Positions 1-43,598 of a stretch of DNA of 43,598 nucleotides are shown piece by piece; within the stretch, counting starts at the first letter, position 1, and the number at the start of each line of letters is the position of its first letter. Made by a program: the position numbers and the translations under genes. This DNA comes from Candidatus Krumholzibacteriia bacterium (GTDB lineage: Bacteria; Krumholzibacteriota; Krumholzibacteriia; LZORAL124-64-63): the NCBI GenBank assembly GCA_036351155.1, contig JAZBOO010000110.1:1-43598 (forward strand). Direction: 5' to 3'. The notes under the pieces were generated by a model. It did not search any database and was not told where the DNA came from. It saw only the letters and a list, made by a program, of their open reading frames with translations.

Positions 1-117
1 ATCAAGATGTCGGTGGAGCTGATCACCCCGATCGCCATGGAAGAGGGTCTGCGTTTCGCCATCCGTGAGGGTGGACGTACCGTGGGCGCGGGTGTTGTGG
101 CCAAGATCATGGAGTAG
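1..117 (+). CDS. tuf: Elongation factor Tu, C-terminal fragment (5' truncated by window)
   Basis: Frame 1 reads [38 protein letters not shown], the canonical EF-Tu C-terminus; lies directly upstream of rpsJ. Confidence 0.97.
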
Positions 118-125
118 TTGAGCTG

Positions 126-152
126 GGGGGCGGAAATTCCGCCCCCTGTTTT
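126..152 (+). terminator. Intrinsic terminator-like hairpin after tuf
   Basis: GGGGGCGGA-AAT-TCCGCCCCC stem-loop followed by TGTTTT. Confidence 0.65.
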
Positions 153-234
153 CGGATAAGAGAAGGTTCAAAAGCGACAGGCGAGCAGGCACTGGAAACA
201 GTGACGCTGGAGTAGCCATCGCCAAGGAGAAAAC

Positions 235-543
<309 letters not shown>

Positions 544-613
544 CCCGCTGCTTGAAGCGGGCACCCGGACCCAAACCGTCGCAAGACGGGCGCAAGGACA
601 AGGGAGCAAGGAA

Positions 614-1234
614 ATGATCGGACTGATCGGCAAGAAACTCGGCATGACCCGGAAGTTCAATGAGGACGGCCGCAGCATCCCCGTGACTGTTATACAGGCG
701 GGACCCTGCGTCGTCACCCAGGTCAAGAACGAGAAGACTGATGGCTACAGCGCCGTGCAAATTGGTTATGGCGCCAAGAAGCCCAAGAATACCCCTATGC
801 CCCAGCAGGGGCATTTCCGCAAGGCCGGCACAGACCCTCTGCGGACCGTCGTCGAATGGCGTCTTGATGATGTCAGCGGTTACACGCTCGGCGACACCGT
901 GGATCTGTCCGTCCTTGCAGAAGCTGAACTGGTCGACGTGACCGGAACCACCAAGGGACGCGGTTTTGCCGGCAACATCAAGCGGCATGGTCATCATCGC
1001 GGTCCCGATGGGCACGGTTCCAAGAACGTGCGGGCCAGCGGCTCCATCGGTATGCACACTTTTCCTGGGCGCGTCGTTCCCGGCAAGGCCATGCCTGGCC
1101 ACTACGGCGCCAAGAAGGAAACCAAGAAGAACCTGGCCGTCATTGCCGTGGATCAGGAGAAGAACATCATCCTGGTCAAGGGTAGCGTCCCGGGACACAA
1201 GAACGGAATCGTTTTCATTCGGGCCAGCCGGTAG
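614..1234 (+). CDS. rplC: 50S ribosomal protein L3
   Basis: Starts MIGLIGKKLGMT; DGYSAVQ and GRGFAGNIKRHG motifs; start moved to ATG 614 after AAGGA. Confidence 0.97.
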   Translation: MIGLIGKKLGMTRKFNEDGRSIPVTVIQAGPCVVTQVKNEKTDGYSAVQIGYGAKKPKNTPMPQQGHFRKAGTDPLRTVVEWRLDDVSGYTLGDTVDLSVLAEAELVDVTGTTKGRGFAGNIKRHGHHRGPDGHGSKNVRASGSIGMHTFPGRVVPGKAMPGHYGAKKETKKNLAVIAVDQEKNIILVKGSVPGHKNGIVFIRASR

Positions 1235-1288
1235 ACCGGATTGGATTGATCGGGTCTGGCCGACCCTGAAAGGAACGAGGTAACGGAA

Positions 1289-1918
1289 ATGGCAACGGCA
1301 AAACTTTTCAGCGAAAACGGGCAAGAGAAGGGCACGGTGGATCTTCCCGCCAGTCTCTTCGACCAGCCCGTGCGCAGGCAAGCCCTGTACGACGCTGTGC
1401 GGAACTACCTGGCCAATCAGCGCCAGGGAACCCATGACACCCAGACGAGGGCCGAGGTCTCTTACTCGACCGCCAAGCTGTACCGCCAGAAGGGCACCGG
1501 GCGTGCCCGGGCCGGTTCGGCCGGTAGCCCCACCCGTGTGGGTGGCGGCGTGGCTTTCGGGCCCCATCCCCGGGACTACTCTTACACGCTGCCCCAGAAG
1601 ATCAAGCGGGCGGCCCTGAAGAGTGCCCTGAGCGACCGGGCCAGCAACGAGCGGGTCACCGTGGTCGAGGACTTCGTCATGGACGCTCCGAAGACCAGCC
1701 GGATGGCAACCCTGTTGAAGGGATTGCCCCTGGAAGGTCGCCACACTCTGGTGGTGCTCGACCGTGAGGACGACGCCATCTACAGGTCCACTCGGAACCT
1801 GCATGGTGTGCGGGTGCTGCGCTCCCACGAGCTCAACGCCTACACCATTCTCTGGGCCGACAACCTGGTGTTCACCCAGAAGGCCCTCAGTGGCGTGGAG
1901 GAGGTGTTCGGATCATGA
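1289..1918 (+). CDS. rplD: 50S ribosomal protein L4
   Basis: [24 protein letters not shown] and GGGVAFGP motifs. Confidence 0.98.
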
Positions 1919-2205
1919 AGGATCTGAGCAAGGTCATCAAGCGGCCCATGATCACCGAGCAGGGTGCCATCATGCGCGAGCTGAACAACCAGTACATTTT
2001 CGAGGTGGATCCCGCGTCCAACAAGCATGAGATCCGTCAGGCCGTGGAGCATTTCTTCGGCGTGAAGGTGACCGATGTGCGGACCATGAACTACCGGGGC
2101 AAGGTCAAGCGGATGGGTCGGTACAGCGGCAAGCGGGCCGACTGGAAAAAAGCCGTCGTGACGCTGGCCCAGAACGACTCCATCGACCTGTTCGATATCG
2201 TCTAA
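1915..2205 (+). CDS. rplW: 50S ribosomal protein L23
   Basis: IKRPMITE and WKKAVVTL motifs; position in S10 operon. Confidence 0.97.
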   Translation: MKDLSKVIKRPMITEQGAIMRELNNQYIFEVDPASNKHEIRQAVEHFFGVKVTDVRTMNYRGKVKRMGRYSGKRADWKKAVVTLAQNDSIDLFDIV

Positions 2206-2221
2206 GTAGGGAGTTGGATAA

Positions 2222-3052
2222 ATGGCTATCAGGAAACTCAAGCCCGTAACGCCGACTCAGCGGTTCAGGACCGTTGCGGACTTCGCGGAAATCACCCGGA
2301 GCGAGCCCGAAAAGAGCCTGCTCGAGCCCTTGACCAAGTCCGGCGGTCGGAACAACCGCGGCCGGATCACCGTGCGGCATCGCGGTGGTGGTCACAAGCG
2401 TCGGTATCGCAAGATCGACTTCAAGCGGACCAAGCACGGCGTGCCCGCCAAGGTCTTCAGTGTGGAGTACGATCCCAACCGGAGCGCCCGCATCTGCCTG
2501 TTGCATTACATCGACGGCGAGAAGCGGTACATCATCTGGCCCAAGGGGTTGCAGGTCGGCGACCAGGTCATGGCCGGTCCCGAGGCGCCCTTCAACGCCG
2601 GCTGTGCGCTGCCGCTGGAGAGGATTCCCCTCGGTACGCTGGTGCACAACATCGAGCTGACCATCGGCAAGGGCGGCCAGATGGCCCGCTCGGCCGGCAG
2701 CTTCGCGCAGGTCATGGCCAAGGAAGGCGATTACGTCACCTTGCGTCTGCCCAGCGGCGAGGTGCGCATGGTCCACAAGAAGTGCTACGCCACCATCGGC
2801 GAAGTCGGCAACTCTGAGCACGAGAACGTGGTCAGCGGCAAGGCCGGACGGAGCCGCTGGCTGGGCCGCCGCCCCAAGGTGCGCGGTGTGGCCATGAACC
2901 CGGTGGATCACCCGCATGGTGGTGGCGAAGGCCGCACCAGTGGTGGCCGCCATCCCGTGAGTCCCACCGGTATTCCGGCCAAGGGCTACAAGACTCGCAA
3001 GAAGCAGCCTTCGGATGCCTTCATCGTGCGTCGTCGCAAGTTGAAGAAGTAG
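2222..3052 (+). CDS. rplB: 50S ribosomal protein L2
   Basis: [18 protein letters not shown] and [17 protein letters not shown] motifs. Confidence 0.99.
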
Positions 3053-3118
3053 TCGAAAGTCATGACCGGTAGGTTGCCGGCGCCTCGGGCGGCCGGCATA
3101 TACGGAGGAAGTTAAGTA

Positions 3119-3382
3119 ATGGCCAGATCAATCAAGAAGGGCCCTTTCATCGAGGAATCCCTCCTGAAAAAGGTCGAGGGTATGAACGACAAGAACGAGA
3201 AGCGGGTGATCAAGACCTGGTCCCGCCGCTCGACGGTTGTTCCGGAGTTCCTGGGCCACACGATCGCCGTTCACAATGGCCGTCAGTTCGTGCCTGTTTA
3301 CATCCAGGAAAACATGGTTGGCCACAAGCTCGGTGAGTTCGCTCCGACGCGGACCTACCGTGGCCACACCAGCAAGAAGTAA
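3119..3382 (+). CDS. rpsS: 30S ribosomal protein S19
   Basis: [17 protein letters not shown] and [11 protein letters not shown] motifs. Confidence 0.99.
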
Positions 3383-3397
3383 CCGGAGGTTCGTACG

Positions 3398-3745
3398 ATG
3401 GAGGCACGTTCCGTTGCCAAATTCATCCGGGTCTCGCCCCGCAAGGCCCGTATCGTGGCTGACCTGATCCGGGGCAAGAGCGTCGATGAAGCCCTGGGCA
3501 TTCTGGCCCTGATGCCGAAGAAAGCCTCGCCCATTCTGCGCAAGGCCGTCCTTTCGGCCTCGGCCAACGCTCAGTTCAAGAATGACGGCGAAGTCGCCAT
3601 GACCAACTCCGACATCTTCATCAAGGAGATTCGGATCGACGAAGGCCCCACGCTCAAGCGGATCCGTCCGCGGGCCCAGGGTCGGGCGTTCCGCATCAAC
3701 AAGCGGACCAGCCATATCTCGGTGACTGTCGAGGCCAACGTCTGA
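3398..3745 (+). CDS. rplV: 50S ribosomal protein L22
   Basis: RVSPRKARIVADLIRGK and RPRAQGRA..I.KRTSHI motifs. Confidence 0.98.
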   Translation: MEARSVAKFIRVSPRKARIVADLIRGKSVDEALGILALMPKKASPILRKAVLSASANAQFKNDGEVAMTNSDIFIKEIRIDEGPTLKRIRPRAQGRAFRINKRTSHISVTVEANV

Positions 3746-3819
3746 TTGGCCAGAGTTGATAATTGACTGCCCTGAAGCCCCGGTAGTGACCCGGGACCTG
3801 AGGCAAAGGAAGGAAGACC

Positions 3820-4494
3820 ATGGGTCAGAAGACACATCCTATCGGATTCCGGTTGGGAATCGTGAAGGACTGGAACTCCACCTGGTTCACCGACAAGCAT
3901 TTTGCTGACTGGCTGAACGAGGACCTGCTGCTGCGCAAGTACGTCATGGCCCGTGTGGGCAATGCCGGGGTGGAGTCGGTCAAGATCAAGCGTTTCCGCG
4001 ACAAGGTCACCATCATCGTGGCCACCAGCCGGCCCGGGGTCGTGATCGGCAAGAAGGGCACCAAGGCTGACCAGCTGCGGGCCGAGTTGCAGAAGATGGT
4101 GGGCAAGAACGTCAAGCTGGACGTGGAAGAGGTCAAGAAGCCCGAACTGAGCGCTCCGCTGGTGGCCGACCATATCGCCGCCCAGCTGGTGGGCCGGGTT
4201 TCCTTCCGCCGCGCCATGAAGAAGAGCATTGCCACTGCCATGCGGATGGGTGCCAAAGGCATCAAGGTGCGCTGTGCCGGCCGTCTCGGTGGTGCGGAAA
4301 TGGCGCGTATCGAGTCCTACCACGACGGCAGTGTGCCTCTGCACACGCTGCGCGCGGACATCGACTACGGAGTGGCCACCGCCCGGACCCAGTATGGCGC
4401 CATCGGCGTCAAGGTCTGGATCTGCAAGGGCGAGGTCTTCCCGGCCGAGTTCAAGGAAGAGCTGCGTAAGCAGGTAGTCGAACAGCGCGCCTAG
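3820..4494 (+). CDS. rpsC: 30S ribosomal protein S3
   Basis: [23 protein letters not shown] and [12 protein letters not shown] motifs. Confidence 0.99.
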
Positions 4495-4600
4495 GGTTGG
4501 ACGGCGGTTTTTCCGCCTTCACCGCGGCTGCTTATAAAGGTTTTGAGATAAATGGGTTGAGCCGGTCTGATGCCGGGTCAAACGAAGAGGACGACGAATC

Positions 4601-5014
4601 ATGTTGATGCCGAAGCGCACCAAGCACAGGAAGATGTTCAAGGGCAAGCGGCGTGGTATTGCCCGTCGCGGCTCGACGATCGCCTTCGGTGACTACGGTC
4701 TGCAGGCTCTGGATTGCGGCTGGATCACCAGTCGTCAGATCGAGGCCACCCGTGTCGCCATCACTCGTAAGATGAAGCGTGTGGGTCAAGTCTGGATCCG
4801 TGTGTTCCCGGACAAGCCCATCACCCTGAAGCCCGCCGAAACCCGCATGGGCAAGGGCAAGGGTGCCCCCGAATACTGGGTGGCCGTGGTCAAGCCTGGC
4901 CGCATCTTGTTCGAGATCAACGGAGTTGACCTGGCTGTGGCCAAGGAAGCCCTGGCTCTCGGCGCCGCCAAGCTGCCTTTCAAGACGCGTGTCGTCAGCC
5001 GGCAGGGAGATTAA
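4601..5014 (+). CDS. rplP: 50S ribosomal protein L16
   Basis: [11 protein letters not shown] and [19 protein letters not shown] motifs. Confidence 0.99.
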
Positions 5015-5016
5015 CG

Positions 5017-5214
5017 ATGAAGAAAGCTCACGAATTGCGTGACCTGCCCCTCGAAGAGCTGGAAAGCCTCGAGCGGGAGAAGTCCGAAGAGTTGATGAAT
5101 CTGAAGATTCAGCTCAGCATGCATCAGCTGGACAATCCCCTGCGGGTGCGGAACGCGCGGCGAGAAGTGGCGGTCATCCAGACTGTCATCACCGAGAAGA
5201 GGGCCGCCCAGTAG
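5017..5214 (+). CDS. rpmC: 50S ribosomal protein L29
   Basis: ELRDL and QLDNP.RVR..RREVA pattern; synteny. Confidence 0.96.
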   Translation: MKKAHELRDLPLEELESLEREKSEELMNLKIQLSMHQLDNPLRVRNARREVAVIQTVITEKRAAQ

Positions 5215-5266
5215 GGTCGGGTTCAAGTGGTCCGTGGCCGGACGGCCGGGGCCGAGGAGAAGAATG

Positions 5267-5530
5267 ATGGCTAACACCGATAGAAACCTGAGAGCGACGA
5301 GGATCGGCCAGGTGGTCTCCGACAAGATGGAGCAGACCGTCGTGGTCAAGGTAAGCCGCCGGTTCCCGCACCCTCTTTACAAGCGGATCATCACCCGCAC
5401 CGCCAAGCTCGTGGCTCACGATGGTGAGAACGAGTGCAAGATCGGCGATGTTGTGAAGGTCATGTCGACCCGTCCCCTCTCCAAGACCAAGCGCTGGCGG
5501 GTCGCGGAGATTCTTGAACGGGCCAAGTAG
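5267..5530 (+). CDS. rpsQ: 30S ribosomal protein S17
   Basis: [17 protein letters not shown] and RPLSKTKRW motifs; GAGGAG RBS (start 5264 or 5267). Confidence 0.97.
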
Positions 5531-5550
5531 AGCTCCGGAGGAATGGTGCA

Positions 5551-5922
5551 ATGATTCAGGAATCCACAAGAGTAGTTGTCGCGGACAATTCGGGCGCCAA
5601 GACGGCCGAATGCATCCGCGTCCTCGGGGGCACGCGGCGCCGATACGCCCGGGTCGGCGATGTCATCGTCGCGGCGGTGAAGTCGGCCATCCCCAACGGT
5701 AACGTGAAGAAGGGTCAAGTCGTCAAGTGTGTGATCGTCAGGACCAAGAAGGAGATCGGCCGTCAGGACGGCTCCTACATCCGGTTCAGCGACAACGCCG
5801 CGGTGATCCTTCAGGAAGACAGCCAGGAACCGGTCGGTACCCGTATCTTCGGGCCCGTGGCGCGCGAGCTGCGCGGCAAGAAGTTCATGAAGATCGTCTC
5901 CCTGGCTCCGGAGGTCCTTTAA
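5551..5922 (+). CDS. rplN: 50S ribosomal protein L14
   Basis: [21 protein letters not shown] and [10 protein letters not shown] motifs. Confidence 0.99.
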
Positions 5923-6236
5923 TGCGGATCAAGAAGAATGACAAGGTCAGGGTCATGTCCGGCAATGACAAGGGCAAGGAGGGGAAGGTCCTGAAGGTCT
6001 TTCCGTCCACCAACCGCATCATTGTCGAGAAGGTCAACCTGATCAAGCGTCACACCAGGGCCAGCAAGGATGTCCCCCAGGGCGGCATCATTGAGAAGGA
6101 AGGCCCAATCAACGCGTCCAACGTCATGTTGGTTTGCCCCAATACCGGCAAGCCCACTCGAATTGGTAAAGATGTTCTGTCCGACGGCAGCCGCGCTCGC
6201 GTAAGCAAGAAGAGCGGCGAGATGCTGAACGACTAG
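5922..6236 (+). CDS. rplX: 50S ribosomal protein L24
   Basis: [23 protein letters not shown] (KOW motif) and GGIIEKEGPINASNV; TAATG overlap with rplN. Confidence 0.97.
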   Translation: MRIKKNDKVRVMSGNDKGKEGKVLKVFPSTNRIIVEKVNLIKRHTRASKDVPQGGIIEKEGPINASNVMLVCPNTGKPTRIGKDVLSDGSRARVSKKSGEMLND

Positions 6237-6260
6237 TGGCCCGCTGGGAGGAATAGAGTC

Positions 6261-6809
6261 ATGGCTGCTGTGAAACCCCGCCTGCGGGAACAGTACGAAA
6301 CGGAAATCTCCTCGGCTCTGCATGAGAAGTTCGGTTACACGAGCGCGATGCAGATCCCGAAACCGGTGAAGATCGTGATCAACATGGGTCTGGGCAAGGC
6401 GCCCACCAACCCGAAGATTCTCGAGACCGCCGTTGAGGAGCTGGGTATCATCACGGGTCAAAAGGCCGTCAAGACCAAGGCCCGCAAGTCCATCTCGAAC
6501 TTCAAGCTTCGAGAAGGCATGGATATCGGAGCCCGGGTCACATTGCGCGATGCGCGCATGTGGGAATTCCTGGACCGGTTCATCAACATCGCGTTGCCCC
6601 GTATCCGGGACTTCCGCGGTGTGTCGACCCGACTGAGCGGCAATGGCGACTACACGCTGGGCCTCAAGGACCAGCTCATCTTCCCGGAGATCGAGTACGA
6701 CAAGGTCGACGAGGCCCGGGGTATGAACGTGACCATCGTCACCACGGCCAAGAACGATGAAGAAGGACGCGAACTGTTGCGTCTGATGGGTATGCCGTTC
6801 CGGCGTTAA
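6261..6809 (+). CDS. rplE: 50S ribosomal protein L5
   Basis: KIVINMG, ITGQK and LPRIRDFRG motifs. Confidence 0.99.
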
Positions 6810-6823
6810 TAAGGAGTTTAGAA

Positions 6824-7009
6824 GTGGCCAGGAAAGCATTGATTGCCAAGGCCTCGCGCAAGCCCAAGTTCAAGGTGCGGGCTTACAACCGGTGCCGCCG
6901 TTGCGGCAGGCCCCGGGGTTACATCCGGAAGTTCGGCATCTGCCGTATCTGTTTCCGTGAACTCGCCCTGCGCGGCGACATTCCCGGTATCTCCAAGGCG
7001 AGCTGGTAA
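6824..7009 (+). CDS. rpsN: 30S ribosomal protein S14 (type Z, zinc-binding)
   Basis: 61 aa with [10 protein letters not shown] and ICRICFRE. Confidence 0.98.
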
Positions 7010-7029
7010 GAGAAACAGGAGATTGTGCA

Positions 7030-7437
7030 ATGAGCATGACTGATCCCATTGCGGATATGCTGACACGGATCCGGAACGCCCACCAGGCGGGACACAGGAA
7101 GGTGTTGGTCCCCGCTTCGAACACGAAGCGGAACATGGCCGTACTGCTGCAGAAGCAGGGCTATATCGAGAAGGTTGAAGACGTCGATGAGACTGCCCAG
7201 GGCGCTTTGCGTCTGACCCTGAAGTATTACATCAGGGATGGACAGCGCACCGGCGTGATCGAAGGAGTCCGGCGTGTGAGCCGGCCTGGTCGTCGGATCT
7301 TTGCTGCCAAGGACAACATTCCCAAGGTCTGTGGTGGGTATGGCATCAGCATCCTGTCCACCAACCAGGGACTCTTGACGGGGCACCAGTGCCGGATGCG
7401 TGGCATCGGCGGGGAAGTGCTCTGCGAAGTCTGGTAA
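7030..7437 (+). CDS. rpsH: 30S ribosomal protein S8
   Basis: TDPIADMLTRIRNA, SRPGRR and GGEVLCEVW motifs. Confidence 0.99.
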   Translation: MSMTDPIADMLTRIRNAHQAGHRKVLVPASNTKRNMAVLLQKQGYIEKVEDVDETAQGALRLTLKYYIRDGQRTGVIEGVRRVSRPGRRIFAAKDNIPKVCGGYGISILSTNQGLLTGHQCRMRGIGGEVLCEVW

Positions 7438-7490
7438 TCACCGGCTGAATACCTCAGACGGTTGCATGGAAAATTGCGGAGGAACAAGCA

Positions 7491-8030
7491 ATGTCGCGCA
7501 TTGGAAAAAACCCGATTTCCCTGCCCAGCGGGGTGACCGTCAAGATCGACGGGAACACTTCGGTGGTCAAGGGACCCAAGGGTGAGCACACGCAGCACAT
7601 TCCCGAAGGCCTGTCCTTCGAGGAAAAGGACGGCGTGCTGACCATCACCCGGCCCGACGACACCAAGCCCAACAAGGCCAAGCACGGTCTGGTGCGTGCC
7701 CTGATTGCGAACCAGATCACGGGTGTCACCGAGGGCTTCGTCAAAAAGCTGGAAATTCAGGGTGTGGGTTATCGCGCCCAGGTCAACGGGAAGGTGCTTG
7801 ATCTGCAGCTGCAGTTCAGCCACCCGGTGGAATACCCCATTCCCGAGGGCGTCACCATCAACTGTCCCGATGCCACCCACATCGACGTGTCCGGTATCGA
7901 CAAGCAGGTGGTGGGGCAGGTCGCGGCAGAAATTCGCGCCTATCGCAAGCCCGAGCCTTACAAGGGTAAGGGAATCCGTTACGTGGGCGAGCAGATCGTC
8001 CGCAAGGCCGGCAAGGCGGCCGGTAAGTAG
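7491..8030 (+). CDS. rplF: 50S ribosomal protein L6
   Basis: MSRIGKNPI, GVGYRA and PEPYKGKGIRY motifs. Confidence 0.99.
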   Translation: MSRIGKNPISLPSGVTVKIDGNTSVVKGPKGEHTQHIPEGLSFEEKDGVLTITRPDDTKPNKAKHGLVRALIANQITGVTEGFVKKLEIQGVGYRAQVNGKVLDLQLQFSHPVEYPIPEGVTINCPDATHIDVSGIDKQVVGQVAAEIRAYRKPEPYKGKGIRYVGEQIVRKAGKAAGK

Positions 8031-8064
8031 TACCCAAGTCCGCCCAGCCGAGAGGTAATTGATC

Positions 8065-8439
8065 ATGAGCAGTGTGAGCAAGAAACGGCGTCAGTCCCGG
8101 TCCAAGCGGAAGATCAGTATCCGCAAGCGGCTGTTCGGCACCACCGAACGTCCCCGGATCTGCGTGTTCCGCAGTCACAAGAACATCTATGCGCAGGTCG
8201 TCAACGACGATCAAGGCGCCACCCTGCTGGCCAGCCATGCGGGGACCGCCCCGGCGGTCGAGGCTCCCGAGGGTGTTTCCGGCAAGTGTGCACTGGCCTA
8301 CAACGTGGGACGTGCCATCGCCGACCAAGCCAAGGAAAAAGGGATTTCCACCATGGTCTTCGACCGTAGCGGCTATCTCTACCACGGACGTATCGCTGCC
8401 CTGGCCCGCGGGCTCAGGGACGGCGGCATCGAGGTCTAA
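8065..8439 (+). CDS. rplR: 50S ribosomal protein L18
   Basis: RPRICVFRS.KNIYAQ and FDRSGYLYHGRI motifs; ATG 8065 after GAGGT. Confidence 0.97.
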   Translation: MSSVSKKRRQSRSKRKISIRKRLFGTTERPRICVFRSHKNIYAQVVNDDQGATLLASHAGTAPAVEAPEGVSGKCALAYNVGRAIADQAKEKGISTMVFDRSGYLYHGRIAALARGLRDGGIEV

Positions 8440-8499
8440 TAAAAGGACAGATCGAGCTTGGCGGCACGGGCCGGCGAGCAAGACAGGAGCAGGATTCAG

Positions 8500-9285
8500 A
8501 TGGCGGATTTTTCCAACAATCAAAGGCCTGGCGGACCTGGTGGTCCCGGTGGACGCGGTAGGGGACCTGGCGGACCTGGTGGTCCCGGCGGGCGTGGACG
8601 TGGACCTGGCGGTCCCGGTGGCCCCGGTGGCCCTGGTGGTCCCGGCGGACGTCCCGGTGGACCGGGTGGACGGGGCCGTGATGGCCGCGACAACCGTGAT
8701 GCCGGCTCGGACATGCACGAGAACGTGATCAACATCAACCGCGTGGCCAAGGTGGTCAAGGGTGGACGTCGATTCAGTTTCAGTGCCATCGTGACCGTGG
8801 GTGACGGCAAGGGCAAGGTGGGCGTTGCCATGGGCAAGGCCAACGAAATCGCCGACGCCATCCGCAAGGGTAGCGAAGGTGCCCGTGCGGCCCAGTTCTC
8901 GATTCCCATGCTGAACGACACCATCCCGTTCCAGGTGATCGGTCGCTTCGGTGCCAGCAAGGTGCTGCTGAAGCCTGCCTCTCCTGGTACCGGTGTCATC
9001 GCCGCTGGTGGTGTGCGTGCCATTCTCGAGGCGGGCGGGGTCAAGAATATCCTGACCAAGCAGCTGGGCTCGCGGAACCCGAACAACGTGGTCAAGGCCA
9101 CCATTGACGGGCTGAAGCAGCTGCGGACGGTCGAAGAGATCGCCGCCAAGCGCGGTCTGAGCGTGCCCGAGGTGCTGGGCCTGGAGAAGAGGACGGCTCC
9201 CAAGGTCGAGGCTGAAAAGCCCGCCGAGGTGCCGGCCGAATCGCAAGCTCCGGTGGAGCAGGAGGAGACCCAGGACAATGAGTGA
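8500..9285 (+). CDS. rpsE: 30S ribosomal protein S5 with Gly/Pro-rich N-terminal and acidic C-terminal extensions
   Basis: [16 protein letters not shown] and [12 protein letters not shown] motifs; ATG 8500 after AGGAGCAGGA. Confidence 0.97.
8527..8679 (+). repeat. Coding low-complexity 9-nt (PGG)n repeat within rpsE
   Basis: Degenerate CCN-GGN-GGN units encoding [13 protein letters not shown] repeats. Confidence 0.85.
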
Positions 9286-9466
9286 CCGTAAACTCTTGAT
9301 TACCCAGGTGCGCAGCCAGATCGGCCGCCCCGAAAAGCACAGGCGCGTTCTGGAAGCTCTCGGTTTCCGGCGCAACCAGACCTCGGTTACCCATAACGAT
9401 ACTCCCGCGATCCGGGGCATGGTGTTCAAGGTTCGCCATCTCGTGAACGTGGAAGAGGTGAAGTAG
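9278..9466 (+). CDS. rpmD: 50S ribosomal protein L30
   Basis: ITQVRSQIG and [14 protein letters not shown] motifs. Confidence 0.97.
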
Positions 9467-9468
9467 TC

Positions 9469-9918
9469 ATGCTCAAGTTGAACAATCTCGGCATGCCCAA
9501 GGGCGCCAATCGGGACAAGAAGCGGCGTGGCCGCGGTCCCGGCAGCGGCACCGGCAAGACCGGTGGTCGCGGACACAAGGGTCAGAAGGCCCGTTCCGGT
9601 GGCGGTATCCCGCCCTGGTTCGAAGGTGGTCAGATGCCCCTGAACCGTCGTTTGCCCAAGCGCGGCTTCACGAACATTTTCAAGAAGTCCTATCAGCTGG
9701 TGAACGTGGACGACCTGGAAGTCCGCTTCGAGTCGGGGGCCACCGTCAACGGTGAAACCCTGCAGGAAGCCGGACTCGTCAAGTACGCCGACCGCCCCGT
9801 CAAGCTTCTGGGCCGCGGTAAGGTTGAGAAGTCGCTCACGATCGAAGTTGCCAAGGCCAGCAAAACGGCCGTCGCCGCGGTTGAAGCCGCTGGCGGAACG
9901 GTGACTGTGACCGGCTGA
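9469..9918 (+). CDS. rplO: 50S ribosomal protein L15
   Basis: GRGPGSGTGKTGGRGHKGQKARSG and FEGGQMPL.RRLPKRGF motifs. Confidence 0.99.
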   Translation: MLKLNNLGMPKGANRDKKRRGRGPGSGTGKTGGRGHKGQKARSGGGIPPWFEGGQMPLNRRLPKRGFTNIFKKSYQLVNVDDLEVRFESGATVNGETLQEAGLVKYADRPVKLLGRGKVEKSLTIEVAKASKTAVAAVEAAGGTVTVTG

Positions 9919-9959
9919 TTCCCTCCGGGGGTCGGCCTTCAGCCAAAGGAAGCACTGCT

Positions 9960-11264
9960 GTGAATATTGCCGGCGGTTACCAAAGCATGTTCAGGATTCC
10001 CGAGCTCAAGCGGAGGCTCCTGTTCACCGGAATGATTCTTCTGGTCTACCGCCTGGGCGGGCACGTGCCCGTGCCGGGCATTGACCGGGCGGCGTTGAAG
10101 GCCTTCTTCGACGCCCAGTCCGGTTCACTGGTGGGCCTTTACGATATGTTCTCCGGTGGCAACCTGAGTGGTGCCACCATTTTCGCGCTGGGTATCATGC
10201 CCTACATCAGCGCCTCGATCATCTTCCAGCTTCTCCAGGCGGTGGTTCCGTACTTCGAGAAGCTGGCCAAGGAAGGTGAAGAAGGTCGCAAGAAGATCAC
10301 CCAGCTGACCCGGTACGCCACGGTTGCTTTGGCTCTGATTCAATCCTTCAGTATCGCCAGCGGTCTGGAAACCACCCAGCTGGGTATCGTGCTGAATCCC
10401 GGTTTCGGGTTCCGGTTGCTGACTGCCATCACGCTGACGGCCGGTACGGTTTTTGTCATGTGGCTGGGTGAGCAGATCACCGAACGGGGTATCGGCAACG
10501 GTATCTCACTGATCATCTTCATCGGTATCGTGGCCCGTTATCCCTACGACATCCTGAACACCGGTCAGCAGCTGGTCAGCGGGGAAATGAACATCCTCAA
10601 GGCCTTGCTCATCGGATTGTTCATGCTGTTTGTTATTGCGGGGATCATTGCGATCACCCAGGGGCAACGCAAGATACCCGTGCAGTACGCCAAGAAGATC
10701 GTGGGCCGGAGGGTGTTCGGTGGCGCGGCCACTCATATCCCCCTGAAGGTCAACACCGCCGGTGTGATTCCCATCATCTTCGCCCAGGCGATCATCATGT
10801 TCCCGGCCACGCTGGGCCAGATGTTCCCCAACAGCGCCTTTCTGGGTACGCTCAGTTCGTACTTCCAGCCGCCCCACATCATCTACGTGGTGGTGTACTC
10901 GTCCATGATCATCCTGTTCGCCTACTTCTACACGGCGGTCATCTTGAACCCGGTGGATCTGGCGGACAACATGAAGAAGAACAGCGGCTTCATTCCCGGG
11001 GTGCGCCCTGGCAAGAAGACCGCCGAGTATATCGACCGGGTGCTGACGCGGGTGACTCTGCCCGGCGCGGTATTCCTGGCCGTGATCGCCATCTTGCCCG
11101 ATCTGATGATCAGCTTCCTGAATGTGCCCTTCTACTTCGGTGGAACCGGCCTGCTGATCGTGGTCGGTGTGGCTCTCGATACGTTGCAACAGATTGAATC
11201 GCATCTGGTGATGCGCCACTACGACGGCTTCATGAGCAAGGGCCGTTTACGTGCGCGGAGGTAA
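9960..11264 (+). CDS. secY: Preprotein translocase subunit SecY
   Basis: ALGIMPYISASII, GIGNGISLIIF, FIPGVRPG and GGTGLLIVVGV motifs; multiple TM segments. Confidence 0.99.
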   Translation: MNIAGGYQSMFRIPELKRRLLFTGMILLVYRLGGHVPVPGIDRAALKAFFDAQSGSLVGLYDMFSGGNLSGATIFALGIMPYISASIIFQLLQAVVPYFEKLAKEGEEGRKKITQLTRYATVALALIQSFSIASGLETTQLGIVLNPGFGFRLLTAITLTAGTVFVMWLGEQITERGIGNGISLIIFIGIVARYPYDILNTGQQLVSGEMNILKALLIGLFMLFVIAGIIAITQGQRKIPVQYAKKIVGRRVFGGAATHIPLKVNTAGVIPIIFAQAIIMFPATLGQMFPNSAFLGTLSSYFQPPHIIYVVVYSSMIILFAYFYTAVILNPVDLADNMKKNSGFIPGVRPGKKTAEYIDRVLTRVTLPGAVFLAVIAILPDLMISFLNVPFYFGGTGLLIVVGVALDTLQQIESHLVMRHYDGFMSKGRLRARR

Positions 11265-11265
11265 A

Positions 11266-11940
11266 ATGATGAACATTGTCATCATGGGGCCTCCGGGTGT
11301 GGGTAAGGGAACCCAGTCTCACTGGATCGTGGATCGACAGAAAGTGGTGCACATCTCCACCGGTGACATGCTACGCATGGCCATCCGCAGTGGAACCGAG
11401 ATGGGGCTGAAGGCCGAAAGCATCATGAAGGCCGGCGATCTGGTGGGTGATGACCTGGTCCTGGAAATCGTCAAGGAGCGCCTGTCGCAGGATGATGTGA
11501 AGGGCGGCTGGCTGCTGGATGGATTTCCCCGGACCTATGTTCAGGCGGACAATTTCGTCAAGTTGCTCGAGGAAATTGGTCAGAAAATAGATCGGGTGCT
11601 CGTGATCGATGCTCCCGCCGAGGAAATTGTCCGACGGCTGGCTGGCCGGATCACCTGCCGGGCCTGCAACCAGGTCATGAATCTGACCGGTTTTGGCTCC
11701 GTGAACCCTCTGTTCTGTCCCTTCTGTGGACTGGACAAGGATCCCAAGCGGGAAGGCAAGTCGGCCCTGTACCAGCGCGCAGACGATACAGAAGAGACTG
11801 TGCGGCATAGGCTTGAGGTTTTCCGCAAGAAAACCCTGCCTGCGGCCTGGCGGCTGGAAGAAGAGTACCCTCTGCATGAAATCGACGGCCTGGGTGAGCC
11901 CGAAGAGGTCGCGACGAGGATTCAGAGTGTCCTTCAGTAA
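11266..11940 (+). CDS. adk: Adenylate kinase with Cys4 zinc LID
   Basis: GPPGVGKGTQ P-loop, HISTGDMLR, LDGFPRT; LID CRAC...CPFC. Confidence 0.96.
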   Translation: MMNIVIMGPPGVGKGTQSHWIVDRQKVVHISTGDMLRMAIRSGTEMGLKAESIMKAGDLVGDDLVLEIVKERLSQDDVKGGWLLDGFPRTYVQADNFVKLLEEIGQKIDRVLVIDAPAEEIVRRLAGRITCRACNQVMNLTGFGSVNPLFCPFCGLDKDPKREGKSALYQRADDTEETVRHRLEVFRKKTLPAAWRLEEEYPLHEIDGLGEPEEVATRIQSVLQ

Positions 11941-12715
11941 GCAGAAGATTAAACTGAAGTCGGCCGATCAGGTTGACAAAATGCAGGCCAGCGCCGAGAT
12001 TTTGGCTTCTGCGTTTCTTCAGATCCGGAAACTGGTGGCGCCCGGGGTGACCACCGGAGAGCTGGACGAAGCGATCGAAGCCATCATCAGGGAAGCCGGC
12101 TGTGTCCCGTCTTTCAAGGGATACCACGGGTTTCCTGCGTCTGCCTGCATCTCGGTCAACGAAGAAGTAGTGCATGGAATTCCCGGCAAGCGCACTCTCC
12201 TGGAGGGCGACATTGTCGGTATAGATATCGGTCTGATCAAGGAGGGATGGCACGCCGATTCGGCCGAGTCCATCCCCGTGGGCAAGGTCAGTGACGAAAC
12301 GCTGCACCTGCTCAAGACGACCGAGGAATGCCTGTGGCTGGGTATCGAGGCCATCGAGCCCGGCAAGCGCATTTCCGCCATTGGCACGGCTGTGGAAAAA
12401 CACGCCCGCGCCGAGGGCTTTTCGGTGGTCGAATCGCTGGTGGGGCACGGGATCGGCCAGGATCTTCATGAAGATCCGCAGGTGCCGAATTTTCGGTGCT
12501 TCAACATGCCCGATCCGATCATGGAAGAGGGGCTGGTTCTGGCCATCGAGCCCATGATCAACCAGGGCACCAAACGGGTCATGACCGCCCGCGACGAGTG
12601 GACGATCCTGACCGCCGATCGCAAGCTGTCGGCGCATTTCGAGCACACGGTGGCAGTGACCGCCGACGGGCCCCGGGTTTTGACCCGCCGGGGGTCTTGC
12701 CTCGAGGGTCTCTGA
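11927..12715 (+). CDS. map: Type I methionine aminopeptidase
   Basis: CISVNEEVVHGIP, GHGIG..LHEDP, AIEPM and SAHFEHTVAVT motifs; GTG 11927 after GAGGA, overlapping the end of adk. Confidence 0.96.
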   Translation: MSFSKQKIKLKSADQVDKMQASAEILASAFLQIRKLVAPGVTTGELDEAIEAIIREAGCVPSFKGYHGFPASACISVNEEVVHGIPGKRTLLEGDIVGIDIGLIKEGWHADSAESIPVGKVSDETLHLLKTTEECLWLGIEAIEPGKRISAIGTAVEKHARAEGFSVVESLVGHGIGQDLHEDPQVPNFRCFNMPDPIMEEGLVLAIEPMINQGTKRVMTARDEWTILTADRKLSAHFEHTVAVTADGPRVLTRRGSCLEGL

Positions 12716-12760
12716 GATTGGACCGTCGGCCCCAGGCCGAGGATCCGGAAGGCAGGACAG

Positions 12761-12979
12761 ATGGCGAAGGAAGAAGGAATCAGCGTAGAGGGAACGGTCG
12801 TCGAGGCTCTTCCCAACGCCATGTTCCGGGTGGAGTTGGAAAACAAGCACGTCGTGCTGGCACACGTTTCGGGCAAGATGCGGATGCACTTCATTCGCAT
12901 TCTGCCGGGTGACAAGGTGACGGTGGAACTGTCCCCCTACGATTTGACTCGGGGACGGATCACCTACCGTTACAAGTAG
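12761..12979 (+). CDS. infA: Translation initiation factor IF-1
   Basis: [10 protein letters not shown] and [24 protein letters not shown] motifs. Confidence 0.99.
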
Positions 12980-13005
12980 GGGCAGCTCTGCTGCCAGGAG
13001 GCATC

Positions 13006-13119
13006 ATGAAAGTTCGCAGCTCGGTCAAGAAAATTTGCCCGAAGTGCAAGGTGATCCGGCGCAACGGCGTCGTGCGTGTGATCTGTATCACGCGCCGGCA
13101 CAACCAGCGCCAGGGTTAG
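13006..13119 (+). CDS. rpmJ: 50S ribosomal protein L36 (zinc ribbon type; below ORF-track size cut-off)
   Basis: Manual translation [46 protein letters not shown]. Confidence 0.97.
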
Positions 13120-13215
13120 GTCGCAAGACCTGAAGCAAGGATGGATTCTGCCGGGTGCGGCGGCGCTTCTCGATAGCAGCACTCACAGGATCAAAACAGG
13201 ACGAGAGGAGCCATA

Positions 13216-13581
13216 GTGGCACGTATCGCCGGTGTGGATATTCCCAACAACAAGAGGATTCGCACCTCGCTGACGTACATCTTCGGGATCGGTGACCACC
13301 GAGCTCAGGAGATCTGCACGAAGGCGAAGATCGATCCCGAGATCAAGACCCGTGATCTGACGGAAGAGCAGACCAGGTCCATCATCGGAATCCTCGACAA
13401 GGAATATCAGGTTGAAGGTACCCTGCGTACCGAGACCTCAATGAACCTGCAGCGGCTGATGGATATCGGCTGCTACCGTGGCCTCAGGCACAGGCGCAAG
13501 TTGCCTTGCCGGGGTCAGAACACGAAGAATAACGCCCGCACCCGCAAGGGTCCGAAAAATCGGCCCGGGGGCAAGAAGTAG
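13216..13581 (+). CDS. rpsM: 30S ribosomal protein S13
   Basis: [17 protein letters not shown] and [14 protein letters not shown] motifs. Confidence 0.99.
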
Positions 13582-13608
13582 GAAGATCCGTCTTCCAGGA
13601 GGTTGAAC

Positions 13609-14010
13609 GTGGCGACTGCCAAGGACAATCGAGGTAAGGCTCGCAAGTCCAAGAAGAAACTGGACAGCGTGGGCGTAGCCCATGTGAAGTCCAGCTTCAA
13701 CAACACCATCATCACCATGACCGACCTGCAGGGCAACGTCATCACCTGGTCGTCCGGCGGACACCAGGGACGTTACAAGGGCAGCCGCAAGAGCACTGCC
13801 TTTGCCGCCCAGCTGGCCGCGCGTTTCTGTGCCCAGGAAGTCCTGGGTGGCGGCATGCGCAAGGTCGAGGTGTGGGTGAAGGGTCCCGGCTCCGGTCGCG
13901 AAGCGGCCGTGCGCAGCCTCAAGGCCGAAGGCCTCGAGGTGACCCGGATCAAGGACTGCACCGCAATTCCTCACAACGGCTGCCGGCCTACCAAGCGGCG
14001 CCGGATGTAA
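13609..14010 (+). CDS. rpsK: 30S ribosomal protein S11
   Basis: [28 protein letters not shown] and IPHNGCRP motifs; GTG after AGGAGG. Confidence 0.98.
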
Positions 14011-14065
14011 TTTCTTACTCGAGCGACCGGAATGAGAACCGGAGTCGCTCAGGAGGTTCGAATTC

Positions 14066-14695
14066 ATGGCCAGGTACACTGAGGCGAAGTGCAAGCTTTG
14101 CCGCCGTGAGGGGATGAAGCTCTTTCTCAAAGGCGAACGTTGCTACAGTAGCAGCTGTGCCATCGAACGTCGGCCCTACGGGCCCGGCGAGCATGGCCGC
14201 CGACGTGGGCGTAAACCCTCGGACTACAAGCTTCAGCTTCGTGAGAAGCAGAAGGTCCGCTCAATTTATGGCGTTCTGGAAAAGCAGTTCCGTCTCTATT
14301 TCGCCGAGGCGAACCGACGGAAAGGCGCAACCGGTGAGAACCTCTTCAACCTCTTGGAGAAGCGTCTCGACAATCTGATCTTCCGCCTGGGTTTCGCGCC
14401 CAGCCGGTCGGCCGCGCGTCAGTTGATCCGGCACAAGCATGTGCTGGTCGAAGGGATCGTCTGTGACGTTCCCAGCCGTCAGGTGCGCGTGGGCCAGTCC
14501 GTTTCCATCCGGACCAAAAGCCACAACATCCCCCAGGTCGTCCAGTCCATCAAGGACAACGCCAAGCGGGACCGTTTGCCCTTCATCGAAGCTGACGACA
14601 AGAAGCTGACCGGCAAGCTGCTGAGCGAGCCTCAGCTGACCGATCTGCCCATCCCGATCCAGGAAAACCTGATCGTGGAGCTCTACTCGAAGTAA
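14066..14695 (+). CDS. rpsD: 30S ribosomal protein S4
   Basis: MARYT...CKLCRREG.KLFLKGERC, QLREKQK and IVELYSK motifs. Confidence 0.99.
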   Translation: MARYTEAKCKLCRREGMKLFLKGERCYSSSCAIERRPYGPGEHGRRRGRKPSDYKLQLREKQKVRSIYGVLEKQFRLYFAEANRRKGATGENLFNLLEKRLDNLIFRLGFAPSRSAARQLIRHKHVLVEGIVCDVPSRQVRVGQSVSIRTKSHNIPQVVQSIKDNAKRDRLPFIEADDKKLTGKLLSEPQLTDLPIPIQENLIVELYSK

Positions 14696-14728
14696 GGGTA
14701 CCTGAAAGAAACGGATGGAGGAGATTAA

Positions 14729-15727
14729 ATGAAGTGGATAAACATGATGATGCCCGACGGGGTGAAGGTGAACCGCGACTCCGCGTCGGGGGCCTTCTGT
14801 GAGCTGGAAATCGCGCCTCTGGAGCGCGGTTTCGGCCACACGCTGGGCAATGCCCTGCGGCGCACCCTGTTGAGCAGTATCCACGGCCACGGCATCACTG
14901 CGGTGCAGATCGAAGGCGTCAAGCACGAGCTCAGTACCGTGCCGGGCGTGCTGGAGGATGTCACCGACATCGTCCTGAACCTCAAGCAGGTGGTATTCAA
15001 GCTGTCCGACGCGCCGTCCGGATGGTGTACCATCGAAGCCAGCGGTCCGGGTCCTGTGACCGCCGGCATGATCGAGGGTCTGATCGATCTTGAAGTGGCC
15101 AACCCCGACCACCTGGTGTGCACCCTGACCGAGGAAGAGAAGTTCTCGGCCCGGGTCTACGTGGATACCGGTCGCGGTTACGTGGATCGCGAGAATCACA
15201 ATATTCCGGACGAGATGATCGGGGTGATCCGTATGGACACCAACTATTCTCCCGTGCGGAAGGTGAGCTTCCGGGTCGAGGATACCCGGGTCGGTCAGCG
15301 TACCGATTACGACAAGCTCGTGCTAGGCATCACGACCAATGGCGCGGTCAAGCCCGAGGACGCCGTGGGCTTCTCGGCCAAGATCCTGAAAGACCAGCTC
15401 CAGATGTTCATCAACTTCGACGAGGCGCCCATCGACGCCCAGGAAGTGGAAGTGAACCAGGAGCAGGAGCGGATCGTGGAGCTGCTGTCGCGCAACGTCG
15501 AGGAACTGGAACTGTCCGTTCGTTCGGCCAATTGCCTGAAGTCCGGCCACATCAAGACCCTGTTCGACCTGGTGACCAAGAACGAGCAGGAAATGTTGAA
15601 GTTCCGCAACTTCGGCCGCAAGAGTCTGAACGAAATCGCCGAGATCCTGGAGGGCATGGAGCTGGGCTTCGGTATGTCCTTCGATCCCGAGATCGCCGAT
15701 AAGGTGCGAGAAATCACCGGTTCCTGA
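14729..15727 (+). CDS. rpoA: DNA-directed RNA polymerase subunit alpha
   Basis: PLERGFGHTLGNALRR.LLSS, RVGQRTDYDKL, LELSVRSANCL and NFGRKSL motifs. Confidence 0.99.
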   Translation: MKWINMMMPDGVKVNRDSASGAFCELEIAPLERGFGHTLGNALRRTLLSSIHGHGITAVQIEGVKHELSTVPGVLEDVTDIVLNLKQVVFKLSDAPSGWCTIEASGPGPVTAGMIEGLIDLEVANPDHLVCTLTEEEKFSARVYVDTGRGYVDRENHNIPDEMIGVIRMDTNYSPVRKVSFRVEDTRVGQRTDYDKLVLGITTNGAVKPEDAVGFSAKILKDQLQMFINFDEAPIDAQEVEVNQEQERIVELLSRNVEELELSVRSANCLKSGHIKTLFDLVTKNEQEMLKFRNFGRKSLNEIAEILEGMELGFGMSFDPEIADKVREITGS

Positions 15728-15775
15728 CCGGCTGCGAAGTGTTCTGCGGAGCACTGGATAAGGATGGATTAAGTC

Positions 15776-16315
15776 ATGCGACACAATGTCAGCGGCCGGA
15801 AACTGAATCGGACTTCGGCCCACCGGAAAATGCTGTACCGTAACCTGGTGACCTCGCTCTTCAAGCATGAGCGCATCACCACCACGGTGCCCAAGGCCAA
15901 GGAAGCTCGGATTCTGGCCGAGAAGATGATCACCTTCGCCAAGAAGGGCGATCTGCACTCGCGCCGGATGGCTGCCCGTAAGCTCAACGAGCCCGCGGTG
16001 CTGCAGAAGCTGTTCGAGGAGATCGCGCCGCGCTACAACGAGCGTCCCGGCGGCTACACACGGATCATGCGTCTGGGTGCCCGCAAGGGCGACAATGCTG
16101 AACTGGCCATTCTCGAGCTGGTGGACAACACCGCCAAGCCCAAGGTTCTGGACAGCAAGAAGCGTTCACGCCAGCGTCGGATTCTGCAGGCCGAGGAGAA
16201 AGCCGAAGCGGCTGCCGCCTTGACCGGAGCGGCTGCCGATGTGGCCGAGGATGTGCAGGAAGCGGCTGTGGAAGCTCCTGCCGAAGAAACGGACGAGACC
16301 AAGAAGGAAGACTAG
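15776..16315 (+). CDS. rplQ: 50S ribosomal protein L17 with acidic C-terminal tail
   Basis: MRH....[19 protein letters not shown] and RPGGYTRI motifs. Confidence 0.99.
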
Positions 16316-16342
16316 CTCTCCTCTTTCGTCTGTGCCCGAAAT

Positions 16343-16377
16343 GAAACGCCCCCCAGGCCGATTTGGGGGGCGTTTTC
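16343..16377 (+). terminator. Intrinsic terminator of the ribosomal superoperon
   Basis: AAACGCCCCCCAG-loop-TTGGGGGGCGTTTT inverted repeat right after rplQ. Confidence 0.8.
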
Positions 16378-16491
16378 GGTTGCCCCCTCGCCTGTCTTGG
16401 CCTACTTTCAGCAAAACCCGATCTTCTTCTGGATCCGGGCCCTGGCCCGGCCTTCATCATACCTACACTTTCCCTGACGGAGGATGGCCCC

Positions 16492-17499
16492 ATGGCCGCA
16501 AGGACGCTGTACACAGCCGGCATCACGGGCGTTGGCATGAGCTTCCCGGAGAAGCGATTGACCAATGCGGACCTCGAGAAAATGGTCGAGACCAACAGTG
16601 ATTGGATCGTCGAGCGCACGGGCATCAAGGAGCGGCGCATTGCCGAGAAGGGCGTGGGCGCCTCGTTCCACGGTGCCAAGGCCGCCCAGCAGGCCATGGA
16701 GCACGCCGGGTGCACCCCCGATGAAGTGGACCTGATCATCGTGCCCACGGTGACCCCGGACATGATCTTTCCCGCCACCGCCTGCATCATCCAGGATCTG
16801 ATCGGCGCCAAGAATGCCTGGGGTTTCGATCTGGAAGGGGCCTGCAGCGGTTTCGTGTTCGCTCTGCAGAACGCCCGCGCGCAGATTGAAGCGGGCCACG
16901 CGCGCAAGGTGCTGGTCATCGGCAGTGAAATCATGTCGGCCATCGTGGACTTCACCGACCGCAACACCTGCATCCTGTTCGGCGATGGCGCCGGCGCCGT
17001 GGTCGTCGAGCGCATCGACGAGGCGCGGATCGGGATCATCGACGCCATCAACCGGATCGACGGAGTGGGCGTGAAGCACCTGCACCAGAAGGCCGGGGGC
17101 AGCGTCAGGCCGCCCACCGCCGAGACGGTGGCCGAGAAGATGCACTATGTGTACCAGGAAGGCCGTGACGTCTACAAGTACGCCGTCAAGGGCATGGCCG
17201 GGGTGACTGCCGAGATCGTCGAGAAGAACGGTTTCACCGGTCAGGATGTGGATCTTTTCGTGCCCCATCAGGCCAACATTCGCATCATCGAGGCCGCCCA
17301 GCGTCGGGTGGGGCTGGTCGACAAGCAGGTGGCCATCACCATCGACCGCTTCGGCAACACCACCGCCGCCAGCATTCCCTCGGCCTTGCGTGTGTGCTAC
17401 GAAGAGGGTCGCCTGAAGGAAGGCAGCCTGGTGGTGCTTTGCGCCTTCGGGGCCGGCTTCACCTGGGGGGCCACCCTTCTGCGGTGGACCGCGCCTTGA
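16492..17499 (+). CDS. fabH: 3-oxoacyl-ACP synthase III (KAS III)
   Basis: WIVERTGIKERR, ACSGF (catalytic Cys), LFGDGAGA, PHQAN.RI, GNT.AASIP and FGAGFTWG motifs; GGAGG RBS. Confidence 0.95.
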   Translation: MAARTLYTAGITGVGMSFPEKRLTNADLEKMVETNSDWIVERTGIKERRIAEKGVGASFHGAKAAQQAMEHAGCTPDEVDLIIVPTVTPDMIFPATACIIQDLIGAKNAWGFDLEGACSGFVFALQNARAQIEAGHARKVLVIGSEIMSAIVDFTDRNTCILFGDGAGAVVVERIDEARIGIIDAINRIDGVGVKHLHQKAGGSVRPPTAETVAEKMHYVYQEGRDVYKYAVKGMAGVTAEIVEKNGFTGQDVDLFVPHQANIRIIEAAQRRVGLVDKQVAITIDRFGNTTAASIPSALRVCYEEGRLKEGSLVVLCAFGAGFTWGATLLRWTAP

Positions 17500-17524
17500 C
17501 CCGAACCCAACGAAGCGGGCTGTC

Positions 17525-18514
17525 ATGATCAAGGTTGAAGGCCTTTCGCGGCGCTACGGCAAGCATCTGGCTGTGGCCGATCTCGATTTCGAGGTCGGCC
17601 GCGGCGAGGTGGTGGGCTTTCTGGGGCCCAACGGGGCGGGCAAATCCACCACCATGAAGATTCTCACCGGCACGCTGGCACCCTCTGCGGGAAAGGTCCA
17701 GGTGGCCGGGCATGACCTTCTGGACGAGCCCCTGGCCGTGCGCCGGAAGGTGGGTTTCATGCCCGAGCACACTCCGCTCTATCCCGACATGAGTGTGCGC
17801 GGTTTTCTGGAATTCGTGGCCGACCTCAAAGAGGTCCCCGGCGCGGAGGTGGCCGGCCACCTGAGCGCCCTCATCGCCACCACCGGCCTGAAGGATGTGG
17901 AAGACCGCCTGGTGGGCCACCTGAGCCACGGCTATCGCAAACGCGTGGGGCTGGCGCAGGCCCTGGTGGGCGATCCCGAGGTGCTGATCCTCGACGAACC
18001 GACCAGCGGGCTCGATCCGCATCAGATCGTGGAAATCCGCCAGCTCATCAAGGGCTTCCAGGGGCAGCGCACGGTTCTGCTGAGCAGTCACATTCTCAGC
18101 GAGGTGTCGGCCACCTGTGAGCGTGTCCTGATCCTGGACCGCGGTCGCCTGGTGGGACAGGAAAGCGCGGCCGGGCTGGAGGATCTGGGCGGGTGGACCT
18201 CACCCCGGGTGGTCCTGTCCTGGGATGGAGACCGCCAGGGTGTGGCCGAGGCCCTGGGCCTGGTGGCCGGGGTCGACGATGTGATCGTGACCGAGGATGG
18301 GGCGGAAGTTCTGATTGCCGGCAATCCCATTGACGTCCGTCCCCAGCTGGTGGAAACGGTGCTGGCCGCCGGCGGCCGCCTACAGAATATCAAGGATCTC
18401 GAGGCCAAGGGGCCGTCCCTGGAAGATCTGTTCCTCATGCTGACCGGCTCCGGCCCGGCCAAGGACACCCCGGATCATCCCCCCACAGACACCGAACCGG
18501 AGGACCAGCCTTGA
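17525..18514 (+). CDS. ABC transporter ATP-binding protein (GldA-like)
   Basis: Walker A GPNGAGKST, signature LSHGYRKRVGLAQAL, Walker B ILDEPTSGLDP, LSSHILSEV. Confidence 0.93.
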   Translation: MIKVEGLSRRYGKHLAVADLDFEVGRGEVVGFLGPNGAGKSTTMKILTGTLAPSAGKVQVAGHDLLDEPLAVRRKVGFMPEHTPLYPDMSVRGFLEFVADLKEVPGAEVAGHLSALIATTGLKDVEDRLVGHLSHGYRKRVGLAQALVGDPEVLILDEPTSGLDPHQIVEIRQLIKGFQGQRTVLLSSHILSEVSATCERVLILDRGRLVGQESAAGLEDLGGWTSPRVVLSWDGDRQGVAEALGLVAGVDDVIVTEDGAEVLIAGNPIDVRPQLVETVLAAGGRLQNIKDLEAKGPSLEDLFLMLTGSGPAKDTPDHPPTDTEPEDQP

Positions 18515-20682
18515 GACAGTTGCTGGCCATCACCCGGCGCGAAACCGGCGGTTTTTTCCACAGCATCATGGCCACCGTGGTGATCACCAGCTTCCTGGTG
18601 GTGGTGGGTTTGCTGTTCGCCAAGATCATGGTGGGCTACAGCGACCTTTCGGAAACCGCCCTCCAGAGCGCGCGCAGCGGCAACTATCTGAACCTGGCCG
18701 AAGGGGTGTTTCGCCCTCTGCTGTCCACCATGACCATGTTTCTGGTGCTGCTGCTGCCGGCCATCACCATGCGCCTGTTCAGCTCCGAGTACAGCAGCGG
18801 CCGGTACGATCTGATCGCCAGCTGGCCGGTGCCCGATGTGACCTGGGTGCTGGGCAAGTGGCTGTCGGCGGTGACGGTGGCGGTGCTGTTGCTGGCGGTC
18901 AATCTGGTGTATTTCGGGGTGGTCTGGTTCTTCGGCGATCCGGAGCCCGGGCCCTTGCTGGCCGGATACCTGGGCCTGTTCCTGCTGTCCTGTGCTCTGG
19001 CTGCCCTGGGCACCTTCACCAGCGTGCTGTTCCGCCATCAGATCGTGGCTTATCTGGGCGCCCTCGTGCTGAGCTTCCTGCTGTTTCTGGTGGGGCTGCT
19101 GGAACGTTTTCTGCCCGGGATCCTGGGCGAGGCGGCAACTCAGCTCAGCTTGCTGGCGCACTTCGAAAAATTCTCACGCGGGCAGATCGACACCCGCGAC
19201 CTCCTCTACTTCGTGCTCCTGACCGCGGTGGCCCTGCTCCTGGCGGCGGGGGTTCTGGCCAGCCGCCGCCTGCCCGCGCGCCGACAGTGGCCACAGGGCC
19301 TGGTCCCGTTGCTGACGGTGGCTGTCGCGGTGGTGATCTACATCATCGGTCTGTCCTTCCCGGCCACCTTCGATCTGACCGGAAACCGGCGCTACAGTCT
19401 GGCTCCCCAGACCTTGAATATTCTGGAGTCCTTGCCCGACCAGCTGGCCGCCGACCAGGACGTCGAGGTGATCGCTTTTTACCAGCGGCATGATCCGGCC
19501 TATGACATGACCGAGGTGCTGCTCAAGTCCTGCGAACAGGAATCCCCGCGTTTCCGTTACCGCATGGTGGATCCCGAGGAGAGCCTGGAACTGGTGCGCC
19601 AGTACGGCATCACCCTGGCGCGCACCATGGCGGTCACCGTGGGCGAGGATTTCACCCTGGTGTTGCAGCCCACCGAGAGCGGGCTGATCAACGCCGTGTA
19701 CCGGCTGGTCAGCGGGACCCGCCCCATCGTGGGGTACCTGCTGGGACATGGCGAGCATCTGCTGGACAGCGACGAGATGCCCGGCTATTCGTCCCTGGCC
19801 CTCGAACTGGCCGATCAGGGCTACGACCTGCGCCCCTTCTTCCTGGCCGAGGCCGGCCGGGTGCCCACCGATTGCGATGTGCTGGTGATTGCCGGGCCCA
19901 AGACCGCCCCGGACCCGGCCGAAGTCGAGGCCCTGAACAACTACCTGGCCCAGGGTGGAGCCGTGCTGGCCATGTTCGATCCGCCCACGGTGACCGGCTG
20001 GAAAGAGTGGCTGGTCCAGTTCAACATCTGGCTGTCCGGCGGCGTGCTGATCTCGGCCGATGGAGCCGGAGCGCAGTTCGGCACCGGGCCCCGGGCCGTG
20101 GTGATCACCGAGGGATATGGCAATCACGAGATCGCCGGCCCCCTGCGCGGTGTGGCCACTCTGTTTCCCATGAGCCAGGCCCTGGGTGTGGCGCCCGATC
20201 AGGAAGGGCGCATCAAGGGAGACCTTCTCCTGGTGACGAGCGAGCTGTCCTGGGTGGAAAGTGATCCCGCCACCATGTACACGGGCAAGCCGGTGTTCAA
20301 CCGCGGGGAAGATGTGGCCGGCCCCCATGCTCTGGCCGTGGTGATGGAAGTGCACCCCGAACCGAAGGCGGACGGGGGCCATGCCGCCGCGCGACCGGGC
20401 CGCGCCGTCATTGTCGGCAACAGCGAGTATCTGAACAACAGCAACTTCAATCTGGGCGGCAATCGCGACCTGGTGCTGAACATGCTGGGCTGGCTGGCCC
20501 GCGAGGAAACCCTGATCGAATTGCGGGGACGCGATCCCTTGAGCCAGCCGGTGATCATGACCGATGTGCAGAAGAAATCGATCCTCTGGAGCGCCCCGTT
20601 GATCTGGCCTCTGTTCATCGCCAGTCTGGCCCTGGGAATCATGCTCCGGCACCAGTTCCGCAGTCGAAAGGCGCGCTCATGA
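18511..20682 (+). CDS. ABC-2 permease fused to GldG-like auxiliary domain (GldF-GldG-like)
   Basis: N-terminal multi-TM permease (PAITMRLFSSE, LGKWL), then DLTGNRRYSL, GHGE, LVIAGP, NRDLVLNMLGWL and a C-terminal TM. Confidence 0.85.
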   Translation: MRQLLAITRRETGGFFHSIMATVVITSFLVVVGLLFAKIMVGYSDLSETALQSARSGNYLNLAEGVFRPLLSTMTMFLVLLLPAITMRLFSSEYSSGRYDLIASWPVPDVTWVLGKWLSAVTVAVLLLAVNLVYFGVVWFFGDPEPGPLLAGYLGLFLLSCALAALGTFTSVLFRHQIVAYLGALVLSFLLFLVGLLERFLPGILGEAATQLSLLAHFEKFSRGQIDTRDLLYFVLLTAVALLLAAGVLASRRLPARRQWPQGLVPLLTVAVAVVIYIIGLSFPATFDLTGNRRYSLAPQTLNILESLPDQLAADQDVEVIAFYQRHDPAYDMTEVLLKSCEQESPRFRYRMVDPEESLELVRQYGITLARTMAVTVGEDFTLVLQPTESGLINAVYRLVSGTRPIVGYLLGHGEHLLDSDEMPGYSSLALELADQGYDLRPFFLAEAGRVPTDCDVLVIAGPKTAPDPAEVEALNNYLAQGGAVLAMFDPPTVTGWKEWLVQFNIWLSGGVLISADGAGAQFGTGPRAVVITEGYGNHEIAGPLRGVATLFPMSQALGVAPDQEGRIKGDLLLVTSELSWVESDPATMYTGKPVFNRGEDVAGPHALAVVMEVHPEPKADGGHAAARPGRAVIVGNSEYLNNSNFNLGGNRDLVLNMLGWLAREETLIELRGRDPLSQPVIMTDVQKKSILWSAPLIWPLFIASLALGIMLRHQFRSRKARS

Positions 20683-22229
20683 CCCGGCCAGATCGTCGCG
20701 GCGCGGTGTCCCGTCCCATTCTGCTGTTGACCCTGTTGCTGGTCATCGCCCTGGTGGCCCTGTTCCTCCTGCGCCGCAATCCGGCCCCCGTGGACTATAC
20801 TCTGGGCGGTCCGCTTTTCCAGACCCCGCCAGATAGCGTGGAAGGGCTCCTGGTCACCCGCGATCGGGCCCAGTACCGGCTGGATCGACAGCCCACGGGT
20901 TACTGGAGCCTGTCCGGGGCCCTGTCCGATTTCCTGGACCAGGATGCGGTCGAGAACCTGATCACCGGCCTGACCACCGCAACAGGGGGGCGCCTGCTGG
21001 CCGGCAGCGAACCCGAGGACCGGCGTTACGAGTTCAATGGCCCCGATGCCATCCGTCTGCGCTTGTTTGGCCCCGAGGGCACCATGGAAAATCTGGCCAT
21101 CGGCACCAGCAATCCGGTGACGGGACTGTATTACGGCACGGGTGCCGGCCGCAGCGCCTGTTTTCCGGTGGCGCCCGGATTGCGGGAAAATCTGGCCGCG
21201 GTGCCTTCCAGCCTGCGTCTGACCTCCTTGCTGCCTCCTCCAGCCCGCGGTCAGGTCCAGGAGCTGGAGGTATGGCGAGGCGGCGAGAAAGACCTTCTCA
21301 AGCGCCACCGGGGACGCTGGTGGGTTGCGGAGCCCGAGGTCTGGGATCCCGGCTCCTGGTTCCGGGCCTACCGCCGGTATTACCAGGATCGCCAGGCCAC
21401 ATTCGATGGCCGAAACTGGCTGCTGGCCAGCGATGCCACGGTGAATTTGCTGATTTACGAGGTCACCCAGGTGAAGGTTCGCGCCGTTCTGCCCCCCGAG
21501 CAGACGGCCCAGCTGAGCGAAGCGCGGACCCTGCCCTGGCGCCGGGTGGTTTTGCGTGGCGGAGGCCTGAATCCCGACCCGAGCCATGGCGTCGCCAGCG
21601 AGCTGGAGATTGCCTTCCTGGACCAGCTGGAGGCCGACTGGGTTCCCGCCCTGCGGCGTGGTCACCTGGTCCGGACCGATCTCGAGGCGATCGGAACGCT
21701 TTCTCAGCCTCGGGGCCATTTGCTGGACAGTCGGGCCGTGTCCTTCGGCCCCAGCCTGACCGACTCCATGACCCTGACCCGCGAAGGCCGGGTGGTTCTG
21801 AAGGGCCATCGCGACCCCGAGGTGGCGGCCGATGAGAAGCGGAAACTGCGCGCCAGCGATCGCTGGGTGACGGACTGGCCGCCGCTGGGCCACTTCGACC
21901 TGGATCGCGGGCAGCTCGACGGACTGACCCAGAACCTGCTGGCCAACCTGGAAACCACGCCCACCTTGCGGGTGTTGCCTCCCACGCAGAACCGCGCGGT
22001 CCTGAAAGACCCGGAAAGAGTGCGGCTGGAATTCCACCGTGGTGGAGATGGGGGCACGGTGAAGATGGAGATCGGTTTTCTGGACCCGTCGCAGCTGCCG
22101 GCAGATAGCCCCGAGCTGGCGGTGGCCGAAGACGGTATGGATCCGGTGGGTCTCTGGTTCCCGGGGAGCGGCCAGTTGCTACAGGTCCCGGGGCACTTCA
22201 TCACCACGGCCCGGGCCTGGGATCGCTAG
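20679..22229 (+). CDS. DUF4340-like membrane-anchored periplasmic protein
   Basis: Single N-terminal TM; W.L...D...V..L and L.IG..NP....Y patterns; typical third gene of GldA/F/G-like modules; ATGA overlap. Confidence 0.65.
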   Translation: MTRPDRRGAVSRPILLLTLLLVIALVALFLLRRNPAPVDYTLGGPLFQTPPDSVEGLLVTRDRAQYRLDRQPTGYWSLSGALSDFLDQDAVENLITGLTTATGGRLLAGSEPEDRRYEFNGPDAIRLRLFGPEGTMENLAIGTSNPVTGLYYGTGAGRSACFPVAPGLRENLAAVPSSLRLTSLLPPPARGQVQELEVWRGGEKDLLKRHRGRWWVAEPEVWDPGSWFRAYRRYYQDRQATFDGRNWLLASDATVNLLIYEVTQVKVRAVLPPEQTAQLSEARTLPWRRVVLRGGGLNPDPSHGVASELEIAFLDQLEADWVPALRRGHLVRTDLEAIGTLSQPRGHLLDSRAVSFGPSLTDSMTLTREGRVVLKGHRDPEVAADEKRKLRASDRWVTDWPPLGHFDLDRGQLDGLTQNLLANLETTPTLRVLPPTQNRAVLKDPERVRLEFHRGGDGGTVKMEIGFLDPSQLPADSPELAVAEDGMDPVGLWFPGSGQLLQVPGHFITTARAWDR

Positions 22230-22235
22230 TCCGAG

Positions 22236-23732
22236 TCAATGCGCGGCGCGCACACTCCAGGGCAATTCAAGAGCAGCAGACACCGGGCCCATGAACGGGG
22301 CCTCCATGGGAACCAGGGGAGGAAGCGTCACGGGCTCCTGACCCAGGGCCACCTCGGACAGGATGGTGGCATACATTTCCGTCTGACTGGCAAACTGTTC
22401 CTTCAGCTCACCGCTCACCGGAGCGGCCGCGGGCAACTTCAGCTTGCGGGGATTCACGAATTTCCCATTCCGCTTGACGCGATAATCCAGATGAGGGCCG
22501 GTGGCGTAGCCGGTGGCGCCCACGTAACCGATGACCTGGCCCTGGGTGACCCGTGAACCCTTCTTGATGCCCTGGGCATAGCGGGACAGGTGCAGGTAGT
22601 AGGTCTCGTATTCGGCATTGGTGTGGCGGATCTGGATGAAGCGCCCGTTGCCCTTCTTGCTGGTGGCGGCCATCACGGTTCCGTCACCTGCGGCACGCAC
22701 GGGAGTGCCCAGCGGGGCGGCGTAGTCCACCCCCAGGTGGGGCATCCAGCGCTTCAGCACGGGGTGAAACCGGCGGAAAGAAAAGCCGCTGCTGATGCGG
22801 GAGTACTGCACCGGTGCGCGCATGAGCTGCTTGGCCAGGTTGTTGCCCTCGGCATCGTAATATCCGGGACGATCGTCAGTGCTGGTGAACAGATAGGCCG
22901 AGCGGGCCTTGCCCTTGTTGACCATCTCGGCGCCCAGGATCTGACCCACGCGCACCCGCTTGCCATCCTTCCAGACCTCCTCGAACAGGATCCGGAAGGT
23001 GTCGCCCTTGCGCAGGTCACGCGTGAAATCCAGGTCCCAGCCCAGGATGTCGCTCATCTTGGGAGCCAGGTCCAGCGGAGCGTCCAGCTCCTGCAGGCTG
23101 GCGTACAGGCTGAGATTGATGGTGCCGCCCACGGCCTTCAGCCGGCGTTCCACCGGGTAGGTGAAATCGTGCCGGGTGTAGGAGTCTCCCTCGCGGCGGA
23201 ACACCACGTAGCTTTCTTCGTCCAGGTCGAAGCCCAGGCTTTCCAGACCACCGTCTGGCTTGATGTGGAGACGGAACATTTCGCCCGCCCGCACGTTGCG
23301 CAGGTTCCGGAATTCCTTGACGGCCTTCACCAGGGTCATGATGTCTTCATGGGCCACGTATCGGGCAGCCATGGCCTCGTAGAAGGTCTGGCCGCGTCCG
23401 ATCCGCATTTCCACCGGGCCTTCATCATGGCGATACAGGGGGCCCAGCTCGGCAAGAGGCAGCAGCGGGCATTCAGGAGAGCGGACAAACAAACCCAGGC
23501 CGTCGGGTGCCCCCATGTCATGCTGGATGATTCCCAGCACATCGGCCAGCGGCTTCTCCGCCGGGCCGCCCACGCCGTCCTCGATCGCGGAGGCGGGAGG
23601 ACCCGCGGTCCACTGATTCCAGCCCCAGGCCGCCACCACCACGGCGGCGCCCAGGATGAAGGGGAGAGCACGCCTGATCAGGGGGCGCTGCGTCTCCTCG
23701 GAAGAAATTTCGGGTCGGGTTTCCAGGGTCAT
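22236..23732 (-). CDS. M23 family peptidoglycan DD-endopeptidase (MepM/OapA-like)
   Basis: N-terminal TM; RISSGF..RRFHPV, H.GVDYAAP.GTPV.A.GDG, YLHLS and GPHLDY motifs (HxxxD/HxH, with H changed to D after GPHL); start uncertain (23732 or 23762). Confidence 0.9.
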   Translation of the reverse strand: MTLETRPEISSEETQRPLIRRALPFILGAAVVVAAWGWNQWTAGPPASAIEDGVGGPAEKPLADVLGIIQHDMGAPDGLGLFVRSPECPLLPLAELGPLYRHDEGPVEMRIGRGQTFYEAMAARYVAHEDIMTLVKAVKEFRNLRNVRAGEMFRLHIKPDGGLESLGFDLDEESYVVFRREGDSYTRHDFTYPVERRLKAVGGTINLSLYASLQELDAPLDLAPKMSDILGWDLDFTRDLRKGDTFRILFEEVWKDGKRVRVGQILGAEMVNKGKARSAYLFTSTDDRPGYYDAEGNNLAKQLMRAPVQYSRISSGFSFRRFHPVLKRWMPHLGVDYAAPLGTPVRAAGDGTVMAATSKKGNGRFIQIRHTNAEYETYYLHLSRYAQGIKKGSRVTQGQVIGYVGATGYATGPHLDYRVKRNGKFVNPRKLKLPAAAPVSGELKEQFASQTEMYATILSEVALGQEPVTLPPLVPMEAPFMGPVSAALELPWSVRAAH

Positions 23733-23958
23733 GTCCTCTCGCGCCGGTATAAAGCTATCCAACAGCGATCAAATTGCACCCCACCAGGGTGGCGAGGCAA
23801 GAGTTTTTTAGGTGAAGAGCCCGGCCCATCCTTGTGTCGTCAAGGCACGATCCATGCTATCATGACAGCACATGATGCACTTTGCGGGCCCGAACCCCAC
23901 CTCGGCGGGGCAAATCAGGGCCTGAACCCACTATTCCGCTCCATCTGGAGGTTTTCCG

Positions 23959-25980
23959 GTGCTTCTCTGCAATTCTAGCAACCGCTGTGCCGTATTCGGC
24001 CTGATTCTTCCCTTTGCCATCTTGTGGGGGACCGCGGTGCCTGCAGGGGCCACGGGCTATCTGACGGATGCCGCGACCGGGGTGTCTGAACAATCCTTTG
24101 CCGCGGCCATCTGTGAGCTGGAAGACATGAACGCCGATGGACGGGCAGAGTTCCTGGTCGGGGCTCCTGGTGACAACCAGAACGGGTTGCAAGCCGGAGC
24201 GGTGTTTTACTACCGCAGCCGTCCGAACAATGCCCATGGTCAGCAACAGATCTGGCGAGGCGTCGGTGGCGAGAAGTTTGGTTTTGCCGTGGCGCGCATC
24301 GGCGATGTGAACAGTGACGGCATTCCGGATTTTGCCGTGGGCGCCCCCCTGTCCGACACCGGCGGTGCCGACAGTGGCCGCGTTTGCCTGTTCTGGGGAG
24401 GAAGCACGATTTCCTCGACTCCGAATCTGGTCATTGCCGGAGCCACCGGCGGCGACCAGTTCGGTTTCTCCATCAGTGCGGCCGGGGACTTCAACGGTGA
24501 TGGCGAGGATGACTTCATCGTGGGTGCACCCTACCGCAATCAACCCGGCCTGGATTCCGGAGCGGCCTACGTCATCTTCGGTGACAACGGTGGGCCCAGC
24601 ACCGATCTGGCCGATGCCCTGGTGCTCGGCGGAGAAATCGCCGGCAACCATTTCGGCTGGTCGGTCAGTGACGCCGGCAATTTCCTGGGCACGGCCAACG
24701 ACTGTGTGGCCGTGGGGGCTCCCGACAACCTGGCTGCCGGGGCGGTCTATGTCTACGAAGGGGCCTCGTTTCCCTCTTCGCCCAATGCGGTGTTTGACAA
24801 GAAAATCGTCAATGGCGCCGCCGCTGCTCCGGGCAGCAAGTACGGCTTCAGTGTGGAGAATGCCGGCCGCTGGGACAATGACGGTTACGATGATCTGGCC
24901 ATCGGTGCTCCGTTCTGCAACGAGTCGGCCATCGACGCGGGCCGGGTCGAGATCGTGTTCGGCGACACCTCACCGTCCTCCAGCGGCGATCGCTACGTCA
25001 ATGGAGAGACCGCCACCGACAACCTGGGCTATGCCCTGGCCGGAGTGGGCGATGTTATCGGGACCGGGAGCGATGACCTGCTGATCGGAGCCCCCGGCTA
25101 CGATGGAGACGCCTCCAACGGGGGACGTGCTTATCTGTTCGCCGGAGGGAGCTCCAGCAACAACGACGCCGGCAACCTGGAAGTGATTGCGGTGGACCCC
25201 CTGAATCCCGGGACATCGGCCAACGATCGCTTCGGCTGGGCGGTGTCTGCCGCCGGCCTTTTCGATGACGACGACAGCCTGGATTATGCCATTGGCGCCC
25301 CCGGCGGCAACATCGAGACCACCGCCGCCGCCGGCTATTGCTGGGTGCAGGACAGCGGGGGCGGCCTGGTGGGCTTGACCCTGCCGCAGTGGGATGTGGT
25401 CCGCACCGACCAGGGCACCGTCGAGGTGAGCTTCATTCTGGCGCTCGACCAGTCGGGCCTCCAGTCGCTGGCCCTTTCCCGTCTGGTGCCGGGTGCCCCG
25501 CCCCAGTTGCTGTGGGAGGGCTCTCCCCTGATGAATGAAGGGGTCACCGAGGGCCCGGCCATTTCTTTCGAGGGCCCGGTGTTTTCCTTCACCGACGCCA
25601 CCGCCCCGGCCGGCGAGTTTTCCTACCGCCTGGCCGTCACGACCACCTCGGGGCAAACCTTCACCCTCGATTCCCTGGCCGGTCCCTCCGCCCAGCTGGT
25701 CAGCCGGATGCGCGTGGAACCCGCCTGGCCCAACCCCTTCAACCCGTCGGTTTCGGTACGCTTCCAGGCTCCGGTGGGCACCCGGGTCCAGTGCCGCGTC
25801 ACCGACCTGCGGGGCCACCTGGTGACCGAGCTTTACGAGGGCCAGGGCTCTGGCGAGTGGCGCACCCTGACCTGGAATGGTCGCCATGATTCGGGTGCCC
25901 GGGTGGCATCGGGGATCTATCTGATCAGCGTGGAGGCCGGCAACGAACGCCAGGTCCAGCGCGTGGTCCTGGCCAAGTAA
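23959..25980 (+). CDS. Secreted FG-GAP (integrin-alpha-like) beta-propeller protein with C-terminal FlgD-Ig / sorting-like domain
   Basis: Signal-peptide-like N-terminus; about seven FG....GD.N.DG..D..VGAP repeats; C-terminal WPNPFNP...DLRG.LV..L...WNG......ASGIYL. Confidence 0.85.
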   Translation: MLLCNSSNRCAVFGLILPFAILWGTAVPAGATGYLTDAATGVSEQSFAAAICELEDMNADGRAEFLVGAPGDNQNGLQAGAVFYYRSRPNNAHGQQQIWRGVGGEKFGFAVARIGDVNSDGIPDFAVGAPLSDTGGADSGRVCLFWGGSTISSTPNLVIAGATGGDQFGFSISAAGDFNGDGEDDFIVGAPYRNQPGLDSGAAYVIFGDNGGPSTDLADALVLGGEIAGNHFGWSVSDAGNFLGTANDCVAVGAPDNLAAGAVYVYEGASFPSSPNAVFDKKIVNGAAAAPGSKYGFSVENAGRWDNDGYDDLAIGAPFCNESAIDAGRVEIVFGDTSPSSSGDRYVNGETATDNLGYALAGVGDVIGTGSDDLLIGAPGYDGDASNGGRAYLFAGGSSSNNDAGNLEVIAVDPLNPGTSANDRFGWAVSAAGLFDDDDSLDYAIGAPGGNIETTAAAGYCWVQDSGGGLVGLTLPQWDVVRTDQGTVEVSFILALDQSGLQSLALSRLVPGAPPQLLWEGSPLMNEGVTEGPAISFEGPVFSFTDATAPAGEFSYRLAVTTTSGQTFTLDSLAGPSAQLVSRMRVEPAWPNPFNPSVSVRFQAPVGTRVQCRVTDLRGHLVTELYEGQGSGEWRTLTWNGRHDSGARVASGIYLISVEAGNERQVQRVVLAK

Positions 25981-25988
25981 AGGGCCCC

Positions 25989-26942
25989 ATGGACCGTATC
26001 GAACTGCACACCCACCTGGAAGGGTCGGTCACTCCGGCGCGTCTGATTGCTCAGGCCGAGAAGTACGGTCAGCCCGGCTTGCCTTTGGCCTGTCTGGACG
26101 AGACGGGAACGCGCTATCGGTTCGCGGGTTTCCACGGCTTTCTGGATCTCTACAAGAACGTCACGCTGCTGCTGAAGGAGCCCGCCGATTTCCGGGCCAT
26201 CACCCTCGACCTGGGGCAACAGCTGGCCCGGGACGAGGTGGGCTATGCTGAGGTGATTGTCTCCTTCGGGGTGATGAAGCTGCGGGGCCTCGATCCGCTG
26301 CCCTTGCAACACGCCATCTGGGAGGCGGCGCAGCAGGTCCAGGAAACTCATGGTGTGACCATGCGCTTCCTGCCCGATGCGGTCCGGCAGTTCGGCCGGG
26401 ATGAGGCCATGCGCGTCTGGGAGGCCGCGGCCACCTGCGGGCGTGCGCTGGGGGTGGTGGGGTTCGGTCTGGGCGGCGATGAAACCGCGGGCCCTGCTTC
26501 GAACTTTGCTTCCCTGTGCGAGGAGGTACGGCGCGAAGGTCTGGGCTTGTCTTTTCATGCGGGCGAGGTGACGGCCATGGGACGCAAGGCCGCAGACTCG
26601 GTGCGCCAGGCGGTCGAGGTCTGCGGCGCCGACCGGATCGGCCACGGCCTGGCCGCTCCCGGTGACCCTCTGGTCATGGGCCTGCTGGCGGCCCGGGGCA
26701 CCTTCGTGGAGCTCTGTCCACGCTCCAACGTGGCCACGGGCAACCTGCGCCGGCTGGCTGACCACCCCGTGCGCGCCTTCCTCGACGCCGGCATTCCCTG
26801 CTGCCTCAATACCGATGACCGCACCCTGTTCGACCTCGATCTGGCCGGCGAGTATGCGGCCGCGGTGGAAACTTTGGATCTGACCGAGGCCGAGGTCACG
26901 CTGATGCATGAGCAGGCGCGGCAGGCGGCCTTCGGGCCCTGA
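25989..26942 (+). CDS. add: Adenosine/adenine deaminase family protein
   Basis: ELHTHLEG, FHAGE, RIGHG, ELCPRSN and NTDD metal/catalytic motifs. Confidence 0.88.
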   Translation: MDRIELHTHLEGSVTPARLIAQAEKYGQPGLPLACLDETGTRYRFAGFHGFLDLYKNVTLLLKEPADFRAITLDLGQQLARDEVGYAEVIVSFGVMKLRGLDPLPLQHAIWEAAQQVQETHGVTMRFLPDAVRQFGRDEAMRVWEAAATCGRALGVVGFGLGGDETAGPASNFASLCEEVRREGLGLSFHAGEVTAMGRKAADSVRQAVEVCGADRIGHGLAAPGDPLVMGLLAARGTFVELCPRSNVATGNLRRLADHPVRAFLDAGIPCCLNTDDRTLFDLDLAGEYAAAVETLDLTEAEVTLMHEQARQAAFGP

Positions 26943-26964
26943 AACTTTTAGCTGGAGGCGGGCC

Positions 26965-27399
26965 TTGGAATACAAGGGACTGGTGATCGGCGGGTTGTTG
27001 CCTGCCCTGGCGTTTGGTCTGGCGGGGATCCTGCAAAAATCGGCCTCGCGCTCCACCCCGGGCATGGGACCGTATCTGCTCTGCATCGGGCTGGGCGTTC
27101 TGTTGACAGGGGCGATTTACACCGCGATGACAACGGACCGCAACATTACCCTGCCCGCCGGGACGATGGCGCTGGGGATCGGGTTGTCCTGGGGTACGGG
27201 CATGCTCCTGGTGGGACTGGGGATCGGCCACTTCGCCGTTCCCCTGTCCAAGCTGGCCCCTCTGTATAACATGAACACCCTGGTGGTGGTCTTGCTGGCT
27301 CTGGTGTTCTTTGCCGAGGCCCGCGAGGTGATGGTGCCCCGTCTGGTTCTGGGTACCCTCCTGATCCTGGCCGGAGGTGCGGTGGTGGCCCGGTCTTGA
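26965..27399 (+). CDS. Small DMT/EamA-like membrane protein
   Basis: About 144 aa with about five hydrophobic segments; LSKLAPL..MN.LVVVLLALVFFAE pattern; TTG after GGAGG. Confidence 0.7.
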   Translation: MEYKGLVIGGLLPALAFGLAGILQKSASRSTPGMGPYLLCIGLGVLLTGAIYTAMTTDRNITLPAGTMALGIGLSWGTGMLLVGLGIGHFAVPLSKLAPLYNMNTLVVVLLALVFFAEAREVMVPRLVLGTLLILAGGAVVARS

Positions 27400-27544
27400 A
27401 CGATTTCATGGAATCCATTATTTCTCTTGCGCACACCTGAATTTCACCCATTATACCGCTCCGTTTTCATGGTATCTTGAAGGTGGCCTCAATTCTGGGG
27501 TTTCCTGGTCAGATGTTGGTTGCCGACCGGAAGGGGACGTGGCC

Positions 27545-28642
27545 ATGTCCGATGAAAAGAAGCCTCCCGCCGCCTCGGAGTTCATCCTGCTGGATGGGGT
27601 GAGTTCCAGCTCCATTGACCTGACCGAAGACTACGGCCATCAGCATCTGGTGGCCTCCGATGCCAGCAGGCCCCTGCACGAAAGACTGGCCGCGTTCGAG
27701 GACGTGTACGAGAGCGAGGTGGGCGACACCTCCATCGTGCGGGCCCGGAACATCGAGCGGACCACCGGAATGCGTCAGCTTTTCCTGAAATTCGAGGGCA
27801 GCAACCCCAGCGGCACCCAGAAGGATCGGATTGCCTTCGCCCAGGCACTGGATGCGCTCCGCCGCGGCTTCGATGCCATGACCGTGGCCACCTGCGGTAA
27901 TTATGGCGTGGCCTCGGCCACCGCCGCGATGATGGCCGGCCTCAAGTGTTTCGTCTTCATTCCCCAGACCTACCAGACCCGTCGCGCCAAGGAGATGGAA
28001 GACCTGGGGGCCCAGATCATCCGGACCACGGGGGATTACGAGGCGGCCGTCCTCGAGTCGCAAGCCTATGCAGATCAGCACGAGGTGTACGATGCCAACC
28101 CCGGCGGGGCCAACACCCTTTTGCAGTTGCAGGCCTACGGGCAAATAGCTTACGAGATCTACGATGATTTGCGGGACGCTCCCTTTCTGGTGGCGGTGCC
28201 GGCCTCCAACGGCACCACGCTGGCGGGCATTCATCATGGCTTTGTGAGTCTGTTCCGTCGCGGCAAGACCTCGCGCATCCCGCACATGGTTTGCGGCTCT
28301 GCCCACGGCAAGAATCCCATCGTGGTGGCCTGGCGCAAGAATCTGGACCACTGCGCCGATCTGCGGCCGGAAAGCATCAAGGAAACCGCCATCAACGAAC
28401 CGCTGATCAACTGGCACAGCATCGACGGGGATCTGGCTCTCAATGCCCTGCGGCGCAGCGACGGCTGGGCGGCCGACGCCACCGACAAGGCCATGCGGGA
28501 TGGGGCACGCCTGTTGCGCGACCAGGAAGGCTTGAATGTTCTGCCGGCCTCGACCGCCGGTCTGCTGGTGTTGCTGGCTCGCCACCAGCGGGAGCCCCTG
28601 CCGGGCGACCGTTACGTGGCCATCATCACGGGAAGGAAATGA
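27545..28642 (+). CDS. Fold-type-II PLP-dependent enzyme (threonine synthase-like)
   Basis: LFLKFEGSNPSGTQKDR (Schiff-base Lys), ATCGNYG, VPASNGTTLAG, EGL.VLPAS and ITG motifs; AAGGGG RBS. Confidence 0.85.
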   Translation: MSDEKKPPAASEFILLDGVSSSSIDLTEDYGHQHLVASDASRPLHERLAAFEDVYESEVGDTSIVRARNIERTTGMRQLFLKFEGSNPSGTQKDRIAFAQALDALRRGFDAMTVATCGNYGVASATAAMMAGLKCFVFIPQTYQTRRAKEMEDLGAQIIRTTGDYEAAVLESQAYADQHEVYDANPGGANTLLQLQAYGQIAYEIYDDLRDAPFLVAVPASNGTTLAGIHHGFVSLFRRGKTSRIPHMVCGSAHGKNPIVVAWRKNLDHCADLRPESIKETAINEPLINWHSIDGDLALNALRRSDGWAADATDKAMRDGARLLRDQEGLNVLPASTAGLLVLLARHQREPLPGDRYVAIITGRK

Positions 28643-28643
28643 C

Positions 28644-29741
28644 ATGGGTTCTTGGCCTGAAGGCGTGGCAGTTGTCTACTGTCAGGGGGCGTTCAACACC
28701 ACCAACGGGAAAACAGCGCATGGCCTGGTGCGCCGTAGCGAACGGTATCCGGTGCTTTGCGTCATCGATGCCGAGTATGCCGGACAGGATGCGGGCATGG
28801 TCCTGGATGGTCGGCCCCGGGATATTCCCCTGGTGGCCAACCTGGCCCAGGCCCTGGCGCTGGCCGATCAGGAAGGAGTGAAGCTGACCCACTTCGTGGT
28901 GGGGTTGGCCCCGGACGGGGGACGCTTGCCGGGCCTGGCGCGCAACGATGTGGCGGCGGCCCTGAGGCATGGTCTGCATGTCGACAGCGGCCTGCACGAT
29001 TTTCTGAGCGAAGATCCCGAACTGGCCAGCCTGGCGCGCGACCACCGGGTCGTGATTCGTGACGTGCGTAAAACACCTCCTCGCAGTGAGTTACACTTCT
29101 TTGAAGGGCGTATCAACGAGGTCGATGCCTTCAAGGTGGCCATTCTGGGCACCGATTCTGCGGTGGGCAAGCGCACCACGGCCTGGTTGATGGTCGACGC
29201 CTGGCGCAAGGCGGGCCGGTGCACCGAAATGGTGGGCACCGGGCAGACGGCCTGGCTCCAGGGCGCGCGCTATTCCCTTATTCTGGACTCGCTGATCAAC
29301 GACTTCGTGGCCGGCGAGATCGAGCATGCGGTCTGGTCCTGCTGGTCCGAAGCAAAGGCCGAGATCATAGTCCTGGAAGGCCAGGGCAGCCTGATGAACC
29401 CGGCCTATCCCGGCGGGTTCGAGTTGCTGGCGGCCGGCCGCCCCGACGTGGTGGTGATGCAGCACGCCCCGGCCCGAAAAGAGTACGATGGTTTTCCCGG
29501 CCACCAGATGCACGACCTCCCGACCCAGATTCAGGCCGTGGAACTCCTGTCCGGCAAGCCGGTGGTGGCGGTCACCTTGAATCACGAATTGATGGCATCC
29601 GACGAGATCGATGCTGCCTGTGCCGTCATCACCCGGGAAACAGGCCTGCCGGCCTTCGACGTCCTGCGGGACGGGGCCGATCAGCTGATCGCACACCTCG
29701 ATGATCGCCTGGCGCAGCATGCCCAGGCCCGGAAGGAATAA
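28644..29741 (+). CDS. DUF1611 family P-loop protein (DgcN, D-glutamate N-acetyltransferase-like)
   Basis: GKTAHGLVR, SGLHDFL, GTDSAVGKRTT, GTGQT, DFVAGEIE and EGQGSL motifs typical of DUF1611. Confidence 0.88.
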   Translation: MGSWPEGVAVVYCQGAFNTTNGKTAHGLVRRSERYPVLCVIDAEYAGQDAGMVLDGRPRDIPLVANLAQALALADQEGVKLTHFVVGLAPDGGRLPGLARNDVAAALRHGLHVDSGLHDFLSEDPELASLARDHRVVIRDVRKTPPRSELHFFEGRINEVDAFKVAILGTDSAVGKRTTAWLMVDAWRKAGRCTEMVGTGQTAWLQGARYSLILDSLINDFVAGEIEHAVWSCWSEAKAEIIVLEGQGSLMNPAYPGGFELLAAGRPDVVVMQHAPARKEYDGFPGHQMHDLPTQIQAVELLSGKPVVAVTLNHELMASDEIDAACAVITRETGLPAFDVLRDGADQLIAHLDDRLAQHAQARKE

Positions 29742-29743
29742 CC

Positions 29744-32077
29744 ATGGCGCCGGCATCCCTGAAAGATCCCTTGCTGCCTTTGCTGGTCTGGGATCGGCTG
29801 GAAATTGGGCCGCCCCGCATCGAGGCGAAGCGCATCCGCGCCGCCTACACCGTGGTCAGGGACGGGCAAACCGAGTCCATCGACCTGACTTACTCCTGGG
29901 AGGAAGAGGTTTTCGACCCCGCGCTGCCCCAGGACGTCAACCTGGCGGGGATGATCCTGGCCCAGCTGGCCCTGAACTACGGTCTGTTCTGCCGGGAGAT
30001 GGTATTTCACGGCCCCTTCGACGAGCGCGACCGGCGCTTCCTGACGGATATGGCGCGCAATACGGCGCGGGAGATCTACGTCAACAAGTTCCTGATGCCC
30101 AATCCTTTCCTGGTGGGCGAGGCGGCCAAGTTGCCTGCCGAACGCCGGGACGATTACCTGCGGGCCAAGCTGGTTTTCCCCGACGCCGTGGGCGAGGTGG
30201 ACGTGCCGGCCTGGGGGCAGGGGCACAGCGACTGCTGTGTGCTGAGCAGCGGCGGCAAGGACAGCTTGCTGAGTTATGGCCTGTTGAACGAGGTGGGGGT
30301 GAAGTGTCACTCTGTCTTCATCAACGAGTCGGGCCGGCACTGGTTCACCGCTCTGAATGCCTATCGCGCCTTCAAGGAGGACGTGCCGGGCACCGCCCGG
30401 GTCTGGACCGATTGTGACCGGGTCTTCAACTGGATGCTGCGCCAGCTTCCTTTCGTGCGGCCTGACTACGCCAAGGTCCGGGCCGACATCTACCCGGTGC
30501 GGTTGTGGACCGTGGCGGTGTTTCTGTTCGGGGCCTTACCGCTGATGAAAAAGCGGGGCATCAGTCGCCTGGTCATCGGCGACGAGTTCGACACCTCGAT
30601 CCGGGCCCGCTTCAAGGGGATCACCCACTATGCGGGCCTGTACGACCAGAGCCGCTGGTTCGACCAGGCTCTCAGCCGCTACTTCCATCGCAAGGGGTGG
30701 AAGGTGCACCAGTTCTCGGTGCTGCGGCACCTGTCCGAGCTCCTCATCGAGAAGATCCTGGTGGAGCGCTACCCTGACCTGCAGGCCCTGCAGGTTTCCT
30801 GTCATGCGGCGCACCGCGGCCAGGAAAACGAAAAGGTGGGACCGTGCGGGCGATGCGAGAAGTGCCGCCGCATTGTCGGCATGCTGTCGGCCCTGGGCGC
30901 CGATCCCGGCCGCTGTGGGTACACTCCCGAGCAGATCCAGTGGTGCCTGAAGGAGGTCCTGGCCCGAGATGTGAAGCAGGAGAGCGAAGGGGTGGATCAG
31001 ATGGCCCTGCTGCTGCACGAGCGCGGTCTCTGGGATTCGGAAAAAGCTCTGCCGGCGCCCCATCCGGAAGTTTTGCAGCTGCGCCTGGACAAGGAACATG
31101 CGCCGTTGACCACCATGCCCACCGATCTGCGCGGCCCGGTGCTGGATCTATGCGGGCAACATGCTCAGGGGGCGGTGACCCGCAGCGGACGCATGTGGGT
31201 GCCGTGTGATCCGAGACAGGAATCTGACTTCAACCTGTCGGCCATGCACCAGACCGTGATGCCGCCGGCGGAGGACAAGCTGGATCTCAACGGAAAGGAG
31301 TCCTGGCTGCTGGCGCACCTGACCTGGCCAGAGGCCGAAGCCCGCTTCCGTGAAACGGACCTGGTGCTGCTGCCGGTGGGGGCCATTGAACAGCACGGGC
31401 CGCATCTGCCCCTGGACACCGACGCCTACGACGCCGACCATCTGGCCCGCCAGGTGGCCGCGGCCTGCAGCGATCCCAAGCCCCTGGTGCTGCCCTTGAT
31501 TGCCTATGGCGTTTCGTATCACCACGAAGATTTTCCTGGCACCTTGTCGGTGACCAACGAAACCATGGCCAAGATCGTCTATGACGTGGGCATGGGGGTG
31601 GCGCGCTGCGGAGCCACCAAGCTGGTGATCATCAACGGCCATGGCGGCAATGGGCCGGCCCTGGCCTTTGCCGCGCAGATGATCAACCGGGATGCACGCA
31701 TCTTCACCTGCGTGGAGTCGGGCGAAACCAGCGACGTGGATATTGACGGGCTGGCCGAAACGCCCAACGATGTGCATGCCGGGGAGGTAGAGACCAGCAC
31801 CACCCTGGCCCTGCGTCCCCACCTGGTGCGCATGGACAAGGCGCGGTCGGCGGTGCCCAGCTTCTCCAGCCGTTTTCTGGATTTCACCAACCAGCGCTCC
31901 GTGGACTGGAATGCCTATACCCATCGGATTTCCCCGACTGGCGTGCTGGGCGACCCCACCAAGGCCACCCCGGAAAAGGGCAAGCTCATGTGGGATCTGA
32001 TCGTCAACAACCTGGTCGAATTCGTCGAGGACCTGAAAAGCCTCTCCCTGGACGAAATTCACCAGCGCAGGTATTGA
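29744..32077 (+). CDS. Fusion of an N-terminal PP-loop ATP-pyrophosphatase (MurL/QueC-like) domain and a C-terminal creatininase-family amidohydrolase
   Basis: LSSGGKDS PP-loop, FSVLRHLSELL and SCH...CGRCEKC Cys cluster; from about aa 519 LTWPE, LPVGAIEQHGPHLPLDTD, NGHGGN, HAGEVETS and GVLGDP. Confidence 0.85.
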   Translation: MAPASLKDPLLPLLVWDRLEIGPPRIEAKRIRAAYTVVRDGQTESIDLTYSWEEEVFDPALPQDVNLAGMILAQLALNYGLFCREMVFHGPFDERDRRFLTDMARNTAREIYVNKFLMPNPFLVGEAAKLPAERRDDYLRAKLVFPDAVGEVDVPAWGQGHSDCCVLSSGGKDSLLSYGLLNEVGVKCHSVFINESGRHWFTALNAYRAFKEDVPGTARVWTDCDRVFNWMLRQLPFVRPDYAKVRADIYPVRLWTVAVFLFGALPLMKKRGISRLVIGDEFDTSIRARFKGITHYAGLYDQSRWFDQALSRYFHRKGWKVHQFSVLRHLSELLIEKILVERYPDLQALQVSCHAAHRGQENEKVGPCGRCEKCRRIVGMLSALGADPGRCGYTPEQIQWCLKEVLARDVKQESEGVDQMALLLHERGLWDSEKALPAPHPEVLQLRLDKEHAPLTTMPTDLRGPVLDLCGQHAQGAVTRSGRMWVPCDPRQESDFNLSAMHQTVMPPAEDKLDLNGKESWLLAHLTWPEAEARFRETDLVLLPVGAIEQHGPHLPLDTDAYDADHLARQVAAACSDPKPLVLPLIAYGVSYHHEDFPGTLSVTNETMAKIVYDVGMGVARCGATKLVIINGHGGNGPALAFAAQMINRDARIFTCVESGETSDVDIDGLAETPNDVHAGEVETSTTLALRPHLVRMDKARSAVPSFSSRFLDFTNQRSVDWNAYTHRISPTGVLGDPTKATPEKGKLMWDLIVNNLVEFVEDLKSLSLDEIHQRRY

Positions 32078-32078
32078 A

Positions 32079-33143
32079 ATGAAGATCTCGCGTGCTGAAG
32101 CCTGGCGCTGTGACATGCCCCTGGCTGAGCCCTACGCAATCGCCTACGAGACGGTGGACAAGGCGGCCAATATCTTCCTGGTGATCGAGGCCGGCGGCTT
32201 GCGCGGTTGTGGCTGCGCGGCTCCTGACGAGCCGGTCACCGGGGAAACACCGGAAGCCACTCTGGCCCTGTTTCAGGACCAGATCGTGCCGGCGCTGAAG
32301 GGCCGTGATCCGCTGCGCCCGGCTTACCTGCTGGACCAGTTGGAATCTTTGCTGCAGGGTCGTCCCTCGGCCCGCGCGGCGGTGGACATGGCCCTGTGGG
32401 ATTTGATGGGGCACGCCTCCGGCTTACCCCTTTGGCGCATGTTCGGGGGCTATCGGCGGCGCATCCTGACCAGCGTCACCATCGGGATCTTACCGGTGGA
32501 CGAAACGGTGGCTCGGGCTCGGGATTTCATCGGGCAAGGTTTCCAGTGCTTGAAGCTCAAGGGCGGGCTGGATCCCGACCTGGATGCCGAACGCGTGCTG
32601 AAAGTGCGTGAGGCCGTGGGTGAACGTATTCGCCTGCGGTTCGACGCCAATCAGGGCTACACAGTGGAGCAGACCATGGCCTTCGTGGCGGCGGTACGCC
32701 GGGGCAAGCTGGAACTCATCGAACAGCCGACGCCGAAGGGAGAACCCCACCTTCTGGGGCGTGCGGCCGCCAGCGTGTCCTTGCCGGTGATGGCCGACGA
32801 AAGCCTGGTTTCCCTGCGCGATGCCTTCAAGCTGGCACGCCGCGACCTGGCCGACATGGTGAACGTGAAGCTGATGAAGGTGGGAGGGCTGAGCGAGGCT
32901 CTGAAAATTGACGCCGTTTCCCAGTCCGCGGGCATCGAGGTGATGGTCGGCTGCATGGATGAGGCTGCTCTGGGGATCGCCGCCGGGCTGCAGTATGCCC
33001 TGGCCCGTCGCAACGTCCACTTCGCCGATCTGGACGGGCACCTGGACCTGCTGGACGATCCCACCGATGGTGCGGTGATCCTGCAGGATGGGTGGTTAAT
33101 CGCGAAGGAAGAGCCGGGACTGGGATTCACCTTCCCGGCGTGA
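32079..33143 (+). CDS. Enolase-superfamily dipeptide epimerase (L-Ala-D/L-Glu epimerase / DgcA-like)
   Basis: KLK catalytic motif; metal ligands in DANQ, EQP and ADES; NVKLMK second Lys; GCM.E; DLDG (DxD of dipeptide epimerases). Confidence 0.9.
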   Translation: MKISRAEAWRCDMPLAEPYAIAYETVDKAANIFLVIEAGGLRGCGCAAPDEPVTGETPEATLALFQDQIVPALKGRDPLRPAYLLDQLESLLQGRPSARAAVDMALWDLMGHASGLPLWRMFGGYRRRILTSVTIGILPVDETVARARDFIGQGFQCLKLKGGLDPDLDAERVLKVREAVGERIRLRFDANQGYTVEQTMAFVAAVRRGKLELIEQPTPKGEPHLLGRAAASVSLPVMADESLVSLRDAFKLARRDLADMVNVKLMKVGGLSEALKIDAVSQSAGIEVMVGCMDEAALGIAAGLQYALARRNVHFADLDGHLDLLDDPTDGAVILQDGWLIAKEEPGLGFTFPA

Positions 33144-33144
33144 G

Positions 33145-33174
33145 AAAACGTCCTGGGCCGTTCAGCCCAGGACG
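33145..33174 (-). terminator. Hairpin between convergent genes; terminator for the metG unit
   Basis: CGTCCTGGGC-6nt-GCCCAGGACG perfect 10-bp stem, followed by TTTTC on the minus strand. Confidence 0.65.
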
Positions 33175-33632
33175 GTCTCCAGGTATTTCAGAGCCGCAGG
33201 CCCCAGATTCTCACCGGAACTGGTGCCCACCACTGCGCCCTTGCTGTCGGCCACCACGACCACGGCCTGCTTGGTGCTGCCGGTGGCCTTGAGCTGGTCG
33301 GTCACGGCTCCATCCCAGTCGGGCAGGATGATGACATATTCCTTGGGGTCCAGCTCCTCGGGCAGCTTGCCGGCCGCCTTCAGGTAGGCTTTTTCCAGCT
33401 CGGGCTTCACCATCCCGTGGAACATGCTGGGAAACGAGCGCAGGTCCACGATCGAGGCGATGACCACGCGCTGAGCCTCAGGGTATTTTTCCCGGACGGA
33501 ATTGTTGACCTCGAAGGCCGCCTTGGCCGTGTCCTGGCCATGGCAGACCAGCACGGTGGGGCGTCCCAGCCGGGACAGCTTGATCTCCATCCGGCCACCG
33601 GCGCTGTGGAGAATCTTGTCGGGTAGGAGCAT
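33162..33632 (-). CDS. Hypothetical protein, possibly thioredoxin-like fold without CxxC
   Basis: 156-aa ORF 1 nt downstream of metG; ILPDWDG.V and VVVAD.KG.V resemble redoxin-fold strands. Confidence 0.6.
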   Translation of the reverse strand: MLLPDKILHSAGGRMEIKLSRLGRPTVLVCHGQDTAKAAFEVNNSVREKYPEAQRVVIASIVDLRSFPSMFHGMVKPELEKAYLKAAGKLPEELDPKEYVIILPDWDGAVTDQLKATGSTKQAVVVVADSKGAVVGTSSGENLGPAALKYLETVLG

Positions 33633-33633
33633 C

Positions 33634-35337
33634 TCAGCCCTCCAGCATCTGGTTGAGTCGGTCGATCTCCACCTGGATCTGCTCTTCTTCCAGGCGGGGA
33701 AACAGGATCTCTGGTTTCCCCAGTGATCGGCCGCTGGGCAGGTCCACTTGACCTTCTTCCCACCCTCCTTGCCAGAGGTCGGTTTCCATGCCGAACCAGC
33801 TCCAAAGTTTTTCCATGCCGAAGGGCACCACCGGCGCCAGCATCAGACACAGCATGCGCAGGATCTGGAACACCACGCCCAGGCTCTGGGCGCAGCGCTC
33901 ACGGTCATCCTTGCGGGTCTTGAAGGGAGCGGATTCGTCGAAGTACCGGTTGCCCACCTGACCGGCGTGGAAGCAGGCTTCCATGGCGGCCTTGATCTCG
34001 AACTTCTCCAGATGCGCGGCCCATTTTTCCAGATCGGCCTGGACCTCGGCCAGGGCCTGACGGTCCAGATCGGTCATGGCCTCGCGGGACCACTCGGGCA
34101 CCTGACCCTCGAAGTGCTTGTGGGTGAAGCTGAACACGCGGTTGACCAGGTTGCCGAAATTATTGCCCAGCTCGTTGTCGTTGCGGGCCAGGAAACCTTC
34201 CCAGGTGAAGTTCATGTCCCGTGTCTCGGGCAGGTTGCGGGCCAGTGTGTAACGCAGGGGATCGGGGCTGAACTTCTCCAGGTAGTCGGGCAACCACACG
34301 GCAAAGCCGCGGCTGGTCGAGAGCTTTTGCCCTTCCAGGTTCAAGAACTCGTTGGCCGGCACGTTTTCCGGCAAGATGTAATCCTCGCTGTGGGCCATCA
34401 GCATGGCCGGGAACATCACCGCGTGGAAAAACACGTTGTCCTTGCCGATGAAGTGCACCAGCCGGGTGTCCTCCTGCTGCCACCAGGTTTTCCAGGCTTC
34501 GGGATCACCCTGGCCGGCGGCCCATTCACGGGTGGCGCTGATGTAGCCGATGGGCGCCTCGAACCACACGTAGAACACCTTGCCGTCGTGGTCGGGCAAG
34601 GGCACGGGCACTCCCCAGTCCAGGTCGCGGGTGACGGCACGATCTTGCAGCCCGTCCTTGAACCAGCCCCGGCAATACTGCTTGACGTTGTCCTTCCACT
34701 CGGGATGCGCGTCAATCAGGGCGATCAGCCTGTCCTGCCAGTCACCCAGGGGCAGAAACCAGTGGGTCGTTTCGCGAAGTTCCAGGGGGCTGTTGTCCTG
34801 AGCATTGCGAGGATTCACCAGCTCGGTGGGGTCCAGGGATGATCCGCAGGCCTCGCACTGGTCACCGCGTGCACCCTCGCTGCTGCACTTGGGGCAGGTG
34901 CCCTCGATGTAGCGGTCGGCCAGAAAGCGTTTCTGGCTGGGACTGTAGAACTGCTCGGTGGTCTTCTGACGGAACACTCCCTGGCTGTGCAGGTCGGTGA
35001 AGAAAGCCTGAGCTGTCTCGGTATGGACCGGGCGGCTGGTCTGGCTGAAGTTGTCGAAGCTCATCCCGAAACCCTCGAACGATTTCTTGATCGAGGCGTG
35101 ATTCCGGTCCACCAGTTCCTTGGGGGTGATGCCCTCGCGCTCGGCCGTCAGGGTGATGGGCACACCATATTCATCGCTTCCGCAGATATACAGGACCTCT
35201 TCACCCCGCATGCGCAGATAACGCGCGTAGATGTCGGCGGGCAAATAGGCGCCGGCCAGGTGGCCCAGGTGGATCTCGCCGTTGGCATACGGCAGGGCGC
35301 TGGTGACCAGGGTCCGCTTGAATTTGGAGCTCATCAT
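33634..35337 (-). CDS. metG: Methionyl-tRNA synthetase (short form, no C-terminal Trbp111 domain)
   Basis: TSALPYANG.IHLGH, CGSDEYG, CPKC...CEAC knuckle, RDLDWGVPVP, YVWF, FIGKDN and KLSTS motifs. Confidence 0.97.
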   Translation of the reverse strand: MMSSKFKRTLVTSALPYANGEIHLGHLAGAYLPADIYARYLRMRGEEVLYICGSDEYGVPITLTAEREGITPKELVDRNHASIKKSFEGFGMSFDNFSQTSRPVHTETAQAFFTDLHSQGVFRQKTTEQFYSPSQKRFLADRYIEGTCPKCSSEGARGDQCEACGSSLDPTELVNPRNAQDNSPLELRETTHWFLPLGDWQDRLIALIDAHPEWKDNVKQYCRGWFKDGLQDRAVTRDLDWGVPVPLPDHDGKVFYVWFEAPIGYISATREWAAGQGDPEAWKTWWQQEDTRLVHFIGKDNVFFHAVMFPAMLMAHSEDYILPENVPANEFLNLEGQKLSTSRGFAVWLPDYLEKFSPDPLRYTLARNLPETRDMNFTWEGFLARNDNELGNNFGNLVNRVFSFTHKHFEGQVPEWSREAMTDLDRQALAEVQADLEKWAAHLEKFEIKAAMEACFHAGQVGNRYFDESAPFKTRKDDRERCAQSLGVVFQILRMLCLMLAPVVPFGMEKLWSWFGMETDLWQGGWEEGQVDLPSGRSLGKPEILFPRLEEEQIQVEIDRLNQMLEG

Positions 35338-35415
35338 CGCCTCCGAAAGGGGGGTGGTCCGCAGCCGGTGGTGGTTGCGTGCAGGAGAAGAATCTAAATC
35401 AATGGCGGAGGTTTA

Positions 35416-37170
35416 TCAACGTGAGGCTAAGGACTCGTCCAGCGGAGGCAGGGGAGTGGTTCCGTAAACGTGCGCTTCCAGCCAGTCGTGACAGTCGATG
35501 TTGGTCAGGATCAAGATGGCCTCTTCCAGCTTGGCCCGGGTCAATCCTTGCTCGTCACGCGTCTGGTAAAGATGCCGCAACACCAGGTCCAGTGGTGCCC
35601 TCTGGCCGGATCGCTCGCCGATGTAGCGGTCCAGGGCCATGCACGCCGCCGTGGAACCCGCATAACCGTAGCTGATGATGTCTCGACCGGCCATGACCTG
35701 ACTGGCGGCCTCGGCGATGGGGATTTTTCCCATCAGGTCGCTCCCGGCGTAATCCCGCTCCACGCGGGCCCGGATGATGGCACGCGAGTGCTCCAGCTCC
35801 CATATCCCGGCCGCGGCCAGGATGCGTGAGGAATACCAGGTGGTGGCTCCTTCGGTGAACCACAGGGTGCTGGGATCGGTCTGCTTGATGGCCTCGCCCA
35901 GCCAGCCGTGGAACATCTCGTGAGCAATCACGCTGGCGGCCTGTTCCTGCAGTACACCCCACGTGGTTTGCGGGTCAATCAGGACCAGCACCGAGTTGCC
36001 TGTGTGTACGCCGTAAACATCGAAGCCTTCGGGGGAATGGACTTCATTGGCCGCCAGCAGTACCGTGATCTGATCGGACGGGGCCGACCCGAAAAAACCG
36101 ATTTCTGTCCGCGCCACCGAACGGACCAGATTCATGACCCGTTCGTCGGTGAAATACCAGTCGCGATCGGTGGCATACTGGATGACACAATCCCTGGCCT
36201 GGTCAGAAAGCACCCGCAGGTTGCCGCAGATGATCAAGCTGTTGTTCAGGTCGGCCAGATTTCGGGGATGGTAGAAAAGGTTGGCCGGCACCGGCATCGC
36301 CGTGGTGGGTTCATCCTCGGGATCCCGTGCCGTGCCCAGCCCCGGCGCGGACTGGCCTGGCTGAAAACCCTCGCCGAAACCCAGGTGGGCATCCTGGGCG
36401 GGCGCACGATCGGCCGCCATTCCCGGGAAGGCTGCCGTCTGGTCGTTGCGCACCAGAGCGGGCCAGGGCACCAGCAGTTCCAGATTGTGGGGATTGTGAA
36501 TGGTCACCGTGAGGTCCTTCACCGGAACTCCCACCGGCTCCAGGAACACCTCGAACCCGGCCGCCCGAATTCCCCCGTTCACCTGGGTCGAAATATGACG
36601 CCGGATGTCCGTCTCCAGGCTGCTGCTGGGCATCAGGTCCACCCGGTAAATGAACCCGGTCCGCCTGGCCCCATCGGTTTGCAACCGCCAGCCATCCTGG
36701 GTGGGATCGATGATCAGATGCCTTCCCTGGCTCCCATCCTCCCCGATGGCGTGGGCAATGGGGGCACTGATGGTGACTCCGTTGTCATCTCCATTCACCC
36801 CGGGGGGGAACTCCAGATCCAGATTCCCGGGCAACGGTCCTTCGGCCAGCAAGGTGATGGTCAGGCTGCCCTGGGGGGCCTCCGTCAGGTCGATTTCATA
36901 GGTCAGCTCGATGGGCTTCTGAGGGTGGGGCAACAGAGGCCACGCCACCGCCACCAGCAGCAGGAGAATCACCAGCAGACGCACCGCTCTCCACTGGGCT
37001 TTCCTGCTCGGACGGGGGTCGGCTTCGTCCGGGGAACCCGCCCCCTTCTCGGGCGTGTCGGGCTTCTCCCCCCGGCGAGCCTTGTAGCGTTCCAGTGCGG
37101 TTTGCGATTTCCTGGACAAGCTGGATCTTCCTCTGCACGGTTTCTGCGGCCGGTGTTTTTTCCGGAACAA
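35416..37170 (-). CDS. Membrane-anchored gluzincin metallopeptidase (M61/M1-like)
   Basis: IAHEMFHGW plus downstream WFTEGATTWY; basic N-terminus, one TM, then LTYEIDL; start uncertain (TTG 37170 chosen). Confidence 0.75.
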   Translation of the reverse strand: MFRKKHRPQKPCRGRSSLSRKSQTALERYKARRGEKPDTPEKGAGSPDEADPRPSRKAQWRAVRLLVILLLLVAVAWPLLPHPQKPIELTYEIDLTEAPQGSLTITLLAEGPLPGNLDLEFPPGVNGDDNGVTISAPIAHAIGEDGSQGRHLIIDPTQDGWRLQTDGARRTGFIYRVDLMPSSSLETDIRRHISTQVNGGIRAAGFEVFLEPVGVPVKDLTVTIHNPHNLELLVPWPALVRNDQTAAFPGMAADRAPAQDAHLGFGEGFQPGQSAPGLGTARDPEDEPTTAMPVPANLFYHPRNLADLNNSLIICGNLRVLSDQARDCVIQYATDRDWYFTDERVMNLVRSVARTEIGFFGSAPSDQITVLLAANEVHSPEGFDVYGVHTGNSVLVLIDPQTTWGVLQEQAASVIAHEMFHGWLGEAIKQTDPSTLWFTEGATTWYSSRILAAAGIWELEHSRAIIRARVERDYAGSDLMGKIPIAEAASQVMAGRDIISYGYAGSTAACMALDRYIGERSGQRAPLDLVLRHLYQTRDEQGLTRAKLEEAILILTNIDCHDWLEAHVYGTTPLPPLDESLASR

Positions 37171-37312
37171 CCGGATGGTTCCCTGTTGTTCCTGATTGTT
37201 CCCTGTCGTTCCTCGAATTGAGGACCTCACAGTCGGAGGATGCAACCGCCGTGCCGCTGTACTATGCTCTGGGCGACAATAACTTTTCCTTCCCGTGAAA
37301 GGTCGCCGAACG

Positions 37313-38125
37313 ATGGATCTCAAGTTGCGCGGAAAAACCGCGCTGGTCACCGCGGGCAGCCGGGGATTTGGCAGGGCTGTGGCCCTGGAACTGGCGCGCG
37401 AGGGCGCCCACATCGCCATGTGCGCTCGAGGCGAAGAAGATCTGGCGCAGGCCGCCACCGAGGTCCGTGCCGCCGGCAGGGAAGTCTGGGGCGAAGCGGC
37501 CGGCAAGCTCCTCATCCAGCCGCTGGACGTGACCGACCACGAGGCCGTCTCCGGCTTTGTGACCCGTGTCGAGAACGAGCTGGCGCCGGTGGATCTCCTG
37601 CTGGTCAATGCCGGCGGCCCCCCCGCAGGGAACTTCGAAGACCTGGAGCTTTCCCACTGGGAGGCGGCCTACCGCCTGACCATTGAAAGCGCCGTCCGTC
37701 TGTGCCAGCTGGTCTTGCCGGGCATGAAGGCCCGGGGCTTCGGTCGTATCGTCAGCATCACCTCCGTGAGCGTGTGTCAACCGGTGGAGAACCTGGTGCT
37801 CAGCAGCGTTCTGCGCCCGGCCATCCAGGCCTTGACCCGCACCCTGTCGGCCGAGTCGGCCGCGTATGGCGTGACCGTCAATGCCGTGGCTCCCGGCTTT
37901 CACACCACCAGCGCCGTGGAGCGGCTGATCACCAAGAAAGTGGAGCTCACCGGCTGCACCCCCGACGAGGTGATTGCCGGCTGGACCCGGGAAATCGACA
38001 TGGGCCGCCTGGGCAGACCCGAGGAGCTGGCCGCCTTGATCGTTTTCCTCATGTCCGAACGCGCCAGCTATATCACCGGGCAGGGCATTGTGTCGGATGG
38101 GGGCTGGGTCAAAGGCCACTTCTAG
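37313..38125 (+). CDS. Short-chain dehydrogenase/reductase
   Basis: MDLKLRGKTALVTAGSRGFG, VNAGGPP, GVTVNAVAPG, GRLGRPEELA and SYITGQ...DGG motifs. Confidence 0.93.
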   Translation: MDLKLRGKTALVTAGSRGFGRAVALELAREGAHIAMCARGEEDLAQAATEVRAAGREVWGEAAGKLLIQPLDVTDHEAVSGFVTRVENELAPVDLLLVNAGGPPAGNFEDLELSHWEAAYRLTIESAVRLCQLVLPGMKARGFGRIVSITSVSVCQPVENLVLSSVLRPAIQALTRTLSAESAAYGVTVNAVAPGFHTTSAVERLITKKVELTGCTPDEVIAGWTREIDMGRLGRPEELAALIVFLMSERASYITGQGIVSDGGWVKGHF

Positions 38126-38138
38126 GAATTCGCCCGGC

Positions 38139-38166
38139 TTGACATCCCGGCCAATGAAGCTACATT
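38139..38166 (+). promoter_or_regulatory. Sigma70-type promoter
   Basis: TTGACA (38139-38144), 16-nt spacer, TACATT (38161-38166). Confidence 0.65.
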
Positions 38167-38261
38167 ATCGGTCAACGAGTTGCGAAGATATAAGGCTGAA
38201 CTGGAGGCTTCCTCCTTCTTGGTGTCAGCCCATTGACTGACTATTTTCGAAAGATCAGGCC

Positions 38262-38426
38262 ATGCTTGAGTTTGCCCTTTTCATCGTATTCTGGATTGTC
38301 CTGGTGAATTTCATATTCCCCAAGATGGGCCTGAAGCCCGGTTGAGGCCCCAGCGCCTGCTCGATCGGCGATCGGGAACCGGAGAACAAAAAAACCACCC
38401 AACCGGAAATCAAGCCCGGCGAATAA
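38262..38426 (+). CDS. Putative small membrane selenoprotein (54 aa, Sec28; 27 aa if UGA is a stop)
   Basis: MLEFALFIVFWIVLVNFIFPKMGLKPG-UGA(38343)-GPSACSIGDREPENKKTTQPEIKPGE-TAA; hairpin 38360-38376; TAA ends 3 nt before the GGAGG RBS of the next gene. Confidence 0.6.
38360..38376 (+). promoter_or_regulatory. Candidate bacterial SECIS element 1
   Basis: CTCGATC-GGC-GATCGGG stem-loop; loop starts with G, 21 nt after the UGA. Confidence 0.5.
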
Positions 38427-38441
38427 AGTGGAGGTGTGGCG

Positions 38442-38666
38442 ATGCCACTTTATGAGTTCACCTGCAAGAAATGCGGACACAATTTCGAAGAGTTGATGAC
38501 CCTCAGCGAAGTCGAGTCCGGCAAGACCAAGTGCCCGGCCTGCAGCTCGAAACGCCTCGAGCGCGGTTTTTCCAGCTTTGCCACCGGCGGTGGGGACAGC
38601 CTGGGCTCAGGTGGGTTCTCGGGCGGCGGCTGTGGCAGTGGCGGCGGCGGCTTCACCTGAGGCTAG
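38442..38666 (+). CDS. FmdB-family zinc-ribbon protein, probably a selenoprotein ending in -FT-U-G (ends at 38660 if UGA is a stop)
   Basis: MPLYEFTCKKCG..FEEL...CPACSS..LER.FS.F, then Gly-rich tail CGSGGGGFT-TGA-GGC-TAG; GGAGG RBS. Confidence 0.85.
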
Positions 38667-39761
38667 CCAGCCAGGGCGACCGTGTGTCGTCAACAAGATC
38701 ATGCGCGCCGGAAGCCTCGGGTTTCCGGCGTTTTTTCTGAGAGTGGGCCGATAGGACGGCGAACATTCCCGGACCTGGGATGACCGCTGATGCACCAGGG
38801 CATGACACGCACTGCACAGCGTGGTCAGGTTCTCGGGATCGTGGGTCCCGCCCCGGGCGCGGGGGATGATGTGGTGGATCTCCAGGAAGTGGGTGTGGGG
38901 GCAGCCGGGAGTCTGGCACCGGTGGCGGTCGCGGGCGAGGACCAGGCGCCGCGTTCTGGGCGGAATGGTGGTGGTGTTGCGGTGGTCTGGCTCGCTGATC
39001 TGGGCGTCGCACTGGAGGCGCGCGGTTTCCTCGGGCGAAAGCGTGAGCTCCCCGCGCGCCGTCTGGACCGTGGTCTTTTCACAATCCGGGCACTGGTGCA
39101 CGTGGATCTGGACCGGGGGCGCCGTGGTGGGTTTTTCCAACGGGTTGGAATTTCCATCAACGAAATTCTGCATCACTTCCAGCAGCGCCTCGACCTTGTC
39201 TGCCGGCAAGCCGCCCTGCTTGCGCAGCTTCTCCCACAGGGCTTCGTAGCGGGCCAGCTGGGTGGGTGTCATTTCCAGGATCACGCGCTGGGGGATGGGG
39301 GCGGCCGGCACGGGCTCCTCGGGAAAAATCGCCACCTGTCCTTTCGCCACCTCGGCAGCCCGGGCCTTGGCTTTTTTCACCGTGCTTTTCAACCGGGCGT
39401 GCGACTGGGTCAGCGCCAGATCCACCCACTCCTTCTCGGTTTCCGGACTGGCCACCGCCACAATGGTGCGGGTGCGGCCATACCCCAGCTTCCCCTCTTC
39501 GACCTTCTTTTTCACAGCGGGCAGCTCATCCAGCTTCTCGCAGATCTTCATGAAGTCGTAGGCCTTGGACTGACTCCAGCCCAGCTCCTGCTGGGCATAC
39601 AGGGGCATGGAGGAGTACCCCAGCTCACGGTACAGCTTCCGCTGGCGAATCTCGCCAAACCAGAGAATGGCGTTCTGGCGGGCCATTTCCATGGCGTGGT
39701 TTGCTTTTTTGAGGTGCTGGTCGGCCGATTTGGCGGGTAATCCCTTAATAAACGTGAGCAT
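38607..39761 (-). CDS. HNH endonuclease with N-terminal HTH-like region (DUF222-like architecture)
   Basis: C-terminal IPPRTRR.VLARD..RC..PGC.....LEIHHI.P...GG......NL.TLC..CH...H; N-terminal YRELGYSS...YA..ELGWS.SKAY; GAGGA RBS before ATG 39761. Confidence 0.88.
   Translation of the reverse strand: MLTFIKGLPAKSADQHLKKANHAMEMARQNAILWFGEIRQRKLYRELGYSSMPLYAQQELGWSQSKAYDFMKICEKLDELPAVKKKVEEGKLGYGRTRTIVAVASPETEKEWVDLALTQSHARLKSTVKKAKARAAEVAKGQVAIFPEEPVPAAPIPQRVILEMTPTQLARYEALWEKLRKQGGLPADKVEALLEVMQNFVDGNSNPLEKPTTAPPVQIHVHQCPDCEKTTVQTARGELTLSPEETARLQCDAQISEPDHRNTTTIPPRTRRLVLARDRHRCQTPGCPHTHFLEIHHIIPRARGGTHDPENLTTLCSACHALVHQRSSQVRECSPSYRPTLRKNAGNPRLPARMILLTTHGRPGWLASGEAAAATATAAAREPT
38675..38691 (+). 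promoter_or_regulatory. Candidate bacterial SECIS element 2
   Basis: GGCGAC-CGTGT-GTCGTC stem-loop; loop 20 nt after the UGA, with G at loop position 2. Confidence 0.5.
38706..38736 (+). terminator. Intrinsic terminator after the fmdB-like gene
   Basis: CGCCGGAAGCC-TCG-GGTTTCCGGCG followed by TTTTTT. Confidence 0.85.
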
Positions 39762-39884
39762 AGCGCTATCCTCGATCTTGAAGCCTTTGGGAGGCTTTAT
39801 CAAGATAGCGAACACAACACGAATCCGCCAGGAGAAAAGCGTAAAAAACACAAAATTCTAGAAAAACACCAGAGGGCCCCGACC

Positions 39885-39904
39885 TTTTCCAACCAGTTGG
39901 AAAA
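39885..39904. promoter_or_regulatory. Palindrome TTTTCCAAC-CA-GTTGGAAAA (candidate operator upstream of the HNH gene)
   Basis: Perfect 9-bp inverted arms; the core recurs at 39135-39150. Confidence 0.55.
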
Positions 39905-39924
39905 CCCAAACCCAACGGGCACCA

Positions 39925-40866
39925 TCACTTGAAAACGCCCCTGACCCCTCGCCGCCGCCGCAGGGCATCTCGCGCTCGATCGCCCAGGAAGTGGCCCCAG
40001 AGCAAAACGGCCCCACCCAGGATCCATCCTGCGAAGACATCGACCACGTAGTGGTAGCGGTTGTAGACCGTGGACATGCACAGGAGCACGAAAATCACGG
40101 TCATGGGCCAGCGCCAGCGAGGGAATCGCGTCCACACATACCACCAGGGCACCATGGAGCCCGCGACGTGGCTGCTGGGAAAGGCGGCCCCCAGCAGGGC
40201 GCCGTTGTTGTGGATGTAGCGCATGATGTCGGTGAACACCCAGCCGCCCACATCCACGTATCCCGCCCGGAAGTACTTGGGTCCCCAGGCAGGCCACAGG
40301 GTGTACAGGGTGTAGCAAATCAGCATGACCACGCTGAGGTCACGCACGAAGTCGCGCAGGATGTCCCAGCGTTTCTTCTCGCTCAGGCCGGGTGTGGTGA
40401 ACACCAGCAGGACCACCGAGGCCGACAGGAAGTAGTAGGAGAAGTAGGCGAATTCCATGAGTTCGTGGAACCAGGGCCAGGGCCAGGCGCGCGACCACTC
40501 CAGGCTGGGCTGGAAACCGAAAATCCGTTCCTCGAGGGCAATCAGGGCCGGGTCCAGGCTGTTTTCGAATTCGAAGAAGATCAGCCCCAGATATTCCATC
40601 TCGGCGTAGAACATGCCGAAGATCAACGGCAGATAGATTTCGCCGGCCAGGCGGGGCACGAAGTGCTGCCGGCTCCGCAGAAAAGGGGCGACGAACCAGA
40701 TGGCCAGGGCCATCACGCCGTGGATGACCGCATTGCGCCAGGGTTCCGGAAAAACCCCGGGATTCAACAGGGGGTAGAAGGCGCTGACCAGCAGGTAGAC
40801 CACCGCCAGCCGGTCGATATTCATGCGGCGCAGGGCCAGCTGGGTGAACAGATGGGTCAGGTTCAT
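39925..40866 (-). CDS. PAP2 / Aur1-Ipt1-like integral membrane phosphotransferase
   Basis: Multi-TM; P...P..F loop, AAFPSSHVA and RYHYVVDVFAG (H...H-D triad). Confidence 0.82.
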   Translation of the reverse strand: MNLTHLFTQLALRRMNIDRLAVVYLLVSAFYPLLNPGVFPEPWRNAVIHGVMALAIWFVAPFLRSRQHFVPRLAGEIYLPLIFGMFYAEMEYLGLIFFEFENSLDPALIALEERIFGFQPSLEWSRAWPWPWFHELMEFAYFSYYFLSASVVLLVFTTPGLSEKKRWDILRDFVRDLSVVMLICYTLYTLWPAWGPKYFRAGYVDVGGWVFTDIMRYIHNNGALLGAAFPSSHVAGSMVPWWYVWTRFPRWRWPMTVIFVLLCMSTVYNRYHYVVDVFAGWILGGAVLLWGHFLGDRARDALRRRRGVRGVFK

Positions 40867-41876
40867 GGCGCTCCCTGTTCCCGCAGGAAATCCATGGTGG
40901 TCCGGAAACCCCGCTCCAGATCGAATTGCGCCCGAAATCCCGTGTCGCGGTTCAGGCGGGAGCCATCGCAGGCCCAGCCTTCAGCGTCCAGGTCGGCCAG
41001 GCGGTCGGCATTCAGCACGGGGGACCTGGCCGCCCGACCCCGACCCACGACGGCCGCAGCCAGCTTCAACAACCCCAGGGGCAGGGGAAGTACCCGGACC
41101 TTGCGCCCGGCGGCCTGGCCCAGAGCGGCGGCCAGCTGGGGCCAGGAATAGCCGGCCTGGCCATCGTCCACGAAGTAAGGGCCCACCGCTTGCTCCGACG
41201 CCAGCAGAGCCAGCGCCGCCGCCGCCGCATCCCGGCCGTCCACCAGGGACAGACCTGTGATCGATTGGCCAATGCGGGCGGTCAACCCCCAGCGCGCGGC
41301 CTTGAACAGGGGCACAAACTCGGTGTCGCGGGGCCCGTACAATCCCGGGGGCCGCAGGCTGACACACCGGAAATCCCAGTCACCCTCCAGGGCCAGCTGC
41401 TCGGCGGCCCGCTTGCTGCGCCCATAGGCGGTGATGGGGTGACACTCCGCAGTTTCCACGGCTGGCCGGGAAAGCGGCGCCGGTCCATGGGCGGCCAGAC
41501 TGGACACCAGCAAGAAAACGTGATCCGCCACGCCGGCCCATTCCTGCTGGGCCGCCTCGAGAAGCACGCGCGTCGTGTCCACGTTGGCCTTCCGGTAGTC
41601 CTCTTCCCGGGTGGCCGACACCACGCCCGCGCAGTGCACCACGGCCTCGCTGCCGGCGACGAAAGCGCGACAATCCGCGGCCGACCCCAGGTCTATTTCC
41701 ACGATCTCGACCGGCTTGCCCTCCAGCCAGCGCAGATTGCTGGTGGCCCGCACCGAAACACGCACCCGGCATCCGGCGGCCAGCAGCTGGTCGGCAATAT
41801 GGCTGCCCAGAAATCCGGTGGCTCCGGTCAGGGCCACCCTCCGGCCTCTCAGAGGAGTCAGGTCAGGTCCACTCAT
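40863..41876 (-). CDS. NAD-dependent epimerase/reductase (CerR-like candidate)
   Basis: TGATGFLG, VVHCAG, VSSLAA, YGRSK (YxxxK) and LRPPGLYGPRD motifs; ATGA overlaps on both sides. Confidence 0.85.
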   Translation of the reverse strand: MSGPDLTPLRGRRVALTGATGFLGSHIADQLLAAGCRVRVSVRATSNLRWLEGKPVEIVEIDLGSAADCRAFVAGSEAVVHCAGVVSATREEDYRKANVDTTRVLLEAAQQEWAGVADHVFLLVSSLAAHGPAPLSRPAVETAECHPITAYGRSKRAAEQLALEGDWDFRCVSLRPPGLYGPRDTEFVPLFKAARWGLTARIGQSITGLSLVDGRDAAAAALALLASEQAVGPYFVDDGQAGYSWPQLAAALGQAAGRKVRVLPLPLGLLKLAAAVVGRGRAARSPVLNADRLADLDAEGWACDGSRLNRDTGFRAQFDLERGFRTTMDFLREQGAP

Positions 41877-42994
41877 CGCACCGAGCGCTCGTAAACGCGG
41901 TAGGTCTTGTAGCAGTCGGCACCGTAGCCGTGCATGATCTTGTTCATGGGCTCGTTGTCCGCCAGCACCCAGGAGCACTCACCCTTGGCAATGCCGTCCT
42001 TGAACGAGGCGGTCATGGTCTTGTAGACCAGGGCCAGATCCACGCCCAGGGTGCGGTACTCGGGCAACACACCCATCAACAGGGTGCGGGCCTGGTCGAT
42101 CTTCCGCTTGCCCAGCAGGAACTTCAACCATCCGAAGGGAAAAAGCTTCCCCTTCAGAGGCTGCAAGGCCATGTTGAAGTCCGGCACCGTCAGGGCAAAA
42201 CCGATGGGCTTTCCTTCCATCTCGGCGATCAGCAGGTAGTCGGGATTGACCATGGATTTCATGTCCTTGGCCATGTAGTTGAAGTCATCGTCATCCAGGG
42301 GGATGAAACCCCAGTTCTGACTCCAGCAGTCGTTGTAGAGCTGACGGATGATGGCCGCATCCTCGAAGAAATTCTTCTTGTCCATGGAGCGGATCACCAG
42401 GCCGGGCCGGGACATGATCCGCTCCAGGAACCGCACCATCTTCTCGGGGAACTCACCGCCGGTGTCCAGCCACCAGGCCACGAGGTCCTTGGCTCCGGTC
42501 AACCCGAAGTCGACCAGCTGCTGTTCGTAGTAACGCGGGTTGTAGGGCATGCCCAGCACCGGGCGGGTGAACTGGCCGTCGACCTGCAGGCCGTACCAGT
42601 CGTGGTTGCTGGTGAAGCACCCGGGTCCGCGCATGGTATCCATACCCTGGTCGGCGATCCACTGGCGCGCCGTGTCCAGCAGCAGCTGGGCGGCCTCGGC
42701 GTGGTCATCCACCTCGTAGAAGCCGAAGAAACCCACCTTCTCGTCATGATGTGTGTTGTTGTACTGGTCCACGCAAGCGCCGATGCGCCCGATGACCTGC
42801 CCCTCCTCCTCGGCCAGCCAGAGCTGGCTGACAGCATGGTTGTAAAAGGGATTCTTTTTCTTGTCGAAGAAATGTTTCAGCTCGGTCAGCAGGGGAAACA
42901 CATGGTGGGGATCGTCACGATAGATGCGATAGGGCACCTGCAGGAACTGGTCGAGCTGCTTGCCGTCCGTGACCGGGACGATATTCACCGACAT
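41873..42994 (-). CDS. YghO-like GNAT acyltransferase (bacterial ceramide synthase bCerS-like)
   Basis: F...PY.IY.DDP, KNPF, GRI, GFFGFYE, MRGP, MPYNP.YY, W..NWGFIP, MGVLPEYR, SWVL.DN..M and YKTYRVYE motifs. Confidence 0.8.
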   Translation of the reverse strand: MSVNIVPVTDGKQLDQFLQVPYRIYRDDPHHVFPLLTELKHFFDKKKNPFYNHAVSQLWLAEEEGQVIGRIGACVDQYNNTHHDEKVGFFGFYEVDDHAEAAQLLLDTARQWIADQGMDTMRGPGCFTSNHDWYGLQVDGQFTRPVLGMPYNPRYYEQQLVDFGLTGAKDLVAWWLDTGGEFPEKMVRFLERIMSRPGLVIRSMDKKNFFEDAAIIRQLYNDCWSQNWGFIPLDDDDFNYMAKDMKSMVNPDYLLIAEMEGKPIGFALTVPDFNMALQPLKGKLFPFGWLKFLLGKRKIDQARTLLMGVLPEYRTLGVDLALVYKTMTASFKDGIAKGECSWVLADNEPMNKIMHGYGADCYKTYRVYERSVR

Positions 42995-43007
42995 GTTTCA
43001 CTCCCTT

Positions 43008-43042
43008 GAAAGAAGGGCCCGGGAAGATGCCTGCCCGGGCCC
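43008..43042 (-). terminator. Hairpin with T-rich tail between spt-like and cerS-like genes
   Basis: GGGCCCGGG-10nt-CCCGGGCCC followed by TTCTTTC on the minus strand. Confidence 0.45.
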
Positions 43043-43069
43043 GCACAACCACTGGCTTGTCCGGTCCGG

Positions 43070-43598
43070 TCAAGCGGGGATGATGTTCAGTTCCTTGCCC
43101 ACCTTCACCATGATGTCCATGGCCTGGTGGATCTCGTCCTCGGTGTGGGTGGCCATCAGGCTGAGCCGGATCAGAGCGTTGCCCTGGTCCACGGCGGGGC
43201 TGACCACCGGGTTGACGAAAACGCCTTCCTCGGCCAGCCGTGTGCACATGACAAAGGCGGTCATGTCCTCGCCCACCACCGCGGGAATGATGGGGGTCTC
43301 GCTGGGGCCGGTGTTGAACCCGGCGTCCTTCAGGCGGGCGCGCATGATGTCGTTGTTGCGCCACAGGGCCTCGTGCCGCCAGCTCTCCTCGAGCATGACG
43401 TCCACCGCAGCCGAAACCGAGGCCACCGAGCCGGGAGGCATGCTGGCCGAGAACATCAAGGCTCGGGCCGTGTGCTGGATGTAGTGCATGACGTCGGCGT
43501 CGCCGGCCACGAAGCCGCCCACCGAGGCCGGGGGCATGCTGGCCGAGAACATCAGGGCGCGCGCGGTGTGCTGGATGTAGTGCATGACATCGGTGTCG
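43070..43598 (-). CDS. spt: Alpha-oxoamine synthase family, serine palmitoyltransferase-like (5' truncated)
   Basis: SVGGFVAG, AR.LMFSASMPP, SETPIIP and GVFVNPVVSPAV....LIRLSLMATHT motifs, resembling Bacteroidota-type SPT C-termini; gene context supports the call. Confidence 0.72.
   Translation of the reverse strand, partial: DTDVMHYIQHTARALMFSASMPPASVGGFVAGDADVMHYIQHTARALMFSASMPPGSVASVSAAVDVMLEESWRHEALWRNNDIMRARLKDAGFNTGPSETPIIPAVVGEDMTAFVMCTRLAEEGVFVNPVVSPAVDQGNALIRLSLMATHTEDEIHQAMDIMVKVGKELNIIPA
43425..43598. repeat. Diverged in-frame tandem duplication (96-bp period) inside spt
   Basis: 43425-43502 vs 43521-43598: 9 mismatches in 78 nt; DVMHYIQHTARALMFSASMPP is encoded twice. Confidence 0.9.

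Follow-up and report, generated by a model that had tools for sequence, protein, structure and literature searches.

A widely shared bacterial four-gene operon combining a PP-loop ATPase-creatininase fusion with a ThrC-fold PLP enzyme, a DUF1611 protein and an enolase-family dipeptide epimerase

What pathway would call for a PLP enzyme resembling ThrC, a DUF1611 protein, a fusion of PP-loop and creatininase domains and a dipeptide epimerase of the enolase family, encoded in that order on one strand and almost without gaps? We addressed this question for positions 27545-33143 (plus strand) of a 43,598-nucleotide stretch, here called the window, of contig JAZBOO010000110.1 from a Candidatus Krumholzibacteriia bacterium (GCA_036351155.1). 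Reading of the junction sequences placed the TGA stop of the PLP gene (27545-28642) at 28640-28642, the ATG of the DUF1611 gene (28644-29741) 1 nt after that stop, the ATG of the fusion gene (29744-32077) 2 nt past the DUF1611 end, and the ATG of the epimerase gene (32079-33143) after a further 1-nt gap, and each of the four starts is preceded by a purine run that is GGAAGG-like or AGG. The intergenic gaps are thus 1, 2 and 1 nt, as the first-pass annotation had described in reporting four co-oriented genes 1-2 nt apart, and its gene set and domain identities were likewise correct, with Pfam matches to PALP, DUF1611, creatininase and MR_MLE. On its 3' side the operon is bounded by a perfect 10-bp inverted repeat (33149-33174, not assigned to a strand) that lies between the epimerase stop and a convergent minus-strand gene (33162-33632). 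In a terminator scan this repeat was terminator-like for the minus strand, with a T-run on that side and none following it on the plus strand.

The order PLP-DUF1611-fusion-epimerase was present in 58 of the 80 loci examined, with protein identities of 52-89%, and another nine loci, cut by contig ends, were compatible with the full four-gene order. Record titles of the cassette loci carried at least 11 phylum-level labels. The recurrence of this gene order in 58 loci indicates that the arrangement is more than chance, and the four genes are co-conserved elsewhere, a point on which the first-pass annotation had staked its reading of them as a unit. The PLP gene was syntenic with the fusion in 70/80 loci, and active-site motifs of all five domains were invariant or nearly so in orthologue alignments. 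Departures from the full set took several forms: DUF1611 and epimerase genes were both absent from seven of the 80 loci, where the PLP and fusion genes remain; the creatininase domain was missing from four, two of which also lacked the epimerase; and the fusion occurred without PLP and DUF1611 genes in two, one of them also without the epimerase. Loss of the DUF1611 and epimerase genes seems to have produced the short form on at least three occasions, and we propose that PLP enzyme and fusion constitute a core to which DUF1611 and epimerase form an add-on module. Given these variant loci, no single linear scheme fits every form.

Distribution of the cassette is patchy and its status accessory. 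Sampling of 151 genomes from the phylum recovered the cassette ATPase gene from 31 and did not find it in the remaining 120, and within the genus itself two of four sampled genomes have the cassette while the other two lack it. A survey of neighbours across the 80 loci revealed sigma-54 activators nearby in 14 and DUF2179 membrane proteins in 18, with a YitT/DUF2179 protein directly downstream in nine, and no recurrent peptidase or ABC importer. No published description of the cassette was found in the literature searched, in keeping with the earlier suggestion of an undescribed pathway. The four genes, with five predicted enzyme activities, thus form one operon, shared widely among bacteria and uncharacterised.

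The third gene encodes a 777-aa fusion in which a PP-loop ATP pyrophosphatase resembling MurL and QueC (residues 1 to about 510) is followed by a creatininase domain (524-761). Its N-terminal subdomain (residues 1 to about 159; 29744-30220) consists of a beta-sheet and two long helices in the AF2 model, with pLDDT mostly above 90, and none of the 33 aligned homologues lacks it, those from short-variant loci included; no fold was assigned to it, and structural matches span residues 158-475 only. The PP-loop core (160-390; 30221-30913) carries SSGGKDS at residues 168-174 and a four-Cys, Zn-type cluster (C353, C368, C371, C374), both retained in 81/81 sequences, with position 173 being D in 73 and E in eight. 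A helical subdomain (391-510; 30914-31273 with the linker), also seen in the AF2 model, is covered only in part by structural matches. Creatininase PF02633 was present in 111 of the 120 homologues listed, the other nine being stand-alone ATPases of 505-585 aa.

Structural comparison of the core by VIA-align gave Z 12.8 to Cap9 (9nto_B; rmsd 2.7 over 178 residues) and Z 12.7 to QueC (3bl5_A; rmsd 3.1 over 189 residues), against 9.2 or less for other PP-loop enzymes and 4.9-5.8 for the lactam-forming beta-lactam and carbapenam synthetases. Foldseek returned QueC/Cap9/QatC-type matches at E 9e-6 to 2e-4, with QatC 9y02_B at 9e-6. At the sequence level, MurL model NF041275 matched 33/33 fusion homologues (best E 1.3e-8), with only model positions 241-335 aligning and the window protein reaching 22.6 bits against a cut-off of 700; 28 of 30 protein language-model (Atlas) neighbours of the ATPase half were MurL clusters; and Pfam QueC (PF06508) was weakly matched by 18 of the 33 homologues (best E 7e-4), the window protein not among them. 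By these comparisons the ATPase half is related to MurL only at a distance, outside the family itself, and its core is of QueC/Cap9 type. The first-pass annotation was correct in calling a PP-loop domain and had missed the MurL likeness. MurL itself requires ATP and Mg, releases AMP and epimerises a C-terminal Glu in one direction, from L to D, with adenylation, epimerisation and hydrolysis as the proposed steps (PMC5808125, PMC8788868).

The other half of the fusion is a creatininase-family amidohydrolase (31313-32026) that aligned with all of PF02633 (model positions 1-238 of 238; E 2.7e-72; 243.5 bits against a gathering threshold of 31.3). It retains E-x-H, D-x-D, N-G-H-G-G-N and H-A-G-E-x-E as intact motifs for the metal ligands, and conservation at the ligand columns extends to 67-70 of 70 sequences. 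PDB creatininases matched at E 4e-22 to 2e-15 and the FAPy deformylase ArfB weakly (E 8e-6), and the domain scored narrowly below the MftE cut-off (TIGR03964; 160.9 against 172 bits) and well below that for creatininase (TIGR04448; 114.8 against 235). No mftA, mftB or mftC-like gene was seen among recurrent cassette neighbours. The proposal that this domain acts as a plain deacylase of the DUF1611/epimerase module does not agree with the seven loci that lack both of those genes, where it stays fused to the ATPase.

The 365-aa DUF1611 protein comprises a Rossmann-like N-terminal domain (PF17396, DUF1611_N; E 4e-23) and a P-loop C-terminal domain (PF07755, DUF1611_C; E 3e-61), matches PDB entries 2g0t, 2obn and 7xrj at E 2e-36 to 2e-24, and shares the P-loop G-T-D-S-x-x-G-K-R-T with 64-65 of 65 orthologues. 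Against the DgcN model NF041892 it scored 141.1 bits, with a cut-off of 480; it is DgcN-like, belongs to DUF1611 at the Pfam level only and is not a DgcN orthologue. DUF1611 genes also lie beside amino-acid metabolism enzymes or a carrier in three other loci: a second locus of this genome, adjoining an Orr-like racemase and a VanY/M15 peptidase; genome G153, with an enolase epimerase and an ArgE/DapE-type deacylase; and genome G154, where the neighbours are an AgcS amino-acid carrier and a gene of the esterase family. The G153 locus bears out the earlier treatment of DUF1611 and enolase epimerase as a separable module that also occurs alone.

The fourth product is a 354-aa enolase-superfamily protein (MR_MLE_N E 1e-15, MR_MLE_C E 5e-46) with the residues of the dipeptide epimerase group (MLE subgroup): catalytic K159/K161 and K264, metal ligands D189, E215 and D240, and D317-x-D319. 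These catalytic, metal and Asp-x-Asp columns are kept in 61/61 orthologues. Its top PDB matches are dipeptide epimerases, namely 3rit (E 3e-68, 233.8 bits; roughly 40-45% identity as estimated by eye from the alignment), 1jpm/1tkk (1e-63) and 3jva (3e-61), and 3rit was reportedly placed among the 'cationic dipeptide' enzymes by Lukk et al. 2012. Scores lay far below the cut-offs for DgcA (NF042940; 164.7 against 400 bits) and for L-Ala-D/L-Glu epimerase (NF041118, 188.3 against 500; PRK15129, 113.2 against 343). In B. subtilis AEE, according to 10.1101/2022.05.01.490185, the Asp pair binds the alpha-ammonium of the dipeptide and Arg24 the side-chain carboxylate of the substrate Glu. The equivalent of this basic capping-loop residue (YkfB Arg24) is here Glu24, and among the 61 orthologues the position is E in 55, Q in four and D in two; both stand-alone epimerase paralogues examined (G153 and G154) have K. 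Because the Arg24 equivalent is E, Q or D in every orthologue, D-Glu is an unlikely substrate for the cassette epimerase, which, with the Asp-x-Asp site kept, weakens the D-Glu route of the first-pass annotation. The substrate side chain may instead be non-acidic, possibly basic, with a free N-terminal ammonium.

The first gene encodes a 365-aa fold-type II, ThrC-fold PLP enzyme (PALP E 2e-49) of the PRK06381 family, an uncharacterised ThrC-like clade named 'threonine synthase' in NCBIfam, whose cut-off of 266 bits it passes at 410.6. It scored below the canonical thrC model TIGR00260 (80.5 against 167.1 bits), which two further ThrC-family genes of the genome match twice as well (164.3 and 156.6 bits, just below the cut-off), and its closest solved structures are threonine synthases at only E 1e-20. 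No member above the PRK06381 cut-off was detected in any of 14 control genomes, so the name 'threonine synthase' is probably an over-annotation. The PLP lysine K93 and the Cys117-Gly-Asn loop are conserved (K93, C117, G118 and N119 in 71/71 orthologues). At the columns of T88, S155 and R160 of T. thermophilus ThrC, presumably the residues that hold the substrate phosphate, the cassette enzyme and its orthologues have Y/F/H, P (70/71) and Q (70/71); the genome's other two ThrC-like proteins likewise lack an obviously alignable Arg.

Taking these enzymes together, the reading we favour, tentatively and at slightly less than even weight, is one accessory operon that would use ATP to help invert the D/L configuration of an amino acid, non-acidic and possibly basic, by way of a blocked intermediate, and then set it free. 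We infer five steps. By analogy with DgcN, the DUF1611 protein would first block the amino group by acylation or aminoacylation, after which the enolase-family enzyme could reversibly epimerise the C-terminal residue of the dipeptide-like product. The MurL/QueC-like domain would then adenylate the C-terminal alpha-carboxylate, converting ATP to AMP and PPi, and this adenylation is proposed to make the inversion one-way, as in MurL. The fused creatininase-type amidohydrolase may next cleave an amide or ring to yield the free amino acid, which the ThrC-fold PLP enzyme would either make or consume. Against this stereo-inversion operon, the scheme would hold more inverting enzymes than it needs, since the enolase epimerase and the MurL-like domain, and perhaps also the PLP enzyme if it is racemase-like, would duplicate one another, and the MurL similarity itself is weak, at 22 bits against a cut-off of 700. 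Moreover, the QueC, Cap9 and QatC relatives of the ATPase half are amide-forming ligases, and this half could accordingly ligate instead of epimerise.

Such ligation is central to a competing explanation, possible but on balance rather unlikely, in which the cassette synthesises a small dipeptide, amino-acid amide or amino-lactam, for example a compatible solute or a signal. The PLP enzyme would make an unusual (di)amino acid, the DUF1611 protein or QueC-like domain would ligate or cyclise it with ATP, the epimerase would set its configuration, and the creatininase domain would open or close a ring or proofread. The nearest structural relatives, QueC and Cap9 (QatC by Foldseek), are carboxylate-activating enzymes that make amides, and the match to lactam-forming PP-loop enzymes points in the same direction, as does the beta- or gamma-replacement often catalysed by ThrC/CysK-fold enzymes. 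The cassette is also self-contained, with no recurrent peptidase or importer beside it, its distribution is patchy, and the YitT/DUF2179 protein directly downstream in nine loci could export a product. However, most natural-product clusters are not as nearly constant in content as this cassette is over at least 11 phylum-level groups, carboxylate activation and amide hydrolysis in one polypeptide look futile for net synthesis, and there is neither a known product nor a paper on the cassette that we could find.

We also considered, as an unlikely but specific mechanism for the fusion, an ATP-driven stereo-inverting hydrolase for an N-blocked basic residue of Lys, Orn or Dab type that proceeds via a ring intermediate. 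The MurL-like half would adenylate the alpha-carboxylate of that residue, which would then close to a five-membered oxazolone or amino-lactam, in which the alpha-proton is labile, and the tethered creatininase-type cyclic amidohydrolase would open the ring of one enantiomer only. If true, this mechanism, together with the PLP enzyme, whose invariant Cys would occupy the position of serine racemase's second catalytic base, would let sediment bacteria convert basic amino acids, scavenged from dead cells, between D and L forms in one direction.

Recycling of D-glutamate or muropeptide (L-Ala-D-Glu) by a DgcN/DgcA-type route, with the creatininase as deacylase, is improbable. The DUF1611 and enolase-epimerase pair does mirror DgcN-DgcA, a pathway that turns D-Glu into L-Glu (PMC10845958), and MurL, AEE and DgcA all work on N-blocked Glu. 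Yet the scores stay well short of the cut-offs for DgcN, DgcA and both AEE models, and the extended DgcN/DgcA module of the first-pass annotation is not supported, neither protein being an orthologue (141 bits against 480 for DgcN and 165 against 400 for DgcA). Position 24 is acidic or Gln in all 61 orthologues while the stand-alone paralogues keep a basic residue, and the creatininase domain persists in the seven loci without DUF1611 and epimerase. As a separate matter, the genome holds MurI, MurD, Alr and Ddl, which excludes the cassette as a necessity for peptidoglycan D-amino-acid supply.

Comparably remote is ligation by an enzyme of QueC/Cap9 type, which would couple a heterocyclic carboxylate (of the 7-deazaguanine or pterin kind, for example) with an amino acid or dipeptide supplied by the other enzymes, with the creatininase as a formamide or ring hydrolase like ArfB. 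Cap9, QueC and QatC are the top structural matches, 18/33 homologues weakly match Pfam QueC, and the creatininase family includes ArfB; against this, MurL is matched at the sequence level by 33/33, no other queuosine or deazapurine gene is recurrent nearby, and all partners are amino-acid or dipeptide enzymes. Finally, the possibility that the PLP gene is a housekeeping threonine synthase adjoined by chance, for which its PRK06381 label speaks, is effectively refuted by the two better-matching ThrC-family genes (164 and 157 bits against 81 on canonical thrC), given which it is not the genome's only ThrC-family gene, in answer to the alternative posed by the first-pass annotation, and by the absence of PRK06381 members from the control genomes, the failure to find the ATPase gene in 120 of 151 phylum genomes and the synteny with the fusion in 70/80 loci.

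Compared with known systems, the ATPase half resembles MurL as the only named family matched at sequence level, but is creatininase-fused and accompanied not by MurD2 but by PLP, DUF1611 and enolase enzymes, in a genome that holds MurI and a normal MurD and with a substrate that is probably not Glu. It shares the core fold (160-390), SGGxDS PP-loop and Cys cluster of QueC, Cap9 and QatC, from which it differs by extra N-terminal (about 160 aa) and C-terminal (about 120 aa) subdomains and by having no deazapurine genes nearby. The creatininase half possesses the whole PF02633 domain and metal ligands of MftE and creatininase, yet is fused to an ATPase, lacks mycofactocin genes around it and scores below both cut-offs. 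The epimerase has the KxK and K bases, three metal ligands and Asp-x-Asp ammonium site of dipeptide epimerases (YkfB 1jpm/1tkk, 3rit and 3jva), whereas Arg24 of YkfB is replaced by Glu and AEE equivalog scores are not reached. DgcN-DgcA, reportedly described by Yu et al. 2023 (ISME J 17:537) as a D-glutamate conversion pair, unites the same two families and the same logic of blocking, inverting and unblocking, to which the cassette adds the ATPase::amidohydrolase fusion and the PLP enzyme, with an acidic epimerase position 24 and scores far below the equivalog cut-offs. In Geobacillus, N-succinylamino-acid racemase operons achieve irreversible D-to-L conversion by acylating, racemising with an enolase-family enzyme and deacylating, using a GNAT transferase and an M20 hydrolase and neither an ATP step nor a PLP enzyme; the cassette would follow the same chemical strategy with a different transferase and hydrolase.

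The cassette comprises four plus-strand genes that follow one another almost without interruption: a PLP enzyme (27545-28642, stop codon 28640-28642), a DUF1611 protein (ATG at 28644, end at 29741), a 777-residue fusion protein (ATG at 29744, end at 32077) and an enolase-type epimerase (ATG at 32079, end at 33143), with intergenic gaps of 1, 2 and 1 nt and a purine-rich run upstream of each start. Pfam assigned PALP to the PLP enzyme, DUF1611_N and DUF1611_C to the second protein, MR_MLE_N and MR_MLE_C to the epimerase and creatininase to residues 524-761 of the fusion; residues 1-510 of the fusion, to which no Pfam family was assigned, carry an SSGGKDS motif and a four-cysteine cluster. Together, the open reading frames, gaps and domains confirm the four-gene operon described in the first-pass annotation. 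A perfect 10-bp inverted repeat (33149-33174) lies between the epimerase and the convergent gene and was terminator-like for the minus strand in a terminator scan. We found no sigma-70-like promoter within 26900-33700, and a search for the sigma-54 consensus allowing 2 mismatches matched 24 times where 24 were expected, never upstream of the operon.

The surroundings are unrelated housekeeping and envelope genes, encoding adenosine deaminase, MetRS, an M1-type peptidase and an ABC-2 transporter. A hydrophobic 163-aa ORF with no family match (26908-27399, plus strand) separates the adenosine deaminase gene from the operon. Further upstream, a 673-aa protein with FG-GAP repeats and a Por_Secre_tail domain for type IX secretion sorting (23959-25980, plus strand) is consistent with an FCB-group host, and 5 kb downstream of the operon lies an HNH endonuclease gene with a weak DUF222 match (38607-39851, minus strand), of a type frequent in mobile or selfish elements.

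Relatives of the ATPase half of the fusion numbered 2907 at E up to 0.001 among 8000 candidates scored; 111 of the 120 listed are fusions of ~770-810 aa with PF02633 and the other 9 are ATPase proteins that stand alone, at 505-585 aa. Scanning a single genome for each species gave 584 encoding stretches, and we resolved the architectures of the best 80 of these by tblastn with the window proteins, to which their products are 52-89% identical. The four-gene set singled out at first pass is co-conserved: 58 of these 80 loci hold the complete order PLP-DUF1611-fusion-epimerase, and 9 more are cut by contig ends and consistent with it. Seven loci have the PLP gene directly followed by the fusion, without DUF1611 or epimerase (L029, L031, L053, L054, L067, L068 and L085), two hold PLP-DUF1611-ATPase only, two hold PLP-DUF1611-ATPase-epimerase without creatininase, and two have the fusion without PLP and DUF1611 genes (L058, whose contig ends before an epimerase could show, and L070, which also lacks the epimerase). 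Record titles for the best 80 of 584 name Krumholzibacteria, Calditrichia, Ignavibacteria, several classes of Acidobacteriota, Desulfobacterales, Desulfatiglandales, Phycisphaerae, Gemmatimonadota, Woeseiaceae, Bacteroidales, Cytophagia, Lewinellaceae, Zixibacteria, KSB1 and Eisenbacteria, and include two cultured carriers, Desulfosarcina variabilis and D. alkanivorans. The ATPase was found in 31 of 151 sampled genomes of the phylum (25 of the 117 that are at least 90% complete) and in 2 of 4 genomes of the window's own genus, the two without it being 94-96% complete; on the phylum and genus counts the cassette is accessory rather than housekeeping. Each of 5 genomes checked for second copies has one fusion gene, and tblastn against 72,556 plasmid records gave 0 matches.

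Clustering of ORFs of at least 70 aa across the 80 loci revealed no fifth conserved gene, and the window's own flanks (adenosine deaminase, the hydrophobic 163-aa ORF, a 156-aa ORF and MetRS) recurred in 0 of 80. Real recurrent neighbours were sigma-54 activators (14 loci), YitT/DUF2179 (9), DUF5698+DUF2179 (9) and MgtE (6); the other large clusters were antisense shadow ORFs. DUF2179 membrane proteins of either kind adjoin the cassette in 18 of the 80 (L053, L054, L056, L065, L067, L068, L077, L087, L024 and nine more); many lie immediately downstream, and they are possibly its transporter; we know of no function for this family. In an Acidobacteria MAG the DUF1611 gene (L019:5861-6949) has one in-frame stop, which may be a sequencing error or mark a pseudogene. 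A 1762-aa EukProt protein (P0124) joins PLP, DUF1611, MurL-like, creatininase and epimerase domains in operon order at 55% identity; we rejected it as a real four-gene fusion given that its DUF1611_C match is truncated, ending at model position 134 of 201, and it is probably a contaminant bacterial operon merged by a eukaryotic gene caller.

We tentatively favor a stereo-inversion reading of the cassette, in which a non-acidic amino acid would be N-blocked, inverted in this intermediate form with the help of ATP, and finally released. We infer each of these steps from observed families, folds, motifs and conservation. Counting against it are the redundancy of inverting enzymes in the scheme, the existence of variants without one or another part, and the unexplained role of the PLP enzyme.

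The ATP step would fall to the N-terminal half of the fusion, for which an AlphaFold model built on 33 homologues reached a mean pLDDT of 90.4. Foldseek ranked QatC, QueC, TtuA and Cap9 at the top (E 9e-6 to 1e-3), and an independent structural search gave Z 12.8 against Cap9 (rmsd 2.7 over 178 residues) and Z 12.7 against QueC (rmsd 3.1 over 189 residues); no other PP-loop enzyme exceeded Z 9.2, which leaves a clear margin. These matches span residues 158-475 only, leaving the N-terminal ~160-aa subdomain without a fold assignment. By sequence the half has no solved relative (best E 1.7, to a ribosomal protein), and the sole named family is MurL: all 33 homologues weakly match NF041275, with a best E of 1.3e-8 that does not approach the family cut-off, and MurL clusters make up 28 of the 30 language-model neighbours. 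The discoverers of MurL propose alpha-carboxylate adenylation followed by epimerization and hydrolysis, and describe the enzyme as having no recognizable domain (PMC5808125, PMC8788868). The C-terminal half matches PF02633 over its full length, and its creatininase metal-ligand columns are conserved in 67-70 of 70 sequences. Against the MftE model it reaches 160.9 bits (cut-off 172), and against the creatininase model 114.8 (cut-off 235). One fusion homologue carries the source name "mycofactocin peptidyl-dipeptidase MftE", which is probably an over-annotation.

The main rival is that the cassette makes a small dipeptide, amide or lactam metabolite, in keeping with the nearest structural relatives of the ATPase being amide-forming ligases and with the DUF2179 membrane protein often found downstream of the operon. 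We give such a biosynthetic role a fairly low probability, under that of the stereo-inversion reading and above those of the alternatives taken up below.

Among solved structures, the epimerase is most closely related to three dipeptide epimerases (3rit, 1jpm/1tkk and 3jva), and all 61 of 61 orthologues keep two catalytic Lys sites, three metal ligands and an Asp-x-Asp pair (D317, D319). In the B. subtilis dipeptide epimerase, the two Asp hold the dipeptide alpha-ammonium and a capping-loop Arg24 holds the substrate carboxylate (10.1101/2022.05.01.490185). The residue aligned with Arg24 is Glu in the window epimerase and E, Q or D in 55, 4 and 2 of 61 cassette orthologues, and non-cassette paralogues in two other genomes have Lys there and retain Asp-x-Asp. 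From these residues we tentatively infer a substrate with a free N-terminus, which favors a dipeptide over an N-acetyl amino acid, and with a C-terminal side chain that is not acidic and may be basic. One caveat is that 3rit, a cationic-dipeptide enzyme, itself has Arg at the aligned position.

Among proteins of known structure, 2g0t, 2obn and 7xrj are related to DUF1611. Its P-loop, invariant among orthologues, resembles the loop of dethiobiotin synthetase; on that resemblance the protein may be an ATP-using ligase. DUF1611 and the enolase epimerase form a separable module. Short-cassette genomes, with PLP plus fusion, have one fusion gene each and hold DUF1611 and epimerase only at paralogue level (37-41% identity). 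In a midpoint-rooted FastTree of 81 ATPase domains, the short variant occupies three separate positions, each beside long-variant sequences of the same taxon, and we read this pattern as the probable outcome of several losses of the add-on module from a PLP-plus-fusion core. The tree largely, not wholly, follows taxonomy, with Desulfobacterales, Gemmatimonadota, Calditrichia and Krumholzibacteria each split.

DUF1611 was also seen in three other contexts. In genome G153 (L121, C1:3757500-3762500), ~85 kb from that genome's short cassette, DUF1611 and an epimerase with Lys at position 24 stand side by side as a stand-alone pair adjoined by a divergent ArgE/DapE-type deacylase, and the locus resembles a DgcN/DgcA-type module that would handle an acidic residue. 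In G154 (L122, C1:1811500-1815500) an AgcS-family amino-acid carrier is directly followed by DUF1611, an esterase-family gene and a HAD hydrolase. A second DUF1611 in the window's own genome (G000 contig C120, L115:1012-3880) shares 40% identity with the cassette copy and overlaps an ornithine-racemase-like PLP gene (NF040742 381 bits, cut-off 480) that in turn overlaps a VanY/M15 D-Ala-D-Ala-peptidase-like gene, with a Zn-dependent dehydrogenase after it; the arrangement resembles a further small operon acting on D-amino acids or dipeptides. A link between the racemase operon and the cassette was rejected, its orthologues (at least 48% identity) occurring in 5 of 151 genomes, 2 of them with the cassette. 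A stereo-inverting enzyme and an amide hydrolase thus accompany DUF1611 in the cassette and in two of the three other contexts, G154 being the exception, and this company fits the block-invert-unblock logic of DgcN-DgcA.

The first-pass proposal of an extended DgcN/DgcA D-glutamate or muropeptide route appears highly improbable; the cassette DUF1611 scores 141 bits on the DgcN model against a cut-off of 480. Peptidoglycan D-amino-acid supply was separately rejected as the purpose, since MurI (216 bits), MurD (358), Alr (292) and Ddl (281) of this genome each exceed the respective cut-off. A deazapurine-type conjugation, for which the weak Pfam QueC match of 18 of 33 ATPase-half homologues might be cited, is very unlikely. 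Plain threonine synthesis is next to negligible: the PLP gene is not the genome's only threonine synthase candidate, as had been asked at first pass, since on TIGR00260 two other ThrC-family genes reach 164.8 and 157.1 bits and the cassette gene 81, with none of the three proteins over that cut-off.

The cassette PLP enzyme alone of the three passes PRK06381 (410.6, cut-off 266), a model with no members over cut-off in 14 control genomes. By this model 27545-28642 would be named "threonine synthase", probably an over-annotation; its protein-atlas neighbours bear only names of that type. The PLP lysine K93 is invariant among orthologues. At positions aligned with what we take to be the phosphate-binding residues of T. 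thermophilus ThrC, 70-71 of 71 have Tyr/Phe, Pro and Gln, a hint that is weak because the genome's other ThrC-like proteins likewise fail to align cleanly there. In all 71 of 71, a Cys immediately precedes the Gly-Asn of the substrate loop, at the position where serine racemase carries its second catalytic base; that this Cys could act as a racemase-like second base is a lead, not a finding.

If the stereo-inversion reading is true, it would provide a function for a large orphan branch of MurL/QueC-like ATPases and a second functional context for DUF1611, and would correct the pipeline names "threonine synthase" and "mycofactocin peptidase". The carriers are hundreds of mostly uncultured bacteria of sediment, mat and wastewater in more than 10 phyla. 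D-amino acids from dead cell walls form a large, poorly understood pool of organic nitrogen in sediments, and a dedicated, widely shared converter would bear on its recycling. A one-way epimerase-hydrolase would interest makers of enantiopure amino acids, and the two cultured Desulfosarcina carriers put the question within bench reach. We found no description of the cassette among the papers searched on DUF1611, on creatininase with PP-loop and on MurL homologues. New here are an undescribed fusion enzyme, an undescribed substrate and a fixed five-activity architecture. The component families are known and the strategy probably resembles those of DgcN-DgcA and MurL. On the stereo-inversion reading, the cassette would be a third version of "block, invert, unblock" D/L amino-acid conversion and the first with an ATP step.

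Follow-up and report, generated by a model that had tools for sequence, protein, structure and literature searches.

A promoter-to-terminator unit of a Krumholzibacteriota genome that probably encodes two small selenoproteins, a membrane peptide and an FmdB-type zinc ribbon

The window analysed here, the whole stretch of 43,598 nucleotides of contig JAZBOO010000110.1 from a Candidatus Krumholzibacteriia bacterium, contains on its + strand a single promoter-to-terminator unit that, with a probability of about 0.8, codes for two small selenoproteins. As judged from their sequences, each of the two genes (ORF1 and ORF2) has an apparent stop, TGA, that very probably codes for selenocysteine (Sec). 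The unit opens with a sigma-70-type promoter (38139..38166), in which TTGACA (38139-38144) and TACATT (38161-38166) are separated by a 16-nt spacer and give 10 of 12 consensus matches, and it closes with an intrinsic terminator (38705..38737) detected by the terminator scan, whose 12-pair stem (38705-38731) is followed by a T run. In the promoter scan, the kilobase contained 2 promoter-like sites where shuffles gave an expectation of 0.2, and the pattern CTTGAC[AG]-N16-TAT.TT keeps its position in most of 40 aligned loci. Directly 3′ of the −10 box lies a conserved motif, GTCAACGAGTTGCGAAGAT (38171..38189), with the consensus GTCAA..A..T..G.A..T across loci of the family, which may serve as an operator or mark where the leader begins. 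Other members of the phylum share the promoter, the two TGAs, the two hairpins and the order of the genes. The initial annotation of this DNA had proposed the promoter, a TGA-GGC in both ORFs, the hairpins and the terminator, all of which are present where it placed them; its motifs U-GPSA-C and C-GSGGGGFT-U-G read as written, and the hairpin loops that it located 20-21 nt 3′ of each TGA, with an early G, correspond to GGC at +21 nt in ORF1 and CGUGU at +20 nt in ORF2. An Rfam scan of 38130-38760 returned matches at chance level only. The RNA-library contigs X6 (38312-38543) and X20 (38320-38531) run from one gene into the other, although such contigs do not prove a transcript and may stem from DNA carry-over; no cover came from X21, and missing cover elsewhere carries no meaning. 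The flanking SDR and PAP2 genes, syntenic within one family (f1) only (27 and 24 of 60 loci), offer no clue to function.

The first gene, ORF1 (38262..38426, +; ATG at 38262, TAA at 38424-38426), would encode a 54-residue single-helix membrane selenoprotein, MLEFALFIVFWIVLVNFIFPKMGLKPG-U-GPSACSIGDR..., whose residues 1-19 have a mean hydropathy of 2.49. Its TGA (38343..38345, +), read as Sec at residue 28 and followed by a GGC codon, is conserved in homologues. Of the phylum's 208 genomes, 144 have one, and the in-frame TGA is present in all the matches listed from these 144 genomes except one short partial; the best 36 matches among 61 genomes carry exactly one in-frame TGA apiece. In the alignment of the family, P20, U28 and C33 never vary, and at least 90% of the rows keep G36, D37 and R38; the conserved segment past the TGA takes the form U-x4-C followed by S-I/V-G-D-R. 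Outside the phylum, 80 loci of the same family have TGA (70), TGY for Cys (6) or an unparsed codon (4) at the Sec site. Among database proteins, Cys occupies this position in P0002, P0004-7, P0009 and P0010, and the second Cys is absent from six of the relatives in other phyla. selA was found in four of five genomes with the Sec form versus two of five with the Cys form.

Past the TGA, ORF1 contains a SECIS-like hairpin of 7 pairs, CUCGAUC-GGC-GAUCGGG (38360..38376, +), which overlaps the codons of S-I-G-D-R. Its GGC loop begins 21 nt past the TGA, the loop is GGN across the family, and this GGN would be the Gly codon of the motif. In a covariation count that used a hand-set structure, RNAalifold having given no consensus structure for the ORF1 alignment, 82.9% of cells were paired versus 24-55% when the structure was slid, and double changes from A-U to G-C occurred in 13 sequences; one clade (f3), in which the hairpin is shifted by 2 nt, was scored as broken. 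Folding energy past the Sec/Cys codon fails to separate loci with TGA (mean −12.7 kcal/mol, n=70) from those with TGY (−11.8, n=6). Since the hairpin overlaps a conserved peptide motif, the RNA structure may shape the protein sequence. The stronger idea that residues past the second Cys are kept for the RNA alone was weakened, because close Cys forms retain similar residues.

The second gene, ORF2 (38442..38666, +), is preceded by a Shine-Dalgarno sequence, GGAGG (38430..38434, +), that was read from the sequence and ends 7 nt ahead of the ATG at 38442. It would encode a 74-residue zinc ribbon of the FmdB family, with profile scores of 62.5 bits for TIGR02605 (cut-off 31.3) and 54.7 bits for PF09723 (cut-off 34.4), ending in ...CGSGGGGFT-U-G. 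Its TGA (38658..38660, +) would be Sec at the penultimate residue, 73, and is followed by GGC (38661-38663) and the true stop TAG (38664-38666). C8, C11, C31 and C34, which form two CxxC pairs, and U73 are invariant in the alignment, and G-F-T/S/G is conserved immediately ahead of the TGA. A SECIS-like hairpin of 6 pairs, GGCGAC-CGUGU-GUCGUC (38675..38691, +), lies in the 3′ untranslated region, where its CGUGU loop begins 20 nt past the TGA with G in second place. Here 93% of cells were paired versus 32-54% when the structure was slid, and cells with double changes numbered 33 versus 8.3 in shuffles, none of 500 shuffles reaching as high.

That ORF1 is a true selenoprotein while the TGA of ORF2 is a real stop, with the second stop guarding against leakage at the UGA and the hairpin acting in termination or in 3′ stability or processing, is the most serious alternative, and we consider it unlikely. 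Neither the 120 best database relatives nor the 52 loci read have Cys in place of the ORF2 Sec, the tails comprise just 1-4 residues, and TGA is the commonest stop of the genome, ending 65% of long frames, all of which would suit an ordinary stop; yet the first stop is TGA at 52 of 52 loci, a count that overstates independence because these genomes are kin, with the second stop 1-4 codons on and TAA or TAG never in first place, whereas a second in-frame stop at that distance follows only about 9% of the long TGA-ending frames in the genome. Moreover, the 22 tail peptides retain their residues despite synonymous codon variation, with Gly encoded by GGC, GGT or GGG and Ala-Ser with both AGC and TCN; the tails NPFR and GPRW vary at silent sites only, and U-x-x-C endings occur in four lineages. 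As for the hairpin, at 5 of the 52 loci the nearest strong one is 32-39 nt past the TGA, and three of these (L034, L042 and L053) look like terminators because a U run follows; against this, hairpin and terminator are distinct elements in the window, and at 45 of the 52 loci the loop, which contains G/U, begins 16-23 nt past the TGA, a distance typical of SECIS elements. We keep the reading of both TGAs as Sec.

The genome is equipped for such a reading. The initial annotation had called for a search for the Sec machinery and for homologues with TGA or Cys at the same sites: tRNA-Sec, selA, selB and selD were all found, the first with a score of 66.5 bits and the anticodon tca according to ARAGORN, and selA was detected in 60 of 61 relatives; neither Sec site carries TAA or TAG in any homologue of ORF1 or ORF2, and conservation at the protein level extends past both TGAs. 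The selD gene (contig C334) has an in-frame TGA of its own and a Sec-containing product, and 17 nt past this TGA comes a short hairpin whose loop is a 3-nt GGN. The ORF1 hairpin is of the same build, selD being a different protein from both ORF1 and ORF2 that serves as a local reference only for the appearance of a SECIS in this organism.

It is very improbable that both UGAs are decoded not as Sec but through a local codon reassignment or by a near-cognate tRNA for Trp, Cys or Arg. The W or G found at the ORF1 site in a few database relatives (P0008, P0028 and P0003) would fit such decoding; the full Sec machinery, the hairpins of SECIS build and distance after both sites and the exchange of Sec and Cys at the ORF1 site argue against it, as do the 65% of long frames that end in TGA and the many relatives in which ORF1 and the ORF2 tail truly end at a TGA. 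Hardly credible at all is the absence of recoding at either TGA, with ORF1 as a 27-residue membrane peptide and the conserved stretch as an RNA leader controlling ORF2: RNA constraint could explain part of the conservation downstream in ORF1, because the residues past its second Cys coincide with the hairpin, but in every homologue the reading frame continues past the TGA until a later stop is reached, G-P-x-x-C is kept ahead of the hairpin, Cys codons replace the TGA in the same frame at six loci, and the ORF1 family occurs in other phyla without any ORF2.

Comparison of genomes supports translation through both UGAs, and it shows that both UGAs and both hairpins are conserved and that the two genes travel together in the phylum, in agreement with the gene pair proposed at the outset. 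ORF2 stands close behind ORF1 at 37 of 40 loci; the gap is 117 nt at one of these and between −1 and 55 nt at the other 36. At 20 further loci it follows ORF1 in 15, either at 3-45 nt or, in family f8, at 385-435 nt with an intervening gene, and the four genomes of family f1 without ORF1 also lack the ORF2 type. Since none of the 80 loci of ORF1 relatives outside the phylum has an FmdB neighbour, the pair is not obligatory.

On the reading of both proteins as selenoproteins, ORF1 would consist of one N-terminal membrane helix followed by P-K-M-G-L-K-P-G-Sec-G-P-S-A-Cys, a segment that is probably on the cytoplasmic side because lysines follow the helix. Its UGA would be recoded by SelB and tRNA-Sec, guided by the hairpin within the coding sequence. 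ORF2 would be an FmdB-type zinc ribbon located in the cytoplasm; its flexible, Gly-rich tail would contain one Cys and finish with G-F-T-Sec-Gly, and the hairpin past the true stop would serve to recode the UGA of ORF2. The U-x4-C at the membrane and the C-x(4-11)-U on a mobile arm would then form selenol/thiol pairs, and we infer that both may be redox centres, or centres binding sulfane sulfur or metal, at the inner face of the membrane. This functional reading has two sources, motif analogy and the neighbours of ORF1 in other phyla. The latter are DUF302 proteins, ArsR-type regulators and rhodanese fusions, which provide a lead toward sulfur or metal stress. We put forward, tentatively and with more doubt than confidence, that ORF1 founds one of the most widespread bacterial selenoprotein families not yet listed, made up of membrane-tethered Sec-x4-Cys proteins of about 55 residues and represented in nine or more bacterial phyla or candidate lineages, and that in this phylum it recruited an ORF2-type zinc ribbon whose C-terminal Cys...Sec arm is mobile. 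The pair might constitute a two-part selenol relay at the inner face of the membrane, acting on sulfane sulfur, persulfide, selenium or a soft metal and matching, among bacteria, the membrane selenoproteins of the SelS/SelK type.

Because a TGA read as Sec looks like a stop, both genes are cut short by gene finders, and two probable selenium proteins have gone unlisted. The initial annotation had foreseen that standard gene callers would truncate one gene and miss the other; accordingly, ORF1 appears in the protein database as stubs of 26-29 residues, and 119 of the 120 best relatives of ORF2 end exactly ahead of the TGA. The mis-annotation is general, ORF1 being represented by stubs or absent and ORF2 being deprived of its selenium residue, which makes selenoproteome counts too low not only in this phylum but also in the other lineages with ORF1, among them the Acidobacteriota, Binatia and Chloroflexota. 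Profile searches against Pfam and NCBIfam yielded no family for ORF1, and 40 of its homologues gave matches to NCBIfam at chance level only. For 37 homologues of ORF2, no selenoprotein model was among the 25 most-matched families. Two models of families with Sec at the extreme C-terminus were followed individually: the glutaredoxin-like NF041211 has no match in the genome, and NF041197 has none at the locus and weak matches elsewhere only; neither is among the NCBIfam matches of ORF2. A motif search in part of the BSepDB supplement gave no match, and literature searches on zinc-ribbon or transmembrane selenoproteins, and on selenocysteine in the phylum named on some of the database relatives, returned nothing relevant. 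The sole result of an ESM Atlas search was an unnamed cluster with a score of 0.88. Neither ORF1 nor ORF2 matches an NCBIfam selenoprotein model or one of the 119 families listed in the table of a 2026 review (PMC13188914). The catalogue of about 119 would gain ORF1 as a new selenoprotein family and ORF2 as a further form of a family already on it.

The closest known relatives of ORF2 are the catalogued FmdB-family selenoproteins, which according to Zhang and Gladyshev 2008 (PMC2398784) and the review (PMC13188914) belong to the same zinc-ribbon family (TIGR02605 / COG2331), are likewise predicted selenoproteins and have Sec in place of a Cys of the CxxC zinc site, as CxxU or UxxU. In contrast to the forms described there, ORF2 keeps all four ribbon Cys, has Sec at residue 73 of 74 in a Gly-rich tail, and has its hairpin past the stop. 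In this last respect it resembles the UXX-star, KCU-star and SaoC families, unrelated in fold, which have Sec at the extreme C-terminus according to Table 1 of the same review (PMC13188914): because Sec stands so near the end, at a distance of 1-3 residues, there is room for the recoding signal only past the stop. ORF2 would be a natural bacterial example of a recoding signal located beyond the stop codon.

A more distant likeness is found in thioredoxin reductase, with its C-terminal Gly-Cys-Sec-Gly arm, and in SelS and SelK, eukaryotic membrane selenoproteins with a single membrane helix. The tail of ORF2 recalls these proteins in having Sec second or third from the end, a flexible Gly-rich tail and a partner Cys, and by analogy it may work like the arm of thioredoxin reductase. 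Neither ORF1 nor ORF2 is related to them in sequence, and here the helix and the Gly-rich tail belong to two separate bacterial polypeptides, each of which would carry a Sec of its own.

A compact unit on the forward strand appears to be transcribed as a whole and to encode two small selenoproteins, a reading to which we give a probability of about 0.8. It opens with a promoter that reads TTGACA-N16-TACATT in the window (38139-38166), followed by ORF1, a one-helix membrane peptide whose frame starts at an ATG (38262), meets a TGA after 27 codons (38343-38345) and then stays open to a TAA (38424-38426). A GGAGG lies 7 nt 5′ of ORF2, an FmdB-type zinc ribbon that runs from an ATG (38442) to a TGA (38658-38660) followed by GGC and TAG (38664-38666), and the unit is closed by a 12-pair terminator (38705-38731) with a T run behind it. 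The promoter, the two TGA-containing frames and the terminator had all been listed by the initial annotation, and all are present in the window. The genome, in an assembly 97.6% complete, also holds the full machinery for selenocysteine: tRNA-Sec (66.5 bits, over the Rfam cut-off; reported by ARAGORN as tRNA-SeC with anticodon tca), selA (377 bits), selB (50.3 bits, SelB-wing_3) and selD (362 bits), with selA being present in 60 of the 61 relatives searched. The selD gene (G000:C334, a contig of the window's own genome; locus L012) itself encodes a selenoprotein (...KSAG-U-AAKL...), with a hairpin GAGUCC-GGG-GGACUU whose GGG loop lies 17 nt 3′ of its UGA. Reassignment of TGA is contradicted by the genome's own frames: of 5,981 open frames with 200 codons or more, 65% end in TGA.

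Read with TGA as selenocysteine, ORF1 is MLEFALFIVFWIVLVNFIFPKMGLKPG-U-GPSACSIGDREPENKKTTQPEIKPGE, and the mean Kyte-Doolittle hydropathy over its residues 1-19 is 2.49 (1.83-2.81 in 40 homologues). A six-frame search of 61 genomes with the read-through product gave 36 best matches, each with one in-frame TGA and an alignment covering both sides of it. In the profile of 40 homologues, P20, U28 and C33 are invariant, while G23, P26, G36, D37 and R38 occur in at least 90% of the rows; conservation extends beyond the TGA. This profile matched 144 of the 208 genomes of the phylum, distributed by family as 86/90 (f1), 39/43 (f3), 5/8 (f7), 7/13 (f8), 4/10 (f6), 1/1 (f9), 1/12 (f5), 0/7 (f2) and 0/23 (f4), and the TGA is present in every match listed save one short partial. 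Protein-database relatives are mostly stubs of 26-29 aa stopping just short of the TGA, the kind of truncation by standard gene callers that had been foreseen. Other relatives are full-length and have cysteine instead (P0002, P0004-7, P0009 and P0010, each showing G-V-P-T-C-x4-C), and a few carry W or G at the Sec site. Outside the phylum, 196 loci were confirmed in species-representative genomes, of which 80 were retained, from records of Acidobacteriota, Binatia, Deltaproteobacteria/Thermodesulfobacteriota, Chloroflexota, Verrucomicrobiia, Armatimonadota, Planctomycetota and Rokubacteria. The Sec-site codon of these 80 is TGA in 70, the sought cysteine codon (TGC/TGT) in 6 and unparsed in 4, and the second Cys is missing or replaced by Arg or Trp in six relatives among loci L055-L134. 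In a small sample of uncertain genome completeness, selA was detected in 4 of 5 genomes with the Sec form versus 2 of 5 with the Cys form.

The ORF1 hairpin (38360-38376) comprises 7 pairs over the codons S-I/V-G-D-R, with its loop formed by the Gly codon GGN and starting 21 nt after the UGA, and it has the same build as the selD hairpin of the same genome. Homologues contain pairing-preserving variants such as CGAUC/GAUCG, CGGUC/GACCG, GAGGUC/GACCC and AUACCGG/CCGGUAU. With the structure set by hand, 82.9% of the cells in the hairpin alignment are paired versus 24-55% when the partner is slid by 1-3 columns, and 16 cells show double changes versus 7.3 ± 1.9 in shuffles, a value reached by none of 500; this count understates the hairpin, since that of the f3 clade is displaced by 2 nt. 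RNAalifold predicted no structure on this alignment. An equivalent hairpin is found in the TGA forms from other phyla, over the codons D-V-E-S-R-R. Altogether, ORF1 is almost certainly a selenoprotein.

ORF2 matches TIGR02605 (FmdB family zinc ribbon; 62.5 bits, cut-off 31.3) and PF09723 (54.7 bits), and its product ends in ...GGGCGSGGGGFT-U-G; by contrast, the tail of the sole other FmdB paralogue in the genome is ordinary and degenerate. To assess conservation of the gene pair, 60 loci from the phylum were read, each selected for having ORF1, and 52 of them have a complete FmdB gene after it. Among the first 40, the gene is found in 37 (gap from the ORF1 stop of -1 to 55 nt in 36 and of 117 nt in one), two of the others lying at a contig edge and one being frameshifted in the Gly run; of 20 further loci, 15 have it, and at the other 5 it is absent from the next 1.2 kb. 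The frameshifted homologue (L019, G009:C139) continues from its Gly-rich run without TGA or stop, which reflects either a misassembly or a broken gene.

The first stop of the FmdB gene is TGA in all 52 loci, separated from the next in-frame stop by 1 (19 loci), 2 (18), 3 (10) or 4 codons (5), a distance of 1-4 codons shown by only 8.6-9% of long frames in the genome background. The 22 tail peptides preserve their residues while codons vary, which upholds the proposed conservation past the UGA. A Gly tail (18 loci) is encoded by GGC (11), GGT (6) or GGG (1) before TAG, TGA or TAA; Ala-Ser (7 loci) by GCC AGC, GCC TCG, GCA TCC or GCG TCC before TGA or TAG; NPFR (3 loci) by AAC CCC TTC AGA or AAC CCG TTT AGA before TAG; and GPRW (2 loci) by GGC CCC AGG TGG or GGC CCC AGA TGG before TAA. 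The tails APC, SVC, AGC and GGC (one locus each, before TGA) produce U-x-x-C ends. Because the 52 genomes are kin, these counts are not independent events; even so, the 22 different tails and the use of three second-stop codons show many separate changes, all preserving the arrangement. Immediately 5′ of the TGA stand G-F-T (19 of 52 loci), G-F-S (9) or G-F-G (7), with a Cys 4-11 residues upstream in all loci read. Among the best 120 of 2,162 database relatives, 119 stop exactly at G-F/G-T/S/G/A, as predicted for gene callers, and one is frameshifted; neither these 120 nor the 52 loci include a Cys replacing the Sec.

The ORF2 hairpin (GGCGAC-CGUGU-GUCGUC, 38675-38691) is non-coding and separate from the terminator, with a loop that begins 20 nt 3′ of the UGA. 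In its alignment 93% of the cells are paired versus 32-54% when slid, with 33 double-change cells versus 8.3 ± 2.4 in shuffles and a covariation score of 0.489 versus 0.179, neither reached by any of 500 shuffles. The two hairpins advanced from the sequence alone, with loops at +21 and +20 nt, both show covariation beyond 500 shuffles. When the 52 loci were surveyed with a simple hairpin finder, the distance from the UGA to the start of the loop was 16-23 nt in 45 and 32-39 nt in 5, three of the latter being followed by a terminator-like U run, and another stem was picked in 2; common loops are CGUGN, GUC/GUU/GUG, GGN and CGGGN. ORF2 very probably contains selenocysteine.

With regard to transcription, the promoter form CTTGAC[AG]-N16-TAT.TT is kept in most of the 40 aligned loci of the phylum, and conservation also extends to the motif GTCAACGAGTTGCGAAGAT directly 3′ of the -10 box (38171-38189; consensus GTCAA..A..T..G.A..T), a possible operator or beginning of a leader RNA. 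In family f1, where 86 of 90 genomes have ORF1, the ORF2 type (E ≤ 1e-18) is found in 84, and the four lacking ORF1 (68-89% complete) also lack it. Two RNA libraries, each from a different study, yielded contigs that bridge both genes (38312-38543, 0 differences; 38320-38531, 10 differences), which hints only weakly at a shared transcript. Between ORF2 and a PAP2 gene lies an HNH/DUF222 endonuclease gene (38790-39851, reverse strand), whose open frame extends across the terminator as well as the 3′ end of ORF2; its presence at just 2 of 60 related loci makes a mobile insertion probable. Upstream, the long frame of an M1/M61 peptidase-like gene (35416-37608, reverse strand) overlaps the start of an SDR gene (37295-38125, forward strand), its true start being probably further downstream. 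SDR and PAP2 neighbour the pair in family f1 only and say little about its function.

In both proteins a Gly/Pro-rich stretch holds a Sec close to a Cys, an arrangement usual for a selenenylsulfide redox centre or a soft-metal/sulfane-sulfur binding site. The ORF1 helix is followed by positive charges, which suggests that it is oriented N-out, C-in; in that case U-x4-C would lie at the cytoplasmic face, on the same side as the signal-less ORF2. None of the 80 loci outside the phylum has an FmdB neighbour. The 133 flanking ORFs scanned at these loci include DUF302 (15 loci), Usp (9), glycogen-phosphorylase-like (6), acetate kinase (5), ArsR-type HTH, AcrB and ABC ATPase (4 each), OsmC and Redoxin/AhpC (3 each), three rhodanese fusions (with a metallo-beta-lactamase fold, a CoA-disulfide-reductase-like flavoprotein and a YgaP-like membrane domain), DUF1634 (2), and TauE, DsrE and MsrA (1 each). 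In family f8 (L143-L147), the homologues of ORF1 and ORF2 are separated by an ArsR-type HTH gene, whose frame ends Cys-TGA in three of the five loci. These neighbours loosely suggest a link with stress from reactive sulfur, selenium or metals. A redox or trafficking function is put forward as a hypothesis, as is the redox or metal-sensing module first proposed.

No Pfam family is matched by ORF1, and no selenoprotein-specific NCBIfam model by either protein: NF041211 has no match in the genome and NF041197 none at this locus. A weak match to the latter (CxxC_Se_CxxC, 17.4 bits) with one in-frame TGA at G000:C66:10252-10323 (L135) may be another small selenoprotein. Among the 119 families in Table 1 of a 2026 review (PMC13188914), there is neither a small membrane peptide with G-V-P-T-U-x4-C nor an FmdB protein with a C-terminal Sec, and prior description of either elsewhere is possible. 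FmdB-family selenoproteins were reported with a CxxU motif in a 2008 ocean-metagenome study (PMC2398784) and are entered as UxxU in the same review. The review's table also lists UXX-star, KCU-star and SaoC as families with Sec close to the C-terminal end, so that a recoding signal past the stop, as proposed for ORF2, is of a known kind.

Follow-up and report, generated by a model that had tools for sequence, protein, structure and literature searches.

The window, i.e., the whole stretch of 43,598 nt of Candidatus Krumholzibacteriia DNA analysed in this study, contains on its forward strand a two-gene transcription unit in which a small open reading frame (ORF) precedes a gene of the FmdB family (Table 1). 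The small ORF starts at ATG 38262, continues with MLEFALFIVFWIVLVNFIFPKMGLKPG up to an in-frame TGA (38343-38345), and proceeds beyond it with GPSACSIGDREPENKKTTQPEIKPGE until a TAA at 38424-38426. There are 26 sense codons between ATG and TGA and another 26 between TGA and TAA, and the read-through product has 54 residues, including U28 and C33. The in-frame TGA, the Cys codon five codons further on and the final TAA, all of which had been described in the first-pass annotation of this DNA, were read in the window. The ORF is indeed missing from the ORF track, as also stated there, since the list made with translation table 11 gives just a 27-aa ORF at this position. The TAA is followed by AGT and then by the GGAGG of the FmdB gene (38430-38434), whose ATG (38442) lies 7 nt after this Shine-Dalgarno sequence. 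Thus, the operon packing that had been put forward for the read-through product was corroborated: the read-through TAA is found 3 nt before GGAGG, whereas a stop at the TGA leaves 96 nt to the FmdB ATG.

Table 1. Features of the two-gene unit (positions refer to the window).
Feature	Position	Strand	Basis
Sigma-70-like promoter, TTGACA-16 nt-TACATT	38139..38166	+	10/12 consensus matches
Small ORF, membrane-anchored 54-aa peptide with U28 and C33	38262..38426 (stop codon included)	+	Sequence, synteny, conservation
Predicted transmembrane helix, residues 2-21	38265..38324	+	AlphaFold2, hydropathy
In-frame TGA, proposed selenocysteine codon U28	38343..38345	+	TGA in 41/41 copies
Cys33 codon, proposed Sec partner (U-x4-C)	38358..38360	+	TGC/TGT in 39/41 copies
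Hairpin CUCGAUC-GGC-GAUCGGG, proposed bacterial SECIS	38360..38376	+	Pairing, covariation; overlaps codons C-S-I-G-D-R
GGAGG Shine-Dalgarno of the FmdB gene, 3 nt after the small-ORF TAA	38430..38434	+	Sequence
FmdB-family zinc-ribbon gene, read through TGA 38658-38660	38442..38666	+	TIGR02605, PF09723
Second hairpin GGCGAC-CGUGU-GUCGUC, proposed SECIS for the FmdB TGA	38675..38691	+	Pairing, covariation
Intrinsic terminator of the two-gene unit	38705..38740	+	12-bp stem (8 GC pairs), 3-nt loop, T run

Two promoter-like sites were detected in the 1.2 kb scanned, where 0.2 were expected, and the pattern TTGAC[AG]-N15-19-TAnnnT is present upstream of the small ORF in 38 out of 41 copies (see below). 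The unit is preceded by a gene encoding a short-chain dehydrogenase/reductase (SDR; 37295-38125) and by a divergently oriented gene for an M1-like peptidase. The remaining window comprises a ribosomal-protein/SecY/RpoA cluster and housekeeping genes. Neither selA, selB, selC nor selD was seen in the window, in which 49 larger ORFs were compared with Pfam and no tRNA was found.

Using the neighbouring peptidase, 48 loci were fetched from species-representative genomes (27-65% identity), nearly all of them metagenome-assembled genomes labelled Candidatus Krumholzibacteriota or Krumholzibacteriia; no tRNA was found in these 48 loci. A combination of tblastn and a motif scan located the small ORF in 40 of them, every time at the site between the SDR and FmdB genes, with one locus (L005) having no FmdB gene behind it. 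The small ORF is missing from eight loci, seven of which stop at a contig edge before the site. The edge is reached before the small-ORF site in L012, L013, L021, L022, L026 and L047; L010 has just 612 nt upstream, holding an HNH-like fragment and no small ORF, and L048, a Longimicrobium outlier (27% identical), does not carry it either. The 40 syntenic loci plus the window make up the 41 copies used throughout. In every copy the start codon (ATG or GTG) lies 26-30 codons before the TGA. In the 41 copies, the TGA, the hairpin behind it and the place of the start codon are all conserved, which puts the small ORF beyond chance. Its ribosome-binding site is weak in the window, as had been pointed out, and GGAG or AGGA is found 6-12 nt upstream of the equivalent start position in most relatives.

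Homologues were also found in protein databases. A profile built from the 41 sequences retrieved 104 proteins at E <= 1, so that, together with the 40 syntenic copies, the existence of relatives, on which the proposal of a gene had been made to depend, is established. A word-based protein search with the single window peptide gave no match, and a single-sequence search against 1.84 billion representatives returned one match, a 1574-aa protein that was rejected as a chance hit: its repeated G.GP..SIGDLDGDGK units, which we take to be of the FG-GAP/VCBS type, align with residues 19-43. Among the 104 relatives, 97 end exactly before the U position (94, plus three with variant motifs). These short forms, of 26-29 aa, are known as protein entries alone, and their stop codons are not known to be TGA; most of the 94 are 29-aa entries of the form M-P-x-W-L...MRWVLPRLGVPT. 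One relative ending before the U position is labelled Bryobacteraceae, indicating that the family extends beyond Krumholzibacteriota.

The other seven relatives read on. Cys-containing orthologues, whose search by profile had been suggested, are rare (5/104: P0003, P0005, P0007, P0016 and P0029). The first four are C-x4-C proteins, and P0029 has the first Cys only. Their relationship to the UGA-containing copies is illustrated by P0003, which is 50% identical over 50 residues to the copy from locus L039 (E = 6e-20). The Cys forms do not contain the S[IV]GDR motif that follows the UGA in the syntenic copies, a loss that would be expected if the selenocysteine insertion sequence (SECIS), and not the protein, imposes this motif. 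The two remaining relatives (P0008 and P0039) have Trp in the U column and keep the second Cys. Being protein entries alone, these Trp forms may reflect a real TGG or a TGA called under a UGA=Trp table. An ESM Atlas look-up of one Cys form gave a 0.88 lead to an unnamed cluster.

The hydrophobic helix described in the first-pass annotation was recovered by AlphaFold2, which, using the 41-sequence alignment, predicted a helix over residues 2-21 followed by coil (mean pLDDT of 93 and 87 for the first two 10-residue blocks), in agreement with hydropathy (mean Kyte-Doolittle value of 2.56 for the best 17-mer). The charges flanking the helix average -0.17 (N side) and +1.29 (C side) over the 41 copies, and -0.82 and +1.94, respectively, over 80 database forms. 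According to the positive-inside rule, flank charges and hydropathy suggest an N-out, C-in topology, which would leave U28 and C33 in the cytoplasm. The motif previously offered for a profile search, W.......FP.MG, proved too narrow, and the core that is actually kept is P-[KR]-[LMF]-G-[LIV]-x2-3-U-x4-5-C. The tail that follows the TGA is hydrophilic and poorly conserved.

The codon at the U position is TGA in all 41 copies, including the window. By contrast, the terminal stop of the small ORF varies (17 TGA, 12 TAA and 12 TAG), showing that stop codons turn over at this evolutionary depth. TGA is the commonest, ordinary stop in this genome, where it ends 18 of 32 genes, so that UGA is not globally reassigned. 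The second Cys (TGC or TGT at +5 or +6) is present in 39 out of the 41 copies, being replaced by Asp in L005 and by Gly in L023. Altogether, the data lead us to assign a probability of about 0.8 to the interpretation that 38262-38426 is a genuine gene and encodes a selenoprotein of 54 residues.

Alternatively, the gene might end at the UGA and encode a 27-residue membrane peptide, the downstream sequence being an intercistronic RNA element that controls, for instance, translation or stability of the FmdB message. This explanation, which we consider improbable, would account for the 97 relatives called as ORFs of 26-29 aa ending there, and for the coincidence of the strongest downstream conservation (S-I/V-G-D-R) with the hairpin. 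It would also agree with a tail that is barely constrained, with 85/79/103 differences by codon position in 22 non-independent pairs. Openness of the frame past the UGA was rejected as coding evidence, since the open fraction of the interval is 0.84 in frame +1 and 0.74 in frame 0, so that the openness of frame 0 proves nothing.

However, termination at the UGA leaves several observations unexplained, the first being an invariant TGA in front of a second stop that varies. At the three codon positions, the head has entropies of 0.96/0.35/1.44 (n=32) and 0.69/0.26/0.97 (n=9), compared with a flat 1.86/1.87/1.85 in the leader upstream of the small ORF, and the same phase persists after the TGA, with values of 1.35/0.84/1.38 at codons +1 to +4 and 1.37/1.15/1.57 at codons +11 to +14. 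At +2, Pro is encoded by all four of its codons among the copies, and at +4 Ser is encoded by both TCN and AGY; this variation within codon families, like the kept UGY codon outside the stem, is not accounted for by an RNA element. In one clade of six copies there is an extra codon between U and C, i.e., an indel of exactly three bases. The composition of the tail points in the same direction: in frame 0 it has 5% hydrophobic residues, 73% DEKNQSTP and no stops, whereas the other two frames have 16% and 12% hydrophobic residues and 8 and 25 stops, respectively. Furthermore, a peptide ending at the UGA would not explain homologues that read on via Cys with the second Cys kept. Conservation 3' of the UGA, the lack of which had been named as an argument against the gene, therefore extends to the second Cys, the hairpin, the coding phase and the hydrophilic character of the tail.

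The codons for S-[I/V]-G-D-R spell UCG-[A/G]UC-GGN-GA[U/C]-CGR, which forms a stem of 6-7 bp with a GGN loop. In the 41-sequence alignment, 97.9% of the cells are paired, compared with 22-58% when the partner strand is slid. The covariation whose search had been suggested for a SECIS was found. At pair 31-39, 29 of the 40 distinct rows have A-U and 11 have G-C, every row being paired, and the pair 28-42 is U-G, U-A or C-G; RNAalifold predicted the same 6-bp stem, with 29 A-U and 12 G-C at pair 31-39 over the 41 rows. In the switch from A-U to G-C, an Ile/Val change is accompanied by a synonymous GAT/GAC change. The switch is scattered over the VPT clade, L005, and L019 plus L029, the last two lying inside a clade that otherwise has ATC/GAT, indicating that it arose more than once. 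The loop is C-G-G-N-G in all 41 copies. Where the spacer has four codons, as in the window, the loop starts 21 nt after the UGA; in the six copies with the extra codon it starts after 24 nt.

In the part of PMC13188914 consulted (Fig. 2 legend), the bacterial SECIS (bSECIS) model is described as having a loop of 3-9 nt, a stem of 4-16 bp and a G in the first two loop positions, following the pattern N1-G-[G/U]-N-N2, with 16-37 nt from the UGA to the apical loop and an energy <= -7.5 kcal/mol. The hairpin of the small ORF fits the loop pattern, the stem length and the 16-37 nt spacing as given there. The accessible part of a preprint by Haft and Gwadz (10.1101/2022.07.06.499078) likewise states that a SECIS in Gram-positive species is expected to have a 7-bp stem and a GGU loop. 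Folded alone, the minimal hairpin is weak: its energy is -6.5 kcal/mol in the window sequence and averages -7.5 over the copies, 15 out of 41 reaching -7.5. No conserved lower stem was found below it. In the window sequence the hairpin is no more stable than shuffles (z = 0.22 over the 60 nt past the UGA and 0.00 over 320 nt), and no Rfam family reached its gathering score in the window, the two matches near the locus (E of 3-9) being due to chance. When the whole window was screened for further TGA codons with a CG[GT]NN-loop hairpin behind them, there were 6 matches against 3.1 +/- 1.6 expected; the four extra matches are out of frame with real genes or correspond to ordinary gene ends, and gave no new candidates.

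The downstream gene matches the FmdB family (TIGR02605, E = 2.8e-17, 62.5 bits against a cut-off of 31.3; PF09723, 54.7 bits against 34.4), and its start was set by homology, TIGR02605 matching residues 1-51. The four Cys residues of the zinc ribbon (C8, C11, C31 and C34; CxxC-x17-19-CxxC) are invariant in 38 copies. AlphaFold2 predicted the ribbon over residues 1-45 and a disordered tail, which in the window would end in ...C64-G-S-G-G-G-G-F-T-U73-G74 followed by TAG. The TGA was found in all 38 complete copies, each time after ...G-F-[T/S/A]; beyond it, one or two in-frame codons (G, AS, GS or GV) precede the true stop. The Gly codons past this TGA include GGC, GGT, GGG and GGA, and the Ser codons AGY and TCC. 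This conserved terminal UGA had gone unnoticed in the first-pass annotation.

In 36 of the 38 copies, an automatic pick gave a hairpin with a CG[U/G]RN loop that starts 19-26 nt from the FmdB TGA, and the hairpins of the other two were placed by hand. Here, 89.1% of the cells are paired and all seven pairs (7/7) have changed on both sides, figures that favour pairing because the alignment was anchored on the stem-maximising pick. In the window, the pentaloops of both hairpins start at position 24 counted from the U of their own UGA. A covariance model of the FmdB hairpin recovered its own site (23 bits, E = 0.011) and did not find the hairpin of the small ORF at E <= 10, so that a shared RNA class for the two hairpins is not supported. 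Among the 120 best of 629 FmdB homologues, 113 end in G[FYW][T/S/A], six in AFT, RFT or GFG, and one differs; none of these 120 has a Cys after the end of the tail. The downstream FmdB gene is probably a second selenoprotein gene. Since it has an independent conserved UGA with its own hairpin, it can be argued that these organisms would decode UGA as selenocysteine.

This second UGA also bears on the proposal that the UGA of the small ORF is read through without selenocysteine, e.g., by near-cognate decoding as Trp that the hairpin would stimulate. Two of the database relatives, P0008 and P0039, have Trp at the position, and no gene of the selenocysteine machinery was seen in the window or in the 48 loci. 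Nevertheless, Cys is the commoner replacement (five vs. two), the Trp itself may be a TGA that was translated with UGA=Trp, both the pattern of the loop and its spacing fit the bacterial SECIS model, and the next gene has a UGA with a hairpin of its own. We know of no description of such hairpin-stimulated read-through in bacteria, and this proposal appears very improbable to us. Still less credence is given to the small ORF being chiefly a selenium-sensing leader, whose read-through would bring ribosomes to the FmdB ribosome-binding site while the peptide matters little: in 39 copies the FmdB start always follows the read-through stop at 6-68 nt (median of 26), the weakly constrained tail stays open and hydrophilic, and FmdB itself seems to need selenocysteine, but amino acid selection is clear for the helix and the P-[KR]-x-G motif, the second Cys is kept, the Cys forms could not sense selenium, and L005 keeps the small ORF with no FmdB gene behind. 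Such a sensing role can, in any case, coexist with the selenoprotein explanation.

Under the selenoprotein explanation, the promoter at 38139-38166 would drive a two-gene transcript. Translation from ATG 38262 would produce a single hydrophobic helix that anchors the peptide with its N-terminus out and its C-terminus in. At UGA 38343, the hairpin at 38360-38376, acting as a bacterial SECIS, would recruit SelB with Sec-tRNA, so that selenocysteine would be inserted instead of termination taking place, and translation would go on through Cys33 and the short hydrophilic tail, ending at TAA 38424 shortly before the FmdB ribosome-binding site. A Sec-x4-Cys pair, possibly able to form a selenenylsulfide, would thereby be held on the cytoplasmic side, some eight residues away from the membrane. 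The FmdB protein would end in Cys-x8-Sec-Gly, directed by its own SECIS past the true stop, and the flexible Sec tail of this zinc-ribbon protein might act on the anchored Sec/Cys pair. The membrane anchor and the Sec/Cys pairs, taken together with the common transcription unit and with the flexible Sec tail on the putative partner, suggest that the two proteins would most likely handle soft metals or carry out thiol/selenol redox chemistry on the inner side of the membrane.

A more speculative idea, which we regard as rather unlikely, is that the two genes make up a self-contained selenium module widespread in uncultured bacteria, i.e., a minimal selenolate relay or a Se/S metal site. In such a relay, the anchored Sec-x4-Cys would work together with a swinging Cys-x8-Sec-Gly tail, in a manner that would resemble thioredoxin reductase in principle. 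The synthesis of both parts would be gated by the selenium supply, as each would need its UGA to be read as selenocysteine.

Gene callers systematically miss selenoproteins, and the small ORF is doubly hidden, being tiny and cut to a 27-residue stub. If the interpretation is true, the single-pass anchor with a Sec/Cys pair would be a layout unlisted for bacteria in the catalogues checked, the FmdB family would acquire a new Sec position, and a two-selenoprotein operon would be kept across a candidate phylum and have relatives outside it. About a hundred entries of 26-29 residues, as well as FmdB entries ending in ...GGFT, would then need re-annotation. The compact UGA-hairpin cassette, with its natural compensatory variants, also offers a test case for SECIS rules beyond model organisms.

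The proposed small selenoprotein family appears to be uncatalogued. The window peptide had no match in Pfam (E <= 1) or NCBIfam. The 41 members gave chance-level matches alone against Pfam and NCBIfam models (best E = 0.035), the seven full-length database forms gave none, and the Cys forms did not match Pfam at E <= 5. Table 1 of PMC13188914 (May 2026) lists, in the part accessible, 119 selenoprotein families with model identifiers; a single-pass anchor with U-x4-C is absent from the families as listed there, and the small peptide did not match any of their Pfam, TIGRFAM or NCBIfam models. No Krumholzibacter entry is present in the portion of BSepDB Table S1 covered, and literature searches on Krumholzibacteriota selenocysteine, on the motif LPRLGVPT and on small membrane selenoproteins yielded no description of the family. 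The notion of an uncharacterised bacterial selenoprotein family, advanced in the first-pass annotation as a possibility, is supported by homologues, 3' conservation, a covarying hairpin and Cys forms.

Several known systems share features with this unit. Selenoproteins of the FmdB family (TIGR02605) have already been listed, in a UxxU form, in the parts of PMC9312934 and PMC13188914 available, and the neighbour gene belongs to the same TIGR02605 family. In the form described there, two Sec residues occupy the zinc-binding CxxC (UxxU), whereas here the four ribbon Cys are intact and the proposed Sec is penultimate in a Gly-rich tail. With fdhF of Escherichia coli and other genes having a bSECIS, the small ORF shares an in-frame UGA, a stem-loop 3' of it, and a small loop with G-G/U at 21-24 nt spacing, as well as the existence of Cys homologues and the constraint that a SECIS places on the codons it overlaps. 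It differs from them in having no Pfam or NCBIfam match, and in a short hairpin that alone is often under the energy threshold.

Sec residues near the C-terminus provide a second comparison. The C-terminal tail of thioredoxin reductase is Gly-Cys-Sec-Gly. Bacterial families named 'UXX-star' and 'KCU-star' are included in the accessible part of Table 1 of PMC13188914. In common with such tails, the proposed FmdB Sec would be one to two residues from the C-terminus, in a flexible tail and with the SECIS past the true stop. Nevertheless, there is no homology, the NCBIfam models of UXX-star and KCU-star were not matched, and the Cys partner is 8 residues off.

Regarding the small peptide, the closest layout is that of SELENOK and SELENOS, which have one transmembrane helix near the N-terminus and a disordered cytosolic tail with Sec. 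There is no sequence relationship between them (no Pfam match at E <= 1). In the small peptide, the proposed Sec lies 8 residues past the helix with a Cys five residues on, whereas SELENOK and SELENOS have Sec at the extreme C-terminus; their decoding relies on a SECIS in the 3'-UTR, while a bacterial hairpin inside the ORF would serve here. The likeness had been proposed as an analogy only, and it holds in precisely that sense, both systems combining a transmembrane helix with a Sec-containing tail.

The TGA of the FmdB gene, the zinc-ribbon gene downstream of the small membrane-peptide ORF, was found to be kept in all 38 complete copies, that is, in the window and in 37 related loci. One or two sense codons come next, then the true stop, and beyond it a hairpin that covaries and has a CG[U/G]RN loop. 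The FmdB product is probably a second selenoprotein, with the C-terminus ...GGFT-U-G. In four loci (L031-L034), a T run directly abuts this hairpin (UUUUAUUUU in L033), so that here the structure may also serve for intrinsic termination. Many other copies, the window's among them, have a distinct terminator 3' of the hairpin. One further TGA-hairpin site in the window was scored with the covariance model of the FmdB hairpin, and was taken as a chance match because its TGA is out of frame within an ABC ATPase gene (17525-18514).

Features of the window and of two related loci
Feature	Source	Positions	Strand	Details
Conserved box	window	38169-38189		CGGTCAACGAGTTGCGAAGAT
FmdB TGA through second hairpin	window	38658-38691	+	conserved in 38/38 complete copies
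TGA then GGCCGUGCGCC hairpin	window	17713-17750	+	19.9 bits with FmdB-hairpin model
HNH endonuclease/DUF222-type ORF	window	38607-39851	-	PF01844, E = 2e-11
Small-ORF copy	L005	2158-2334	-	Asp at second-Cys position
Small-ORF copy	L023	5646-5825	-	Gly at second-Cys position

The HNH ORF, which also gave a partial IscB-like match below the cut-off, is located between the FmdB and PAP2 genes, and its 3' end overlaps, on the opposite strand, the FmdB tail, the second hairpin and the terminator. Among the loci, a matching HNH fragment was found in L010 only, and the ORF looks like a window-specific insertion.

Upstream of the small ORF, a conserved box was observed immediately 3' of the -10 element, at an equivalent place in many loci. 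Elsewhere it reads AGTCAATAAACTGCGCA and variants, and a loose pattern of the box was matched in 18 of the 41 small-ORF copies; the box might function as an operator or as an element of the leader.

Two small-ORF copies, in L005 and L023, keep the TGA and its hairpin and lack the second Cys; in L005 there is no FmdB gene behind the small ORF, and the PAP2 gene comes directly next. Two database relatives of the peptide (P0008 and P0039) carry Trp at the Sec position and retain the second Cys, which would reflect either TGG variants or translation of TGA by a gene caller under a UGA=Trp table.
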